53,196 nt of DNA, taken from a virus (lineage: Duplodnaviria; Caudoviricetes). The stretch lies in the IMG/VR virus record IMGVR_UViG_3300020045_008062, positions 1 through 53,196 of that record; one strand, written 5' to 3'. This document shows positions 1 to 53,196 of the stretch, in pieces. Numbering within the stretch: position 1 is the stretch's first letter; every line of letters begins with the position of its first letter. The position numbers and the translations under genes were made by a program. The notes beneath the pieces are model-generated. The model was not told the origin of the DNA. It made no database searches and saw only the letters and a program-made list of their open reading frames with translations.

Positions 1-17
1 CCGTTACCAGTAATATT
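1..17 (+). repeat. Partial attC-like site (R' end only; window starts here)
   Basis: CC-GTTACCAGTAATATT; reverse complement matches AATACTACTGGTAAC at 265-279 (14/15). Confidence 0.8.
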
Positions 18-249
18 ACACCTGACAATGTGCATATTTACCATCTTTTAAATTTGAACACATTGTTGAAGATAATTCCCAAATTCTTTCTAAAGCGTAA
101 AAGTCTTTGTGTGTAATCCCATTATTATTGTTGTACTCCATCATTTCGTAGTACTTTTTTTCAACTTCTTTTTGAAATTCAAATACTCTTTCATTTTTTG
201 TGCCTTCTAATTGGAAGAACTCTACTGCAATTTGTTTTAGTGTTGCCAT
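16..249 (-). CDS. Cassette 1 hypothetical protein (77 aa)
   Basis: ORF fills the space between GTTA (3) and TAAC (279). Confidence 0.75.
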   Translation of the reverse strand: MATLKQIAVEFFQLEGTKNERVFEFQKEVEKKYYEMMEYNNNNGITHKDFYALERIWELSSTMCSNLKDGKYAHCQV

Positions 250-272
250 TACGTTTTTGTTTAAAATACTAC

Positions 273-403
273 TGGTAACATATGCTACACAATAGCTGGG
301 TTAATTGTTTAATTTAAAGTCTGTTTTGCACTTGAATAATTTGTCTTAAATCGATGTATGGTTTTGTGCTTAACCAGCCATCGTGTAGCATCAGCCGTTA
401 GTA
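273..403 (+). repeat. attC-like site 1
   Basis: TGGTAAC...ATGCTACACAATAGCTGG / CCAGCCATCGTGTAGCAT...GTTAGTA. Confidence 0.85.
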
Positions 404-418
404 GCAAGACTACGTTTG

Positions 419-703
419 CTACTCAAAACTACTATTGTCCACACGTTTTGAAAGTCTATCTAACTTAAACGCTTTAGTTTCATCTACTCTTGATTGTACC
501 GATGGAAACATATATTTTATTTGTTCAATCATAATTTCAACATCTGCTATTTCTCCGCACATATCAACAAATCTTTCTTCTGTTGAGTTTCTTACGAATT
601 TTCTAACGGCTAATGCTAATTCCGTAGCTTCTTCTTGAGCCATTTCTAATTGAGCTGTTTGCCCCCATTTTTCAATTGTTTTTTTGTAAATTTCGTTTGA
701 CAT
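419..703 (-). CDS. Cassette 2 MazG-like nucleotide pyrophosphohydrolase
   Basis: QEEATEL...GEIADV acidic helical motifs of the MazG-like/all-alpha NTP-PPase superfamily. Confidence 0.75.
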   Translation of the reverse strand: MSNEIYKKTIEKWGQTAQLEMAQEEATELALAVRKFVRNSTEERFVDMCGEIADVEIMIEQIKYMFPSVQSRVDETKAFKLDRLSKRVDNSSFE

Positions 704-750
704 TTTATTTAGTTTTTATAATTAATATTCGTTTTAATGAGCCGTCCAGC

Positions 751-829
751 TACTAACACTCGCTACAAGCTAGTAGCCGAAAGTGTGTTGGCGCATAGGC
801 TACCATCTTGTAGCGAGATAACGTTATGT
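751..829 (+). repeat. attC-like site 2 (short type)
   Basis: TACTAAC-A-CTCGCTACAAG / CTTGTAGCGAG-ATAAC-GTTATGT, perfect 11-bp arm. Confidence 0.85.
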
Positions 830-847
830 GATATACTACTATTGTGG

Positions 848-1105
848 TTAAAATGGCAAACCATCGTCGATATATTTATTTTCACAACTATAAGGTATTT
901 TCATAATTAATGGCGGTTCTGGAGAAAATGAATTTGGTATATTAATTCCTTTTTGTTCCATTGTGTAAATCAAAATAGAAATATAATGATTCAATCCTCT
1001 ATCATCATAATCATCTTCGTATTGTTGTCTTGATATTTCTAAACATTCAGCTTCATTATAACAATCTCTTCCTAATACGCCTCCACAAGCTCTACAGTTT
1101 GCCAT
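848..1105 (-). CDS. Cassette 3 hypothetical protein, N-terminal Cys cluster
   Basis: CRAC...C...C; ORF fits cassette. Confidence 0.7.
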   Translation of the reverse strand: MANCRACGGVLGRDCYNEAECLEISRQQYEDDYDDRGLNHYISILIYTMEQKGINIPNSFSPEPPLIMKIPYSCENKYIDDGLPF

Positions 1106-1139
1106 TTCAATAATATTTAGTTGTTAATAATCGTACATC

Positions 1140-1274
1140 ACATAACACACGTTTGCAGTTATGGCTTATATCGTTTTTTCCTGCGGAAAAACCTCTGATA
1201 ATCTTAATTTGGGTTTGTGCTTGTTTATTTTAGTCCTGAATCCCGCCACATCTGCAAGCGTGGGAACGTTAGCA
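1140..1274 (+). repeat. attC-like site 3
   Basis: ACATAAC-A-CACGTTTGCAG / CTGCAAGCGTG-GGAAC-GTTAGCA. Confidence 0.85.
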
Positions 1275-1279
1275 AACAG

Positions 1280-1474
1280 CTACACAACATTGTCGTTAAG
1301 AAGCTTAATTGCTTTTTGAAGTTCAATTATTTCTAATTCAATATTTGCTAAATCATTTTGCAGAAATTCGTGGTCGCAAACCATTTCGCAGTTATCAAAA
1401 TCGGAATCTTTTTTATCCCATTCTTTACCTAATAATTCAATTCTTTTTTCAAGAACTTTAATTGCTTGTTTCAT
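1280..1474 (-). CDS. Cassette 4 small coiled-coil hypothetical protein
   Basis: 64-aa ORF fits cassette. Confidence 0.7.
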   Translation of the reverse strand: MKQAIKVLEKRIELLGKEWDKKDSDFDNCEMVCDHEFLQNDLANIELEIIELQKAIKLLNDNVV

Positions 1475-1498
1475 ATTTTATCTGAATAAAAGCCGATT

Positions 1499-1634
1499 TG
1501 CTAACAGTGGTTTTGCGAGATTTTCGGCACTTGGTTTAATTTAATTTTTAGTTTGTACTTGTTGTTTTTTTTGCTCAACTGAAAGATTACGCATCCTTAA
1601 CCGAAAATCCTCGCAAAGCCACGAACCGTTAGGG
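1499..1634 (+). repeat. attC-like site 4
   Basis: TGCTAAC-A-GTGGTTTTGCGAGATTTTCGG / CCGAAAATCCTCGCAAAGCCAC-GAACC-GTTAGGG. Confidence 0.85.
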
Positions 1635-1642
1635 ATAACCGC

Positions 1643-2044
1643 CTATTGGAGTCCAAAAACAGAATCTAAAAAGACAGTATCATTAGTGAATGAATCACAT
1701 TCTTTTGGCATTGGTTCTTGGTATTCAAAAGTTTCAGGATGTTTTTCTAAAGCACTTGATTTTTCAATTGAAAACGGATACATTATTTTATCAAATTTTG
1801 TGCATTTAAAAGCACTAACTTGTTTTGTTGAATATTGAGTTTCCCCATTTTCATAATCATAGCCAATTTCAAAATCAACATCAATATCTTCTCTTTCTAA
1901 AAACACACATCCATTAGTACACGCTCTGAAATTTAATGGATTGCAATTGCATTTTTCTTCGTGATTTGCCATTGCGTGTTTTCGCTTCAATTCCTTTTTA
2001 CAAAAATCACATTTGTAAATTGTAACATTTTCTATTGTTTTCAT
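1643..2044 (-). CDS. Cassette 5 Cys-rich, putative zinc-finger protein
   Basis: YKCDFCKK...HEEKC motif plus further Cys. Confidence 0.7.
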   Translation of the reverse strand: MKTIENVTIYKCDFCKKELKRKHAMANHEEKCNCNPLNFRACTNGCVFLEREDIDVDFEIGYDYENGETQYSTKQVSAFKCTKFDKIMYPFSIEKSSALEKHPETFEYQEPMPKECDSFTNDTVFLDSVFGLQ

Positions 2045-2073
2045 AAATTATAGATTAGTAATTCGTGGTATAT

Positions 2074-2207
2074 CCCTAACACGTGCTTGTATCAATGGCT
2101 TGCATCGTTTTTTCCTTCGGAAAAACCGCTGGCGGGATTAATCAGGATTTATCGGTTGTGCTTGGGTCTTGAATCTTAGCCACTGAGACAAGCACACAAC
2201 GTTATAA
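2074..2207 (+). repeat. attC-like site 5
   Basis: CCCTAAC-AC-GTGCTTGT / ACAAGCAC-ACAAC-GTTATAA. Confidence 0.85.
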
Positions 2208-2208
2208 C

Positions 2209-2415
2209 TCATTTTGCAGAACGTTTGCTAGTAACTAGTTCGGTTTTGTGAATTACTATATCTTCATTTTCAAAAGGAGTTTCAAAATTCCATCTATCGA
2301 GAGTAAATTTTGAAACTTTCAAAGTTTTTCCCCAAGTCGTGCAAAGTATTGTTAAATCCCCGTAATGAAAATGAAACCCACTTGCCTTAAATTCTAAATG
2401 ATATATCTTTCTCAT
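2209..2415 (-). CDS. Cassette 6 ORF3, hypothetical
   Basis: 68-aa ORF, stop 8 nt from GTTA. Confidence 0.7.
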   Translation of the reverse strand: MRKIYHLEFKASGFHFHYGDLTILCTTWGKTLKVSKFTLDRWNFETPFENEDIVIHKTELVTSKRSAK

Positions 2416-2573
2416 TACTTGTGATTTTTAATTAATTCAATTGCATTATTAATTTCTTTTAACTTTTGATTTCTTTGTGCAAAATCATCAGGATAATTTT
2501 CGGGTTTCCATCCTTTTAAACAATCTTCTAAAAGTTTCTTTTCTCTCTCAAGAATAAATATTGCTTCGTTCAT
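2415..2573 (-). CDS. Cassette 6 ORF2, hypothetical (52 aa, absent from ORF track)
   Basis: MNEAIFILEREKKLLEDCLKGWKPENYPDDFAQRNQKLKEINNAIELIKNHK; TAATG overlap with the next ORF. Confidence 0.65.
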   Translation of the reverse strand: MNEAIFILEREKKLLEDCLKGWKPENYPDDFAQRNQKLKEINNAIELIKNHK

Positions 2574-2579
2574 GGCTTA

Positions 2580-2792
2580 TTAAGTTAAGGCGATTATTTG
2601 ACCATTAATCCATTGGCTATAAGTTTTTGGGTTTCCAAATTTTTCTACATTATCCGAATTTCTTTTATGATATTCAGTATATCCTTTTTTTGAATCTTGT
2701 ATAAATTCCTCGAAAGATTTATAAGCATTTCTACAAGCTATAAATAGACATTTTAAATCATCTTGGTCGATAGTAAAATCAATATTTCCCAT
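2580..2792 (-). CDS. Cassette 6 ORF1, hypothetical
   Basis: 70-aa ORF downstream of an internal promoter. Confidence 0.7.
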   Translation of the reverse strand: MGNIDFTIDQDDLKCLFIACRNAYKSFEEFIQDSKKGYTEYHKRNSDNVEKFGNPKTYSQWINGQIIALT

Positions 2793-2841
2793 AATACAAA
2801 TTGTTTAGAAATTGCCGTGAATATCACTTCCTTATTTCTTT

Positions 2842-2891
2842 TACAAATATAGTAATTAATATTTGTATAAACCTAATTAAATTACAAATAT
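2842..2891 (-). promoter_or_regulatory. Cassette-internal Bacteroidota-type promoter with operator-like repeats
   Basis: TATATTTG on minus strand (2844-2851); TACAAATAT/ATATTTGTA/TACAAATAT at 2842, 2859, 2883. Confidence 0.6.
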
Positions 2892-2927
2892 TATTAATAA
2901 AAATTGTAAATAAATAAAAAAAACGAG

Positions 2928-3058
2928 TGATAACAACGGTTTGGAGCGATTGCAAGATTAGGATTTACTCGAATTATTAGAAAGAAAATTAAAAACTGTC
3001 TTGTACTTTTAAAAATAGTCTTGAATTTTTGCAACCGCACCAAGCCGATACGTTACCA
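2928..3058 (+). repeat. attC-like site 6
   Basis: TGATAAC-AA-CGGTTTGG / CCAAGCCG-ATAC-GTTACCA. Confidence 0.8.
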
Positions 3059-3064
3059 GTAATG

Positions 3065-3391
3065 CTACGAAACCTGCTCAACAACCTTTATTTTTTGTCT
3101 TTTTGTCTCCCAATCTCTCATTGCTATTATTTTAGCATCAAAATATACTCTCTGTTTATTATTACAGACCACATAAGCTATGTAATGTGTTTTTTCTGCG
3201 TAGTAATCTTTTAAAGCTATTACAGGAAAATCTTTTTCACTTCCTTCAGTGCCTTCCATCACAACTACGTGATACATATAATAATTTCTATTTCTTGACC
3301 TGAAATGAAATACTTTCAATAAATCTCCAACTAATATTTGTTTTCCAGATTGGTCAAAATATGTGTTGTTTTTTCTTTCTTCTAATGTCAT
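3065..3391 (-). CDS. Cassette 7 protein with YopX-like motif
   Basis: DQSGKQILVGDLL resembles the DxxGkeIyeGDil motif of phage YopX proteins. Confidence 0.55.
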   Translation of the reverse strand: MTLEERKNNTYFDQSGKQILVGDLLKVFHFRSRNRNYYMYHVVVMEGTEGSEKDFPVIALKDYYAEKTHYIAYVVCNNKQRVYFDAKIIAMRDWETKRQKIKVVEQVS

Positions 3392-3427
3392 TTTTTAAGT
3401 TTTAAATTTGTAAATAAAAAGCACTAC

Positions 3428-3504
3428 TGGTAACAATCACTATACTGCAGTTGCCGAATATACTAAACCGCATAGGCAACCGCAGTATAGTTTTAACGTT
3501 ATCA
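3428..3504 (+). repeat. attC-like site 7 (short type)
   Basis: TGGTAAC...ACTATACTGC / GCAGTATAGT...GTTATCA. Confidence 0.85.
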
Positions 3505-3510
3505 GGAATA

Positions 3511-3699
3511 CTACGATTTGTTTTCATAGATGATTTTTTCAATATCATTGGCGATTTTATCCATCATTTCAGATATTTTCAACTCATACCTTTGTTCCTC
3601 TTTATTTTCATTTATTGAACTCCAATCAAAATATTGATTTGCATATTCTTTTAATTTGTTTTTGTAATCTATTAGTTTTTGTTCTTGAATACTATTCAT
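3511..3699 (-). CDS. Cassette 8 hypothetical protein
   Basis: 62-aa ORF fits cassette. Confidence 0.7.
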   Translation of the reverse strand: MNSIQEQKLIDYKNKLKEYANQYFDWSSINENKEEQRYELKISEMMDKIANDIEKIIYENKS

Positions 3700-3729
3700 A
3701 ATATATTTAGTTTTAAATTGCCGTACTCC

Positions 3730-3865
3730 TGATAACAGTTGCTATAAGAGATTTTCGGCATAGTGATTAATCGTTTTAATTGTGTGTATTTGCGATGATT
3801 TGGCAAAGTGGAAAGATGGTTTTATACTCATCCGAAAATCCTCTTATAGCAACAATCCGTTATAG
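3730..3865 (+). repeat. attC-like site 8
   Basis: TGATAAC-A-GTTGCTATAAGAGATTTTCGG / CCGAAAATCCTCTTATAGCAAC-AATCC-GTTATAG; 21-bp arm with one extra C. Confidence 0.88.
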
Positions 3866-3894
3866 CTTATGGCTCGATTTCGGTTTTTAAGAAC

Positions 3895-4206
3895 TTAATC
3901 AAAAATATTAGCTACGTGACTTCTATATTCCTCTTCTTTAAAAATGAATAAATAAGTACTGTAAAATGGTAGCCAAATATGAAGTGTGCTTCCTGCTAAA
4001 TAGTTATAAATAGGATTTTTAAAATGGTCTATAGGGTAATCAAAATCATTTTCCCATTGCATAATTGAATAGAATATATGTTTAAATATTCCTAACAATC
4101 CAATCATTGCAATCATATAGGAAATTATATTTAACGGAAACCAAACCATTAAAGCTGTAAATAAGAAAATTATAGGGCTAACAATTATTTTAAATATTAT
4201 TTTCAT
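3895..4206 (-). CDS. Cassette 9 small membrane protein
   Basis: Long hydrophobic N-terminal segments. Confidence 0.7.
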   Translation of the reverse strand: MKIIFKIIVSPIIFLFTALMVWFPLNIISYMIAMIGLLGIFKHIFYSIMQWENDFDYPIDHFKNPIYNYLAGSTLHIWLPFYSTYLFIFKEEEYRSHVANIFD

Positions 4207-4238
4207 AACACGTTTAGTTTTTAAAAACCCACCACAAG

Positions 4239-4372
4239 CTATAACAGCAATTTGTGGTAATTCGGGTATTAGTTATTAATTTATTTTTGGTCTTGCATTT
4301 GTAAAATCTGTCTTGCATCGGTACTTTAGGATTTATTTACCCCAAACTACCACAAGTTGCAGGACGTTATCA
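4239..4372 (+). repeat. attC-like site 9
   Basis: CTATAAC-A-GCAATTTGTGGTA / TACCACAAGTTGC-AGGAC-GTTATCA. Confidence 0.85.
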
Positions 4373-4726
4373 GCAACCGCCCACAATCATCGTAAAGTGT
4401 TCACGACAAACATAAGCTGTTAAGTTATGGCGCATTCTATCGGGGTCGTCCGATGGAATTTCTTCTCCTAATTTATTGGTTGCATCTTTTCCGCAAACTG
4501 AACAAATCTCTCCTTCACAACTTCCAGAAATAAAATAAGGTGCAAATAATTCTAATGCTTTTGGTCTTTTGAAAGTATCAAATCCAATAGTTTTTGTTTG
4601 TGCATTTTGAGGAAAATAAGTATAATAATTTCTTTGAGGTATCCATCCATATTCGTCCATAAGTCCATTAGCTATGTCAAAATAATTTCCAAAAACCTCT
4701 TGTAATTTTTCTTTAGGTGGTAACAT
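4370..4726 (-). CDS. Cassette 10 protein with C-terminal CxxC...CxxH zinc-finger-like motif
   Basis: CSVC...CREH; stop codon lies inside the R' core. Confidence 0.7.
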   Translation of the reverse strand: MLPPKEKLQEVFGNYFDIANGLMDEYGWIPQRNYYTYFPQNAQTKTIGFDTFKRPKALELFAPYFISGSCEGEICSVCGKDATNKLGEEIPSDDPDRMRHNLTAYVCREHFTMIVGGC

Positions 4727-4761
4727 ATAAATAGTTTTAAAATTAGTATTAAGTGGTATGC

Positions 4762-4852
4762 TGATAACAAATGATAATGGCTATTTGCACAACCATTTTC
4801 CTCCGAAACAACTTCTGTAGTGGCAAACAGCCACTATCATCCACCGTTAGTG
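4762..4852 (+). repeat. attC-like site 10 (distal end of array)
   Basis: TGATAAC...TGATAATGGCT / AGCCACTATCA...GTTAGTG. Confidence 0.85.
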
Positions 4853-4855
4853 GCA

Positions 4856-4926
4856 ATATTCAAATGTACAAAACATACGTTTACAAATTACAAACAAAAG
4901 TAATTTATAGTAATTATAAATAGTGT
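4856..4926 (-). promoter_or_regulatory. Phage promoter pointing into the cassette array, with upstream palindromic box
   Basis: TACATTTG -7 element (4861-4868); 32 bp identical to 44205-44236; AATTTATAGTAATTATAAATA at 4902-4922. Confidence 0.7.
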
Positions 4927-5648
4927 TATTGAATATTTCCAAAATGACAAAATACATTTTCATAAATTCCTAATTCCTTGTTAATTGAATTACGCAAACG
5001 AATACGATCTTCTAAACTGTATTCGTTGTCAGATTTTTTTAATCTAATTGCGATTTTAGAAGCTAATTTATAAATCTGATGGTATTGTTCATTTGTGATG
5101 TGTAATTGCGGTGTTCGCCTCAAATCGGCTATAAAAGTCATATATTCCTGTCCATACTCTTTTACAATTCCTTCACGCAATAAACCATCATCATTTTGAA
5201 AGTGGTTTGATTGCGCGCTTTGTCTGTGGATGTTGTGTAAATTGAATCGGATTGTTTGATTGCCTCCACGCGCAAATACGTGACCTGCATCATACTTTTT
5301 TGCTGGATAATCACGAGCCAAACAATTCAAACCTTTATCAATTAATCTAACGATTAGATTTACTTTTACCTGAAGTTCTTTTGACCAATTTTTAGCAGCT
5401 TCTTTATCTTTTTTATGCTGAACTTTGTCAAATGGCTTAATTACTGGGCTTTCTTTTTCAACGGCTTTTTTTGTGATTCGCATTGCTTTATTCATATATA
5501 ATTGGCCTGCCTCGGTATCCATTAACCATTTTGGAAAACAACACATTTTCCCTAAACCAAACTTTCTGTTTTCTATTTTTACCATTTTGCCGCATCCTTC
5601 AAATCCGAATGCGGCATCTTGACCATTACATATTTTCTCTTTGATCAT
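4926..5648 (-). CDS. ninG: NinG/Rap-like recombination endonuclease
   Basis: VRLID...C...DAGH...IRFNLHNIHRQ...N motif of lambda NinG family. Confidence 0.75.
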   Translation of the reverse strand: MIKEKICNGQDAAFGFEGCGKMVKIENRKFGLGKMCCFPKWLMDTEAGQLYMNKAMRITKKAVEKESPVIKPFDKVQHKKDKEAAKNWSKELQVKVNLIVRLIDKGLNCLARDYPAKKYDAGHVFARGGNQTIRFNLHNIHRQSAQSNHFQNDDGLLREGIVKEYGQEYMTFIADLRRTPQLHITNEQYHQIYKLASKIAIRLKKSDNEYSLEDRIRLRNSINKELGIYENVFCHFGNIQ

Positions 5649-6658
5649 TAGAAAAGTTCTTTAGGTTTCTCAACAAAATTAAAACGTTTGGTAACTTCTT
5701 TCATATTCAAAATTGCCTGTTTGAAATAGCTGTCTTTTAATTCAATTCCAATTGCCTTTCTTCCCATAGATACAGGACTGAAAACCTCGCTTCCAACTCC
5801 CATAAAAGGAGTTAAAACAACCTCTCCAGGGTTTGAATACAACTCAATTAAACGATCAATTACATCTAACTGTAAAGGATGCACGTGTTTCTCGTCGTCC
5901 TCTTCTTTTGAATCCCTAAAAGGCAAAACATTATCAATTCTGATATCATCCCAAACAGATGAGGCATAACGCTGCCAAACATAATGATTCAATTTAGTAA
6001 TTTTATCATCTTCATTTATGTTATTTAGATGATCCCACAATTGAACTTCATTTAAATTTGAATTATTGGCATTATTCCAAGCTCTTAGAATATTTGGCAA
6101 TATTGGAATTTCACCAGCGTAATGATTCATTCCGTATTTGTGAGTTACAGGAACTTCATTTTCTCCTTTTTTAGTGAAAATTAAAACATAGTCCGGCATT
6201 GCTGTAAAACATTTTGTAGAATCTTCAACAATGAATTTATGCATTAAAGATTGAACCATTGTACGCATACGCACTTTTAAAGGTTCTTTCCAAATTGTAA
6301 TTCTGTTACGATATTCAAAACCATACTTTTCATGAATCTTAATAATTTCATGAGGGAAATCCCAAAGACGGCATGTATTATCAAAAACATCTGTCGCATG
6401 AACTGCAGTTATTCGCCCTAGCTTTGTTACTCTTGAAATTTCTTTTACCAAATAATCGTATTGTTCTAAAAATTGTTCTTTGGTTTCACAATTTGAAAAG
6501 TCATTTTCTGAACTTGAATAATTATAAAGTCCGGCGAAAGGCGGAGAATATACCGATAAATCAATGCTTTTATCTTCTAGTGTAGGCAAAACCAACATGC
6601 AATCTGAATTATAAATTGCGTAATTTTCTGTAATAACTTGATCTTTTACTTTGCTCAT
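5648..6658 (-). CDS. DNA N4-cytosine/N6-adenine methyltransferase (beta class)
   Basis: SPPF catalytic motif precedes TPFMGVGS SAM-binding motif. Confidence 0.9.
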   Translation of the reverse strand: MSKVKDQVITENYAIYNSDCMLVLPTLEDKSIDLSVYSPPFAGLYNYSSSENDFSNCETKEQFLEQYDYLVKEISRVTKLGRITAVHATDVFDNTCRLWDFPHEIIKIHEKYGFEYRNRITIWKEPLKVRMRTMVQSLMHKFIVEDSTKCFTAMPDYVLIFTKKGENEVPVTHKYGMNHYAGEIPILPNILRAWNNANNSNLNEVQLWDHLNNINEDDKITKLNHYVWQRYASSVWDDIRIDNVLPFRDSKEEDDEKHVHPLQLDVIDRLIELYSNPGEVVLTPFMGVGSEVFSPVSMGRKAIGIELKDSYFKQAILNMKEVTKRFNFVEKPKELF

Positions 6659-6661
6659 TTT

Positions 6662-8029
6662 TTAAAATTTTGGTTTAATAATATCTTTGTTAAATTCTTT
6701 TTTGATGTGTGTGAATGACTTATTTACATTTTCGGTTAGTCGCCTATGTAATTCAATTGCTTTTTTTGTTTTTTGCTCCAAAGCTTCTATAACTCTGGTT
6801 TGTCCATCCGAAATAACCATATCAATAACAACATCATTTTTCTGTCCAAATCGCCAAAAACGTCTTATTGCTTGATAATATTGCTCATAACTCCAAGTAG
6901 GGAAAAATACAGAATGATTGCAATGCTGCCAATTCAAACCCATTGAAGTCATTTTTGCTTTAGTTATTAATCTTTCAATTTCTCCATTGGCAAAAGCTAA
7001 AAGAATTTCTTCTTTTTTATCAATGGATTGGGATCCAATTATTTCAACCGCTTTTGAATCTGAATGTTTTAAAATAGTGCTTTCGTTATTAGTATTACAC
7101 CAATAAACAGAAGTTTTCCCATCTGCTAAATTTACTGCTTTTTCACAACGTTTTTCTTCTGTCTGTTTTTGCTCGTGCCTTACTTCTGTCATTGATTTGG
7201 CAATTGGCGTAAACATTTGAATTTGGCCGCTAATATCAATAAGACTTTGATTTTCTACAATATGCCTGTTTGTAATTAATTTTGGTAAAACATATCTATC
7301 ATTTGAAAATCCTAAATCAGAAGGCATTTTTGCCATAATTGACCACTGATTAACCCACGCAAAGAAATCATTTTCAGCATGTGGCTTTAAATAGAATTTT
7401 TCGCCAATATTTCTATTTGTTGAATCTACTGAATTTTGATTGTTTTTGAAAAACTTTCCTAACATGTCCATGTAACCCATGTAACCTAAAAACTCTGATG
7501 TAGTTCCTAATTCAATAAAATCATTTGGCGAAGGAGTTGCAGTTGATCCAAAACGATATTTTATTTTCTTTACGAAAGCCGTAATTTGACTTTTAATTTT
7601 TCCATCAAAATTTTTAAGAATAGAACTTTCATCTAAAATAACACATTCAAAATCTTTCGGATCCAAATAATGTAATCTTTCATAATTACAAATTACAATT
7701 TTTTTTGTGAATTTACCATCTTTGGTAATTTCGATATCATCTGTAATATTTCGCTCTAAAGCTTCTTTTATGAATTGAAAGCCAACGGCCAAAGGAGTTA
7801 ATATTAAAACTCTTTTGTTTGTGTGTTGTATTACATTCCTGGCTATTGACAATTGAATTAATGTTTTTCCAAGTCCCGTATCTAAAAAGTTGGCAATCCT
7901 TCCTTTTTCAATTGATTTTTCAATAACATAAGATTGAAAATCAAAAGCGCAATCAGGGATAAAATTTGCCTTGAATCCAAAATTACCTATTGAATGGCGT
8001 TTTGATTCTAAAAATTGGTTATAATCCAT
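6662..8029 (-). CDS. SF2/SNF2-related helicase
   Basis: DTGLGKT, LDESS, TATP, GLNWQ, QAIRRFWRFGQ motifs. Confidence 0.88.
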   Translation of the reverse strand: MDYNQFLESKRHSIGNFGFKANFIPDCAFDFQSYVIEKSIEKGRIANFLDTGLGKTLIQLSIARNVIQHTNKRVLILTPLAVGFQFIKEALERNITDDIEITKDGKFTKKIVICNYERLHYLDPKDFECVILDESSILKNFDGKIKSQITAFVKKIKYRFGSTATPSPNDFIELGTTSEFLGYMGYMDMLGKFFKNNQNSVDSTNRNIGEKFYLKPHAENDFFAWVNQWSIMAKMPSDLGFSNDRYVLPKLITNRHIVENQSLIDISGQIQMFTPIAKSMTEVRHEQKQTEEKRCEKAVNLADGKTSVYWCNTNNESTILKHSDSKAVEIIGSQSIDKKEEILLAFANGEIERLITKAKMTSMGLNWQHCNHSVFFPTWSYEQYYQAIRRFWRFGQKNDVVIDMVISDGQTRVIEALEQKTKKAIELHRRLTENVNKSFTHIKKEFNKDIIKPKF

Positions 8030-8037
8030 ATTTGTTT

Positions 8038-8235
8038 TTATTTTATTAAATATTCAATGTATTCGGCTAATTGATTTGCTTTGTGGATAAAATCAAATTT
8101 ATTTTTTGTGTGTTCTTCCTGTTCTTTTCTAATATGCTGCCGTATTTCGCATTTCTTTTTAGCTTGTGCTATTTTCAAAGATTTGATAATTAGTATAACA
8201 TCATCTTCTGGTAATGTTAGGTTTATTGTTTTCAT
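8038..8235 (-). CDS. Hypothetical protein
   Basis: 65-aa ORF downstream of promoter at 8261. Confidence 0.6.
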   Translation of the reverse strand: MKTINLTLPEDDVILIIKSLKIAQAKKKCEIRQHIRKEQEEHTKNKFDFIHKANQLAEYIEYLIK

Positions 8236-8258
8236 TATTTTAAGTTTTAAAATTATAT

Positions 8259-8321
8259 GTAAATGTACTTTTTATACGTTTACGAATTACATTTAAACAT
8301 AATTTATAATTAATTTAAATA
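8259..8321 (-). promoter_or_regulatory. Phage promoter-family copy with palindromic box
   Basis: AAATGTA-N6-ATACGTTTA at 8261-8282; AATTTATAATTAATTTAAATA at 8301-8321. Confidence 0.6.
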
Positions 8322-8479
8322 AACTATTTCAGCATAAATTTTATAGGTTTTTGTAAGTGTGGCAAATCCTTTGACGCTTCTACAACTTTTTTTGCTTCGG
8401 TGTTATCATTGGTTCTTAAAAATGCTGTATTGCTTTTAAGTTTTTCTGTTGGAGTAACTAAATGTTTGTTTTTCATGGT

Positions 8480-8995
8480 TTATTTTATTAGGTTGTTTTC
8501 AAATTCCCAAAAAGAAAGTTTACCTTTTACGTTTAGGATTGGTTTTTCATAGATAACAGGATTTGCTAAAACCCAATTCCAAATTGGTTTATTTTCATTA
8601 TACATTTTCAATGCTTCATCATAACCTCTTAAATTTTTATCCTTAAGCAATGGTTTTTTATAAACAATTGGTGTTTTATCAGCCCAAATACTTTCATGAT
8701 TGATAACACAATCAACTATATCTACTTGACCAATTATTGCTCCAACATGTAAAGGTTCTCTAAATTTAGGAGTAAAATACTTTCTATATTCAAAAACTCC
8801 TTTTGCATTATCTAAAATGCATGAAACTTGCTCTTTTGTATATATAGAGTTTGTTTTTAATCTATCGTGCCATTTCATTGAAGCGTGAATATAAATACTG
8901 CCTCGGAAATGAGTTTTAAAAGATCTGTTTTCGATATCTTTTATTCCCTCACAAATTAACTGAGAATAAGGCTGTTTTATTGATAATGCTTTCAT
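8480..8995 (-). CDS. ASCH domain protein
   Basis: MKALSIKQPYSQLICEGIKDIENRS...RGSIYIHAS...GAIIG...KGKLSFW. Confidence 0.88.
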   Translation of the reverse strand: MKALSIKQPYSQLICEGIKDIENRSFKTHFRGSIYIHASMKWHDRLKTNSIYTKEQVSCILDNAKGVFEYRKYFTPKFREPLHVGAIIGQVDIVDCVINHESIWADKTPIVYKKPLLKDKNLRGYDEALKMYNENKPIWNWVLANPVIYEKPILNVKGKLSFWEFENNLIK

Positions 8996-8997
8996 AA

Positions 8998-9639
8998 TTA
9001 TTTTAGTTTATTAATTAATTCTCTTTCGTAGCTATAATACATTTTGGTAAAAAGTTTTTTCACATCGAGTTTATCTTTATGCAGAAACTTTCCATCTTTA
9101 ATTTTGGTGCAGTTTCCAAATTCATCAACATAAATCAATCCTGCATAATTCGGAACCTCTTCTTTTGAAATTAATCCTGCTGGAACAACATAAAAAAACT
9201 TGTTTGGAATTAGTTTGTTATCGATTGAACAAATATCTATTCCGCATGAAACTTTTGCTCTATATTGAACCCCTCTTACTTCTTGAAATTCTCTATTTAC
9301 ATATTCATATATTGAATGTTCAGTTGATTCAATTAATTCCGGAAATTGTCTGCAAAATTCCCAACTTAAATTGCTTTGAAAATTATCATAAGTTTTTTTA
9401 AGAAATAATTTACCTCCTTTTTCATTCACTTTATGAATAGTATGTTTCTCTTTTTTGAAATCAGCTTTGAAATCTGAACGGCTTATTTTTATTTCACATT
9501 CATAACAAAAACCAGATTGTAAAAAACTTAAGAAGTCGCTTTCATTACCGAAATAATAAACATTGGTAAATTTATATTCGTGTGAACTAAAAGCTCTTAA
9601 AAGTGCTTTTTGGATTAGTTTTTCAGTTAGTATACCCAT
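8998..9639 (-). CDS. PD-(D/E)xK-like nuclease-fold protein (MmcB-like)
   Basis: ESD...ECEIKISRSDFKADFKK...PNKFFYVVP...YAGL. Confidence 0.65.
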   Translation of the reverse strand: MGILTEKLIQKALLRAFSSHEYKFTNVYYFGNESDFLSFLQSGFCYECEIKISRSDFKADFKKEKHTIHKVNEKGGKLFLKKTYDNFQSNLSWEFCRQFPELIESTEHSIYEYVNREFQEVRGVQYRAKVSCGIDICSIDNKLIPNKFFYVVPAGLISKEEVPNYAGLIYVDEFGNCTKIKDGKFLHKDKLDVKKLFTKMYYSYERELINKLK

Positions 9640-9646
9640 ATTTATT

Positions 9647-9862
9647 TTATAAATTAATTCTACTGTGTTTTTCTACATCATAGGTTATTACTTCCTGCCT
9701 TGAATCGGCAACCGACATTCGTCTTAGTATCTCTATTTTTTCAGATAACCTTACTAATTCGTAAGATATTTTTAAAAATGAGTCTCTTGGAGCAAATGGT
9801 GAAAAGTCAATATAACTTTTTTGCTGCTGTTCTGTTTTTCCGAGTAGGGTTGCGTAATTCAT
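9647..9862 (-). CDS. Hypothetical protein
   Basis: Tightly packed in operon. Confidence 0.55.
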   Translation of the reverse strand: MNYATLLGKTEQQQKSYIDFSPFAPRDSFLKISYELVRLSEKIEILRRMSVADSRQEVITYDVEKHSRINL

Positions 9863-10065
9863 GGCTCAAATAATTTATTATAAATTACTTCAAATTTTTT
9901 CTTCATATTTTTATTGCTATTGAAGTGTTTTGAAAGCTTGCATTTATTAATAAAGGCTTTATCTTCTTCGCTTAGTTTAATAAATTCGCTTGGTTTCGAT
10001 ATCTCATGCAATTTATCTCTAACAGATTTATTTGCAAAGTGGAGTTTGTTTTTTGGATCGAACAT
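9859..10065 (-). CDS. Hypothetical protein
   Basis: Tightly packed, ATGA overlap. Confidence 0.55.
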   Translation of the reverse strand: MFDPKNKLHFANKSVRDKLHEISKPSEFIKLSEEDKAFINKCKLSKHFNSNKNMKKKFEVIYNKLFEP

Positions 10066-10067
10066 TG

Positions 10068-10898
10068 TTAACTTTTTAAAATGGTTAATAATTCTTCAAT
10101 TGAAATTTTTGAATTAAGAATATATTTTGAAACCAAAATACTTCTGCATCTGTTTTTAACGTACGTTGGTCGTTTTCCGTTTTCATGTGATTTTTCCAAT
10201 TCCTTTAAAACAAATTTCTTATTCAAAGGATTTTGTTTTGTTATTCGCTGTTTTTCATCATCAATATAGATTCTCAATTCCTTTTCATAAAGTTCTTGCT
10301 TCTCTTCATTGGTTTTTATAATGGTTCCCGATTCCTCTAGTTTTTTAAATAAATACCAAGCAGTATCAGAAAATTTATTTTTCAAAACTTCATCGTAAAC
10401 CATTTTAACAAAATCACTAAATATTTTTTCTTTTTCAGATTCTGTTTTTTCAATTGGTGCATTAAGCAATGTTTGGCGTTTAATCAAAAAAGGTTCAACT
10501 GATTGGTTTCTATGATCGATGTAAGCAGTTAATATTTCACCAACAGCAACGCAATCAATCAAACGGAAAACTTTTACATCAATAAATTTTTTTGCAACGT
10601 ATAATTTAAAAGCTTCTTTAACTTCTGGAATTGTTAGTTGTGGAAATTGACCGTTTATTAATTCAGCAATTAAAATCATTTGCCTATCCAATGAATCAAT
10701 ATCATCATCGGTTACAACTTTTATATTTAGAATCTCAATCATGAAATTTAAACATTCTGATTTTTCTTCAAATGATGTTTTAACCCATCGGTTGTGATCT
10801 TCCTTCAATTTTAGCAGCTGCGGCTTTTGCTGCTCTAAGAGGGTCAAAGTTTGCTGCTTTTTTTGCAGTGCCGGCAAATTGTTGTTCTGATTTTCCAT
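10068..10898 (-). CDS. Hypothetical replication-associated protein
   Basis: 276-aa ORF directly downstream of the initiator-like gene. Confidence 0.5.
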   Translation of the reverse strand: MENQNNNLPALQKKQQTLTLLEQQKPQLLKLKEDHNRWVKTSFEEKSECLNFMIEILNIKVVTDDDIDSLDRQMILIAELINGQFPQLTIPEVKEAFKLYVAKKFIDVKVFRLIDCVAVGEILTAYIDHRNQSVEPFLIKRQTLLNAPIEKTESEKEKIFSDFVKMVYDEVLKNKFSDTAWYLFKKLEESGTIIKTNEEKQELYEKELRIYIDDEKQRITKQNPLNKKFVLKELEKSHENGKRPTYVKNRCRSILVSKYILNSKISIEELLTILKS

Positions 10899-11664
10899 TT
10901 GAAGTATTTTTTTGAATTAATAATTTTTGAATCTGCTTTCTAAGCGATTCTGTTGAAAGAATATTTTTTTTCCAAAACTCACCATCTATTGAGTTTAAAA
11001 ATGCATGAGCATCTTTTATTTGCTCCTGTGTGACATTATCAGAGTCAAACATCAAACGAATTGGATCTACATAACTTTTATACTTTGCTTTTTCCTGTGT
11101 TGAAGTTGGCGAATTTTTTTCTTTTAAATTTTTTATGAAAAGTTTTTGAAACCAAACCGCTGTTTTGAAATTTATTCTTTCTTTTTCTGAAATTGAAATT
11201 ATGTGTTCTCCAAACTTTAAAAAATTATTATCGTCTGAAATTTTAATTTCGGACAATAGAAAACTATTTAATATCTTAAGTTTATCTTTATCTGTTACTG
11301 TAACCTTTACTGTATCTGTTACTGTAACTGTTGATTCTGTTGAATTTTCGCCAACATTTTCAACACGTGTTGATTCTGTTGAATCAGTTTCGTTTTCTTT
11401 TTTAAACTTCTTAGCCTCAGCACTAGCAAGACCTGCCCGCCTTTTACCCTCTATTGATTCCTCCCATTTTTTTAAATCTCGTTTCAATTGGTTCTCAATA
11501 TCAACAAACATTAATTTAGTGAGTCTATCGGGAGGATCAGGGTTTTTATCGTTTACATATCGGAAAAAATGCTTTATAAGTCTACCTGCTTCATCATCTT
11601 CAAGATTTTCAAACTTATCCATCCAATCAGCATAAACTACAATTCTTTTCTTATTTTCAGCCAT
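10780..11664 (-). CDS. Putative replication initiator (DUF6291-like N-terminus)
   Basis: VYADW...LEDDEAGRLIKHFFRY...RRAGLAS, Thr/Val-rich linker, C-terminal FWKKNILS..LRKQ. Confidence 0.65.
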   Translation of the reverse strand: MAENKKRIVVYADWMDKFENLEDDEAGRLIKHFFRYVNDKNPDPPDRLTKLMFVDIENQLKRDLKKWEESIEGKRRAGLASAEAKKFKKENETDSTESTRVENVGENSTESTVTVTDTVKVTVTDKDKLKILNSFLLSEIKISDDNNFLKFGEHIISISEKERINFKTAVWFQKLFIKNLKEKNSPTSTQEKAKYKSYVDPIRLMFDSDNVTQEQIKDAHAFLNSIDGEFWKKNILSTESLRKQIQKLLIQKNTSNGKSEQQFAGTAKKAANFDPLRAAKAAAAKIEGRSQPMG

Positions 11665-11667
11665 AAG

Positions 11668-12144
11668 TTAATTTTTAAGTGAATTTACTTTTTCCCACAT
11701 GTGTTTTTTTGCTTCTGAATCACACCATTCATTTACATAACTTCTTTTATCATCTATTCCAGAATGAGCTTTAACGTGTCTAAATTCAATAGTTACATTG
11801 TTTTTAGACTGCTGTAAAACTTTTTGATAAACTTTGTAAATATTTAATCTTTGTTTTGAATTTAATCGGGAATACCTTGTATTGTGTTTTTCGTTTTTTT
11901 CAAGAACAGCAATAGCATTTAAAGAATCTGAATTTATAATTATTTTATGTATTCCTGAGTGAACCAATACAGTTTTTAATGCATTAATTATACATTTTGC
12001 TTCTGCATCATCTGTAGTAAAACATTTTTCTTTAAATGGTCCGGATTTGGTTATTTTAAAATCATCAGATACCGCCCAAAAAGCGTATGCACCGTATCTT
12101 AATTTTTTGTGTAGACTAGCGTCCGTGTTGATAGTTACTAACAT
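11668..12144 (-). CDS. Ribonuclease H (RNase HI family)
   Basis: NTDAS, AEAK, NSDS, HVKAH, NEWCD catalytic pattern. Confidence 0.85.
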   Translation of the reverse strand: MLVTINTDASLHKKLRYGAYAFWAVSDDFKITKSGPFKEKCFTTDDAEAKCIINALKTVLVHSGIHKIIINSDSLNAIAVLEKNEKHNTRYSRLNSKQRLNIYKVYQKVLQQSKNNVTIEFRHVKAHSGIDDKRSYVNEWCDSEAKKHMWEKVNSLKN

Positions 12145-12157
12145 AAGTTAATTGTAT

Positions 12158-12276
12158 AAAAAAATCCCATCAAATTTGGCGGTATTGTGGAAAGCGCCTC
12201 CTTCGATAGGATTTATAAAATACATGAGTCGTAAATAATTGCAATTGCTTTCCACGTCAACAGCATTACGAATTAC
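12158..12276 (-). promoter_or_regulatory. Leader attenuator-like element A
   Basis: Terminator-like hairpin 12162-12214 with U-tract; loop GTGGAAAGC (12187) complementary to GCTTTCCAC (12247). Confidence 0.55.
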
Positions 12277-12335
12277 AAAAATACACATTTATTTCAATTA
12301 TAAAACACTATTATGTAATTTATAATCAATTTAAA

Positions 12336-14072
12336 TTATTTCAATGATGCAACAAATTTATTTATAAATTCAGTTTTCATAACATCAGTACTTCCAGTTA
12401 TCGCATTTGAAAGCTCTGCTTTGCTCTGAATCAATTCAAAATTTTGTTCGTCAATTGTGTTCTTCCCAAGAAAATAAGTCGCTGTAATCGGTTCTTTTTT
12501 CTTGAAATCAAAAACTCTATCTTCACATTGGAAGCTGTCCGCAGCTGTCCAAGGGTATTCAACAAAAGCAACTTCTTTAGCAGCTGAAAAATTATGTCCA
12601 ACACCTCCCGCCTCAGTATTACAAATTAATAACGGGTAATCACTTGGTATATAATCGTGATCTTTATCCTGATGATGTTCTAATTTAATTTTACATTTTT
12701 TACACTGCTGAAACTTGGTTTTGGCATCTTCTTTTTGGTGTTCGTCTTGCCTGCCTGTAATCATTAAAGCATTTGGAAAGTTTTTTTTAAGTTCGTCAAC
12801 AATAACATGCATTACGCAAAATATTACTATTTTTTGTCCATTATCGATTAAATCCTGGATATAGTAAACAACCTCATTAATTTTTCCCAATGCTGAAATT
12901 CGTTTCAATTCCTGCATCTTTACAAGTGCCTGTCCTTTTAATTTGTCTGATATTTGTTCCTCAGTGCTTCCATTTTCTTTAAGGAAATTTAAAAAGTCAT
13001 TTTTAGCAGAATTATAATTATCACGTGTTGTAATGTCGCATAAAATAGTTTGCCTTTGTTTTGGAGGCAAATCTTTTACTACTTCTTTTCTTTCACGTCT
13101 GAAATAGCAAATTTCATTTAATTTTGAATTCAATTCTTTTAAGTTTGCCGCTCCTGATCCTCCCTCACAATATCTTCCTTTAAATACTTTTGGGCCGCCA
13201 AATTCTTTTAATCTTCCCATAATTGCCAATTGAGAATATAAATCTAATGGCTTGTTTTTTACAGGAGTTCCGGATAACAAGATTATCCATATTTTACGCA
13301 AACATATTTGTAATGTTATTTTTGTTTGCTGCGTTTCAGAATCTTTTAATTTATGACTTTCATCTACTATTACAGAATTAAAAAGATGAATATTAGACTT
13401 CATTCTAATATCGTTAGAATCTTTCATCTTATGTTTTGGAGGGTAATATTCAACAAAATTCTTTTTTAAAGATTGAAAGTTGCAAATAACAACATCATAC
13501 ATATCCATTGTAATAAAATGATGCCAACGGTCTTTTGTAGTATCATCCAAAACCAAAACCCGCTTATTGCTCCAAATTTTCCATTCATCCTGCCAGTTTA
13601 ATTTTAATGGTGCTGGACAAATTACCAAACATGGAAAAGTAGGTTCTTTTTTTATTTCCTGAGCAATACAAAGTGTAATAATTGTTTGAATACTTTTACC
13701 TAATCTTTGTTCGTCACCGTTTATGTATCGTTTTAATTCAAGTCCTCTGGCAATTCCTTTACGCTGATAATCACGTAAACTTCCCTGTTTTAAAGGATAT
13801 TCGTAAATCAATTCCGGAAGCGGTGCAATAGGTTTAATTTTATCATCTGACTGCTTTGAAATGTCAATCCATTCAATAGGATTTGCGGGTTTTGCTTTGT
13901 TTTTTAATTCAATCAAATGATTACGATAACCGACACTTACAACGAAAGCATTTTTAACATAACACCATTTTACCCCTGGAATCTTTTTAATTTCAACAGC
14001 ATTGTTATTACGGAACCTGTCAAATGGTATTTTAACTTGCAACTCATGTGAATGTTCGATTACCTGCATCAT
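12336..14072 (-). CDS. SNF2-family helicase (HARP/SMARCAL1-like)
   Basis: DEQRLGKS, ICPAPLKLNW, VDESH, LSGTP, QCEDR motifs. Confidence 0.88.
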   Translation of the reverse strand: MMQVIEHSHELQVKIPFDRFRNNNAVEIKKIPGVKWCYVKNAFVVSVGYRNHLIELKNKAKPANPIEWIDISKQSDDKIKPIAPLPELIYEYPLKQGSLRDYQRKGIARGLELKRYINGDEQRLGKSIQTIITLCIAQEIKKEPTFPCLVICPAPLKLNWQDEWKIWSNKRVLVLDDTTKDRWHHFITMDMYDVVICNFQSLKKNFVEYYPPKHKMKDSNDIRMKSNIHLFNSVIVDESHKLKDSETQQTKITLQICLRKIWIILLSGTPVKNKPLDLYSQLAIMGRLKEFGGPKVFKGRYCEGGSGAANLKELNSKLNEICYFRRERKEVVKDLPPKQRQTILCDITTRDNYNSAKNDFLNFLKENGSTEEQISDKLKGQALVKMQELKRISALGKINEVVYYIQDLIDNGQKIVIFCVMHVIVDELKKNFPNALMITGRQDEHQKEDAKTKFQQCKKCKIKLEHHQDKDHDYIPSDYPLLICNTEAGGVGHNFSAAKEVAFVEYPWTAADSFQCEDRVFDFKKKEPITATYFLGKNTIDEQNFELIQSKAELSNAITGSTDVMKTEFINKFVASLK

Positions 14073-14098
14073 TTTGTTTAAATTTTAAAAGTTGTTAA

Positions 14099-14632
14099 TT
14101 AAATTCCTTCTTTTTCCTCACCGTTAACCTCAAACAAATCTAGCTGAGCTTTGGCCGCTTGTTTTCCGCTCATGTAATGTTGAACCTCTTCTTTCAATGT
14201 TTCAATTGCCATTTCAAGTGCTGAAGCAAATTTGTAATCCGAGTCAAATTTAATTAATGGTGTTGACCATCCAATTTCCTCAAAATTAGCCAACTGTCGG
14301 GATCCTGAAATTACAACTCCTTCACCTGATTTTGACATTGCAAAACTGCTTACATTGAATTTTAAAAAATCTTCTGAAACAACTGAATCACGGTCACCAA
14401 TGTAATCAGAAATATTGTCGATACATTTTGAAATTAATGATTCATCCAAAATCTGCTCTGAAATGAAACAGAAATGAGGGATTAAGGCACGAAAAGCGTT
14501 TCGTAGGTCATAATGTATTGGAGCATCACTATTTGTCTTAATAGTGTTTTTAATTTCACCATCTGTACGCTCAAAGGAATAATCTAGGAATAGACTAGAT
14601 TTAATACTTGCATTTTTTACTGCTAAACTCAT
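14099..14632 (-). CDS. Hypothetical phage protein
   Basis: 177-aa ORF. Confidence 0.6.
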   Translation of the reverse strand: MSLAVKNASIKSSLFLDYSFERTDGEIKNTIKTNSDAPIHYDLRNAFRALIPHFCFISEQILDESLISKCIDNISDYIGDRDSVVSEDFLKFNVSSFAMSKSGEGVVISGSRQLANFEEIGWSTPLIKFDSDYKFASALEMAIETLKEEVQHYMSGKQAAKAQLDLFEVNGEEKEGI

Positions 14633-14659
14633 ATATTAATTATTTATTGATTACTGATT

Positions 14660-14767
14660 AAAAATAGAAATTCCCTAAAGGCCTATTGTCGGATAGGTGA
14701 TCTTTAGGGAACTCTAATATGTCTTAAGTTGTGATGAATCCGACAATAAACCACTTAGACAAATATA
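14660..14767 (-). promoter_or_regulatory. Promoter plus leader attenuator-like element B
   Basis: TATATTTG (14760-14767); stem TTCCCTAAAG/CTTTAGGGAA; loop TATTGTCGGAT complementary to ATCCGACAATA (14738). Confidence 0.65.
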
Positions 14768-14773
14768 AAAAAA

Positions 14774-15145
14774 TTACTCGAATTGTAAACCTATTTGACT
14801 TTTATTTTTGGTTGCGTTTGCACTTTGTTTGGCTTTAAACTCTTTGGAAATCCAAGAACGAATTGGCCGACCGTGGCAAATAGGATTTTTTGAATAAACC
14901 CAATCTTTTTTAAAAATCATACCATCCTTAGAAAGTTTGTTAAATATTGCGCCAAAAATTCTACACTCATGGGGTGGGTCGTTTCCTTTGGCGTAATAAG
15001 CTTCTTTTAAATCTTCTGATGTGAACGCTTTAAATTGATTTTTAACCCATTCATAAGCAAATAAAAGGCAGTCATTGTAATAGTTTTGATTATTACGTTC
15101 AACTGAATCCAAGGCTTCACGCATTTTGTCGAATTGGTTTTTCAT
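14774..15145 (-). CDS. Hypothetical protein
   Basis: 123-aa ORF in operon. Confidence 0.6.
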   Translation of the reverse strand: MKNQFDKMREALDSVERNNQNYYNDCLLFAYEWVKNQFKAFTSEDLKEAYYAKGNDPPHECRIFGAIFNKLSKDGMIFKKDWVYSKNPICHGRPIRSWISKEFKAKQSANATKNKSQIGLQFE

Positions 15146-15147
15146 AA

Positions 15148-15444
15148 TTATTCAACTTTAAATGTTACTTCTTCACCATGTAGATACAAATTTCCTTTGT
15201 TGTCACATTTACCTCTACCTGATTTAGATTTATAAGAACTACAAAGTGATTTTTTACAATCACTTTTTTGTACGCAATCATAAATACCACACCAAATATA
15301 TTCTGATGTTCCGTTATCTGGAATTGCTTCTAAAACTGTTACTTCTGAAAGTTCGTCAATTTTACCGTCATGTAGTATGTCTTCAATTGTTTCGCAATTT
15401 GTAGAGTCTACACTTCTGAAATATAATTTAGTTTCTGTTTTCAT
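15148..15444 (-). CDS. Cys-rich hypothetical protein
   Basis: 98-aa ORF. Confidence 0.6.
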   Translation of the reverse strand: MKTETKLYFRSVDSTNCETIEDILHDGKIDELSEVTVLEAIPDNGTSEYIWCGIYDCVQKSDCKKSLCSSYKSKSGRGKCDNKGNLYLHGEEVTFKVE

Positions 15445-15884
15445 AAATATTGTTTATTATTTTCTAATTCAACTTCAATTTCCTGCATAATTGCCAAATC
15501 AGAAGGTTGTGGTAAATAAATACCAGCTTCTTTTGATGAATAATCCCTAAATCGATCAATTGCCAAAGTCATTTCATCTTTTGTCAGTTCCGCACAACTT
15601 CGTAATTCAATTCTTATTTCACCTGTTTTACGATTAATAAATTCAAATTCGAAAATGTCATGATTAACTAACTTTTTGAAAAACTCAATTTTAATATAAT
15701 CTCGTTTCTCTCCAAATTCTAAGGCGAACCAGCCTAAAATAAGATGTAAATATTTCAATTGCGGATATGTTTTTGATTTTCGCTTCTCAGTCAGTTCAAA
15801 AACCTTTTCATGCTTTATCAGAAACTTAAGTTTCTCAATTGCCCGTTGTTGATCTATGAGTTTTGATCCGTTGTAAATTGCCAT
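15441..15884 (-). CDS. NinB/Orf-like recombination accessory protein
   Basis: KT..QLKYLH...RSCAELTKDEMTLAID...GIYLPQP. Confidence 0.6.
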   Translation of the reverse strand: MAIYNGSKLIDQQRAIEKLKFLIKHEKVFELTEKRKSKTYPQLKYLHLILGWFALEFGEKRDYIKIEFFKKLVNHDIFEFEFINRKTGEIRIELRSCAELTKDEMTLAIDRFRDYSSKEAGIYLPQPSDLAIMQEIEVELENNKQYL

Positions 15885-16198
15885 AATATTTTTTTAGAAT
15901 TATAAATATGGTTTGCGTGTTTAATAGCGGCATTATAACAATTTATTCTTTCATCATATTCTGATTCAGAAATGTATTTTTTAGGAAATTCACTTCCTAA
16001 TTGTTTTTCTTTAATTATATAATAAAACTCATTACAAGAAGTATCTATCAAAATATATATTCCAGATAAATCAAAAAAATCTATTATTCTTGTTTGTTGA
16101 AAAGATTCAGGTAATTGTAAAAATTCATCCCAATTTGAATATAATTTTTTTTCAGGATGATTTTTTGCATCATCCAAACATTTTCCCGTAAGCTCCAT
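15854..16198 (-). CDS. Hypothetical protein
   Basis: 114-aa ORF. Confidence 0.55.
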   Translation of the reverse strand: MELTGKCLDDAKNHPEKKLYSNWDEFLQLPESFQQTRIIDFFDLSGIYILIDTSCNEFYYIIKEKQLGSEFPKKYISESEYDERINCYNAAIKHANHIYNSKKILWQFTTDQNS

Positions 16199-16199
16199 A

Positions 16200-16586
16200 T
16201 TAAGTAAATTTAAGTTCTTCTTTGTTTATTGCTGAATGTAGATTTTGAAGCTCATGAACATACTCCAAATGCGTTCCTGTAATTATATGAATGAATCTTA
16301 CACCTGTAAAATAAATGGCTGAATTATCTTCAAAATTACTCAATGAATAGGTTTTTTCAACACGTCTCAATTGCTTGTAATTTGCTTTTCTTAGCCAATT
16401 TACCGATAGTGATATTGGTAAAAATTGATTAAACTCCCTTTCATGTAATAATTCTTTTTTATCGTTAAAAAAATAAGTTTTAATATAATATTTTTCAATA
16501 CCCACTATAATTTGAGGAAGTAAAGGATAATCACGGTGAATTATTAGATTACCAGGCTTTAAATTAATACTATTTAATTCAGACAT
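16200..16586 (-). CDS. Hypothetical phage protein
   Basis: PISLS..WL...YVHELQNL pattern familiar from Bacteroidota phage ORFs. Confidence 0.6.
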   Translation of the reverse strand: MSELNSINLKPGNLIIHRDYPLLPQIIVGIEKYYIKTYFFNDKKELLHEREFNQFLPISLSVNWLRKANYKQLRRVEKTYSLSNFEDNSAIYFTGVRFIHIITGTHLEYVHELQNLHSAINKEELKFT

Positions 16587-16703
16587 ATCCCGATTTCTTT
16601 AATGAGTTTATCAATCATTTCTTTGTTTGACTTGCAAAAAGTATAATCGTTTTTTGTGGTCAAACTCAGCATTAAAGTATAATTATGCTGTTTTACTATT
16701 TGG

Positions 16704-16976
16704 CTAGTTTTTTTCATTTTGTCTTTGTTTTAACATTTCATCAGCAATCATAAAACATCTTTTTACAAAATTTTGGACGCTTTCTTCAGTTTATTTTTGT
16801 CCGTGGTAAAAAGTTGTCCCGCTTAATGAAGCCATTGCCTTAGATGCAAAATAATCTCTTAATGTCATTCCATCCTGACTACCTACAGTTTGTCCTTGAT
16901 CGTTCCATTCGTAAGCCGTTTCTGTTGGTGTTGGAAAGGCATTTGGATTTCTTGGCTTTTTATTTTGTGTTTCCAT
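16704..16976 (-). pseudogene. 'GMTLRDYFA'-family phage gene interrupted by an in-frame TAA (16791-16793)
   Basis: The same frame continues TEESVQNFVKRCFMIADEMLKQR, the expected family C-terminus. Confidence 0.6.
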
Positions 16977-16978
16977 AA

Positions 16979-17713
16979 CTAAAATGCTTCTTTGTTAAAT
17001 TCAATTTCTAATCCTTTTGATGCGCACACCGTTTTTTTACCTGTTAATTCGTAAACCTCTTTTTGAAAGCGTTTTTCATCTGAATTTGAATCACTAAGAT
17101 GAATAAGTACAATATTCTGAACCTTACGTAAATCATTCGCCAAAAGCATATTTTTACAATCACGTAATGAGAAATGAGATTTAAATATTCTATTTTTTAA
17201 AAACCCTTTGCTACTTTCTGGATTATATTTTTTATTAATAATATCATGGCAAAAATTAGCTTCTATAATTACATTGTTTAAATCTGGAAAAGTGTAATCG
17301 CAAAAGTAAGTGTCTGTTAAAAATATAAATCTGCCTGTTTCTGGATGCTCAATTAAAAAACCAACACAAGGAACATCGTGACGAACATTAAAAGGCATTA
17401 CTTTAAAATTTCCAACATGAAAAACTTTTCCGTGTTCTATTTCATTTTTATTACTGCTTTGGCAATTGTGATGCTCAAATGTTTGTTTTAAGGCAAAAAC
17501 TTCTATTCCTAAACTCATAACAGCATTTATACTTTTTGAGTGATCATTATGCAAATGAGTTGACAAACACCCAACAACCTTTTTTATATCAAAATTAATT
17601 GCTTCTTTGATTTCTTGAATTGAAACCCCGCATTCAATTATCAGGGTTTCATTTTCATTTTCAAGAATATAGCAATTTCCAACGGATCCGCTGTTTACTA
17701 CTTTTAGCTTCAT
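16979..17713 (-). CDS. Metallo-beta-lactamase-fold hydrolase (putative exonuclease)
   Basis: SGSVGN, THLHNDH, HD, TD, HLS motifs; adjacent to Bet. Confidence 0.88.
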   Translation of the reverse strand: MKLKVVNSGSVGNCYILENENETLIIECGVSIQEIKEAINFDIKKVVGCLSTHLHNDHSKSINAVMSLGIEVFALKQTFEHHNCQSSNKNEIEHGKVFHVGNFKVMPFNVRHDVPCVGFLIEHPETGRFIFLTDTYFCDYTFPDLNNVIIEANFCHDIINKKYNPESSKGFLKNRIFKSHFSLRDCKNMLLANDLRKVQNIVLIHLSDSNSDEKRFQKEVYELTGKKTVCASKGLEIEFNKEAF

Positions 17714-17714
17714 C

Positions 17715-18497
17715 TTAAAACAATGGGTCTATAGTTTTGTTTTCAGGTTCTTTTGGTTCGTCATTGGCCGGCTGTTCTTTATCCAGAATTGCATCCTCAA
17801 CATTTGAAATGTTGAAATCCAAGGGCTTTTTATTAGCTTTTTCCTTTATCTCTTTAGAAGTCATTTCTTCATGATCGATATCAATTGTATTTGGGTTTTC
17901 TTCCTGAGTGTACATTGCGCCTAATTGAGCAGGAAAAGCCTCTCTTAACGCCTGAACCTTTGCAATCTTAGAAATCATTGTAGATTTTTTTTCATTCCAA
18001 ACAGACTGTTTTTTATCGTATTCATCTAAATTTACTTTTGCTACAATCGGAAACTTTCTGTCTTTTCTGAAAACCTCACACCATCCACCAACTAATTCAT
18101 CTGTTTTTAAGCAAAAACATCCTTCTAATTCTACATAATTTCCATCTCTAATTACAATTATTCCGGCTTTAATTCCTTCGTAGTTTTCGTTTGCATCAGC
18201 TCTTTTAAAGAAAGCTTCTTTTGAAACAATCATTTGTGCTGGTGCATTACCAAACTTAACTAAATAAGCCTCATTTAAGAACGGATTTAATTGATTGTAT
18301 TTACAAATTGAAATGAATTGTGTTAAATCCTGATCTGAAACATTTCCAGTTCCTTTAGTCAAGAAATCCCTAACAATTTGATATGAAAGTTTTACGTCCT
18401 GACCTGCTACCTGATAAACAATTTGTCCTTTTTCATTAGCCTTAGCTAATGATTGCTCTTCTTTTGATGGTCCTAAATTTGTGTTTGTTGTACTCAT
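17715..18497 (-). CDS. bet: Single-strand annealing recombinase Bet/RecT family
   Basis: LNPFLNEAYLVKF...VGGWCEVFRKDR...W...MISKIAKVQALREAFP. Confidence 0.88.
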   Translation of the reverse strand: MSTTNTNLGPSKEEQSLAKANEKGQIVYQVAGQDVKLSYQIVRDFLTKGTGNVSDQDLTQFISICKYNQLNPFLNEAYLVKFGNAPAQMIVSKEAFFKRADANENYEGIKAGIIVIRDGNYVELEGCFCLKTDELVGGWCEVFRKDRKFPIVAKVNLDEYDKKQSVWNEKKSTMISKIAKVQALREAFPAQLGAMYTQEENPNTIDIDHEEMTSKEIKEKANKKPLDFNISNVEDAILDKEQPANDEPKEPENKTIDPLF

Positions 18498-18509
18498 TTT
18501 TTATTTAAT

Positions 18510-18725
18510 TTAATTGTTGTTTAATTTTTCTACACTCCAAAATAATCCTAAATTAATAGATGATTTAATTGTTCTGATTGTCCAACTGAAATAAAAAGCA
18601 CTTGAATTAGTTCTAAATCTCCAAAATATGCTTTTATCATTATTTATGACTTCCCAAAATTCATCCAAGGATTCTATTTGTTTTTTTAAGACAAAATTCT
18701 TTGATGCTTTATCGCCTTTTTTCAT
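18510..18725 (-). CDS. Hypothetical protein
   Basis: 71-aa ORF. Confidence 0.55.
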   Translation of the reverse strand: MKKGDKASKNFVLKKQIESLDEFWEVINNDKSIFWRFRTNSSAFYFSWTIRTIKSSINLGLFWSVEKLNNN

Positions 18726-18731
18726 AATAAT

Positions 18732-18926
18732 TTAAATATCAATATTGCTCATTATTTTTTTAGTTTCAGCAGCCAGAATAGATCTGCCGTTGTAAATATC
18801 CTCGCCTGATCCCAAAGCATTAAAAGCATTGGTTAAAACTCTTTTCTCTGATTCTGCTTTTTGTATTACATTTTCTAAATGTCTTATAGCTTCTTCAATA
18901 TCGTTTCTTTGTTCTTGAATTGTCAT
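18732..18926 (-). CDS. Hypothetical protein
   Basis: 64-aa ORF downstream of promoter. Confidence 0.55.
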   Translation of the reverse strand: MTIQEQRNDIEEAIRHLENVIQKAESEKRVLTNAFNALGSGEDIYNGRSILAAETKKIMSNIDI

Positions 18927-18951
18927 GATTTTTATAGTTTTTTATGATGTT

Positions 18952-19015
18952 GTAAATGTATAAAAAATACGTTTATGTTTTACATATCCATTACAATTTA
19001 TACGTATTCTAAATA
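18952..19015 (-). promoter_or_regulatory. Phage promoter-family copy with palindromic box
   Basis: AAATGTA-N6-ATACGTTTA at 18954-18975; AATTTATACGTATTCTAAATA at 18995-19015. Confidence 0.6.
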
Positions 19016-19018
19016 ACG

Positions 19019-19044
19019 AAACCCACCGATTAAAGTGGGTTTTG
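19019..19044. terminator. Intrinsic terminator
   Basis: AAACCCAC...GTGGGTTT hairpin. Confidence 0.6.
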
Positions 19045-19047
19045 AAA

Positions 19048-19692
19048 TTACTTTTTAAGTCTTAAACGTGTGGTTATTGCTTTTTCAACACTCCAACCTT
19101 TTTTTAATCTTTGAAACAAACACTGATCCGTTAATCCATATAATTCAGCCCATTCTGACATTACCTTGGATTCTCCATTTAATTCTAAAAATCTTGATGA
19201 TCTTCTGTTTCTGGTTTGGTCTTTGTCCGTACTCCATTTACAATTTTCAGGATAATAATCCTTGTTATTTTCAATCCTGTCAATAGTTAATAATTCTGAA
19301 TAACCTTTAGCAATAGCCCAATCGTGAAACGACTTAAAATCGTTTTTCCATTCATCACACATGGTAATTCCTCTACCTCCGTAATTTTTATATTCTTTTA
19401 CATTGGGATTATAACATCTTGTTTTTATTCCCATCCAAATTCTGAATAATCTAGTTTTTTTACCATCTTTTGTTTTGGATAACCCATGTGTTGTTGCAGA
19501 ATTAGCTCCAGAAATTGCGGCCTTTTCTTTTTGTAAACAACCACAACTTTTAGTATTACTGCTTTTCAAATTAGCAGTTGATGCAATTATTAAATTTCCA
19601 CAATCACAAATACAATTCCAATTTCTTTGACGCCATTTGTCTGTGAGCGAATAGTTAACAATAGTTAATCTATTAAATTTTAAACCCTCCAT
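19048..19692 (-). CDS. HNH-like homing endonuclease-type protein
   Basis: WNCICDCGN, KSCGC, YGGRGI, TIDRIENNKDY.PENCKW; ATG at 19692 preferred. Confidence 0.75.
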   Translation of the reverse strand: MEGLKFNRLTIVNYSLTDKWRQRNWNCICDCGNLIIASTANLKSSNTKSCGCLQKEKAAISGANSATTHGLSKTKDGKKTRLFRIWMGIKTRCYNPNVKEYKNYGGRGITMCDEWKNDFKSFHDWAIAKGYSELLTIDRIENNKDYYPENCKWSTDKDQTRNRRSSRFLELNGESKVMSEWAELYGLTDQCLFQRLKKGWSVEKAITTRLRLKK

Positions 19693-19790
19693 AAAATAAA
19701 AAACCCACAAATCAAAAGGTCGTAGTCTTTATCATTGCGGGAATTTGTATAAATTTTTATTTGTAGCTACGACTCTACGTAGCAAATATA
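19693..19790 (-). promoter_or_regulatory. Promoter plus leader attenuator-like element C
   Basis: TATATTTG (19783-19790); hairpin 19704-19741; loop GTCGTAG complementary to CTACGAC (19767). Confidence 0.55.
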
Positions 19791-19797
19791 ATAAAAA

Positions 19798-21801
19798 CTA
19801 TTCTATTCTTAGCACTTTATCATTAGCACTAACGAAAAGATTTACTATCTGGGAATCAATTTCTATTATTTCGGTTGTAGATTCTCTGTTGTCTAAAAAT
19901 ATTACTGCACTTGCTTGGTAATGCTCACAAAGAACTGAAATTATATCGAGTCCGGCATTAAGTTTTCCTGCAGTATTAGCGTGACTAAAGTTAACTCCAT
20001 CAACTAAACACTCGCAAATTTCCTCGGTTCCTTGATTAATTAAGTTTTTGAAAAGTTTAAATTTTACATATTTAAATCTTTCGTTAACTTGACTTTCGAT
20101 TGATTCAACTTTTAGTTTGTTGAATTTCTCAATTATGAAAAACTCTTTTTCTACATTGGCAATCTCAGAAGCTAAATTTTGCTGCTCAATTTTTAAATCA
20201 GAAACTCTTTTATCAACTGCATCGTTTTGAACTTTGTTTCTTAATTTGGTTTTGATTGCTTCAATTTCTGTGTTTAAATCAGTTTTTTGGCTGTTAAGTT
20301 CCGTGTTATCAATAATGGGGTTTTCTTGAATCGTAGCATTGATTGCGTTCAATTCAACTACTTTCGATTGATATTCTTTGTGTTCCAATAAAGCGGCATC
20401 AATATCAAAATCAGAAACTTCTTTGTTGGATAATTTTGCAGTTTCAGCATCAACATTTGATTGAAGTAAAACAACATCGTTTTTAAGAGTTGCAATTAAT
20501 TTTTCTCCCGTTCCAATTCTTTCAATAATAGTTTTTAATTCAGCTTCTTTTGATTCTTTTTCGCCTTTTAATCTGATTCCTGATTGTTGGATTGCTTCAA
20601 CTTTTTTTGACTGATCTACATTGAAATTAGTTCTTAATTCTAATTCCTTTGCTATAATATCTCCAGATTCAAATTCACGCTTGCAAGTAGGGCAAACGCA
20701 TTGAGAATCATCAAAAACAAATTCTTTCTCAGCAGCATTTTTTAATTCAGTTCTTTTTAATTCAAGTGATTCGGTAAGCGTTTTTATTTCCGCTTCTAAA
20801 TTTGTTTTCTTTACTCCCAAAGTTTTAAACGCAGATTCAGCAATAATAACATCACTGTTTTTTGAATCTAATTTTGATTGAGCAGTCTTTAAAGCAGAAT
20901 CATCTGAATCATTTGAATTGTTGTTGGCATTAATCAAATTTTGTTTGATAGTGTCCAATTTGTTTTTAACGCCGTTTGCTTTTACTTTTTTAGCATTTTC
21001 AACTATCAAAAGTTCGTCAAAGGCATTTGCTTTGTTGGTTATACTTTTTTCAATTTTTGAAAGCTCAGTTTCTTTTTCTGATTTTTCTGATTCTAATTTG
21101 CCCCAATCAAAAACTTCTAATTTTCCTTTTAAAACTTCATCGATTCGGGTAGGAATTGCTTTTAATAAATCTTTTGATTTTACAATTGTTGCAGCAATCT
21201 GTTTTCTGTAATCTTCCAATTCTTTACCTTGAACCAAATTAGCAATCAATTTTAAGTATTCTGAAGAAGTTCCGGCCAATTCCTCATTAGATGGAGCGGG
21301 GCAAATTTCGGTTAAAACTTCGCGTTGTTTTTTCCAATCCAAAGAAGTAAAATAAAGTGGGTTTGTAATCATTTTAAAAACCTGCTCATTTAGAATAAAT
21401 GATACTTTGGCAGCGTATTCAGTTGCGGAAACAGGAACATCATTAAAATAATACTCGGTTACGTGTCCTGTCATTTCTGCAAATTCACTGCCTTTTTTCT
21501 TTGTCCATTTTTCTTTATAAACACGTTTTAAAGAGTTGTCAATTCCATCAACATTTAAAATAATTATTCCGATATGTTCCTGTTGATTGAAAGATGTGTC
21601 TTTTGTATCTTTAATTCCGTGATCCGCTTTTCCTGCAGCGTTTTTACCAAACAATACCCATTGGAAAGTATCTACAATTCTACTTTTTCCAACTCCATTA
21701 TCAGCAAAGATATTTGTAATATCTTGATTGAAATCGATTGTAAGGTTTCGGCATCCCATTAAATTTTCAAGTGTAACCGATTTTGCGATAATTTTTTTCA
21801 T
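19798..21801 (-). CDS. SMC/Rad50-like coiled-coil ATPase
   Basis: Walker A ADNGVGKS, long coiled coil with CPTC hook, C-terminal IFLDNRES. Confidence 0.85.
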   Translation of the reverse strand: MKKIIAKSVTLENLMGCRNLTIDFNQDITNIFADNGVGKSRIVDTFQWVLFGKNAAGKADHGIKDTKDTSFNQQEHIGIIILNVDGIDNSLKRVYKEKWTKKKGSEFAEMTGHVTEYYFNDVPVSATEYAAKVSFILNEQVFKMITNPLYFTSLDWKKQREVLTEICPAPSNEELAGTSSEYLKLIANLVQGKELEDYRKQIAATIVKSKDLLKAIPTRIDEVLKGKLEVFDWGKLESEKSEKETELSKIEKSITNKANAFDELLIVENAKKVKANGVKNKLDTIKQNLINANNNSNDSDDSALKTAQSKLDSKNSDVIIAESAFKTLGVKKTNLEAEIKTLTESLELKRTELKNAAEKEFVFDDSQCVCPTCKREFESGDIIAKELELRTNFNVDQSKKVEAIQQSGIRLKGEKESKEAELKTIIERIGTGEKLIATLKNDVVLLQSNVDAETAKLSNKEVSDFDIDAALLEHKEYQSKVVELNAINATIQENPIIDNTELNSQKTDLNTEIEAIKTKLRNKVQNDAVDKRVSDLKIEQQNLASEIANVEKEFFIIEKFNKLKVESIESQVNERFKYVKFKLFKNLINQGTEEICECLVDGVNFSHANTAGKLNAGLDIISVLCEHYQASAVIFLDNRESTTEIIEIDSQIVNLFVSANDKVLRIE

Positions 21802-21805
21802 TTTG

Positions 21806-22030
21806 TTAAATATTAGTTATTAATTTATGTATTTCAGAATGTGCATTTCCTATAGAAGTAATAACACTTTCTTTTAAATCTCTAAAGATTTGGTTTATTT
21901 CGCTTCCTAAATCTCCATTATGATTAGTTCCAAGTGTTTTAAATAATTCATTAATTTGAGATTGAACATCTAAAAGTTTTTTTTGTTCATTACGGCAACG
22001 GTCTAATTGTCTAATTTGCGTATCATTCAT
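21806..22030 (-). CDS. Hypothetical protein
   Basis: 74-aa ORF. Confidence 0.55.
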   Translation of the reverse strand: MNDTQIRQLDRCRNEQKKLLDVQSQINELFKTLGTNHNGDLGSEINQIFRDLKESVITSIGNAHSEIHKLITNI

Positions 22031-22193
22031 TATGTTTTTATTTTAATTATTAAATTTTTTGGTTTTTGTTTTGATTTGTATGATTCTTTCATAAAAACAA
22101 TAAAAGTTGAAAGTACTTGTTTTTCTTCTTCATTCATATTTTGGTAGTTGTTACCGTTCACAGTCCAACGACCAGAATGTCTAACGATACTCA

Positions 22194-22424
22194 TTACTTG
22201 ACAATTTTTTTAGTAGTAAACATTTCGTCAATCGTTTTAAGCTTTAAGAACTTTTTTATAACACACAAAATATTGTATTTCGTGAGTTTTTCGGATTTCT
22301 TAATTGCCAGCATCCTAACGCTATTGTTTTGGATGAATTCAGCCTCTGCAATTGCTTCACGCAATTCATAATTTACCCTTACTTCTTCAATGAATTCAGG
22401 TTTAAAGATTTTAATTTCTGACAT
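22194..22424 (-). CDS. Hypothetical protein, possible HTH regulator
   Basis: 76-aa basic helical ORF. Confidence 0.45.
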   Translation of the reverse strand: MSEIKIFKPEFIEEVRVNYELREAIAEAEFIQNNSVRMLAIKKSEKLTKYNILCVIKKFLKLKTIDEMFTTKKIVK

Positions 22425-22425
22425 T

Positions 22426-22611
22426 TTATATTGATTTTAATTGTTTAATTTTCCATATTCCGATATCGGATTTTGTTTTATCAGATCTACATATTTCTAT
22501 TGGACCAAAGAAAGCCCAATTATATATTTCATTTTCTTTTTGGTAATTAGAAACAACTACAAAATCTTGTTGTTTATTAGTTTCGTGAATTATTATATAT
22601 CCTGTTTTCAT
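22426..22611 (-). CDS. Hypothetical protein
   Basis: 61-aa ORF. Confidence 0.55.
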   Translation of the reverse strand: MKTGYIIIHETNKQQDFVVVSNYQKENEIYNWAFFGPIEICRSDKTKSDIGIWKIKQLKSI

Positions 22612-22613
22612 AA

Positions 22614-22904
22614 TTAATCCATGTTTAAAGTTTTCCCATCATAATAATTTGCAGCTCCTGAGTTGTCTAAAATGTTTCTAAAAACCAATTCAAACCCAAC
22701 ACTATTAAAAGTTTCATACATTCTTTTAGCTTCAATTTTCTTTTTAGCATATTGAGATTTAGATGGAATTTTATTGTAAATAGCAATATAAAATTCTCTT
22801 TTGAAATCAGTCCATGCTTTAACTAATGCTTGACTAAAAGTGATGTTGTATTTTCTAAACAATCCCCATGCTTTTGAAAATATTTGAGATTTATTTTATT
22901 TCAT
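22614..22904 (-). pseudogene. Phage early gene with in-frame TAA at codon 3
   Basis: ATG AAA TAA AAT AAA TCT...= MK*NKSQIFSKAWGLFRKYNITFSQALVKAW, in frame with ORF 22614-22862. Confidence 0.55.
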
Positions 22905-22939
22905 TTTGTTACGATTTAAGTTCTTACTGTTTTGTTTAG

Positions 22940-23013
22940 CAAATGTATAAATAATACATATACGATGTATGTTTTATACATCAAATAAATACAATTTATA
23001 TTAATTCCAAATA
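22940..23013 (-). promoter_or_regulatory. Promoter with palindromic box heading the recombination region
   Basis: TACATTTG at 22940-22947; AATTTATATTAATTCCAAATA at 22993-23013. Confidence 0.6.
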
Positions 23014-23021
23014 GTGAAAGC

Positions 23022-23060
23022 AAAAAAAAGTCCGATGCAAATTAATACATCGGACTTTTT
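23022..23060. terminator. Intrinsic terminator after lysis module
   Basis: AAAAAGTCCGATG...CATCGGACTTTTT. Confidence 0.8.
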
Positions 23061-23079
23061 AACTAATTCAAAAACAAAA

Positions 23080-23649
23080 CTATTTCATAATAACAACTCC
23101 TAAAATTAAACCGGTGCCAATTTTAAAAAGTGTAGTGTCGTAAAAAGGTTTTTTCTTTACTACTTCAATATGCTGTACTTGATCCGATGAAATGTATTTG
23201 TTAGTATGTGAAATATCTATTGTATTTATTTCTTTACCTAAAAACCATTTTCGTTTAGTTCCTGTTATAACTAGTAACGAATCGTGTAATTCCAAATTAG
23301 CTATATTTAAGCCGTTTTGATTTGTTTGGTAAGTTAGACTATATTCTTTTTCGTTTATTGCTACAGAACGCTCAAAAACGCATGGAACAGTATCTTTATA
23401 TCGAATTGTAATAGTATCGATTTTAATTCGGTCAACATATCGGGTTACCGTTTTTATTTCAGTAAATTTTTTAACTATTGTATCTGGAATTGAAGCCTCT
23501 TGAATAGCTTCTTTTTTTGATGTGACCGTTTTATAAACTGCAGTATCTTTTTTGGTAATTTTTTCATTACTGCATTTGCTGAATAATAGCGAAATAAGAA
23601 CTATAACAATCCCTATCCAATACCAATTGTCTTTTATAAATTGTTTCAT
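23080..23649 (-). CDS. Lysis-associated membrane protein (spanin-like)
   Basis: N-terminal TM with Cys and C-terminal hydrophobic tail; downstream of endolysin. Confidence 0.5.
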   Translation of the reverse strand: MKQFIKDNWYWIGIVIVLISLLFSKCSNEKITKKDTAVYKTVTSKKEAIQEASIPDTIVKKFTEIKTVTRYVDRIKIDTITIRYKDTVPCVFERSVAINEKEYSLTYQTNQNGLNIANLELHDSLLVITGTKRKWFLGKEINTIDISHTNKYISSDQVQHIEVVKKKPFYDTTLFKIGTGLILGVVIMK

Positions 23650-23877
23650 ATTAAAAGAATTTAGAATTTGATATAAATGTTTTTGAAATATCATGCGAAA
23701 TTACATCAGGAAGTCCGATTATATTTACCCCTATTTGGAAGTAAATTATTGTGATTAATTTTTTCATGTTATTTAAGTTTTATGCGTTTTTCTTAATTAA
23801 TGCATTACCGTAATCACTTGCTTTTTGTTTTGTTTCTATGGAGGTTTCCGATAATATCCTTTTTGCTGTTTCGCTTT

Positions 23878-24312
23878 TCATAATGTAAAGTATTGTTTAA
23901 CCTCTGATTCTCTACGGCCTATCAATTCTTTATCTTTTGTCCACATCATAAACGCCTCTTTAATAGTTGGGTCGTTTGGATTAATATTTACTTTTCGTAA
24001 TACTGTGCTGTTTCTAAAACCTGTAATTCCAATGTTATAAGCAAGCGATACCAAAGCGTTAAATTGATTTTGATTAACTTTTGATTTTAATAACGTATCT
24101 ACTTTAAAAGCGAATTTATCAGCTGTAACAGTTGCTAAATTCCCGGCTTCTTCAATTGTCAATGCAGGATCGCTCATTGTCACTTTTGTGCCGTCTAAAT
24201 AGTAAGTGTTGCCCATTGCGATGGTCGGTACTCCTTTGGAATCTAAATAAGGTTTTAAACGTAATCCTTCTCTTTGGTGTAGTTCTTTGTATCCGTAACT
24301 ATTTAGTTTCAT
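23878..24312 (-). CDS. Endolysin, GH24 lysozyme
   Basis: EG.RLKPYLDSKGVPTI catalytic E-D-T; NQNQFNALVSLAYNIG; RRESE. Confidence 0.92.
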   Translation of the reverse strand: MKLNSYGYKELHQREGLRLKPYLDSKGVPTIAMGNTYYLDGTKVTMSDPALTIEEAGNLATVTADKFAFKVDTLLKSKVNQNQFNALVSLAYNIGITGFRNSTVLRKVNINPNDPTIKEAFMMWTKDKELIGRRESEVKQYFTL

Positions 24313-24432
24313 TTTCAATATCTTTGGTTATTTTTTCTATGTTTTTGCGCATTTTTTTAGCTTCTTTCAAATAGTGCGACCTATCAAAAGAAAAACACAT
24401 AGGCTTTATTTTTTCTGTTGGAAAACACATAA

Positions 24433-24747
24433 TCATTTTTTTTGCAGTTCAACTAAGCTTCTTATTGAATCATAATATTGATTATTGATTTTCATTAACA
24501 AATCATTGAAAGATTTTATTTCTGTCAAATGTTCTTTGTACAACCTATCTCTTTCGGCTGTGAACTCTTGATATAATTTCTCTCTTTCTGCAGAACTTGA
24601 TTTATATAGTTCTTGATTTGTTTTAAATAGGTAATAGATAACTGATCCAAAAGCCAAAACAAAAGCTATTAGCACACCCGTGATTGTAGCATCATTCCAA
24701 CTTATAACATCATGTATCTGCTCGGGGGCTATTTGCAGTGAAATCAT
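24433..24747 (-). CDS. Holin-like single-TM protein
   Basis: N-terminal TM plus coiled coil; upstream of endolysin. Confidence 0.5.
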   Translation of the reverse strand: MISLQIAPEQIHDVISWNDATITGVLIAFVLAFGSVIYYLFKTNQELYKSSSAEREKLYQEFTAERDRLYKEHLTEIKSFNDLLMKINNQYYDSIRSLVELQKK

Positions 24748-25115
24748 TTAAACGTTCTTTTTGTTATACATACTATCAAAGATACAAATAAAGTTATAGA
24801 TAAGATTATTACTTCGAAAAATTGTTCGTATACCTTAAACCAATCAGGAAAAAATGAAGCAAACATATTTACAAAAGACACAAACATCATTGAGACTGGC
24901 AATGCTCTGGTAGTAAAGCAATAATTTTTATTTAAGGTTAAAATGTATACAAATATAATATTTGTAAAAAAAGAATAGCCTCCTAGATTACACCAAAAAT
25001 TCCTGTCAAAATTCCAACCCATCCACCCAAACAATACAGACAAAAAACTTACTGCCATTAATAAATAAGGCAGTAAGAATATTGTTTCTGATAATATATG
25101 TTTTATATATTTCAT
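24744..25115 (-). CDS. Multi-TM membrane protein (lysis region)
   Basis: About four hydrophobic segments. Confidence 0.55.
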   Translation of the reverse strand: MKYIKHILSETIFLLPYLLMAVSFLSVLFGWMGWNFDRNFWCNLGGYSFFTNIIFVYILTLNKNYCFTTRALPVSMMFVSFVNMFASFFPDWFKVYEQFFEVIILSITLFVSLIVCITKRTFK

Positions 25116-25366
25116 TATGGATTTTTTGGAGGGTCGTTTTTAACTCCGCCTCCTTCTATTGGTGCTTCTGCCGTGGTTTGTTTTGGAACAGGAACTAAAG
25201 ACCTAGAAAAAGCAGTCCATATTACGCCTAAAACCAAAACAATCTTTGTTGCCTTTGGTGACAACCCTAATTCTGCCAGTAATCCTGAGTTTTCGGCTAA
25301 CACTCCATACAAAGTGTCAAGCAACGCTCCTAACGTAACAATCCATGTAATAATTCTTGTTTTCAT
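25115..25366 (-). CDS. Holin-like two-TM protein
   Basis: 83 aa, two hydrophobic helices. Confidence 0.5.
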   Translation of the reverse strand: MKTRIITWIVTLGALLDTLYGVLAENSGLLAELGLSPKATKIVLVLGVIWTAFSRSLVPVPKQTTAEAPIEGGGVKNDPPKNP

Positions 25367-25389
25367 GTTTATATTTATTTAATTATTAA

Positions 25390-27873
25390 TTAATGCGCAA
25401 CCCAATTTGTACCATTATAAAAAACAGGAGTTACAACCGCCCCGCCTCCTACTACCGCAACCATATAAGATGGCGCTAATGCATCGGTAACAACCGCAAA
25501 AGCTGTTCCGGTAGGCGTTGGCAAAGTAGCTACTGTGTAATTTTTATTTACCACATCGTTAGCAAATAGAGTTGTTGCAATACTCGTGTCTTTATCGCCT
25601 ATTGCTGGCGTTGGTGCTTTTGGGTCTCCTGTAAATATTGGACTCTCTAAAAAAGCAAATGTACGTCTGTTCCCTGCCGTTGGTGACCCGTACCAATTTG
25701 TACCGTCAAACTCAACCGCTCCTGCTTCTGCCGTTGTTAAATTTACGCCTGCAGTAAATTTTAAAGGGGCGTTTGAGGCTGTAGCTGTCCCAGCTTTTAA
25801 GTTTAAAAAAGCCGTAGGTGCGGTTACGCCTATACCTACATTTCCTAAAAAATAATTGGGAGCAGTACCTCTGGCATAGATATTATGCTTCCCTGTTCCT
25901 GCCATTACTCCCGAGTCGAAAGCTCTTGAAATTGTAGTTCCTGAAAGATCGTCTATAAAAAATCCTCTTGCGTTAGTCACGTTATTTAGAGGTGTTCTCA
26001 ATATCCAAACTCCATTAAAATTAGTAATAGTATTTGTATTATCGATATTATAAGAGCCGTGAAAAATAGAAGCATTATTTGTTGTACCGGTACCTCCGCC
26101 GTCATTCTCTGAACTCACCCCCGCAGTAAAACCTAAATTTCCCGTATTTTGCTGAATAAAGGCTCCTCTTATCCCAAAGAATTGACCCGCTTGATTTGTC
26201 GATTTATTCACTACTGCCCTCCCGATTAAAGAACCGTTTATTAAAGTCGAAAGAGATCCAAATCCGTCCTCGTTGTAGTTGGTGGTAGTGGCGTTAAATA
26301 ATCTTGATGTTGAAGCCGATCCTGTTACGTTTATTGTCTGCCCAAAATTATTATCCCCGGCATTAAGCACTCTAGTGACCGTACCACCTATAAAATTATT
26401 TATACTAACTAATCCTCCTGCGCCTGTACCTGTGTCAGTAATTGTACTACTTGTCAAAGAAGATGCTCCGTTTGCTTTTGGTATTACATTAGTTATAAAT
26501 GTACCTGTAATAGGGGATAGGCTATTAAAATAATATTTAAAATCTTTACTTTGCAAATAACCATTCTTATCAAACATGTTTCCAAGTCGCTGATTTAAAA
26601 ACTCTGCTACTTTAGCATATCCAGCAGTATTTAAATGCAAAGCATCTAACCGTAATGAGGTAGGTGTAACATCATTATTATGATCGGTAACATCTTGCGG
26701 AATGGATGGATTATATTGACTAACGATGTATTCACGCATAGCAACGTACTTATTACCATATAAGACTTTTAAATCAGCGTTTAAAGCATTAATTTGTGTC
26801 CACGCTGTGCTGTTTATTGGTTCAGTATTTGCGTTTAGTATTCCAACAACTAAATAACGTGTATGTCCGATAGTTGAAATCATTGTAGCTATGTCAGCCT
26901 TTACCGTTGTCGGGGAGGTAAAATTGTTTCGACCTGCCCATATAATAACGCTCTTACTATAATTAGCAACATCTGCAACTAATCTGTTTTTTATCTGTGT
27001 GGAAGTTTCGCCTCCTACGCCCTTATCGGTAACAGAATAGCCATACAGAGTGGTTAACTGTGTAGGATAGTTAGTTGTTCCAAATCCGTTAGTTAAGCTG
27101 TCGCCCCATCCAAAAATCGACGCTAAAGCAATATCAAAACGGGAAGATTCTGGCTGTAAATCTCTTTTCTTAATTAATAAATTGGATGGATCTTGACTTA
27201 ATAACAGGTCGAAATCTGTTGAATAAGTTAAGACCTCTCCTGTTTTATGAACTGTATTTGAATCATTAGCCTTACTAGTGTTCAAAGTATTTAATCCATC
27301 TGACACAGTTTCACCTGAAACATCTGAAACATTTAGAATTTCATCAGAATCGTATGGTCCAATAACAGGAGGCACATACCCAATTGTAGAATCAGTAACG
27401 TTAATAGTAGTAATCAAAACCGTATTTAAAGGTACGTTTGGAGTTGGTGAAATACCCTCGGTTTCTGGTCCTACAACACGATAAATTAAGTTTGATTGAT
27501 CACCAACTAAAATATCATTTCTTGTATATCCTGTTTCGGCATAAGGAATCGTTTCTGTAAAATCAGCAGCTAATTCATAATCAATATTATTAATTACCCA
27601 TTGCGCACCAGCATCAACCGTTATGTCATTATCTAAAACAGATACATTAGCTTCAATTAATTGGTTTTCCCTATATGATAATGCGGCATCAATAATTTGT
27701 TGAACCGTAATGAATTCTGATATTTCGTCTGGATTTGAAATCTGTAATTTAGATCCTGGAATCAAAGTTGATTGCCATGGAAGTTGAAAAATTTTTCTCG
27801 CTGATGCTGTAATATTATTAAGCCTTTGCGTTAAATTAGCGACTTGCTGTTTTAATGTTGATAATTCGCTCAT
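25390..27873 (-). CDS. Tail fibre/spike with internal SGNH (GDSL) hydrolase domain
   Basis: WGDSLT, KGVGGETS, AGRNN, DALH.N..GY; C-terminal SPIFTGDPKAPTP...TSIATT fibre motif. Confidence 0.8.
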   Translation of the reverse strand: MSELSTLKQQVANLTQRLNNITASARKIFQLPWQSTLIPGSKLQISNPDEISEFITVQQIIDAALSYRENQLIEANVSVLDNDITVDAGAQWVINNIDYELAADFTETIPYAETGYTRNDILVGDQSNLIYRVVGPETEGISPTPNVPLNTVLITTINVTDSTIGYVPPVIGPYDSDEILNVSDVSGETVSDGLNTLNTSKANDSNTVHKTGEVLTYSTDFDLLLSQDPSNLLIKKRDLQPESSRFDIALASIFGWGDSLTNGFGTTNYPTQLTTLYGYSVTDKGVGGETSTQIKNRLVADVANYSKSVIIWAGRNNFTSPTTVKADIATMISTIGHTRYLVVGILNANTEPINSTAWTQINALNADLKVLYGNKYVAMREYIVSQYNPSIPQDVTDHNNDVTPTSLRLDALHLNTAGYAKVAEFLNQRLGNMFDKNGYLQSKDFKYYFNSLSPITGTFITNVIPKANGASSLTSSTITDTGTGAGGLVSINNFIGGTVTRVLNAGDNNFGQTINVTGSASTSRLFNATTTNYNEDGFGSLSTLINGSLIGRAVVNKSTNQAGQFFGIRGAFIQQNTGNLGFTAGVSSENDGGGTGTTNNASIFHGSYNIDNTNTITNFNGVWILRTPLNNVTNARGFFIDDLSGTTISRAFDSGVMAGTGKHNIYARGTAPNYFLGNVGIGVTAPTAFLNLKAGTATASNAPLKFTAGVNLTTAEAGAVEFDGTNWYGSPTAGNRRTFAFLESPIFTGDPKAPTPAIGDKDTSIATTLFANDVVNKNYTVATLPTPTGTAFAVVTDALAPSYMVAVVGGGAVVTPVFYNGTNWVAH

Positions 27874-27897
27874 TATTAAATTTTTTTAATTCAATTA

Positions 27898-27933
27898 CAA
27901 ATGTAGTAATATTATTTAGATTCATTACAAACT
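27898..27933 (-). promoter_or_regulatory. Promoter for tail fibre/lysis operon with overlapping palindromic box
   Basis: TACATTTG at 27898-27905; TATTTAGATTCATTACAAACT at 27913. Confidence 0.5.
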
Positions 27934-27978
27934 AGCAATCAATGTTACATGAATTGTATTTTACATTAATTTTGTTTT

Positions 27979-28194
27979 ATGATGATAATTGTATTTATAG
28001 TTTTTGGATTTTTCGCTTTTGGATATACAGGATATAAATTAGCTAGATGGCTTTTTGATTTGTTGTTTCCAAAACCTAAAAAATCAACTAATACATTTGT
28101 TGATAATTCGGTGCATCATCATTATCACGAGCATAAAAACATTCACATCATAGATGACAGGACAAAAGAAAATATTATTAATAATTTAAATTAA
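27979..28194 (+). CDS. Small membrane protein with His-rich motif
   Basis: N-terminal TM; HHHYHEH. Confidence 0.6.
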   Translation: MMIIVFIVFGFFAFGYTGYKLARWLFDLLFPKPKKSTNTFVDNSVHHHYHEHKNIHIIDDRTKENIINNLN

Positions 28195-28199
28195 AAAAA

Positions 28200-28412
28200 A
28201 TGATTACAGAAGAAACTTTTATTATTAATTGCAACATATCATTAAGAGTGGAAAAAATTATAATAATGTGTAAAATTTATCAAGTGAAAGACTTGCTTAA
28301 TTATAGTATTTACGATTTAGCTAAGTTTAGAGGCATAGGCAAAAAAAGTTTATATGAATTAATTGAATTTGTTGCTAAAAATGGATTTAAATTAAAAAAA
28401 CCTGAATTATGA
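28200..28412 (+). CDS. Stand-alone RNA polymerase alpha-CTD-like protein
   Basis: ISLRVEKI...VKDLL.YS..DL.KFRGIGKKSL.EL resembles LsvRa.ncL...i..v.dL....e.dLlk.rnfGkKSl.Ei. Confidence 0.7.
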   Translation: MITEETFIINCNISLRVEKIIIMCKIYQVKDLLNYSIYDLAKFRGIGKKSLYELIEFVAKNGFKLKKPEL

Positions 28413-28476
28413 AAACACAAAAACTTAATTATTTAGCAATTATTACTTTTTTAGTAATTTCTTTGGGTGCTGTTTT

Positions 28477-28716
28477 ATGGAGTTGGGGAATTATTTATTT
28501 AATTCAAAAACTAATCTCATGAATCTATTCACCAACCCAAAAGACATAAATCCAGGCGATACCGTTTTTATGGAATACGATGATGATAAAAAATCTTTCG
28601 GTGTTTGTGTTGGATTAAAAGATGACTTAATTCAAGTTGATTACACTGCGGAACAAAGTAAAGAACAAAAAATTGATGCCTTTCAAAAAGGCGTTTGGAA
28701 AAAAGAAATGATATGA
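28477..28716 (+). CDS. Hypothetical protein
   Basis: Plus-strand island ORF. Confidence 0.55.
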   Translation: MELGNYLFNSKTNLMNLFTNPKDINPGDTVFMEYDDDKKSFGVCVGLKDDLIQVDYTAEQSKEQKIDAFQKGVWKKEMI

Positions 28717-29015
28717 GTTGCTATTTAGAAACAAAATTACAAGGGTGTAATTACAAAGAACCAAATGAAATTTTATCAGAACATATTCCATATTTGAAAG
28801 GAATCACTAAACAAATAATAAAAAAACTTTGCAAGCAATACAGAATTATTCAAATCAGTCAAGAACCTGAAAATTATTGTGAAGACAGACAAGGCAGATA
28901 TCACATTGTAAGACGAATGCCAATTGTAGTTAAATATCAACATTGGCAAACTAACGATCCATTTTTTAAACCTTTCGAATGGGAATTTTACCAAACAGAT
29001 TTGCAAATATTTTAA
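28713..29015 (+). CDS. Hypothetical protein
   Basis: Plus-strand island ORF ending at terminator; ATG at 28713 gives an ATGA overlap. Confidence 0.55.
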   Translation: MSCYLETKLQGCNYKEPNEILSEHIPYLKGITKQIIKKLCKQYRIIQISQEPENYCEDRQGRYHIVRRMPIVVKYQHWQTNDPFFKPFEWEFYQTDLQIF

Positions 29016-29019
29016 ACCA

Positions 29020-29057
29020 TAAAAAACCCGAATCAAATTAATGGTTCGGGTTTTTTA
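29020..29057. terminator. Bidirectional intrinsic terminator
   Basis: TAAAAAACCCGAA...TTCGGGTTTTTTA between convergent genes. Confidence 0.85.
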
Positions 29058-29083
29058 ATTGTGGCAAATTCGCCCTAGTTATA

Positions 29084-31114
29084 TTAATACTCCAAATATC
29101 CTGCATCGGTTTCAATTAAATTAGGTATCTCAACATTTTCTTCATCAGTATAACCAAAACTATCATTTGATTGAGTATTAAACACATTTCCTATTTTAAT
29201 CATTGAAGCGGTCAAAACATATAAATTTGTATCCCCCAACGGCCCCTCAGTCGTAAAACCTGCTGATTTCACATAACCTACACCGTTAACCGAAATTGTA
29301 TCATGTGATAGTGCTATATTGATTTTTCTCCAAATCTCTTTAGTATTTGGCTCCAATAAAATTTCATCCAATTCAAACAACTCTGAACCTAATAAAATGG
29401 CAGTTGTGTCAGTTTTGTAAGTTTCACTTTCATCATCATATTTACCCTGTAATTTATTATACGGAATCCTGATTAAATGCTCAATTCCTGTTGAGTAGTT
29501 GATATCGGTATTAGATGAATTTTTATACCTTATTTCAAGCAAATCAGTTCTTTTTAATTGAACGTTAATCTGTTCGCTTAAATGTGTTTTTGTTCCAAAA
29601 TTTGGATCCGTCGCTACCCATTTAACCCTGAAATCAGAATTTAAATAATCTGCCATATTTACCGTATATTCGTAAACCTCAAAGTTTTCACGGTTGTAAA
29701 TTGACCCAACAATTACAGGAATTTCAGCACTTGTATAAACATTTGAAATAACTAGAATATCAGAAGCCTTTTCCTCACTATATAAAATTTGTTCGATTTG
29801 GAACCAAGCCAAACCAATCTGAATATAATTTCCAATTCTAGCCCATTCCGGCACACCTCCATTTAAAACATAGCTTCCTGTAACTGCATTTGTATCATAA
29901 TCATAAACATTACCAGCATTAAAAAATATACCTGTTTTTCCTGATCCTAAATTATACTGAATTGCATCACGTTTGTCTTTTATGCCTATATTCTGCGTTT
30001 TCTGTGTAATAGGTATATTGGTAATAGTTCCATTTAATTCTTCAGCAGTAACAACATTTGATGCGTAATTTGATCTAAATTGATTTGTTATATTATCACT
30101 TGACTGCCATTCCTGTACCTCTTTATACGGTAAAACTACATCGCTTTCACAACTCAATGTATTTTCATCAGTTTTAAAAATATTAATGTAATCCCATACA
30201 ACCCGCTCGGCCAGTCTAATACTGTTTGATTTTGGGTATAAAAAATATGGCGTGTTAATATTGAATTCTGAAACATGAAAATCTATAGATGTACTGCATC
30301 CATATTGATCCATAACATAAGCTGTAAAATCCCCCTCAGTTAATCCTGTGAAAACATTTTCTTCCTGCCATGTTGTATTATCCAATGAGTATTCTAATTC
30401 TAATCCTGATAAGCCTGAATTGGTAATTACTGCAGTAGCACCGTTTGGTGAATTATTAGCCGTTACCGTGAAATTAGCCGATGTTAAAGGGCTTGGTAAT
30501 GACAATGTTTGGTTTGCTTGGTTTCCGTTTGAATCCTCTACTAAAACATTAATTGTCTGACCTCTTAAAAAATCAAATGAAAACGGATTGGCCGCATTCG
30601 GATCAATCACAACAGGCGATAAAACTTTTACAGCTAATAAATCAGTTGTAACATTTACTTTTACGTATTGACACTTATTGGTTGTTGCTTCCGATAAATC
30701 TATATCAGTAATATTAATTACAGGTACTGCAGTTTCATTTTCTATAAGTATTTCTACATCAGTTGTAAATAATGGGGTTGTAAAAACAGCATCAGGATAA
30801 TTTGCTTCAATTATAACAGTTCCCAATCCTGAGCCAACATCACCAGGTATACTAGTTACAGTAAACAATGATGTTGCATTGTAGTCTAAATTAAAAGCTG
30901 TTTTGAAGTAATCAGAAATAAATCCTTTGTATGTGTCTGGATCTGTTGGGTGAGAAAAATCCAAATACAAAGGTATTTTTGTTTGTCCAGACGAAAGCCT
31001 ATTTGTTTTAAATATTTCGTTTAAGTTTAAACTTAAATTTGATTCAGTTATATTTAAAACATTGTCAATCTCCGGAACCGTTAGCCATGTTATAGTTATC
31101 TTAGAATTTGCCAT
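29084..31114 (-). CDS. Tail/baseplate structural protein
   Basis: 676 aa, beta-rich with Ig-like segment; downstream of tape measure. Confidence 0.65.
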   Translation of the reverse strand: MANSKITITWLTVPEIDNVLNITESNLSLNLNEIFKTNRLSSGQTKIPLYLDFSHPTDPDTYKGFISDYFKTAFNLDYNATSLFTVTSIPGDVGSGLGTVIIEANYPDAVFTTPLFTTDVEILIENETAVPVINITDIDLSEATTNKCQYVKVNVTTDLLAVKVLSPVVIDPNAANPFSFDFLRGQTINVLVEDSNGNQANQTLSLPSPLTSANFTVTANNSPNGATAVITNSGLSGLELEYSLDNTTWQEENVFTGLTEGDFTAYVMDQYGCSTSIDFHVSEFNINTPYFLYPKSNSIRLAERVVWDYINIFKTDENTLSCESDVVLPYKEVQEWQSSDNITNQFRSNYASNVVTAEELNGTITNIPITQKTQNIGIKDKRDAIQYNLGSGKTGIFFNAGNVYDYDTNAVTGSYVLNGGVPEWARIGNYIQIGLAWFQIEQILYSEEKASDILVISNVYTSAEIPVIVGSIYNRENFEVYEYTVNMADYLNSDFRVKWVATDPNFGTKTHLSEQINVQLKRTDLLEIRYKNSSNTDINYSTGIEHLIRIPYNKLQGKYDDESETYKTDTTAILLGSELFELDEILLEPNTKEIWRKINIALSHDTISVNGVGYVKSAGFTTEGPLGDTNLYVLTASMIKIGNVFNTQSNDSFGYTDEENVEIPNLIETDAGYLEY

Positions 31115-31125
31115 ATCTTAATTAT

Positions 31126-33360
31126 TTATATATTTGCTTTTAATACTACCCATTTTCCCGCGCCGTTCGGCTTCAAATTCTGCAAAAAACCTCTTTCAAT
31201 TTCATTATCTTCATTTATAAATTCAATTAATCCGTACAAATTACGAACTTTTACGCCTAATAAATCAGTATATCCGTTAACCTGAGCCATTACATCAAAA
31301 TCGCAAATGTGTTCAAATTCAATTTCTTCGGTAATATATCTTGCTTTTTCAAACTCTGAATTTACAATGTTTCCATTTTCTGCATACTCTGGCTTTCCAA
31401 TCATTTGAGTTTTCAATCTTGAATTTAGCGTACTGCTGGCATATCTTGCAAACTCACTTAAATAAGTTTGCAAACAAGCGGTAAATATCCATCCATGTCT
31501 AAGCATCATATACAATGGTGATAATCTTAAATTAGTTGCTGTTTCTGGGCTAAAAACACCTGTAGGAACTTTTACAAAATCATCCTGCCATTTTCTTTGC
31601 AAAAAAACAGCATTAGGGCCGCGTTTGCAATCATTTAAAAAAACATCAGAATCGTAAGGTGTATCTTCTGTTCCGAAATCAATTGCGTTTTTTCTCCTTG
31701 CGAATTCCTGGCCGTAACTATCGGCACGATGTGTTGAAACTTTAGTATAAGTGTTTTTTAATCTATTTATGAATGTTGTGAATTTTGTTTTTGCATTTGG
31801 TTCATCAAGACCCATTGCTTCCTGATAATCTAATACTTTTTCATATCCGAATTCTAAAGACGAATAATCCTGTTCTGCAAGTTCTCTGCGTTTTACATTT
31901 TTTACTTGATTAGGAAGCCTTATCAAAACATTTCTATTCCAAAAATATGATGTTTTTTCAATTCTAACAAATTCCTTATTTCCATCGTTTTCAATTCCTA
32001 AACCAATATTAAAAACGGCGTTTAATGATTCATAATTTTGTTTAAAAGATGTGGTTAATGGTTTGAAAAGATTTTCAACTTTTACTGGTGTTTCCGCAGG
32101 TATTGGAAGTTTATCAAAACCTCTTATCCAAAAGCCATGGCTGCATGTTACTAATGACCATTCCCCATCTTCGGAATAACCTAAATCAGTTCGTCCAAAT
32201 AAACTGCTTTTAAAGGCGTTTTTCTTATTGGTACATATAGTCACAAGCCTATCGCAAAATTCATAAAGCAGAATGCCTTTTGTCACTGATTTATCATAGA
32301 AAGAATTTTCATTTATATTTAAAAAACCTGAAACATCTTTTACTTCGATATTTAATCTTGAAGTATGAAGCGCGCGTCCATCAAACCATTGGTCAAAAGT
32401 CAATGACATGCTTTCGCCTGCAAATAAAGTAATAAACTCATCAAATGAAACATTATAACGTTTATTTGAAATATCTGAGAAACTGGAAGTCGTTTTTAGC
32501 ATTACATTGCTTTTTGATATATAATCTATTCCGTCTTTATAAGTTCCCAAACGAACATAAAAATTAAACCTAGATATATCATCAAATTCAGTACAGTTAA
32601 TTGTAAAGTCTATTGAAAAACTTAATCTAAAAGTTCTGTCTCTATCCGATACAGCAAAAAACATATTGCCTGTTTCTCCTGGTCCTGTTCTGCTTTCTGA
32701 GTTATCACCAACTAAACTATTTTCTAAAGGATTTTGAGCATTTTCATGAGACTTACCTTTTAAAAATAAAGGTACTGAAATTGTCGATCCTCTTTGATTA
32801 CCTGATGATGTTGAATTTTCTAATCTAACAATATTGTTTTCTGGCTTAACTACGAAATCAGTTATCAGATTTATGTTTCGGCCGTCTAATTGAATTTCAA
32901 TAGGAATTAACGGATCAATTGCATATCCGTCAATTGTTGTTTCTCTGTCAATTTCAACATCATCGGAATCACGGGATTTCAAAGCCTGCTCCAATCCTCC
33001 TGAGTTGAATTTTACAGAAACTTTTTTATCTTCATCCTCATAAGTTGACAAATCCAAAAACCCAAAATAAGTAACTTGCCATTGGTCTGTAACTGGATCA
33101 CGTTCTTTTCTAGTTAATCGTATCTCTTCATTGATTCCGTAAAATTTACGAACATCTCTTATATAGGTTCTTCCATCATTTACAAATTTCAATGAGTTGG
33201 AAAACTGAGGAAACATCCCGCCATAATCTTTATGGCGTTGATATTCCTTTTCGTCACTATCCCATCCAATAGGCTCAGTTTTTAATATTAAACTTCCTGA
33301 TTGTTTATTGAATAGTTCGTATTGAACACGGTCATTATATCCTTGGTTTACATTTCCCAT
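31126..33360 (-). CDS. Tail tip/hub structural protein
   Basis: 744 aa immediately downstream of tape measure. Confidence 0.65.
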   Translation of the reverse strand: MGNVNQGYNDRVQYELFNKQSGSLILKTEPIGWDSDEKEYQRHKDYGGMFPQFSNSLKFVNDGRTYIRDVRKFYGINEEIRLTRKERDPVTDQWQVTYFGFLDLSTYEDEDKKVSVKFNSGGLEQALKSRDSDDVEIDRETTIDGYAIDPLIPIEIQLDGRNINLITDFVVKPENNIVRLENSTSSGNQRGSTISVPLFLKGKSHENAQNPLENSLVGDNSESRTGPGETGNMFFAVSDRDRTFRLSFSIDFTINCTEFDDISRFNFYVRLGTYKDGIDYISKSNVMLKTTSSFSDISNKRYNVSFDEFITLFAGESMSLTFDQWFDGRALHTSRLNIEVKDVSGFLNINENSFYDKSVTKGILLYEFCDRLVTICTNKKNAFKSSLFGRTDLGYSEDGEWSLVTCSHGFWIRGFDKLPIPAETPVKVENLFKPLTTSFKQNYESLNAVFNIGLGIENDGNKEFVRIEKTSYFWNRNVLIRLPNQVKNVKRRELAEQDYSSLEFGYEKVLDYQEAMGLDEPNAKTKFTTFINRLKNTYTKVSTHRADSYGQEFARRKNAIDFGTEDTPYDSDVFLNDCKRGPNAVFLQRKWQDDFVKVPTGVFSPETATNLRLSPLYMMLRHGWIFTACLQTYLSEFARYASSTLNSRLKTQMIGKPEYAENGNIVNSEFEKARYITEEIEFEHICDFDVMAQVNGYTDLLGVKVRNLYGLIEFINEDNEIERGFLQNLKPNGAGKWVVLKANI

Positions 33361-33362
33361 TG

Positions 33363-36300
33363 TTACGATTTAATGTTTTTTAATTTCCAAAGTTCGTGAT
33401 TTAAATCAATTGGTTTTTGTTGATTGACAGAAAGTTTAATTTTAGAAATAGCTTTTCTAGTTAATTTCATTTCAGTAACCATTTCACGGCCGTAACGATC
33501 TTGGTCGAATGTTATATTGAAATATTCATTTACCTTTTTTTGTTCGGTACCCAAAGCGCTCATAACCGACATACGGCCATTACGCTTATAATCTTCAATA
33601 TCCTTATAAACATTATCACCTTGTGCCAATTCAACTAAAGTATCACGTGCTGGAGTAAGTTCAATTTTACCGTTTTTACGTTCGATAACCTCAGATACTC
33701 CACCATCCCCAACAATTGCTTTTTCTTTTGGGCCGCCTTTTCTACCTGTTTTGTATTTTGGTATTGGTGCCGCTGCTATTGCAGCAATCTGAATTCCTCC
33801 AAGTACACCGGCTAAAGTTGCCATAGCTGGTCCAAGTGGTAAAAAAGGTTGTGTGCTTAACGCCGCCAATACTGCCAAAGCCGTAGATATTGTTGCCTGA
33901 GCTAATGCGGCCGCTTTATTTGCAACTGCTTGTCTGTGTTGTTCTTTTTTTCTTTTTTCCTCTAAAACTTTGTTTTTCTTGTCACGTTCTTTTTCTAATA
34001 AAGCAATCTGTCTTTCATTATCTCCTGCTGCTTCGATCTGATTATCATAATACTCATTATTTTTACCTATTTCCGCTTCAATTTTTTGAATTTTAGCTTC
34101 GAATAATGCTGATGCCAAATCATTTAAAGCACCTGTTAACGATGAAGATATTTCCAGAATCTTTTGTGCTTTTTCAGTTTCCGAAATTATATCTTCCTGG
34201 TTTTTCTTTTTATTGTTGCTTACTTCAACATCTGATAAATCTAGTTTTGCTTTAGAAAGTTTATCTGCTATTTCTTGCCTTTTTTCAGCCGTTAACTGTT
34301 CTGCTTTTGGCAGTTTATCACTTGCAGCTAATTCAGATTCTAAATTGGCAATTTGAAGTTTTAAGGCTTGAATAGCGTACTTTTTCTTAATTTCAAAAAC
34401 ATTTCTCTCATGCTCTTCAATTGCTTCTTCGCGTTTTTTATTTGATAATGCTTCAATATCGCCTAATGCCTTGAATCTATTGTTTTCTTCTATTAAAGCC
34501 TCATTTTCTGCAATCTGATTTTCAGATAGCTTAGATGCTAAACTTTTTTTATAGCTTTCTTCATCAAAAAGTCTTATTTTTTGAATATCTTTTTGTGCTT
34601 TATCAGTTGCATCAACTTGTTTTTGTAATGCATCATATTGAATCAATAATTTTTGATTGGCATTTAGTTTATCTTCTGCCAAAACAAACTTATCATAATC
34701 CAGTTTATTTTTTTTAATAAGTTCTATTAGTTCAAATTGACTATTTTTTACATTTTCAGCGGATCCAATTCTAACAGCATCGGTTAATAATTCATCTTCT
34801 GCAATTTCCTGATTAATTTTTATATTTCTTTCAAGTTTTGCTTTTGATAATTCAAATTCAGCATCGGATAACACTTTTGCACGTTTAAGGGCTTCTTTTA
34901 ATTCTTTTTCTGTTAATCCTGTTACGGTTGGCGTTTCTTCTTCTGTTGATGTTGGTGTTTTTTTAGGATTAAGTTTATTTTGAATTTTTTTATATGCTGC
35001 TTCATATTGCCCTAGCATATTATATAAATCTTCAATTTCCTTTTCAGCTGTTGCTTTACCTTTAGAAAAAGGATTGAAAGCCTGTAAAAAACTTCTTTGA
35101 TCAAGGTCTTTTCTTAATTTATTTAAAAGAATTGTTGTTTTATCAATCTCTCCAGATATAACATCCCTTTCTTTTTCTAATTCTTCTTTTGATTTATCAA
35201 CATTGAATACTTTGTAAACAAAATCACTACCTTTCTTTCTTGATTTCTCCCCTAATTCATCTACGCTAGAATTTAATCTAATCAATAATTTTAGTCCGTT
35301 TTCGGCTCCTTCTATAAAAATTTTAAAGAAGTTTGAAACTGTTCCGGATCCTTTTCCAATTGATAAAATTAAAGAATCATAAGTACTTTTTAATAATTCT
35401 GTTTTACCATTAACAGTGTCCATTCTGATAGCGGCTTGTTCTTCGGCTGTGCCAAATTCATCCATTTTACCAATTAATTCTTTTAATCTATCAGTATGGG
35501 AAAGAACATTTATAGCTGCAGTTGTGTTTTCTAAACCAAACACTTTAACTATAGACGCATTATCTTTTAGTAATGGTTTTAGGCTTACTAATTTATCAGC
35601 AACTGGAATAGTTTTATTTCTTAAGAATTCCATTGAAATTCCTAATTTTTCAAATTCAGCGCGTGCTAATTTAGGTAATGCATCTGGAGCTGATATTTTA
35701 AGCAATACATTTCTTAATGCTGTTCCTGCATCTGCTCCTTTTAATCCGTTTTCTGCCAATAATTCAACTAATGCAACAGATTCTTTAATGCTAATATTTG
35801 AACTTCTAGCAACTGCACCAAATTTTAACAAAGCCTCTGTTAATTGAGGTATCTCGGCAGATCCAAATTTAGCACCATTAGCCAATGCATCAATAAATAC
35901 TTGTGCTTCTTCTGCTCCGGCCCCAAATTGATTCATTGCATCGGTTAAAGCCGTTGCCGCATCCGGCAATTCCATACCAGCAGCTTGTGATAATGTAATT
36001 GCAGCTTCCGTAACTTGGTTTAATGCTTCAACACTTTCCAGTAATTCAGGTTTAGCACTCGCAATTAATTTATAAGCTTCTACAACTGCAATTGCACCTC
36101 CTTGCACATTTTGACCTAAATCAATTGCAGCATTTTTAAGAAAAGCTAAATCTTTACCTGCGGCACCTGTAATAGAACTTAAATCAGCTAATCCTTGCTC
36201 AAAGGTTTTTATAGTTTCAAAAGCATCGGACAATACATCAGCAAATGCCAATCCTCCTGTTATTAATCCAAAAGCAGCGAATAAATCAGATGCAGTTTGT

Positions 36301-36944
36301 TTTAATCCTTCGAATGTTGGATAATTACCAACAGTTTTAGAAAAATCACCAACAGCATGATCTGCAGCTAAAACTCTTTTGTTTAATATTTCGAATTCTT
36401 TGGAAGCCTGCTTAATCGCTTCGATATCTTTTACCTCTGCTGCATATAAATCTAAAAGTTTTTTCTTTGCTTCGGTTCGGGCTGCATTTAATTTTGTATA
36501 TGCGGAAACCAAACCCATCTTTTCTAAAGCAGCCTGTTTTTCTACACGGTTGTTTATTTCATTTTGAATTCTTTCCTCAACGGTAAGTTTTGTATTTCTT
36601 TTCTTTGATGCCGCTTCTTTATCTGATAATGCAAGTGCTTCTTTATCTGTTTTTAATTTTGCTTGAGCAATTTTTTGAGCTGATATTTCAGCTAATTCTA
36701 ATTGCTTAGTAGATTGAATTATTCTGTCATTAGCAAGTTTTTGCTCATTTTTCAAAGTAAGATAATCATCCTGACCTTTAGAATTTCTAAAATCAGTTGC
36801 CAACTTGTTTATGTCTTTTAATCCTGCAGCAAAATCCTTATTTGCAGCAATGGCAACTTGAATTTGTTTTGCGTATTCTGGCCCCCAATTTAAAGCTTCA
36901 TCGGTAATAACCTCTTTTCTTGTAATAACTCCATCATTCGCCAT
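33363..36944 (-). CDS. Tail tape measure protein (TP901-type core)
   Basis: 1193 aa helical; FEQGLADLSSITGA...KGADAGTALRN; C-terminal KYKTG.KGG...VGDGG.SE. Confidence 0.9.
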   Translation of the reverse strand: MANDGVITRKEVITDEALNWGPEYAKQIQVAIAANKDFAAGLKDINKLATDFRNSKGQDDYLTLKNEQKLANDRIIQSTKQLELAEISAQKIAQAKLKTDKEALALSDKEAASKKRNTKLTVEERIQNEINNRVEKQAALEKMGLVSAYTKLNAARTEAKKKLLDLYAAEVKDIEAIKQASKEFEILNKRVLAADHAVGDFSKTVGNYPTFEGLKQTASDLFAAFGLITGGLAFADVLSDAFETIKTFEQGLADLSSITGAAGKDLAFLKNAAIDLGQNVQGGAIAVVEAYKLIASAKPELLESVEALNQVTEAAITLSQAAGMELPDAATALTDAMNQFGAGAEEAQVFIDALANGAKFGSAEIPQLTEALLKFGAVARSSNISIKESVALVELLAENGLKGADAGTALRNVLLKISAPDALPKLARAEFEKLGISMEFLRNKTIPVADKLVSLKPLLKDNASIVKVFGLENTTAAINVLSHTDRLKELIGKMDEFGTAEEQAAIRMDTVNGKTELLKSTYDSLILSIGKGSGTVSNFFKIFIEGAENGLKLLIRLNSSVDELGEKSRKKGSDFVYKVFNVDKSKEELEKERDVISGEIDKTTILLNKLRKDLDQRSFLQAFNPFSKGKATAEKEIEDLYNMLGQYEAAYKKIQNKLNPKKTPTSTEEETPTVTGLTEKELKEALKRAKVLSDAEFELSKAKLERNIKINQEIAEDELLTDAVRIGSAENVKNSQFELIELIKKNKLDYDKFVLAEDKLNANQKLLIQYDALQKQVDATDKAQKDIQKIRLFDEESYKKSLASKLSENQIAENEALIEENNRFKALGDIEALSNKKREEAIEEHERNVFEIKKKYAIQALKLQIANLESELAASDKLPKAEQLTAEKRQEIADKLSKAKLDLSDVEVSNNKKKNQEDIISETEKAQKILEISSSLTGALNDLASALFEAKIQKIEAEIGKNNEYYDNQIEAAGDNERQIALLEKERDKKNKVLEEKRKKEQHRQAVANKAAALAQATISTALAVLAALSTQPFLPLGPAMATLAGVLGGIQIAAIAAAPIPKYKTGRKGGPKEKAIVGDGGVSEVIERKNGKIELTPARDTLVELAQGDNVYKDIEDYKRNGRMSVMSALGTEQKKVNEYFNITFDQDRYGREMVTEMKLTRKAISKIKLSVNQQKPIDLNHELWKLKNIKS

Positions 36945-36951
36945 AGTGATT

Positions 36952-37542
36952 TTATTTTTTATTAGCTTTTTTTATCTCAGATTCTATTTTTATATGAACT
37001 TGTTTTTGAATAGCATAAAATTTAAAATATGTCATTTCATTATAATCAAAGTCGGTTCCTAAAATACGGGTGTAGCTTGCAATTGTATCATAAATAGAAA
37101 ACTTTTCATTTGATTTTTTACTTTCATCTTCTTTTGGAAGCATTGAGCGCAAAGTATTTATTTTAGTTCCAAAACCGCTAGACGCTCTTTGAATGAATTC
37201 TAAAGATTCATAATAATTTTCTGTTGAATCAGTTTTTACAATATATCTTAGTTTTTTAAGCTTATCTATTAGTTCCTGATCGTATTCAAATCCTAAGCAG
37301 TAAATTGCACCTAAAACAAATTCATATTCGCATTCCAGGGCAGAAATTTCATTATGCAGTTTTTGTAATTTATCAGATTCTTTGCTTTTCTGTTTTGATT
37401 CATGCTCTTTTAAAAGCTTTGTCCAGATTTCTATCAATATATCATCTGCAATTTCTTCATCAGTAAGCAATCTTAAATTGCCCGTTTCAGCAATTTCAAA
37501 GAATATTACAATAGGAATTTTGGTGAGCGAGTCATAAATCAT
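36952..37542 (-). CDS. Putative tail assembly chaperone
   Basis: Position immediately upstream of tape measure. Confidence 0.45.
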   Translation of the reverse strand: MIYDSLTKIPIVIFFEIAETGNLRLLTDEEIADDILIEIWTKLLKEHESKQKSKESDKLQKLHNEISALECEYEFVLGAIYCLGFEYDQELIDKLKKLRYIVKTDSTENYYESLEFIQRASSGFGTKINTLRSMLPKEDESKKSNEKFSIYDTIASYTRILGTDFDYNEMTYFKFYAIQKQVHIKIESEIKKANKK

Positions 37543-37988
37543 AAATCTAAAATTTTACGAATGTTTTTAATAAAAAAAGGGGTTAAACGACTAGCGATTA
37601 ACCCTTTTAAGTTTTTGTCAGAAAGTCCAAATAAATCATCAGAAAGCCAATAGTCGGAATCTAAAATAACATGCGTTATGGGATCAGTTGCATAAATTCG
37701 AAACATATCACCCTGCATATCTAAATAAAAGCTTTTTAGCCACTTTCCAGACTCGTAACCATCAAACGGCTCACCTTTCTTTTTTCTTCCTTTGGTGATA
37801 ACCTCAGTAGCATAAGAATAAAATCCAATAGGATTTCCAAAGATGTCTTTGCTGTCTACATTTATTTGTTCAACATTCAATTTTACAATTTCAGCAGAAA
37901 TACTTTTTATGAAACGAAATAAATCATTAGATAATTTCTTTTCATTAAGATTTCTCGCTTTCTTTAGTTGTTGCTGGAATGTTGCCAT
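37539..37988 (-). CDS. Putative neck/tail completion protein
   Basis: Position; basic YS..T...K..KG motif. Confidence 0.5.
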   Translation of the reverse strand: MATFQQQLKKARNLNEKKLSNDLFRFIKSISAEIVKLNVEQINVDSKDIFGNPIGFYSYATEVITKGRKKKGEPFDGYESGKWLKSFYLDMQGDMFRIYATDPITHVILDSDYWLSDDLFGLSDKNLKGLIASRLTPFFIKNIRKILDL

Positions 37989-38223
37989 TTGCTCTCAAGC
38001 TTTTTAAATCAGTTTTCTTTTCAGTTGTTTCTTCAATCATTATTACATCATCTGGAACAGTACTTGAAGGAACCGCAATTCTATAAGCTTTTACATATTC
38101 TGCATCGACTTTATCTCGTGGGATAGCGAGAAAAACATGATTGTCTGCAAAATCTTCTTTAAACTCTGCAAAGGACCTGTTATAATCCTTTGCAAAAGTT
38201 ATTTTCCCATATACCTTACTCAT
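37945..38223 (-). CDS. Hypothetical tail-region protein
   Basis: 92-aa ORF. Confidence 0.5.
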   Translation of the reverse strand: MSKVYGKITFAKDYNRSFAEFKEDFADNHVFLAIPRDKVDAEYVKAYRIAVPSSTVPDDVIMIEETTEKKTDLKSLRANGNIPATTKESEKS

Positions 38224-38225
38224 AA

Positions 38226-39104
38226 TTAAGGCGTAACGGTTATTGATAATGGTTCTATAGCCTCATATGACATTCCAGCCGCGATAACAACACCGTCTAA
38301 TTCTACAGTAAACCCTGTATCGAATCCTGTTCCTGTTAATGTATAAGCTCCTGTTGAATCAGGCGCGGTAAAAGTAATAGTTTGAGCAGTTCCTGAAATA
38401 TTTTTAACAACAAGATCACCCGAAACTAATGACTTAACGGTACCGCCACCTCCGGCACAACCATCTAAAACTCTAACTTTAATATTCGTTGCAGTTGCTG
38501 AAACTTGCACTAAACTAACATCAAAAATACCATATAATTCGGATGCTCTAAAATCAGGAATAAAGATTGCTCCATCTTGCTCTAATTCAGTGTAGTCTCC
38601 ATAAGTTGTGGTAAGTAAAGTACTAGAAGGACGGTCTGATGTAGGATCTAATCGTTTTCCAACATCAAGAATTACGGATTGTCCAAAAATTTCTCCATCG
38701 TCATTTTTAACCCCTTTTACTTTTCCATCTTCTGTAAATTCGAACTGTCTTAATTCGGATCCATTAAAAGTTGTCAATGCGGCATGGCTACATAAACCAA
38801 GCATTGCAGTATAAGTTGTTATTTTTTTACCGTTGGCAGTTTTATAACGCTTTACTCTTCCTTCAAAGAAAGTATCTTCAGTATTAGCTGTTGTGATTTC
38901 TTCAGGATCATAAAGCGGCCACATTTGTTTTGCTGCAATAGCTTCTTCCCATTTAGTAATATCTTTTGCATCCGCAATAGTATCAAACTTAAAATCAGGA
39001 AGCGTAACAACAGGCTTTGTCATAATGCCCTCTAAGCATTGCTCTTTTGCCCCTGTATTTGCCTTTCCTTTTTCTGCTTTTCCGCATTCTTGGTAAACAC
39101 TCAT
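38226..39104 (-). CDS. Major tail (tube) protein
   Basis: 292 aa; position; beta-rich C-terminal Ig-like region. Confidence 0.65.
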   Translation of the reverse strand: MSVYQECGKAEKGKANTGAKEQCLEGIMTKPVVTLPDFKFDTIADAKDITKWEEAIAAKQMWPLYDPEEITTANTEDTFFEGRVKRYKTANGKKITTYTAMLGLCSHAALTTFNGSELRQFEFTEDGKVKGVKNDDGEIFGQSVILDVGKRLDPTSDRPSSTLLTTTYGDYTELEQDGAIFIPDFRASELYGIFDVSLVQVSATATNIKVRVLDGCAGGGGTVKSLVSGDLVVKNISGTAQTITFTAPDSTGAYTLTGTGFDTGFTVELDGVVIAAGMSYEAIEPLSITVTP

Positions 39105-39126
39105 GATTTTTATTGTATTAAATTAA

Positions 39127-39645
39127 TTAACAATTTATTTTATATTTCATGTTTCCTGTTACAGCGAAAATATGATAAGGATGCATGTTATCGGTTGCAA
39201 TTTTGGATATATTGAAACCTTGAAATACATTTGGAATCCCCTCTTCAGTTCCTGTTATAGTAAACATTTTATTCTTTTTTAATTGCTTTATAATGGCAAT
39301 TTGCGCTTCTGTATCTGCACGATGCGTAATTGTTGGATATACTTTTGAAAGATTAACCATAACAACACATTTTACATCTGAAAACCAAAACTGACCAAAA
39401 TCATCAACTGTTGATTCTTCCTCTTTGATAAACATGATAGTTGCATTTACTTCATCATTCAAGTAAACATCACGGTATTCATTGTTTCCTATAAATGCCT
39501 CTGGAAAAAAACCCTCATTAGTTGGATTCTTACGAACACGACCAAAAACATCTATTTCTGACCATCCTAAGCCGTTGTACAAATCATTCTGACAAAATTG
39601 AATCTGCTGATCTATTCCTTTTGGGTTTTCAATTGTATAATTCAT
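39127..39645 (-). CDS. Putative tail terminator/head-closure protein
   Basis: Position between adaptor and tail tube. Confidence 0.5.
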   Translation of the reverse strand: MNYTIENPKGIDQQIQFCQNDLYNGLGWSEIDVFGRVRKNPTNEGFFPEAFIGNNEYRDVYLNDEVNATIMFIKEEESTVDDFGQFWFSDVKCVVMVNLSKVYPTITHRADTEAQIAIIKQLKKNKMFTITGTEEGIPNVFQGFNISKIATDNMHPYHIFAVTGNMKYKINC

Positions 39646-39646
39646 T

Positions 39647-40228
39647 TTACCATTGTTTTGTACCGTTTATAGGTATTTCAAAAGGAAATATAATGCTTTT
39701 TGCTTTTATAATTGCATAGTATCTTTCTCGCTTAATACCCTGAACAACAACTTTTCCAGCATCATTTTTTAATCCTTCTAATTCAACTTTTAAATTTTCA
39801 ATTGCTAGTTTTGAATTTCTTTCTTTTAGGTTCTTCCTTGCAGTTGAAACAAACAATTCTAAAACCTTAATAGCAATCGTATATCCGTAAGCATCATCAA
39901 AAATTGCGGGTCTATCAATCATCCATGTAGAATAATCAATTGATGTGTCATACTGCTGATCTTGATCCAAAATAAGAGTAACAACTTCATTTGCAGATTC
40001 TATTTTTATTTCCTGTAAGTATGCATTAAAATCAACATCAGGCATATTAATTTGAGAAACTGCTGAAAATATATTTTCTACAATTGCCAACTGATGAAAT
40101 GATTTAACTGTTCTCTTTGAGTCACTTAAAATAACTTCGGGAGTTAAAGCAAATTGTAGGTTGGTTTCTACTTTATCAGCGAAACCAACTCTATCAATTA
40201 ATGCTTGTATGCTTTCAGGACTGTACAT
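39647..40228 (-). CDS. Putative head-tail adaptor
   Basis: Directly downstream of capsid gene. Confidence 0.5.
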   Translation of the reverse strand: MYSPESIQALIDRVGFADKVETNLQFALTPEVILSDSKRTVKSFHQLAIVENIFSAVSQINMPDVDFNAYLQEIKIESANEVVTLILDQDQQYDTSIDYSTWMIDRPAIFDDAYGYTIAIKVLELFVSTARKNLKERNSKLAIENLKVELEGLKNDAGKVVVQGIKRERYYAIIKAKSIIFPFEIPINGTKQW

Positions 40229-40229
40229 A

Positions 40230-41513
40230 TTACGCTGCTGCTACTAATGCTGATGCAAATACTAATTCATCTTCATCAGAAAGTTTATTGATTGCTTTCA
40301 ATATTTGTGCATCTGTAGAAGATGTTGTCAATGTTTGACCTGGAGTTGCTAAATTCAATCCTGCAATTGCAGATGCTTTAGTGTAAAGTACTGTTTTGTA
40401 CAAGAAATTAGCATCACCCTCAGTTTGAACATCTTGAACAGAATCAGTAACATCCATTAAGTAAATAGAATCAACATTATCCAATACAGGTAATGCTAAT
40501 GCTTGTGAAGATGTGAACTCACGAACAGGGTCATTAGTACCGTATTTAGAAAGCAAAATCAAATCATCTACTTTTTGATAATCTACACTTTTAACAGGAA
40601 AAGATTCTTCGGCCAATGCGCCATAAGTCAATGTTCCAACGTTTAAATCAGTTAAGAAGCAAACAATATTAGCAGCCCATGGAGTTGTAACAGCACGTTT
40701 ACCGTTTTGCTCAACTAACATTTGTCTATCAATAATTTGAATCGTAACTCCGTAATTTGCACTTAAAAATTCATTTGCTTTTGCAACATTCGGAACATTT
40801 GGAATTGTAGTTCCTACGAATCCAAGTGAAAATGCAAATTCGTTTTTGACTTGTGTGTTAGCTTTAAACAGGTTCCAAGTATTCATATCCATAAATATAT
40901 AAGAAAGCATGTTTCCTTTTACTTTTGCTTCTGCAATAACATGATTTATGTCATCAATAGGTGTTGCATTTGCGTTTGTCCAAGGCAAAGTAACGCCAAA
41001 TTTATTATCATCAGGATGACCGAAATCAATCCTAACTCCTAAACCTGTTGAATCATCACCTGTGATTATTGTATAACCTGTAGATAATGCTTCCAAGAAC
41101 ATAAATTCAAGGGTTTCATAGATACCGTTAACACATTTTTTTGTATCTGAGAACAGATTACGCAAAACTTCAGATTCTCTACCGCCAATAGCTAGTAAAG
41201 TTCTAAGTTCTGTCATAATTGTTTCAGTTAAATACATTTTCATACCCAATTTTGGGATGTCACCGTTTGCAGTTTGAACTGAATCTCTTCTTTTTAAAGG
41301 AAGGCTAGAATCCAAAGCTACGATATCGGCTCTTACAATAGCGCCATTACTAGAAATAGAACCCCATTTCAACGTTGTTGAGAATGTTTTTCTAAGCATG
41401 GTTTTGTGTAAGTATGTCAACGGGTTTTTAGTTCCGTTAACAGTTTCTGAGGCTTTAAGGGCAAAGGACTTGAAGAACTTATCTACCCACTCAGGAAATA
41501 ATGATTTTTCCAT
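40230..41513 (-). CDS. Major capsid protein (lambda E-like)
   Basis: 427 aa; ADIVALDSSLPLKRR...GDIPK...EFMFLEALSTG...IDFG...W...ATPIDDI; follows scaffold and decoration genes. Confidence 0.85.
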   Translation of the reverse strand: MEKSLFPEWVDKFFKSFALKASETVNGTKNPLTYLHKTMLRKTFSTTLKWGSISSNGAIVRADIVALDSSLPLKRRDSVQTANGDIPKLGMKMYLTETIMTELRTLLAIGGRESEVLRNLFSDTKKCVNGIYETLEFMFLEALSTGYTIITGDDSTGLGVRIDFGHPDDNKFGVTLPWTNANATPIDDINHVIAEAKVKGNMLSYIFMDMNTWNLFKANTQVKNEFAFSLGFVGTTIPNVPNVAKANEFLSANYGVTIQIIDRQMLVEQNGKRAVTTPWAANIVCFLTDLNVGTLTYGALAEESFPVKSVDYQKVDDLILLSKYGTNDPVREFTSSQALALPVLDNVDSIYLMDVTDSVQDVQTEGDANFLYKTVLYTKASAIAGLNLATPGQTLTTSSTDAQILKAINKLSDEDELVFASALVAAA

Positions 41514-41540
41514 TTTTCTTTTAGTTTTTTAAAGGATTAA

Positions 41541-41936
41541 TTAGTCCTTAGTGAATAAAATTTGAGGTAATGCAGTAATTGCACCCGCTGGAACCGCTGG
41601 TAATCCGTACTCAATAATTGCTTGTTTATTAACGTCACCCGCCAATAAAACAGCCGCAAAAGGTCTTTTTAATAGAATTGTTGAAATTAAAATCCCTTTA
41701 TAAGTATGACTTGCTGGAAGCGATTCATAAGCACCAGAAGCAATTTTCAAAGGTTTTAAAACCCCCGTAGCCGTAACCTCAATTATAACTCGCCCTGCTT
41801 TTAGGACTTCATCTGTAACGCCTGTAACATCTAAAGTCTTACCTCCTGGAATATCAATCAAATTTTTCTTAATGATGATAGTGTCGAAAGTAGTGTCAAT
41901 TTGAACAGGACTGTTGTTTAAATCTGCTGTTGGCAT
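41541..41936 (-). CDS. Head decoration protein
   Basis: 131 aa between scaffold and capsid; GG.TLD...LKAG. Confidence 0.65.
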   Translation of the reverse strand: MPTADLNNSPVQIDTTFDTIIIKKNLIDIPGGKTLDVTGVTDEVLKAGRVIIEVTATGVLKPLKIASGAYESLPASHTYKGILISTILLKRPFAAVLLAGDVNKQAIIEYGLPAVPAGAITALPQILFTKD

Positions 41937-41961
41937 CTTTTTTCTTTTTAATAATTAGTAA

Positions 41962-42624
41962 TTACATTTCTTCAAAAACCTTATCAATCAATGCTTGATC
42001 TGGCTTTATGTCTGGATTTCCAATTGGTGCAGGTCCTGAAAAACTTGATGAATCGGCAAACGCCTGAGCCATTGTTTTGTATTCAGTTTCTAAACCTAAA
42101 ATCTGTTCCTCGATTGGAGTTTCAGAATCTACATTTATCCTATTTAACCAAGATTGTTTAATCTCAGGTTTCAATACTTTAAGAACTTCAGATTTTTCAA
42201 ATGCTTGTTGTGCTGATGATTTCTTAACATCTGTCAATTTACCTGTTTCGATTACTGTCAGTTTAACTTCAATAGCTTCCTGTTTTGCAATCATTGCCTT
42301 CGCCCATTCTGGCGCATCATCTGCTGGTGCGGGTGTCGGTGTTGGCGTAGGAGTTGGAACCGGTGTTGGAGTTGGTGCAGGATTTGCAGGAGTCTTTAAT
42401 TTAGCCTCCAAACCCACAACCTTGTCATCTTGTGCCGCAATTTCCTTAAAAGGATAAATTGCATTTGCATTTGTAATTACTGCATCAATTGCCGCGTCAT
42501 CTGCGTCATCTGCTGGTAGTTCGCAAAGTCTAGCCGAAATCTCGTCTATCCTATTGTTTGATAAATTAGCCTTGTCAGCGAATGCTTTTAGTCTAATTAC
42601 TACCCTTTCTTTAGGTACTGCCAT
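41962..42624 (-). CDS. Capsid scaffolding protein
   Basis: Acidic/helical with Pro-Thr linker and PEWAK motif; position. Confidence 0.65.
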   Translation of the reverse strand: MAVPKERVVIRLKAFADKANLSNNRIDEISARLCELPADDADDAAIDAVITNANAIYPFKEIAAQDDKVVGLEAKLKTPANPAPTPTPVPTPTPTPTPAPADDAPEWAKAMIAKQEAIEVKLTVIETGKLTDVKKSSAQQAFEKSEVLKVLKPEIKQSWLNRINVDSETPIEEQILGLETEYKTMAQAFADSSSFSGPAPIGNPDIKPDQALIDKVFEEM

Positions 42625-42658
42625 AATTTTTTATTTAAAATGTTGAACGTTTGAGTTA

Positions 42659-42699
42659 CAAATGTAATTATTTTTTCTTATTTATATCGATTCTAAATT
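42659..42699 (-). promoter_or_regulatory. Promoter of head/tail operon with overlapping palindromic box
   Basis: TACATTTG at 42659-42666; TATTTATATCGATTCTAAATT at 42679-42699. Confidence 0.55.
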
Positions 42700-42717
42700 A
42701 AATTTCACTTTATGGCA

Positions 42718-42747
42718 TAAAAAAACCACTCGTATTGAGTGGTTTTA
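42718..42747 (-). terminator. Intrinsic terminator downstream of tRNA
   Basis: AAAACCACTC-GTATT-GAGTGGTTTT. Confidence 0.75.
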
Positions 42748-42794
42748 CATTGACAATTGTATACCTAATTTATCGCATACTCGCTTTATAGTTG

Positions 42795-42866
42795 TGGAAT
42801 TAACAAGAATCGAACTTGTGCATTCGGATTTTCAGTCCGGTACTCTACCAACTGAGTTATAATTCC
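42795..42866 (-). tRNA. tRNA-Phe(GAA)
   Basis: GGAATTA/TAATTCC acceptor stem, ACTC/GAGT D-stem, loop CTGAAAA, ACAAG-TTCGATT-CTTGT T-arm; no encoded CCA. Confidence 0.88.
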
Positions 42867-43095
42867 ATTTTGGCAGATAGTCCTCATATTTCTATGCTGC
42901 ACCTTCGCACTGAGGTTATGTCCACCTTAATTATATGCAAATATAAAAACTTATTCTGAATTTTCAGTTTATTTTTCAGTTTCTTCTATTTTAAATTCCT
43001 GTTTAGATTTAAACTCTTTATTCCTTTTTGCTGTATTTTTTATGTCCTTTGCTTTTTTGGCGCACGAAATAAAATAAAATTTGCTTTGATGATAA

Positions 43096-43428
43096 TTATA
43101 ATTTCCTACACTCATAAACGTTTAGTTTTTTGGTTAATTTAATGAAAGCTTGTAAAATAGATACATTGATTTGAATCCTAACATCGTTCAAAGTAATTGT
43201 AAGATTAAAAGAAGCATGTTCTAAAGTTTTTAAATATTCTTTACCGTAATATGATGCTTTTAAAGTTTCTGCATCACGCAATGACATATTTAAATCAATT
43301 AATGATTGTGTTTTTTTAACAATGCTTTTTTCAATTGATTGGCAAAATGAAAGTTTTTTGAATGGTTTTACTTTTGGATTTCTACATCCGTTGTGGATGT
43401 AAACAGATTTAAAAATTTTGTTATCCAT
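43096..43428 (-). CDS. Hypothetical protein
   Basis: Accessory block between portal and scaffold. Confidence 0.5.
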   Translation of the reverse strand: MDNKIFKSVYIHNGCRNPKVKPFKKLSFCQSIEKSIVKKTQSLIDLNMSLRDAETLKASYYGKEYLKTLEHASFNLTITLNDVRIQINVSILQAFIKLTKKLNVYECRKL

Positions 43429-43643
43429 GATTTACTTTTTTGAGGTGTTAATACTCCGGATTCATTTATCCAATTACTTTTATCAGATTCTAAATGTATT
43501 TGAATCTGGTACATTGTTTGGTTAATTTCAACTTCTCCTATCCCTTTTATAAGGGATCCAGAAAGGTTGTGTTTTACAATTTCATCCCCTAAGTAATCAA
43601 CTACGTGTTGAACTGATAATTGTTTTGATTCTTCTTTTTTCAT
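43368..43643 (-). CDS. Hypothetical protein
   Basis: Accessory block. Confidence 0.55.
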   Translation of the reverse strand: MKKEESKQLSVQHVVDYLGDEIVKHNLSGSLIKGIGEVEINQTMYQIQIHLESDKSNWINESGVLTPQKSKSWITKFLNLFTSTTDVEIQK

Positions 43644-43858
43644 GGTCTTATTCTTATTTGAACGGCTTCAACTACCAAATTATAGTTATACATCTTTACT
43701 TGATTTGTGATTGAAACATAATCATTAAAAGACCTTCCTTTTGCAGAATTTAAATCTTTGATATGAATATATTCAATACCCGTTTCAGTTTGCGTTTGTT
43801 GCAAAACATGCATTCTGAAATCTCTATCACTTGGAGTGATTACCGCTATTTTTCTCAT
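43640..43858 (-). CDS. Hypothetical protein
   Basis: Accessory block. Confidence 0.55.
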   Translation of the reverse strand: MRKIAVITPSDRDFRMHVLQQTQTETGIEYIHIKDLNSAKGRSFNDYVSITNQVKMYNYNLVVEAVQIRIRP

Positions 43859-44039
43859 GGTTTGTTATTTTTGTATAAGTGTAAGCAATTACTAAAGCAA
43901 ACATAATTAGTGAAAATTCTAAGCCGTCTATCGATACATTTGTGATTGCATTTTGACAATGTGGATTATTTGCTCTGGCCGGAACGGCTTCACACCAGCA
44001 CTTTGTAAATGGTGTTTGGCATTCTGAGAATTTTCCCAT
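43827..44039 (-). CDS. Small Cys-rich protein with C-terminal TM anchor
   Basis: Four Cys, then VSIDG + TM + basic tail. Confidence 0.5.
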   Translation of the reverse strand: MGKFSECQTPFTKCWCEAVPARANNPHCQNAITNVSIDGLEFSLIMFALVIAYTYTKITNHEKNSGNHSK

Positions 44040-44204
44040 TACCCTAAGTCCCCAATAATTAGGAACGGAATTATAATCATTAATAATATTGCTACAATAA
44101 TCAATACTGATTTTGTGTTGCTTACTCTTTTTGCTTTTTTGTTTGATAGTGTTAACATGATTTCTAGTGTTTTAAATTGTTAAAATTGTTTTTGTTTTAT
44201 TTTG

Positions 44205-44286
44205 ATATTCAAATGTACAAAACATACGTTTACAAAAAACATTTATTTTTGTTTTAGGCTTAATTTATACAGATTATAAATAGTGT
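44205..44286 (-). promoter_or_regulatory. Phage promoter, duplicate of the array promoter
   Basis: 32 bp identical to 4856-4887; 44261-44286 matches 4901-4926 at 23/26. Confidence 0.7.
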
Positions 44287-44292
44287 AAATGC

Positions 44293-44325
44293 AAAACGCA
44301 CCGACAATTAAGCAGATGCGTTTTT
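44293..44325. terminator. Terminator after portal
   Basis: AAAACGCA...TGCGTTTT. Confidence 0.6.
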
Positions 44326-44342
44326 AAATATGAATAATTTAT

Positions 44343-45779
44343 TTAAGCAATTGGAGGCACAACCTCAGCAACCGCCTTTTCTTTTTCAATAGCAGCAACC
44401 TCTGCTTCTACATCGGTAACCAAATCCAACAACTTAACTCTAGTTCTTGTGCTCATTGAATTTGAAGCAAAGCCATTAGCTACAACAGTACTATTTTCAA
44501 CCATATCAACAGGCAATATAGAATTGAATTTCACATCAATTACTAAATCAGTTGTTGCTGCTTTTGAATTAACATTTGTAACGCCTGTAATTCCAGAAAT
44601 CATAATATTAATCATTCTTTCGCAAATCGTTCTATTTTGGCCCTCATTCATTTTTGCTTTAATGATTGGATCCAAAAACATCAAACGCAAAGCTACTCCC
44701 GAAATAGCACCGATTGATTTCATTTTCTCAAAAGAAATATCCGGCGTTTGGGTCATTGAAAATATCAACTCCCGAATAGTTTCCATTTCCAATTTAACAG
44801 CTTCGGACGCGTTGTCATTCGTTAAAAATTTTGCGTCACCATTGTAAGGCTTGGTAACATCATCATCTTTAAATTTAATTGGGAAATTTAAAGTTTTACC
44901 ATCATCATTCATTTCTGGTAAAATATTTATATCACCATAAGTCAATAAAATTGGGTGACCTGAATAATCATTTGAAACTCCTAATTTTGATAAAGCAACC
45001 TCATAACGGTCAATTAATCCTTCAACATCAAACCACTCTGGAAACTCCTGTTCCATGTAAACAATAGGAATTCTATCGAAACCGTGTGCTAATTCGCTAT
45101 CAATTGCTAATGCTCCGGATGCGTCGCTAATTTTAAAAACTTTTACATTATCAAAAATCCATGTATTATTTACATCTTTTCCTTCTGAATTTTTAGTAAC
45201 GAACTGCCAAACAAAAGCAGTCATATCATAAGTTGCATCAAAATAAGGTGACATGATACCTTGTTCAACCGTAAGAATATTTGATCTAATGTCACGAACA
45301 GAATTTGCGCCGGCCGCCTGTGTTACTTTTGCGCCTCCTGTATTTTCTTTTACAAAGAAATGAATTGCAGTTTCAGTCTGAACTTTTTGCGTTGTTTTTA
45401 GTTTTTGTAATTTATCGTCGATACGGTTTGATTTCCAAAGCCTTGTAACTTCAGTAAACAAAACATTATTTTCAACACTTGGAGTTAATGTAACCGGTTC
45501 ACCAACTTCAAAAGCACATGATGTTGTCACGATCTTTTTAGCATAATTAACAGGTGATCGAATTGATTTAACTATTCGTTGTTTTGAACCTTCGCCAATA
45601 GTCTTATCTTTTTGAACATTTCCGACCTGCGTATCTCTGATTGTTCTATCAAGGTTTTTGTATTCCTTTACGTATTGTAAAATTTTTGAATGGTCTTTTG
45701 TCTGAGATGTAAGCTTTTCAATTGCTTTTTTTAAATCAGGACCTTTTACAATTTCTTCAATCGTTAATTCTTCTTCCAT
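44343..45779 (-). CDS. Portal protein (SPP1 gp6-like)
   Basis: HGFDRIPIVY, LIDRYE..LS...NDY...PIL, TPDISFE...SGVALR. Confidence 0.9.
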   Translation of the reverse strand: MEEELTIEEIVKGPDLKKAIEKLTSQTKDHSKILQYVKEYKNLDRTIRDTQVGNVQKDKTIGEGSKQRIVKSIRSPVNYAKKIVTTSCAFEVGEPVTLTPSVENNVLFTEVTRLWKSNRIDDKLQKLKTTQKVQTETAIHFFVKENTGGAKVTQAAGANSVRDIRSNILTVEQGIMSPYFDATYDMTAFVWQFVTKNSEGKDVNNTWIFDNVKVFKISDASGALAIDSELAHGFDRIPIVYMEQEFPEWFDVEGLIDRYEVALSKLGVSNDYSGHPILLTYGDINILPEMNDDGKTLNFPIKFKDDDVTKPYNGDAKFLTNDNASEAVKLEMETIRELIFSMTQTPDISFEKMKSIGAISGVALRLMFLDPIIKAKMNEGQNRTICERMINIMISGITGVTNVNSKAATTDLVIDVKFNSILPVDMVENSTVVANGFASNSMSTRTRVKLLDLVTDVEAEVAAIEKEKAVAEVVPPIA

Positions 45780-45794
45780 CTTATAAGTATTTTG

Positions 45795-47252
45795 TTAGTA
45801 ATTTAACCCTAATTGCTGCGGTGTTTTAGTCATTTTTTCATCAATTTCAACAGTATGATAGCTCATGTGTCTGTACCTCGCACTATCCCACATGTGATTG
45901 TATTTATCTAATGGCTGATTTATTGCAATACCGCCTATTTCCCGCATTTTATACATTTGCTGTTCAATCTCTGCCTTTTTATGCAAATGATTCTTTACAA
46001 TGTGTATTTTCTTTGTTTTCATTGATAAAAGCCAATGCATAACAGATTTAGTTTTGCTTACTTTTTTGATTGTCCATCCAAAACCTCGTAAATCACGAAC
46101 CATTTCAACGGTTCCATTATGATTACTTGTGTACTTATCTGAGCTATCAGCTGTAATCGGAATGTTTTTTTCAATTCCTAATGCATTAAAAAATTCATTT
46201 ATTGCTCCAGGAGTTTCAATTGATTCGTAACACAACAATTCAATATAAATATTCTTTTCATCTTCGGCGCATTTTGTCAAAGCGGTTGGATCCGTTGTAA
46301 ATCCAAAATCTAAACCGTATGTATATGCTAAATCTGGAAACTTATCAATATAATCTACATGCTCAAAAATAACTCCTTTCATTGCGCCTCTCAAACCAAG
46401 TCCGTAAACTTTCCACATGAATTCATCTGCAGTACCTTGCCTGATATTTTCTAAATGTGGAGGAGGTTGGTTTGTTGAACTGATAACCTCAACTTTTCCA
46501 GTTTTTTTATTATAGCAAAGTAACGAATTATCTTTGACAATATAACTGCCAGGCTTCCAAGGCTCATAAGATAGTATTTCATTCTTTTCTGCAAAAGATA
46601 TATCTGGATTATCTAGCAATGTTGTACGTAAAAAAATAACATCATCACGTGTTATTACGCTTTCGTAAATGTAATGCACCGTAACTGATGGGTTGTAATC
46701 CCCCCACCAAAATTTAGTACACCTCATTTTAGCCTGATTAAAGACTGCTTGTTTAACCGGAAGCATTTCATTCACGTAAAGATATTCGCATTGCGCACCG
46801 TGGAATTTTGAAGGCTTATCAGCTCCTAAAAAGTTGATTTTGTTTTTACCAATTTTGAAACCTTTGATTTCTTCAGCTTTTTCAAACGGATTAGGCAAAT
46901 TGAATAATGGCAGGATCTTTTTAAAATCGTTGTAAAGAGTGGTTTTGAATTCGTTGTAGGTTTCTTTTAGAATGTTTACGGTGCAATTGGTTTCCTTGTA
47001 AAGGCAAATCCAAATAATAATGTAAATTGATGCCCATGTTTTACCGCTTCGGCTGGATCCTTCCAAAATTGCACCTCTGAATCCTTTTACAATTTTTCCA
47101 TCTTCATCATATTGCTGGTCATTGATTGCGGTGTAAAGCAGATTATAATTTTTGTTTCGTTCGTCATTTATTTCACAAAGCGACTTTCTGAGATCAAAAC
47201 ACTTTTTGTCTGCCAGCAATTGCTTAAGAAGTAATAAACGAGATATTTCCAT
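45795..47252 (-). CDS. terL: Terminase large subunit (PBSX-like)
   Basis: EGSSRSGKT Walker A, YVNE, DYNP, YGLDFGF..DPT, ADS, NHMWDSARY. Confidence 0.92.
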   Translation of the reverse strand: MEISRLLLLKQLLADKKCFDLRKSLCEINDERNKNYNLLYTAINDQQYDEDGKIVKGFRGAILEGSSRSGKTWASIYIIIWICLYKETNCTVNILKETYNEFKTTLYNDFKKILPLFNLPNPFEKAEEIKGFKIGKNKINFLGADKPSKFHGAQCEYLYVNEMLPVKQAVFNQAKMRCTKFWWGDYNPSVTVHYIYESVITRDDVIFLRTTLLDNPDISFAEKNEILSYEPWKPGSYIVKDNSLLCYNKKTGKVEVISSTNQPPPHLENIRQGTADEFMWKVYGLGLRGAMKGVIFEHVDYIDKFPDLAYTYGLDFGFTTDPTALTKCAEDEKNIYIELLCYESIETPGAINEFFNALGIEKNIPITADSSDKYTSNHNGTVEMVRDLRGFGWTIKKVSKTKSVMHWLLSMKTKKIHIVKNHLHKKAEIEQQMYKMREIGGIAINQPLDKYNHMWDSARYRHMSYHTVEIDEKMTKTPQQLGLNY

Positions 47253-47272
47253 TTGGGATGTATTTTAATAGC

Positions 47273-47306
47273 AAAAAACTTGATGAATTAAACCACCAAG
47301 TTTTTT
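47273..47306. terminator. Possible terminator
   Basis: AAAAAACTTG...CAAGTTTTTT. Confidence 0.5.
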
Positions 47307-47424
47307 ATAATATTTCTGTAAACTTTATTTACTCTTTCGGAATTAATTCCACGGTGAATATAAAACTCCATTACCTCGGTAATTCTTTCAATTGGCGCTA
47401 ATTTAGATTTCATTTACATCAAAT

Positions 47425-47640
47425 TTAAATATGTCCTTGCTCTGCTAATTCCCGATAATCTAATTCGATTTTGTTTTTTATTTTCTTAGAATATCGTGAT
47501 GGAAATTCTTTTATTTTGGCGTAATCAGCGGATACTTTTTTAGCTTTTTCATTAAGTTCTTTTTTTTGCTCGATAACTATTTTCTTTTCTTTCACTTTTC
47601 GATTTAGGAATTGTCCGAATATTTTGAATAGGTTTCTCAT
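47425..47640 (-). CDS. Hypothetical basic protein
   Basis: 71-aa ORF. Confidence 0.55.
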   Translation of the reverse strand: MRNLFKIFGQFLNRKVKEKKIVIEQKKELNEKAKKVSADYAKIKEFPSRYSKKIKNKIELDYRELAEQGHI

Positions 47641-47642
47641 GA

Positions 47643-47882
47643 TTAAAAAGATATTTTAGTGTGTTCAAATCTCATTTGATCTTCAAAAGTTTCTACTCTA
47701 AAACCCCTATCTATAAGCAATGATTTGTTTACATCTGAAATAGTTCCTACATATGTAAAGAATCTATTTCCATTACTAGAAGCATTAGTTAATGCTTTTA
47801 AATAAAAATCTAAATCTTTATCATTGGTTTTTGCCATTTCACGTAATTCGAATGCTGTCTGAATTTGTTTTTCTTTTTCCAT
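47643..47882 (-). CDS. Hypothetical protein
   Basis: 79-aa ORF. Confidence 0.55.
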   Translation of the reverse strand: MEKEKQIQTAFELREMAKTNDKDLDFYLKALTNASSNGNRFFTYVGTISDVNKSLLIDRGFRVETFEDQMRFEHTKISF

Positions 47883-47884
47883 GG

Positions 47885-48139
47885 TTATTTTTTGGTTTTA
47901 ATGAATACAGTTTTTTTGCAGTCCAACCAAACAGGTGGCTGTGTTTTTCCAGAAAGAACGCCTAGCCAAATATGACCATGAAAAAGGAATTTAAGTCTTT
48001 GCCAAAATGAAACAGTCCATAATGAAATACAAGTTCCGTTATCTTGCTGAAAAATATGCAATGAACTGCATTCTTCATCAGTCATTGATTCTGGTTTTTT
48101 TAATTCAATTGTTGATTCTTTGAAATGTTTTGGTTTCAT
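47885..48139 (-). CDS. Conserved phage hypothetical protein
   Basis: MKP..F...P..M..EEC..L...CISLW...RL..LF.G.IWL.V....QPPV pattern. Confidence 0.65.
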   Translation of the reverse strand: MKPKHFKESTIELKKPESMTDEECSSLHIFQQDNGTCISLWTVSFWQRLKFLFHGHIWLGVLSGKTQPPVWLDCKKTVFIKTKK

Positions 48140-48154
48140 ATAATTATTTTTTGG

Positions 48155-48394
48155 TTAAAATATAATATTTTGAAAATCGGTGTTCATGTCCAATCTCCTA
48201 TCCTTTAATTCCTGTGAGAAATCTAAAAATGCAAAACCAATAAGCTCAGCATCGTATGTTTCAACTCCTTCGACAAATATTTTTCCGTCTTCAACTTTTA
48301 AAGTCGGTTCTTTTACTTGGATTTCTATTGGCATGGTTTTAGTTTTTTTGTAGTTATATTTTTTGTCTCCACGTACTGTAACTTTATGAATCAA
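48155..48394 (-). CDS. Hypothetical protein (start uncertain)
   Basis: ORF; internal ATG at 48335 also plausible. Confidence 0.5.
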   Translation of the reverse strand: MIHKVTVRGDKKYNYKKTKTMPIEIQVKEPTLKVEDGKIFVEGVETYDAELIGFAFLDFSQELKDRRLDMNTDFQNIIF

Positions 48395-48682
48395 CCCTTA
48401 TATTTACTCACTTTATGGAAATGTTAATTTTTAATAAAATATACACTTAATTTCAAACTCCTTCACATGTGTTTTTTATAATGATAATTTATAATATTAA
48501 TAATTCATTATCATAACGCGAACCGATCACATTTTTACTTACTCTACTATTTGCCTATGTCTAACGCAAATGATCTCACAATCCTAGTAAGAGAAATGAT
48601 TTAAAGACTAAATTTCTAAAAGCCTGAGAGTTTCCCTTTCCGATTTATCGGAATCCAAAGTCTGAAATTAGTTTGTATATTT

Positions 48683-49108
48683 TTATTTTGTTTCTGGACT
48701 TACTTCAAGTCCTAATTCTTTTGTAAGTTCAGCAATTAGCTTATTTCTTGAAACCTCATCGTTAAACTCAATCGGGTGATCTTTATCACCTTTTAAGGTT
48801 GTTTCTTGTTTAGTTCCGTTAAGCCTGTGTACCTCATGAGTTTTACCCATAAGCTTATAAGCAGCCACCTGTAAAGTAGGGTTTTCCGACTTCATCCACT
48901 TTCTTTTCATAAATCCGCATGCCTTTATTTTGTTTTCATTAATCAACTCTTTAAATAAGTCCAATTCGTCCGAGTCCTTTGGAAAAAAAACATAGAAAGT
49001 TTGCTTTGAACATGGCAGAAACACTATAAGTTCAGCAATATCTAAGCATTCTTTTTCCGCTATTAACGAAACCGCTTGTTTATATATCTTTTTTTTATTG
49101 AAAGCCAT
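48683..49108 (-). CDS. Putative terminase small subunit
   Basis: 141 aa helical with HTH-like CSKQTFY segment; follows ParB-like gene, upstream of terL. Confidence 0.55.
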   Translation of the reverse strand: MAFNKKKIYKQAVSLIAEKECLDIAELIVFLPCSKQTFYVFFPKDSDELDLFKELINENKIKACGFMKRKWMKSENPTLQVAAYKLMGKTHEVHRLNGTKQETTLKGDKDHPIEFNDEVSRNKLIAELTKELGLEVSPETK

Positions 49109-49120
49109 TTTAAGTATGTT

Positions 49121-49705
49121 TTAAAGGGTTTCTTTTTGTTGTTTGAGCAATTGTACCAACGAACTGCCAATATTATAATCACGGTCTTTAAAGAACTTGA
49201 TTAAAGCAAAGGCTTCATCATATTCGTTTACGTCAAAAGGAATCATGATAGACTTTGTTTTCTTTACATCTGATTTAGTTGGTGATGCGCTGCCGATTGG
49301 ATCAATTTTCTTTTCAACATCTAATCCCCAATTTGATAACTGTAAATCATCCCAATCTAAATTTAAAGATTCCCAATCGTGCTGACCAAAACTAATATTA
49401 TCTTTTATTGTGATTGCTTTTAGCTTTTCTATTGATGTGTTAGCTGGCAGTACTTTGCAAATCATTTCATTGTATCCTAATTCAGTACATGCTTTCAGTC
49501 TCTGATTACCTGCAATAACAACAAAGTTTCTTCTGAATGGAATTACAATTAACTCCCGAAGCTCTAACATTTCAGGATCTTCTTGTATTGACTTTAAAAG
49601 CTTTTTATATCTTGAATCCTTTATAACACGTGGGTTTTTTGGCAATCCTTGGATTTGACCAGTGTTATGATTTAAGGCACCTATTGCAATTGATTTCGTT
49701 TCCAT
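49121..49705 (-). CDS. ParB/Srx-like N-terminal domain protein
   Basis: NPR.I....KL.KSI...VVIAGNQRLKAC.ELG...IKDN. Confidence 0.8.
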   Translation of the reverse strand: METKSIAIGALNHNTGQIQGLPKNPRVIKDSRYKKLLKSIQEDPEMLELRELIVIPFRRNFVVIAGNQRLKACTELGYNEMICKVLPANTSIEKLKAITIKDNISFGQHDWESLNLDWDDLQLSNWGLDVEKKIDPIGSASPTKSDVKKTKSIMIPFDVNEYDEAFALIKFFKDRDYNIGSSLVQLLKQQKETL

Positions 49706-49825
49706 GATGTAAATGTACTAAAATTTAATATAAATGTCTAAAAAAGAATAAAAAACGGCTTATTTTGAATCGTTTTAGATAATTTATAAGTGTTTTTGTG
49801 TAAAAATTGGATTGTTTTGTCAAAT

Positions 49826-49858
49826 AAAAAATCCTGATACGTTTTTGCATCAGGATTT
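49826..49858 (-). terminator. Intrinsic terminator
   Basis: AAAAAATCCTGAT...ATCAGGATTT. Confidence 0.75.
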
Positions 49859-49877
49859 GTTTTATGTATGTTTCGCT

Positions 49878-51287
49878 TTATCTTTTTAATTCAAATTCGG
49901 TTTTTTTAAAAAACCTTTTAATAACTTCTGATTTTTTAGCAGACTTTAATTTTGTTATTTGAAAATAGTCCAGCATTCCCGCAAATGACCAGTTGTCTTT
50001 TACGTAATTACCATCCGTATCAAAACCCCAAAAAGAATCTTTTTCAAAATCAATAAACATTAACCATTTTGGATACTCTTTTTTAGAATGTTTATACCAT
50101 CCTGTAATGGTTTTCTTTTCCTGTTTGCCTAATTCTTTTTCTGGTTGTTCTTTGGTTATTTTTGGAATTATCTCAGCCCATTTTCCATTCATAAAAACAC
50201 AACAATGATGTCCAAATAATAACTGATTATATGAAAATCCATTATAATAAATATCCGATTCACATGTTTTTATTCTTCCATCATTCCATAAGCTTTTAAT
50301 ACAAAGCCCTTCTTTATAACCTCTCTTAACAGCCTCATTCTTCAAAGCTTCTAAAACTTCTAATTCATTGGCTGCATAATCATCATTAGAAATTTCGCCA
50401 TCATTACCATCAAACCAATTACCCTCACATGATATTCCATATTTAATAACTCCCTGTTCTGAATATCCTAAATATTTTTCGTTTAATGGTGATTTTATTT
50501 TAATCCATCCTGTAAAAAACTTAGATAACGGTATTTTTTTTAAATCACTACCAGAAATAGGCAATTCAACTTCATTAATTTTCCTTTCGTCTATAGTTCC
50601 TTTTAAAATAGTTTCCTTTTCGGCTTCTAGTTCTTCGATGCGTAGTTTTAGTTTGGTGTTTTGTTCCCTTAAAAAATCTAATTCCATTAGGCCATTAAAA
50701 GTAGTAATGTAGTGTTGTTTACCTGACCTTAAATCACCAACAGAAACAACAGATTTGTCATTCTCAAAACCCCAATCAACGCTATGACCAATAGGCTTAT
50801 AATTTTTCAATTCCTCGATTGATTTTTCAGTATTTGGAATTTCAATTTTACATTCTTTAATTGCTTTTAGAAGCAATTCGTATGATGGTGCCTTGAAAAC
50901 ATCGGTTTTAAAATCATACTTAATGGCAATCGGTTTTAAATTAGCGTCAACAGGCATATTAATAACTGAATTTTGTTTATTGTAAGCTTCCAAAACTTCT
51001 ACACGTTTTTCAAGTTCAACTAATTTGTTGGTTCTGATTGGTTTTTCAATCTTAATTCCACAAGAATTAAGAAACATTTTTTCATTCCATGTTTTGTATA
51101 ACTTAGAATCTCTGCTCATTAATATTTTGGTTGTGAATCCAAAATTGTTTGGCTTTGAATTATAATAATTAGTTAATAATGGATAGTCAGTAAACGCTCC
51201 TGTCATATCTATATAACGGAATGGTAATTTTGATTTTATAGCATTAAACTGTTCTCGTGTGCAACGCATTGCGATTGGTGTTTTCAT
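49878..51287 (-). CDS. Large modular hypothetical protein
   Basis: 469-aa ORF with coiled coils and two related TGW.K...G....G modules. Confidence 0.6.
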   Translation of the reverse strand: MKTPIAMRCTREQFNAIKSKLPFRYIDMTGAFTDYPLLTNYYNSKPNNFGFTTKILMSRDSKLYKTWNEKMFLNSCGIKIEKPIRTNKLVELEKRVEVLEAYNKQNSVINMPVDANLKPIAIKYDFKTDVFKAPSYELLLKAIKECKIEIPNTEKSIEELKNYKPIGHSVDWGFENDKSVVSVGDLRSGKQHYITTFNGLMELDFLREQNTKLKLRIEELEAEKETILKGTIDERKINEVELPISGSDLKKIPLSKFFTGWIKIKSPLNEKYLGYSEQGVIKYGISCEGNWFDGNDGEISNDDYAANELEVLEALKNEAVKRGYKEGLCIKSLWNDGRIKTCESDIYYNGFSYNQLLFGHHCCVFMNGKWAEIIPKITKEQPEKELGKQEKKTITGWYKHSKKEYPKWLMFIDFEKDSFWGFDTDGNYVKDNWSFAGMLDYFQITKLKSAKKSEVIKRFFKKTEFELKR

Positions 51288-51334
51288 AATTTTACGTTTT
51301 GGATTTATTTAGGCCGTCCAAGCCGTTATTTGTT

Positions 51335-51664
51335 TTAAATATTTAACTCTAATTCAAATTGTTTTTCAGTTATTTTTATCCAACCATGATTATTTAAAAT
51401 GAATTTACACGGCTTGTTTTCATCGTAACACCTTTTATTATGGGCCATTTCCCTAGGTGTTTTTCCAAATGTTTCAAAGTAATTTACATATTTAAAATTA
51501 CCTGTTCTAACAGCATTTAAGTACTTTGCAATTTCTCTTCTGTCTGGCGGGAATGCAACGCCATCACAATGTATAAAATTTAATTTTTCATACGGTGTAA
51601 ATGATTTGTAATTATCGCATAGGTGTTTATAATTTTCAAAAAAATATTTAGCATCGTAATTCAT
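51335..51664 (-). CDS. Hypothetical protein
   Basis: ATG at 51664 gives an ATGA overlap with the upstream ORF. Confidence 0.55.
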   Translation of the reverse strand: MNYDAKYFFENYKHLCDNYKSFTPYEKLNFIHCDGVAFPPDRREIAKYLNAVRTGNFKYVNYFETFGKTPREMAHNKRCYDENKPCKFILNNHGWIKITEKQFELELNI

Positions 51665-51954
51665 ACTAATTTTATTTTTAACTCTTGAAGTATGTAATTG
51701 TGAATCCTCCAATTTACACAAAATCCATCAGGTATTTTACCGTTAATATCAACAATATTACAAACTGGTTTCTTTTCTCTATTACATGCTATTAAAACAA
51801 AATAATCATTGTGCCTATAGTAATATTCAATCTGATAAAAATCTTTAGGCTTACTATCCATATTAAGTAAATCCAGTAATTTATCAGCAGTTGTTCTAAA
51901 CGCTTCTTCTTCTATTTCTGAAAATAGACTAAGTTGGTTTTTTATTACTTTCAT
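51661..51954 (-). CDS. Hypothetical protein
   Basis: 97-aa ORF. Confidence 0.55.
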   Translation of the reverse strand: MKVIKNQLSLFSEIEEEAFRTTADKLLDLLNMDSKPKDFYQIEYYYRHNDYFVLIACNREKKPVCNIVDINGKIPDGFCVNWRIHNYILQELKIKLV

Positions 51955-52085
51955 TTTCTTTTTTATATTTTATTAACTGATTTTCCCAATATTTTAAAAG
52001 GCTTTCTGCAACTCTTTTTACTGCTGCTTTCTTTGGATTATATCCTAATTCAATTACTCTTTTTGTATGGAAGTCAATCCTTTCA

Positions 52086-52295
52086 TCAATTTCTGATTTT
52101 GTTGCCATTTATTTTGGGTTTTAGATGATTATCTAATATATTGTTAATTGCTCCTTTTGAATAATTAAAATGTTTTTTTATTTCGCTAACAGTATTATTT
52201 TTATTTGTTTTCCAGAATTCAATAATTTTTATTCTATCCAATTCATTTATTAAGGATCGGTAGGAGTGATCTTTTGAAACTTTTTTATTTGCCAT
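52086..52295 (-). CDS. Small HTH-like protein
   Basis: TVSEIKKHFNYSKGAINNIL helix-turn-helix pattern. Confidence 0.55.
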   Translation of the reverse strand: MANKKVSKDHSYRSLINELDRIKIIEFWKTNKNNTVSEIKKHFNYSKGAINNILDNHLKPKINGNKIRN

Positions 52296-52339
52296 AATCT
52301 ACAGTTTTATTGCTACTAATGGAGATTGTATTTTGCTTA

Positions 52340-53140
52340 TTATATTGCGAATTGTAAGGTTTGTAACTTTTTACTTGATGTATGGGTGTATATTTCGGTT
52401 GTTTTTCGGGAACTATGCCCTAATAAATCGCCTATCAATTTTAGATCAGTTCCTTTCTCGTATAATCCTGTTGCTGCACTATGTCGCAAAGTATGCATGT
52501 GATATTGCTTACCGAGATATTTTTTTACGATTTGGTTACAGCTTCCGGATGAATATTGAAATCCAAACTGGCCATTGAAAAGGTATTCTTTAGGCAAATA
52601 TTCGACATAATAGAGCCTGATTATTTCTCTTGTTGTTGGTGTAAGCGGTACTATTCTATCTTTTTTACCTTTGGCCGCACGAATATTTATCTGCATCATC
52701 GGGCTGTTTATATCTGACAATTTTAAATTTAAAACTTCTGAAACTCTCAATCCAACGGATGAAGTCAATGCAATTATTGCTTTGTGTTTTTTATTTTCGA
52801 TTTTATCTATCATCGAAACTAAATCAGTTACATCTATTACCAGCGGGATTTTCTTTTCTTTTTTGGCATACTGGATGTATTCAAATTTTCGGTTTTGCTT
52901 AATGGTTAATACATAAAATTTCTTTATTGCCGAATGCATTGCGTTTTGAGAATTTACTTCTTTGGCGTTTAGCAGATAGTTCTTGATTTCGTCAGCCGAT
53001 ATGTGTTTTGGGCTGTCTTTTTCTTTGAAGTAATTCAAGAATAGTTTTATTTGGCTACTATAGTTTTTTATTGTCTCTTTTGAGAAGTGAATGAAGTTCA
53101 AATCTCGCTCATAGTTTTGGATGTAGTTTGCGGAATTCAT
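52340..53140 (-). CDS. Tyrosine recombinase, integron-integrase-like
   Basis: SAM-like N-terminus (SKETIKNY); GLRVSE (R), KGKKDR (K), HTLRHS.AT (HxxR), LLGH, TTEIYTH (Y); no arm-binding domain. Confidence 0.92.
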   Translation of the reverse strand: MNSANYIQNYERDLNFIHFSKETIKNYSSQIKLFLNYFKEKDSPKHISADEIKNYLLNAKEVNSQNAMHSAIKKFYVLTIKQNRKFEYIQYAKKEKKIPLVIDVTDLVSMIDKIENKKHKAIIALTSSVGLRVSEVLNLKLSDINSPMMQINIRAAKGKKDRIVPLTPTTREIIRLYYVEYLPKEYLFNGQFGFQYSSGSCNQIVKKYLGKQYHMHTLRHSAATGLYEKGTDLKLIGDLLGHSSRKTTEIYTHTSSKKLQTLQFAI

Positions 53141-53196
53141 AGGCTTAGTTGTTGTGGTTGTTGGTTTTGTGGGTGGTTGAATAAATGTAGACGTTA
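53141..53196 (+). other. Candidate attI-like primary recombination site
   Basis: Directly upstream of the integrase start; ends AC-GTTA like the attC R' cores but has no hairpin; preceded by GGTTG-rich tract. Confidence 0.55.

Follow-up and report, generated by a model that had tools for sequence, protein, structure and literature searches.

A specialised integrase is held to be indispensable to integrons, and arrays that lack one are classed by the current detection tools as orphan clusters. In the classical systems, such as the class 1 integrons with their attI1 site and the chromosomal integron of Vibrio cholerae, new cassettes are inserted next to the recombinase gene, each of them carrying its own hairpin at the far end. 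Specifically, the insertion site attI is a double-stranded, unstructured element located beside the start of the recombinase gene, and the crossover takes place in a GTT core that is common to the cassette sites. All of these features recur in the phage locus described here. The differences concern the enzyme, which is a Xer-like protein of 266 aa scoring below the IntI models, the cassette genes, which are inverted so that a promoter at attI cannot drive them, the core, which reads CGTTA-N6-A instead of GTTRRRY, and the carrier, which is a phage. In addition, the site comprises a second conserved element and, on its gene side, direct-repeat-like stretches, which we take to be comparable to the L box and to the DR1 and DR2 repeats of attI1, respectively.

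A different layout is adopted by the integrons with an inverted integrase, found in Treponema and in other bacteria, which employ a true IntI and have attI after the end of its gene. As in the phage locus, integrase and cassette genes point the same way; in the latter, however, the site precedes the gene start, and the inversion with respect to the polarity of the hairpins concerns the cassette genes instead of the integrase. A further term of comparison is given by the Xer enzymes, which resolve chromosome dimers at one dif site and are exploited by elements such as the CTX phage through folded single strands. Among them, XerA is closest to the phage enzyme both by sequence and by solved structure, and the two are likewise small and devoid of accessory domains. 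To our knowledge, no cassette array and no attI-type site is known for Xer recombinases. The system described here is an integron-like variant, and not a member of the integron kind.

In phages, clusters of attC sites without an integrase (CALINs) have been reported, including one in the Polaribacter phage P12002L, and some of these attC sites were recombined by IntI1 in an assay, according to the accessible part of the paper (Qi et al. 2023, PMC9892861). The present locus shares with these CALINs the attC-type hairpins placed between small genes and the carriers, which are marine Bacteroidota phages. In the same accessible part (PMC9892861), phage CALINs are treated as integrase-less, neither a phage-encoded Xer-like recombinase nor an attI-type site beside it is linked to them, and the term 'XerC' occurs 0 times, whereas here comparison defines both partner and site. 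Bartlau et al. (2021, PMC8776804), in the portion of their paper that is available, interpret the presence of integrases in Freya, Ingeline and related phages as indicating temperate potential; neither 'integron' nor 'cassette' appears in that paper. A full-text literature search, within the portions of the texts it gave access to, returned no description of a Xer-type integron-like system in phages.

The locus gives such an 'orphan' phage array its missing parts, namely a putative partner enzyme belonging to the simple Xer type, an insertion site that comparison narrows down to a 5-nt core within a fixed 56-nt architecture, and whole-cassette differences between close relatives. It makes testable whether the IntI-specific segment is really required for the recombination of a folded hairpin with a double-stranded site, and cultured phage-host pairs are available as models, in particular Polaribacter phage Freya and Cellulophaga phage Ingeline. 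Moreover, it bears on the trade of small accessory genes among marine Bacteroidota phages.

The window, that is the whole stretch of DNA that was analysed, comprises 53,196 bases and coincides with a complete virus record (G000:C1:1-53196), classed as linear (no end repeats) and estimated by CheckV as 100% complete. Accordingly, its termini are true record ends and not arbitrary window cuts, a possibility that an earlier note on this DNA had named as fatal to its own reading. The G+C content of the record is about 30%, the minus strand carries nearly all genes, and the annotated functions include terminase, portal, major head protein, tape measure, endolysin, RecT, helicases and NinG. A tRNA-Phe (GAA) gene lies on the minus strand at 42794-42866, among the head genes. 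In a search of the whole window with Rfam 15, the tRNA alone stood above noise, and the attC-like sites described below matched no model.

The recombinase and its 56-nt site

The gene closest to the right end of the record (52340-53140, minus strand) encodes a tyrosine recombinase of 266 aa, recognised as Xer-like by Pfam (Phage_integrase and SAM_4), by NCBIfam and by comparison with solved structures. The motifs GLRVSE, KGKKDR, HTLRHS, GHSS and EIYTH align with the corresponding motifs of XerA (4a8e), and we take them to be the catalytic R, K, H-x-x-R, H and Y positions of tyrosine recombinases, the set of which is complete. The best NCBIfam score is that of XerA_Arch (164.5 bits, cut-off 220), with XerC at 145.4 (cut-off 335) and XerD at 134.8 (cut-off 330); that is, the cut-off of no named Xer equivalog (XerA, XerC or XerD) is reached, and the enzyme is Xer-like by fold and motifs. 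The IntI model TIGR02249 scores 124.3 bits against a cut-off of 265, and its alignment is split in two after profile position 172, where IntI has its extra segment (266 aa in the protein versus 315 profile positions), while PRK15417 scores 67.8 against a cut-off of 435. In the same way, the closest solved structures are those of XerA (4a8e and 5hxy), and IntI4 (2a3v) matches residues 15-168 only, in the N-terminal half. The extra segment that is specific to integron integrases is missing from the protein. The integrase that the earlier note places beside its candidate attI is thus a Xer-like recombinase falling under the IntI cut-off. The enzyme looks intact, as judged from its sequence, but is not an IntI. 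Catalysis by this 266-aa protein is what we infer for the system, and its activity on folded sites is an assumption, the IntI-specific segment held necessary for hairpin recombination being absent.

The closest cultured relatives of the enzyme belong to phages of marine Flavobacteriia, and one close copy was found in a bacterial bin, assigned to Bacteroidota; recombinases about 40% identical are present in 11 sampled Bacteroidota genomes. Scanning viral contigs with the integrase yielded 10 loci at 85-94% protein identity, a genome scan added one further locus, in the Bacteroidota bin, and a metagenome scan returned only two contigs, the same as L008 and L010. DNA upstream of the integrase is available for 10 loci (L003-L011 and L018), nine of them distinct (L004 equals L005 in this region), and L012 starts inside the gene. 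In all 10 loci the similarity to the window starts exactly at TAAC, read on the integrase strand (window 53196-53193), extends across the 56-nt tract and the whole gene, and is lost at the stop codon. Past GTTA, each of the nine distinct relatives carries a different cassette. In eight of these nine, the six bases past GTTA are complementary to the six ahead of the TAAC of the next hairpin; the ninth, L003, has just 116 nt past GTTA, too little to tell. The 73-nt site of L006 and the large-loop site of L018 were missed by the hairpin scan and found by eye.

Comparison of these sequences defines the anatomy of the site. The distance from the ATG of the integrase to GTTA is exactly 56 nt in 10 of 10 sequences. 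The CGTTA core (53192-53196, plus strand) is invariant in all of them, and it is here that the nucleotide homology of the relatives to the window starts; beyond GTTA, the alignment of the 10 sequences shows no conserved base except an A at +7, which is found in 9 of 9 attI junctions of the relatives. The crossover would lie inside G|TTA, TTA being common to every cassette start, and the comparative data place it within the shared CGTTA. Five nucleotides ahead of the core ends a second conserved element, TGAATAAAT (TGARTAAAT; 53178-53186, plus strand), in which positions T68, G69, A73, A75 and T76 of alignment A1 are invariant, as is G66, two bases ahead of the element. The degenerate motif TGRNTAWAT-N5-CGTTA occurs a single time in the window. 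The element is probably a second binding half-site of the recombinase, a candidate counterpart of the L box. The remaining part of the site, between the ATG and the element (53141-53177, plus strand), is a G/T-rich tract, C/A-rich on the integrase strand, that also forms the 5' leader of the integrase gene.

The earlier note had proposed the right end as a candidate attI, located 56 nt ahead of the integrase ATG and ending in GACGTTA, and had observed that, as expected for an attI, no hairpin is formed there. These points are borne out: the coordinates are as claimed, the 56-nt tract has a predicted minimum free energy of 0 kcal/mol on either strand, it adjoins the integrase start, and in 10 of 10 loci the homology breaks at GTTA, in the conserved GTT core, after which the cassettes differ in the nine distinct sequences. 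Its further suggestion that the G/T-rich tract might contain accessory integrase-binding repeats finds weak support. The 56-nt spacing is constant in all 10 sequences and the autocorrelation of the tract peaks at a lag of 12 nt (z of 5.3 versus shuffles, the sequences being related), which is consistent with repeats; on the other hand, the tract is conserved mostly in composition, with few invariant positions, and it could have no other role than that of integrase leader. Both the constant length and the richness in C and A on the coding strand could serve expression as well as binding. In the light of these data, we consider it probable that the right end of the record is the primary attI-type site of a phage integron-like cassette system employing a Xer-type tyrosine recombinase.

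The flanks of the related loci, fetched up to 6 kb on each side, contain no other homologue of a window protein. As these flanks share nothing else, the integrase and its 56-nt site constitute a module common to otherwise unrelated phages, and this integrase-plus-site platform appears to move between phage backbones. At the DNA level, the module (window 52331-53196) is 76-80% identical in L003-L011 and L018, the similarity ending at most 10 nt from the stop codon. Just after this stop codon, seven of nine relatives (L003, L004, L006, L007, L009, L010 and L011) carry a short palindrome of the TTACGG...CCGTAA type, mostly written GGTTTCCCGTAAA, which is absent in the window, in L008 and in L018. 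In L009, the end of the gene preceding the array is duplicated in inverted orientation (about 3318-3704 and upstream), and a second array of opposite polarity lies beyond; this inverted pair of arrays may be real or a mis-join at repeats.

The cassette array

The left 4.9 kb or so of the record are occupied by an array of 10 attC-like sites (276-4849, plus strand), the ends and flanks of which were read. Each site is delimited by TAAC-A at one side and C-GTTA at the other, and they map, all on the plus strand, at 276-400, 754-826, 1143-1271, 1502-1631, 2077-2204, 2931-3055, 3431-3501, 3733-3862, 4242-4369 and 4765-4849. All 10 have the AAC...GTT ends, there is one site per cassette, and the outer boxes would pair in the circular cassette, as expected of the imperfect hairpins of attC sites. 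Folded on the integrase strand, three of four sites gave z values from -4.3 to -5.5, and the site at 276-400 gave -2.5. On the far side the array meets a fixed flank (4850-5648, minus strand) that includes a NinG/Rap-like gene (4926-5648; PHROG 171).

The segments between hairpins obey a simple rule. In 10 of 10 of them, the six nucleotides following GTTA are complementary, at no fewer than five of the six bases, to the six preceding the next TAAC, and this includes the segment that starts at window position 3, where GTTA plus ccagta (3-12) faces tactgg plus TAAC (270-279). Moreover, all 11 junctions of the window have an A at +7 from GTTA, A making up 0.31 of the plus strand of the array. Since both flank complementarity and the A at +7 hold there, a cassette truly starts at the left end of the record. 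This first cassette (4-397, plus strand) consists of a minus-strand open reading frame at 16-249 and of the attC-like site at 276-400 up to the G at 397. In the window the junctions fall at 6, 400, 826, 1271, 1631, 2204, 3055, 3501, 3862, 4369 and 4849. Together with the nine of the relatives, A occupies +7 in 20 of 20 junctions, and the base at +1 after GTTA is never A. In another phage, L032, a cassette otherwise 97% identical to one of the window differs from it in the four bases just ahead of one TAAC. The A at +7 and the L032 difference together hint that the 6-7 nt beside the core may take part in strand exchange.

All cassette open reading frames lie on the minus strand and point towards the integrase, both in the window and in the cassettes read in L009 and L010. 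The genes inside the cassettes are, in other words, inverted, and the arrangement of classical integrons, with genes reading away from attI and a promoter at attI or in intI, is not found here. Cassette genes would probably be expressed by read-through from the phage replication genes rather than from a promoter at attI.

The cassette at 2204-2931 is far longer than the others, with three open reading frames (2209-2415, 2415-2573 and 2580-2792) and an A/T-rich palindromic stretch at 2840-2915. The open reading frame at 1643-2044 (minus strand) encodes a cysteine-rich protein of 133 aa, and its DNA is 92% identical to a gene of the sister record G001 (L019 353-720). There, the counterpart is located outside the array, between the homologues of window 16196-16418 and 15438-15888, in the place of the window open reading frame 15854-16198. 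This would be a possible example of exchange between a backbone gene and a cassette gene.

Sister record, polarity and cassette turnover

The closest backbone relative of the window is G001 (L019, L031), a record of 52,239 nt that matches the window backbone in blocks of 74-92% nucleotide identity, with NinG 88% identical. Both ends of G001 fall inside an array that starts after the same NinG gene and links it to the homologue of the gene adjoining the window integrase. Because this array joins both backbone ends, the two ends of the window are neighbours in the real genome, joined via the array, and the genome itself is most likely circular or circularly permuted. The first 121 nt of G001 recur at 2333-2453 with 100% identity, which stops exactly at ...CCGCTAAC, one copy continuing into a hairpin and the other into the backbone. 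Similarly, the terminal 106 nt have a second copy at L031 1637-1742; the two copies follow different cassettes, and their identity sets in exactly at the TAAC with which a hairpin begins. As these repeats show, within the limits of assembled sequence, assemblies branch at such cores. No match to the integrase was found across all 52,239 nt of G001, so that the recombinase is not always linked to the array. After its last TAAC, G001 has two small open reading frames instead of the tract and the gene. In the same record, one cassette seems to start inside the loop of its own hairpin, the DNA having been read by eye.

The direction in which a cassette is to be read was deduced from breakpoints of this kind. 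An initial cue, the TAAC directly adjoining every stop codon, favoured taking the minus strand for the top strand. In that arrangement, a cassette would be a gene followed by its hairpin on the integrase strand, and attI would lie near 4860-4925; this candidate was discarded, as TAA|C, and not the GTTA that follows the hairpin, is where the breaks fall at both boundaries of the array, in the G001 repeats and at the junction on the integrase side. The complementarity of the flanks is symmetric and cannot decide which is the integron top strand. The decision comes from the homology breakpoints: on either side the array is bounded by a break at TAA|C of the integrase strand, equivalent to G|TTA on the plus strand. 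On the plus strand, the layout is that of an integron, with the integrase pointing away, the attI-type site and then cassettes each ending in its own hairpin.

One cassette gene, the open reading frame at 4370-4726, recurs in L032, where homology extends from the TAAC before its hairpin to 4 nt short of the next TAAC, and the following hairpin is unrelated. The shared hairpin is about 77% identical, versus about 97% for the open reading frame, which makes this a weaker case; the assignment of hairpins to genes would rest mainly on G001 and on the array boundaries.

Clear evidence of whole-cassette differences is provided by L006 and L007, two loci from two samples. They are 98.1% identical over 2,457 nt comprising the integrase and what lies downstream of it, and the terminal part of the gene preceding the array is 97% identical. 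Their arrays, of 1,580 and 1,666 nt, have nothing in common, and the breakpoints lie at ...CATGG(A/G)TAA| on one side and at TAAC plus the tract on the other. Cassettes are thus mobile and occur in more than one context, as is seen from the unlike arrays of L006 and L007, from the L032 copy of 4370-4726 and from the TAAC-bounded repeats of G001. With near-identical backbones carrying different arrays, cassette turnover in this phage group is recent.

On these grounds, a working mechanism can be proposed. Circular cassettes, with the attC-like hairpin (TAAC...GTTA) folded, would recombine with the 56-nt site at G|TTA, and new cassettes would land directly beside the integrase.

The two ends of the record

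The plus strand terminates at 53196 with ...AATAAATGTAGACGTTA (in longer form, ...TGAATAAATGTAGACGTTA), 56 nt from the ATG of the integrase, and begins with CCGTTACCAG, that is with CCGTTA at a cassette boundary. As the earlier note had read them, the left end is a cassette boundary and the two ends have only CGTTA in common, preceded by A at the right and by C at the left. That cassettes may be missing between them, a further suggestion of the same note, agrees with the comparative data. The bases 1-6 (plus strand) correspond to the truncated tail of an attC-like site, CCG, plus the TTA that opens the first cassette; 4 of the 10 window attC-like sites end in CCG before TTA, and the attI-type site reads ACG in 8 of 10 sequences and GCG in 2 of 10, never CCG. 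As the left end shows the CCG that the attI-type site never has, the record probably lacks, between its ends, at least one cassette with an attC ending in CCG, provided that its first two bases are free of sequencing error.

In one public sequencing run, with which 0.10 of the sampled words were shared, the region 50200-53196 was matched just by short contigs belonging to relatives, none of them over 52700-53196, and a 22-mer of the right end and a 28-mer of the left end each had 0 exact matches among viral contigs. Of the related contigs, six have their end upstream of the integrase and another has its start within the gene, in all cases at ordinary positions and not at cores. Among the related contigs, the window and G001 are special in stopping on cores.

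The record would stop 3 nt past a crossover at the right and start 3 nt before one at the left, as a branch of the assembly graph would leave it, and we infer that such a branch at the crossover is the simplest cause of the break. The branch could arise from variation of the cassettes within the population, as the earlier note had proposed, or from duplication of a cassette in one genome, both of which would produce it. For the former, the sister record G001, with its two ends in repeats that begin or stop at TAAC, offers indirect support. A comprehensive reading can be advanced tentatively, as an attractive possibility that falls short of probable: a plain Xer-type recombinase without the IntI segment would run full integron-style capture, with TGARTAAAT-N5-CGTTA as its site and N6-A on the cassette side, the record ends would stop at live crossovers since the population had exchanged cassettes, and the module would move between unrelated backbones.

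Less likely, with an appreciable weight nonetheless, is that the attI-type boundary is real and the break has an origin other than population shuffling, namely a cassette or hairpin duplicated within one genome, or a drop in coverage. The exact internal repeats in which G001 ends (121 and 106 nt), found within one assembly, are explained by duplication as well as by population variants, and between phages the similarity of hairpins belonging to one family reaches 83%. In the window, however, no repeat longer than 12 nt adjoins the record ends, the longest being GTTACCAGTAAT at 3-14 and 3052-3063, and an ordinary repeat would leave at the ends a longer shared stretch than the 5 nt seen. Near-identical backbones with different arrays, moreover, speak for recent turnover in the group.

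More doubtful is that the right end is the attP of a temperate phage, the integrase of which would insert the whole phage at a GTTA core of the host, the record deriving from mixed integrated and free forms or being written in prophage order. As in prophages, the integrase is at the end of the record with the site beside it, and the core is also the exact point where a mixture of attP, attL and attR would make an assembly branch. The temperate potential attributed to the integrases of related cultured flavobacterial phages, in the accessible portion of the published work (PMC8776804), is in line with such a role. Against it, bacterial DNA lies past GTTA in 0 of the 10 related loci, which continue into cassettes or phage genes. 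Host-flanked copies at the core are likewise lacking among these 10 loci, and the single close copy among 401 sampled Bacteroidota genomes sits on a phage-like contig, between a phage primase and a head protease, none being found in the other 400, figures that refer to these samples only. In addition, the two ends do not make one junction, with CCG at the left and ACG at the site, and the record ends off gene boundaries, unlike what provirus trimming would give. Returning to the preferred reading, an attI-type site at the right end, it could also serve both cassette capture and phage attachment.

Finally, it is exceedingly improbable that both ends met a common pentamer by chance or are arbitrary cuts, since CGTTA is not rare (88 copies in the window on both strands, 73 +/- 8.6 expected) but a random end would meet it about once per thousand, the window is the whole record, and each end matches a junction defined independently by comparison with other loci (homology breaks, flank complementarity, A at +7), for a joint chance of about one in a million.

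The assemblies of phages of this kind tend to break or mis-join at cassette sites, and a warning in this sense is appropriate. The cultured Polaribacter phages Freya_1 to Freya_10 have integrases 34% identical to that of the window, the distance of which from the start of the record ranges between 50 and 4,147 nt; their genomes measure 43,978 to 48,920 nt. The 4.1 kb that precede the integrase in Freya_10 are complete only there, partial in Freya_5 to Freya_9 and absent in Freya_1 to Freya_4; phages of another genus, Danklef, have 38% of this stretch at 97% identity. The records of Freya_1 to Freya_4 start on the AAC core before the integrase or one base before it (query position 4098 being base 1 in Freya_1 and base 2 in Freya_2 to Freya_4; L014 position 1), and the same site may have broken these assemblies too.
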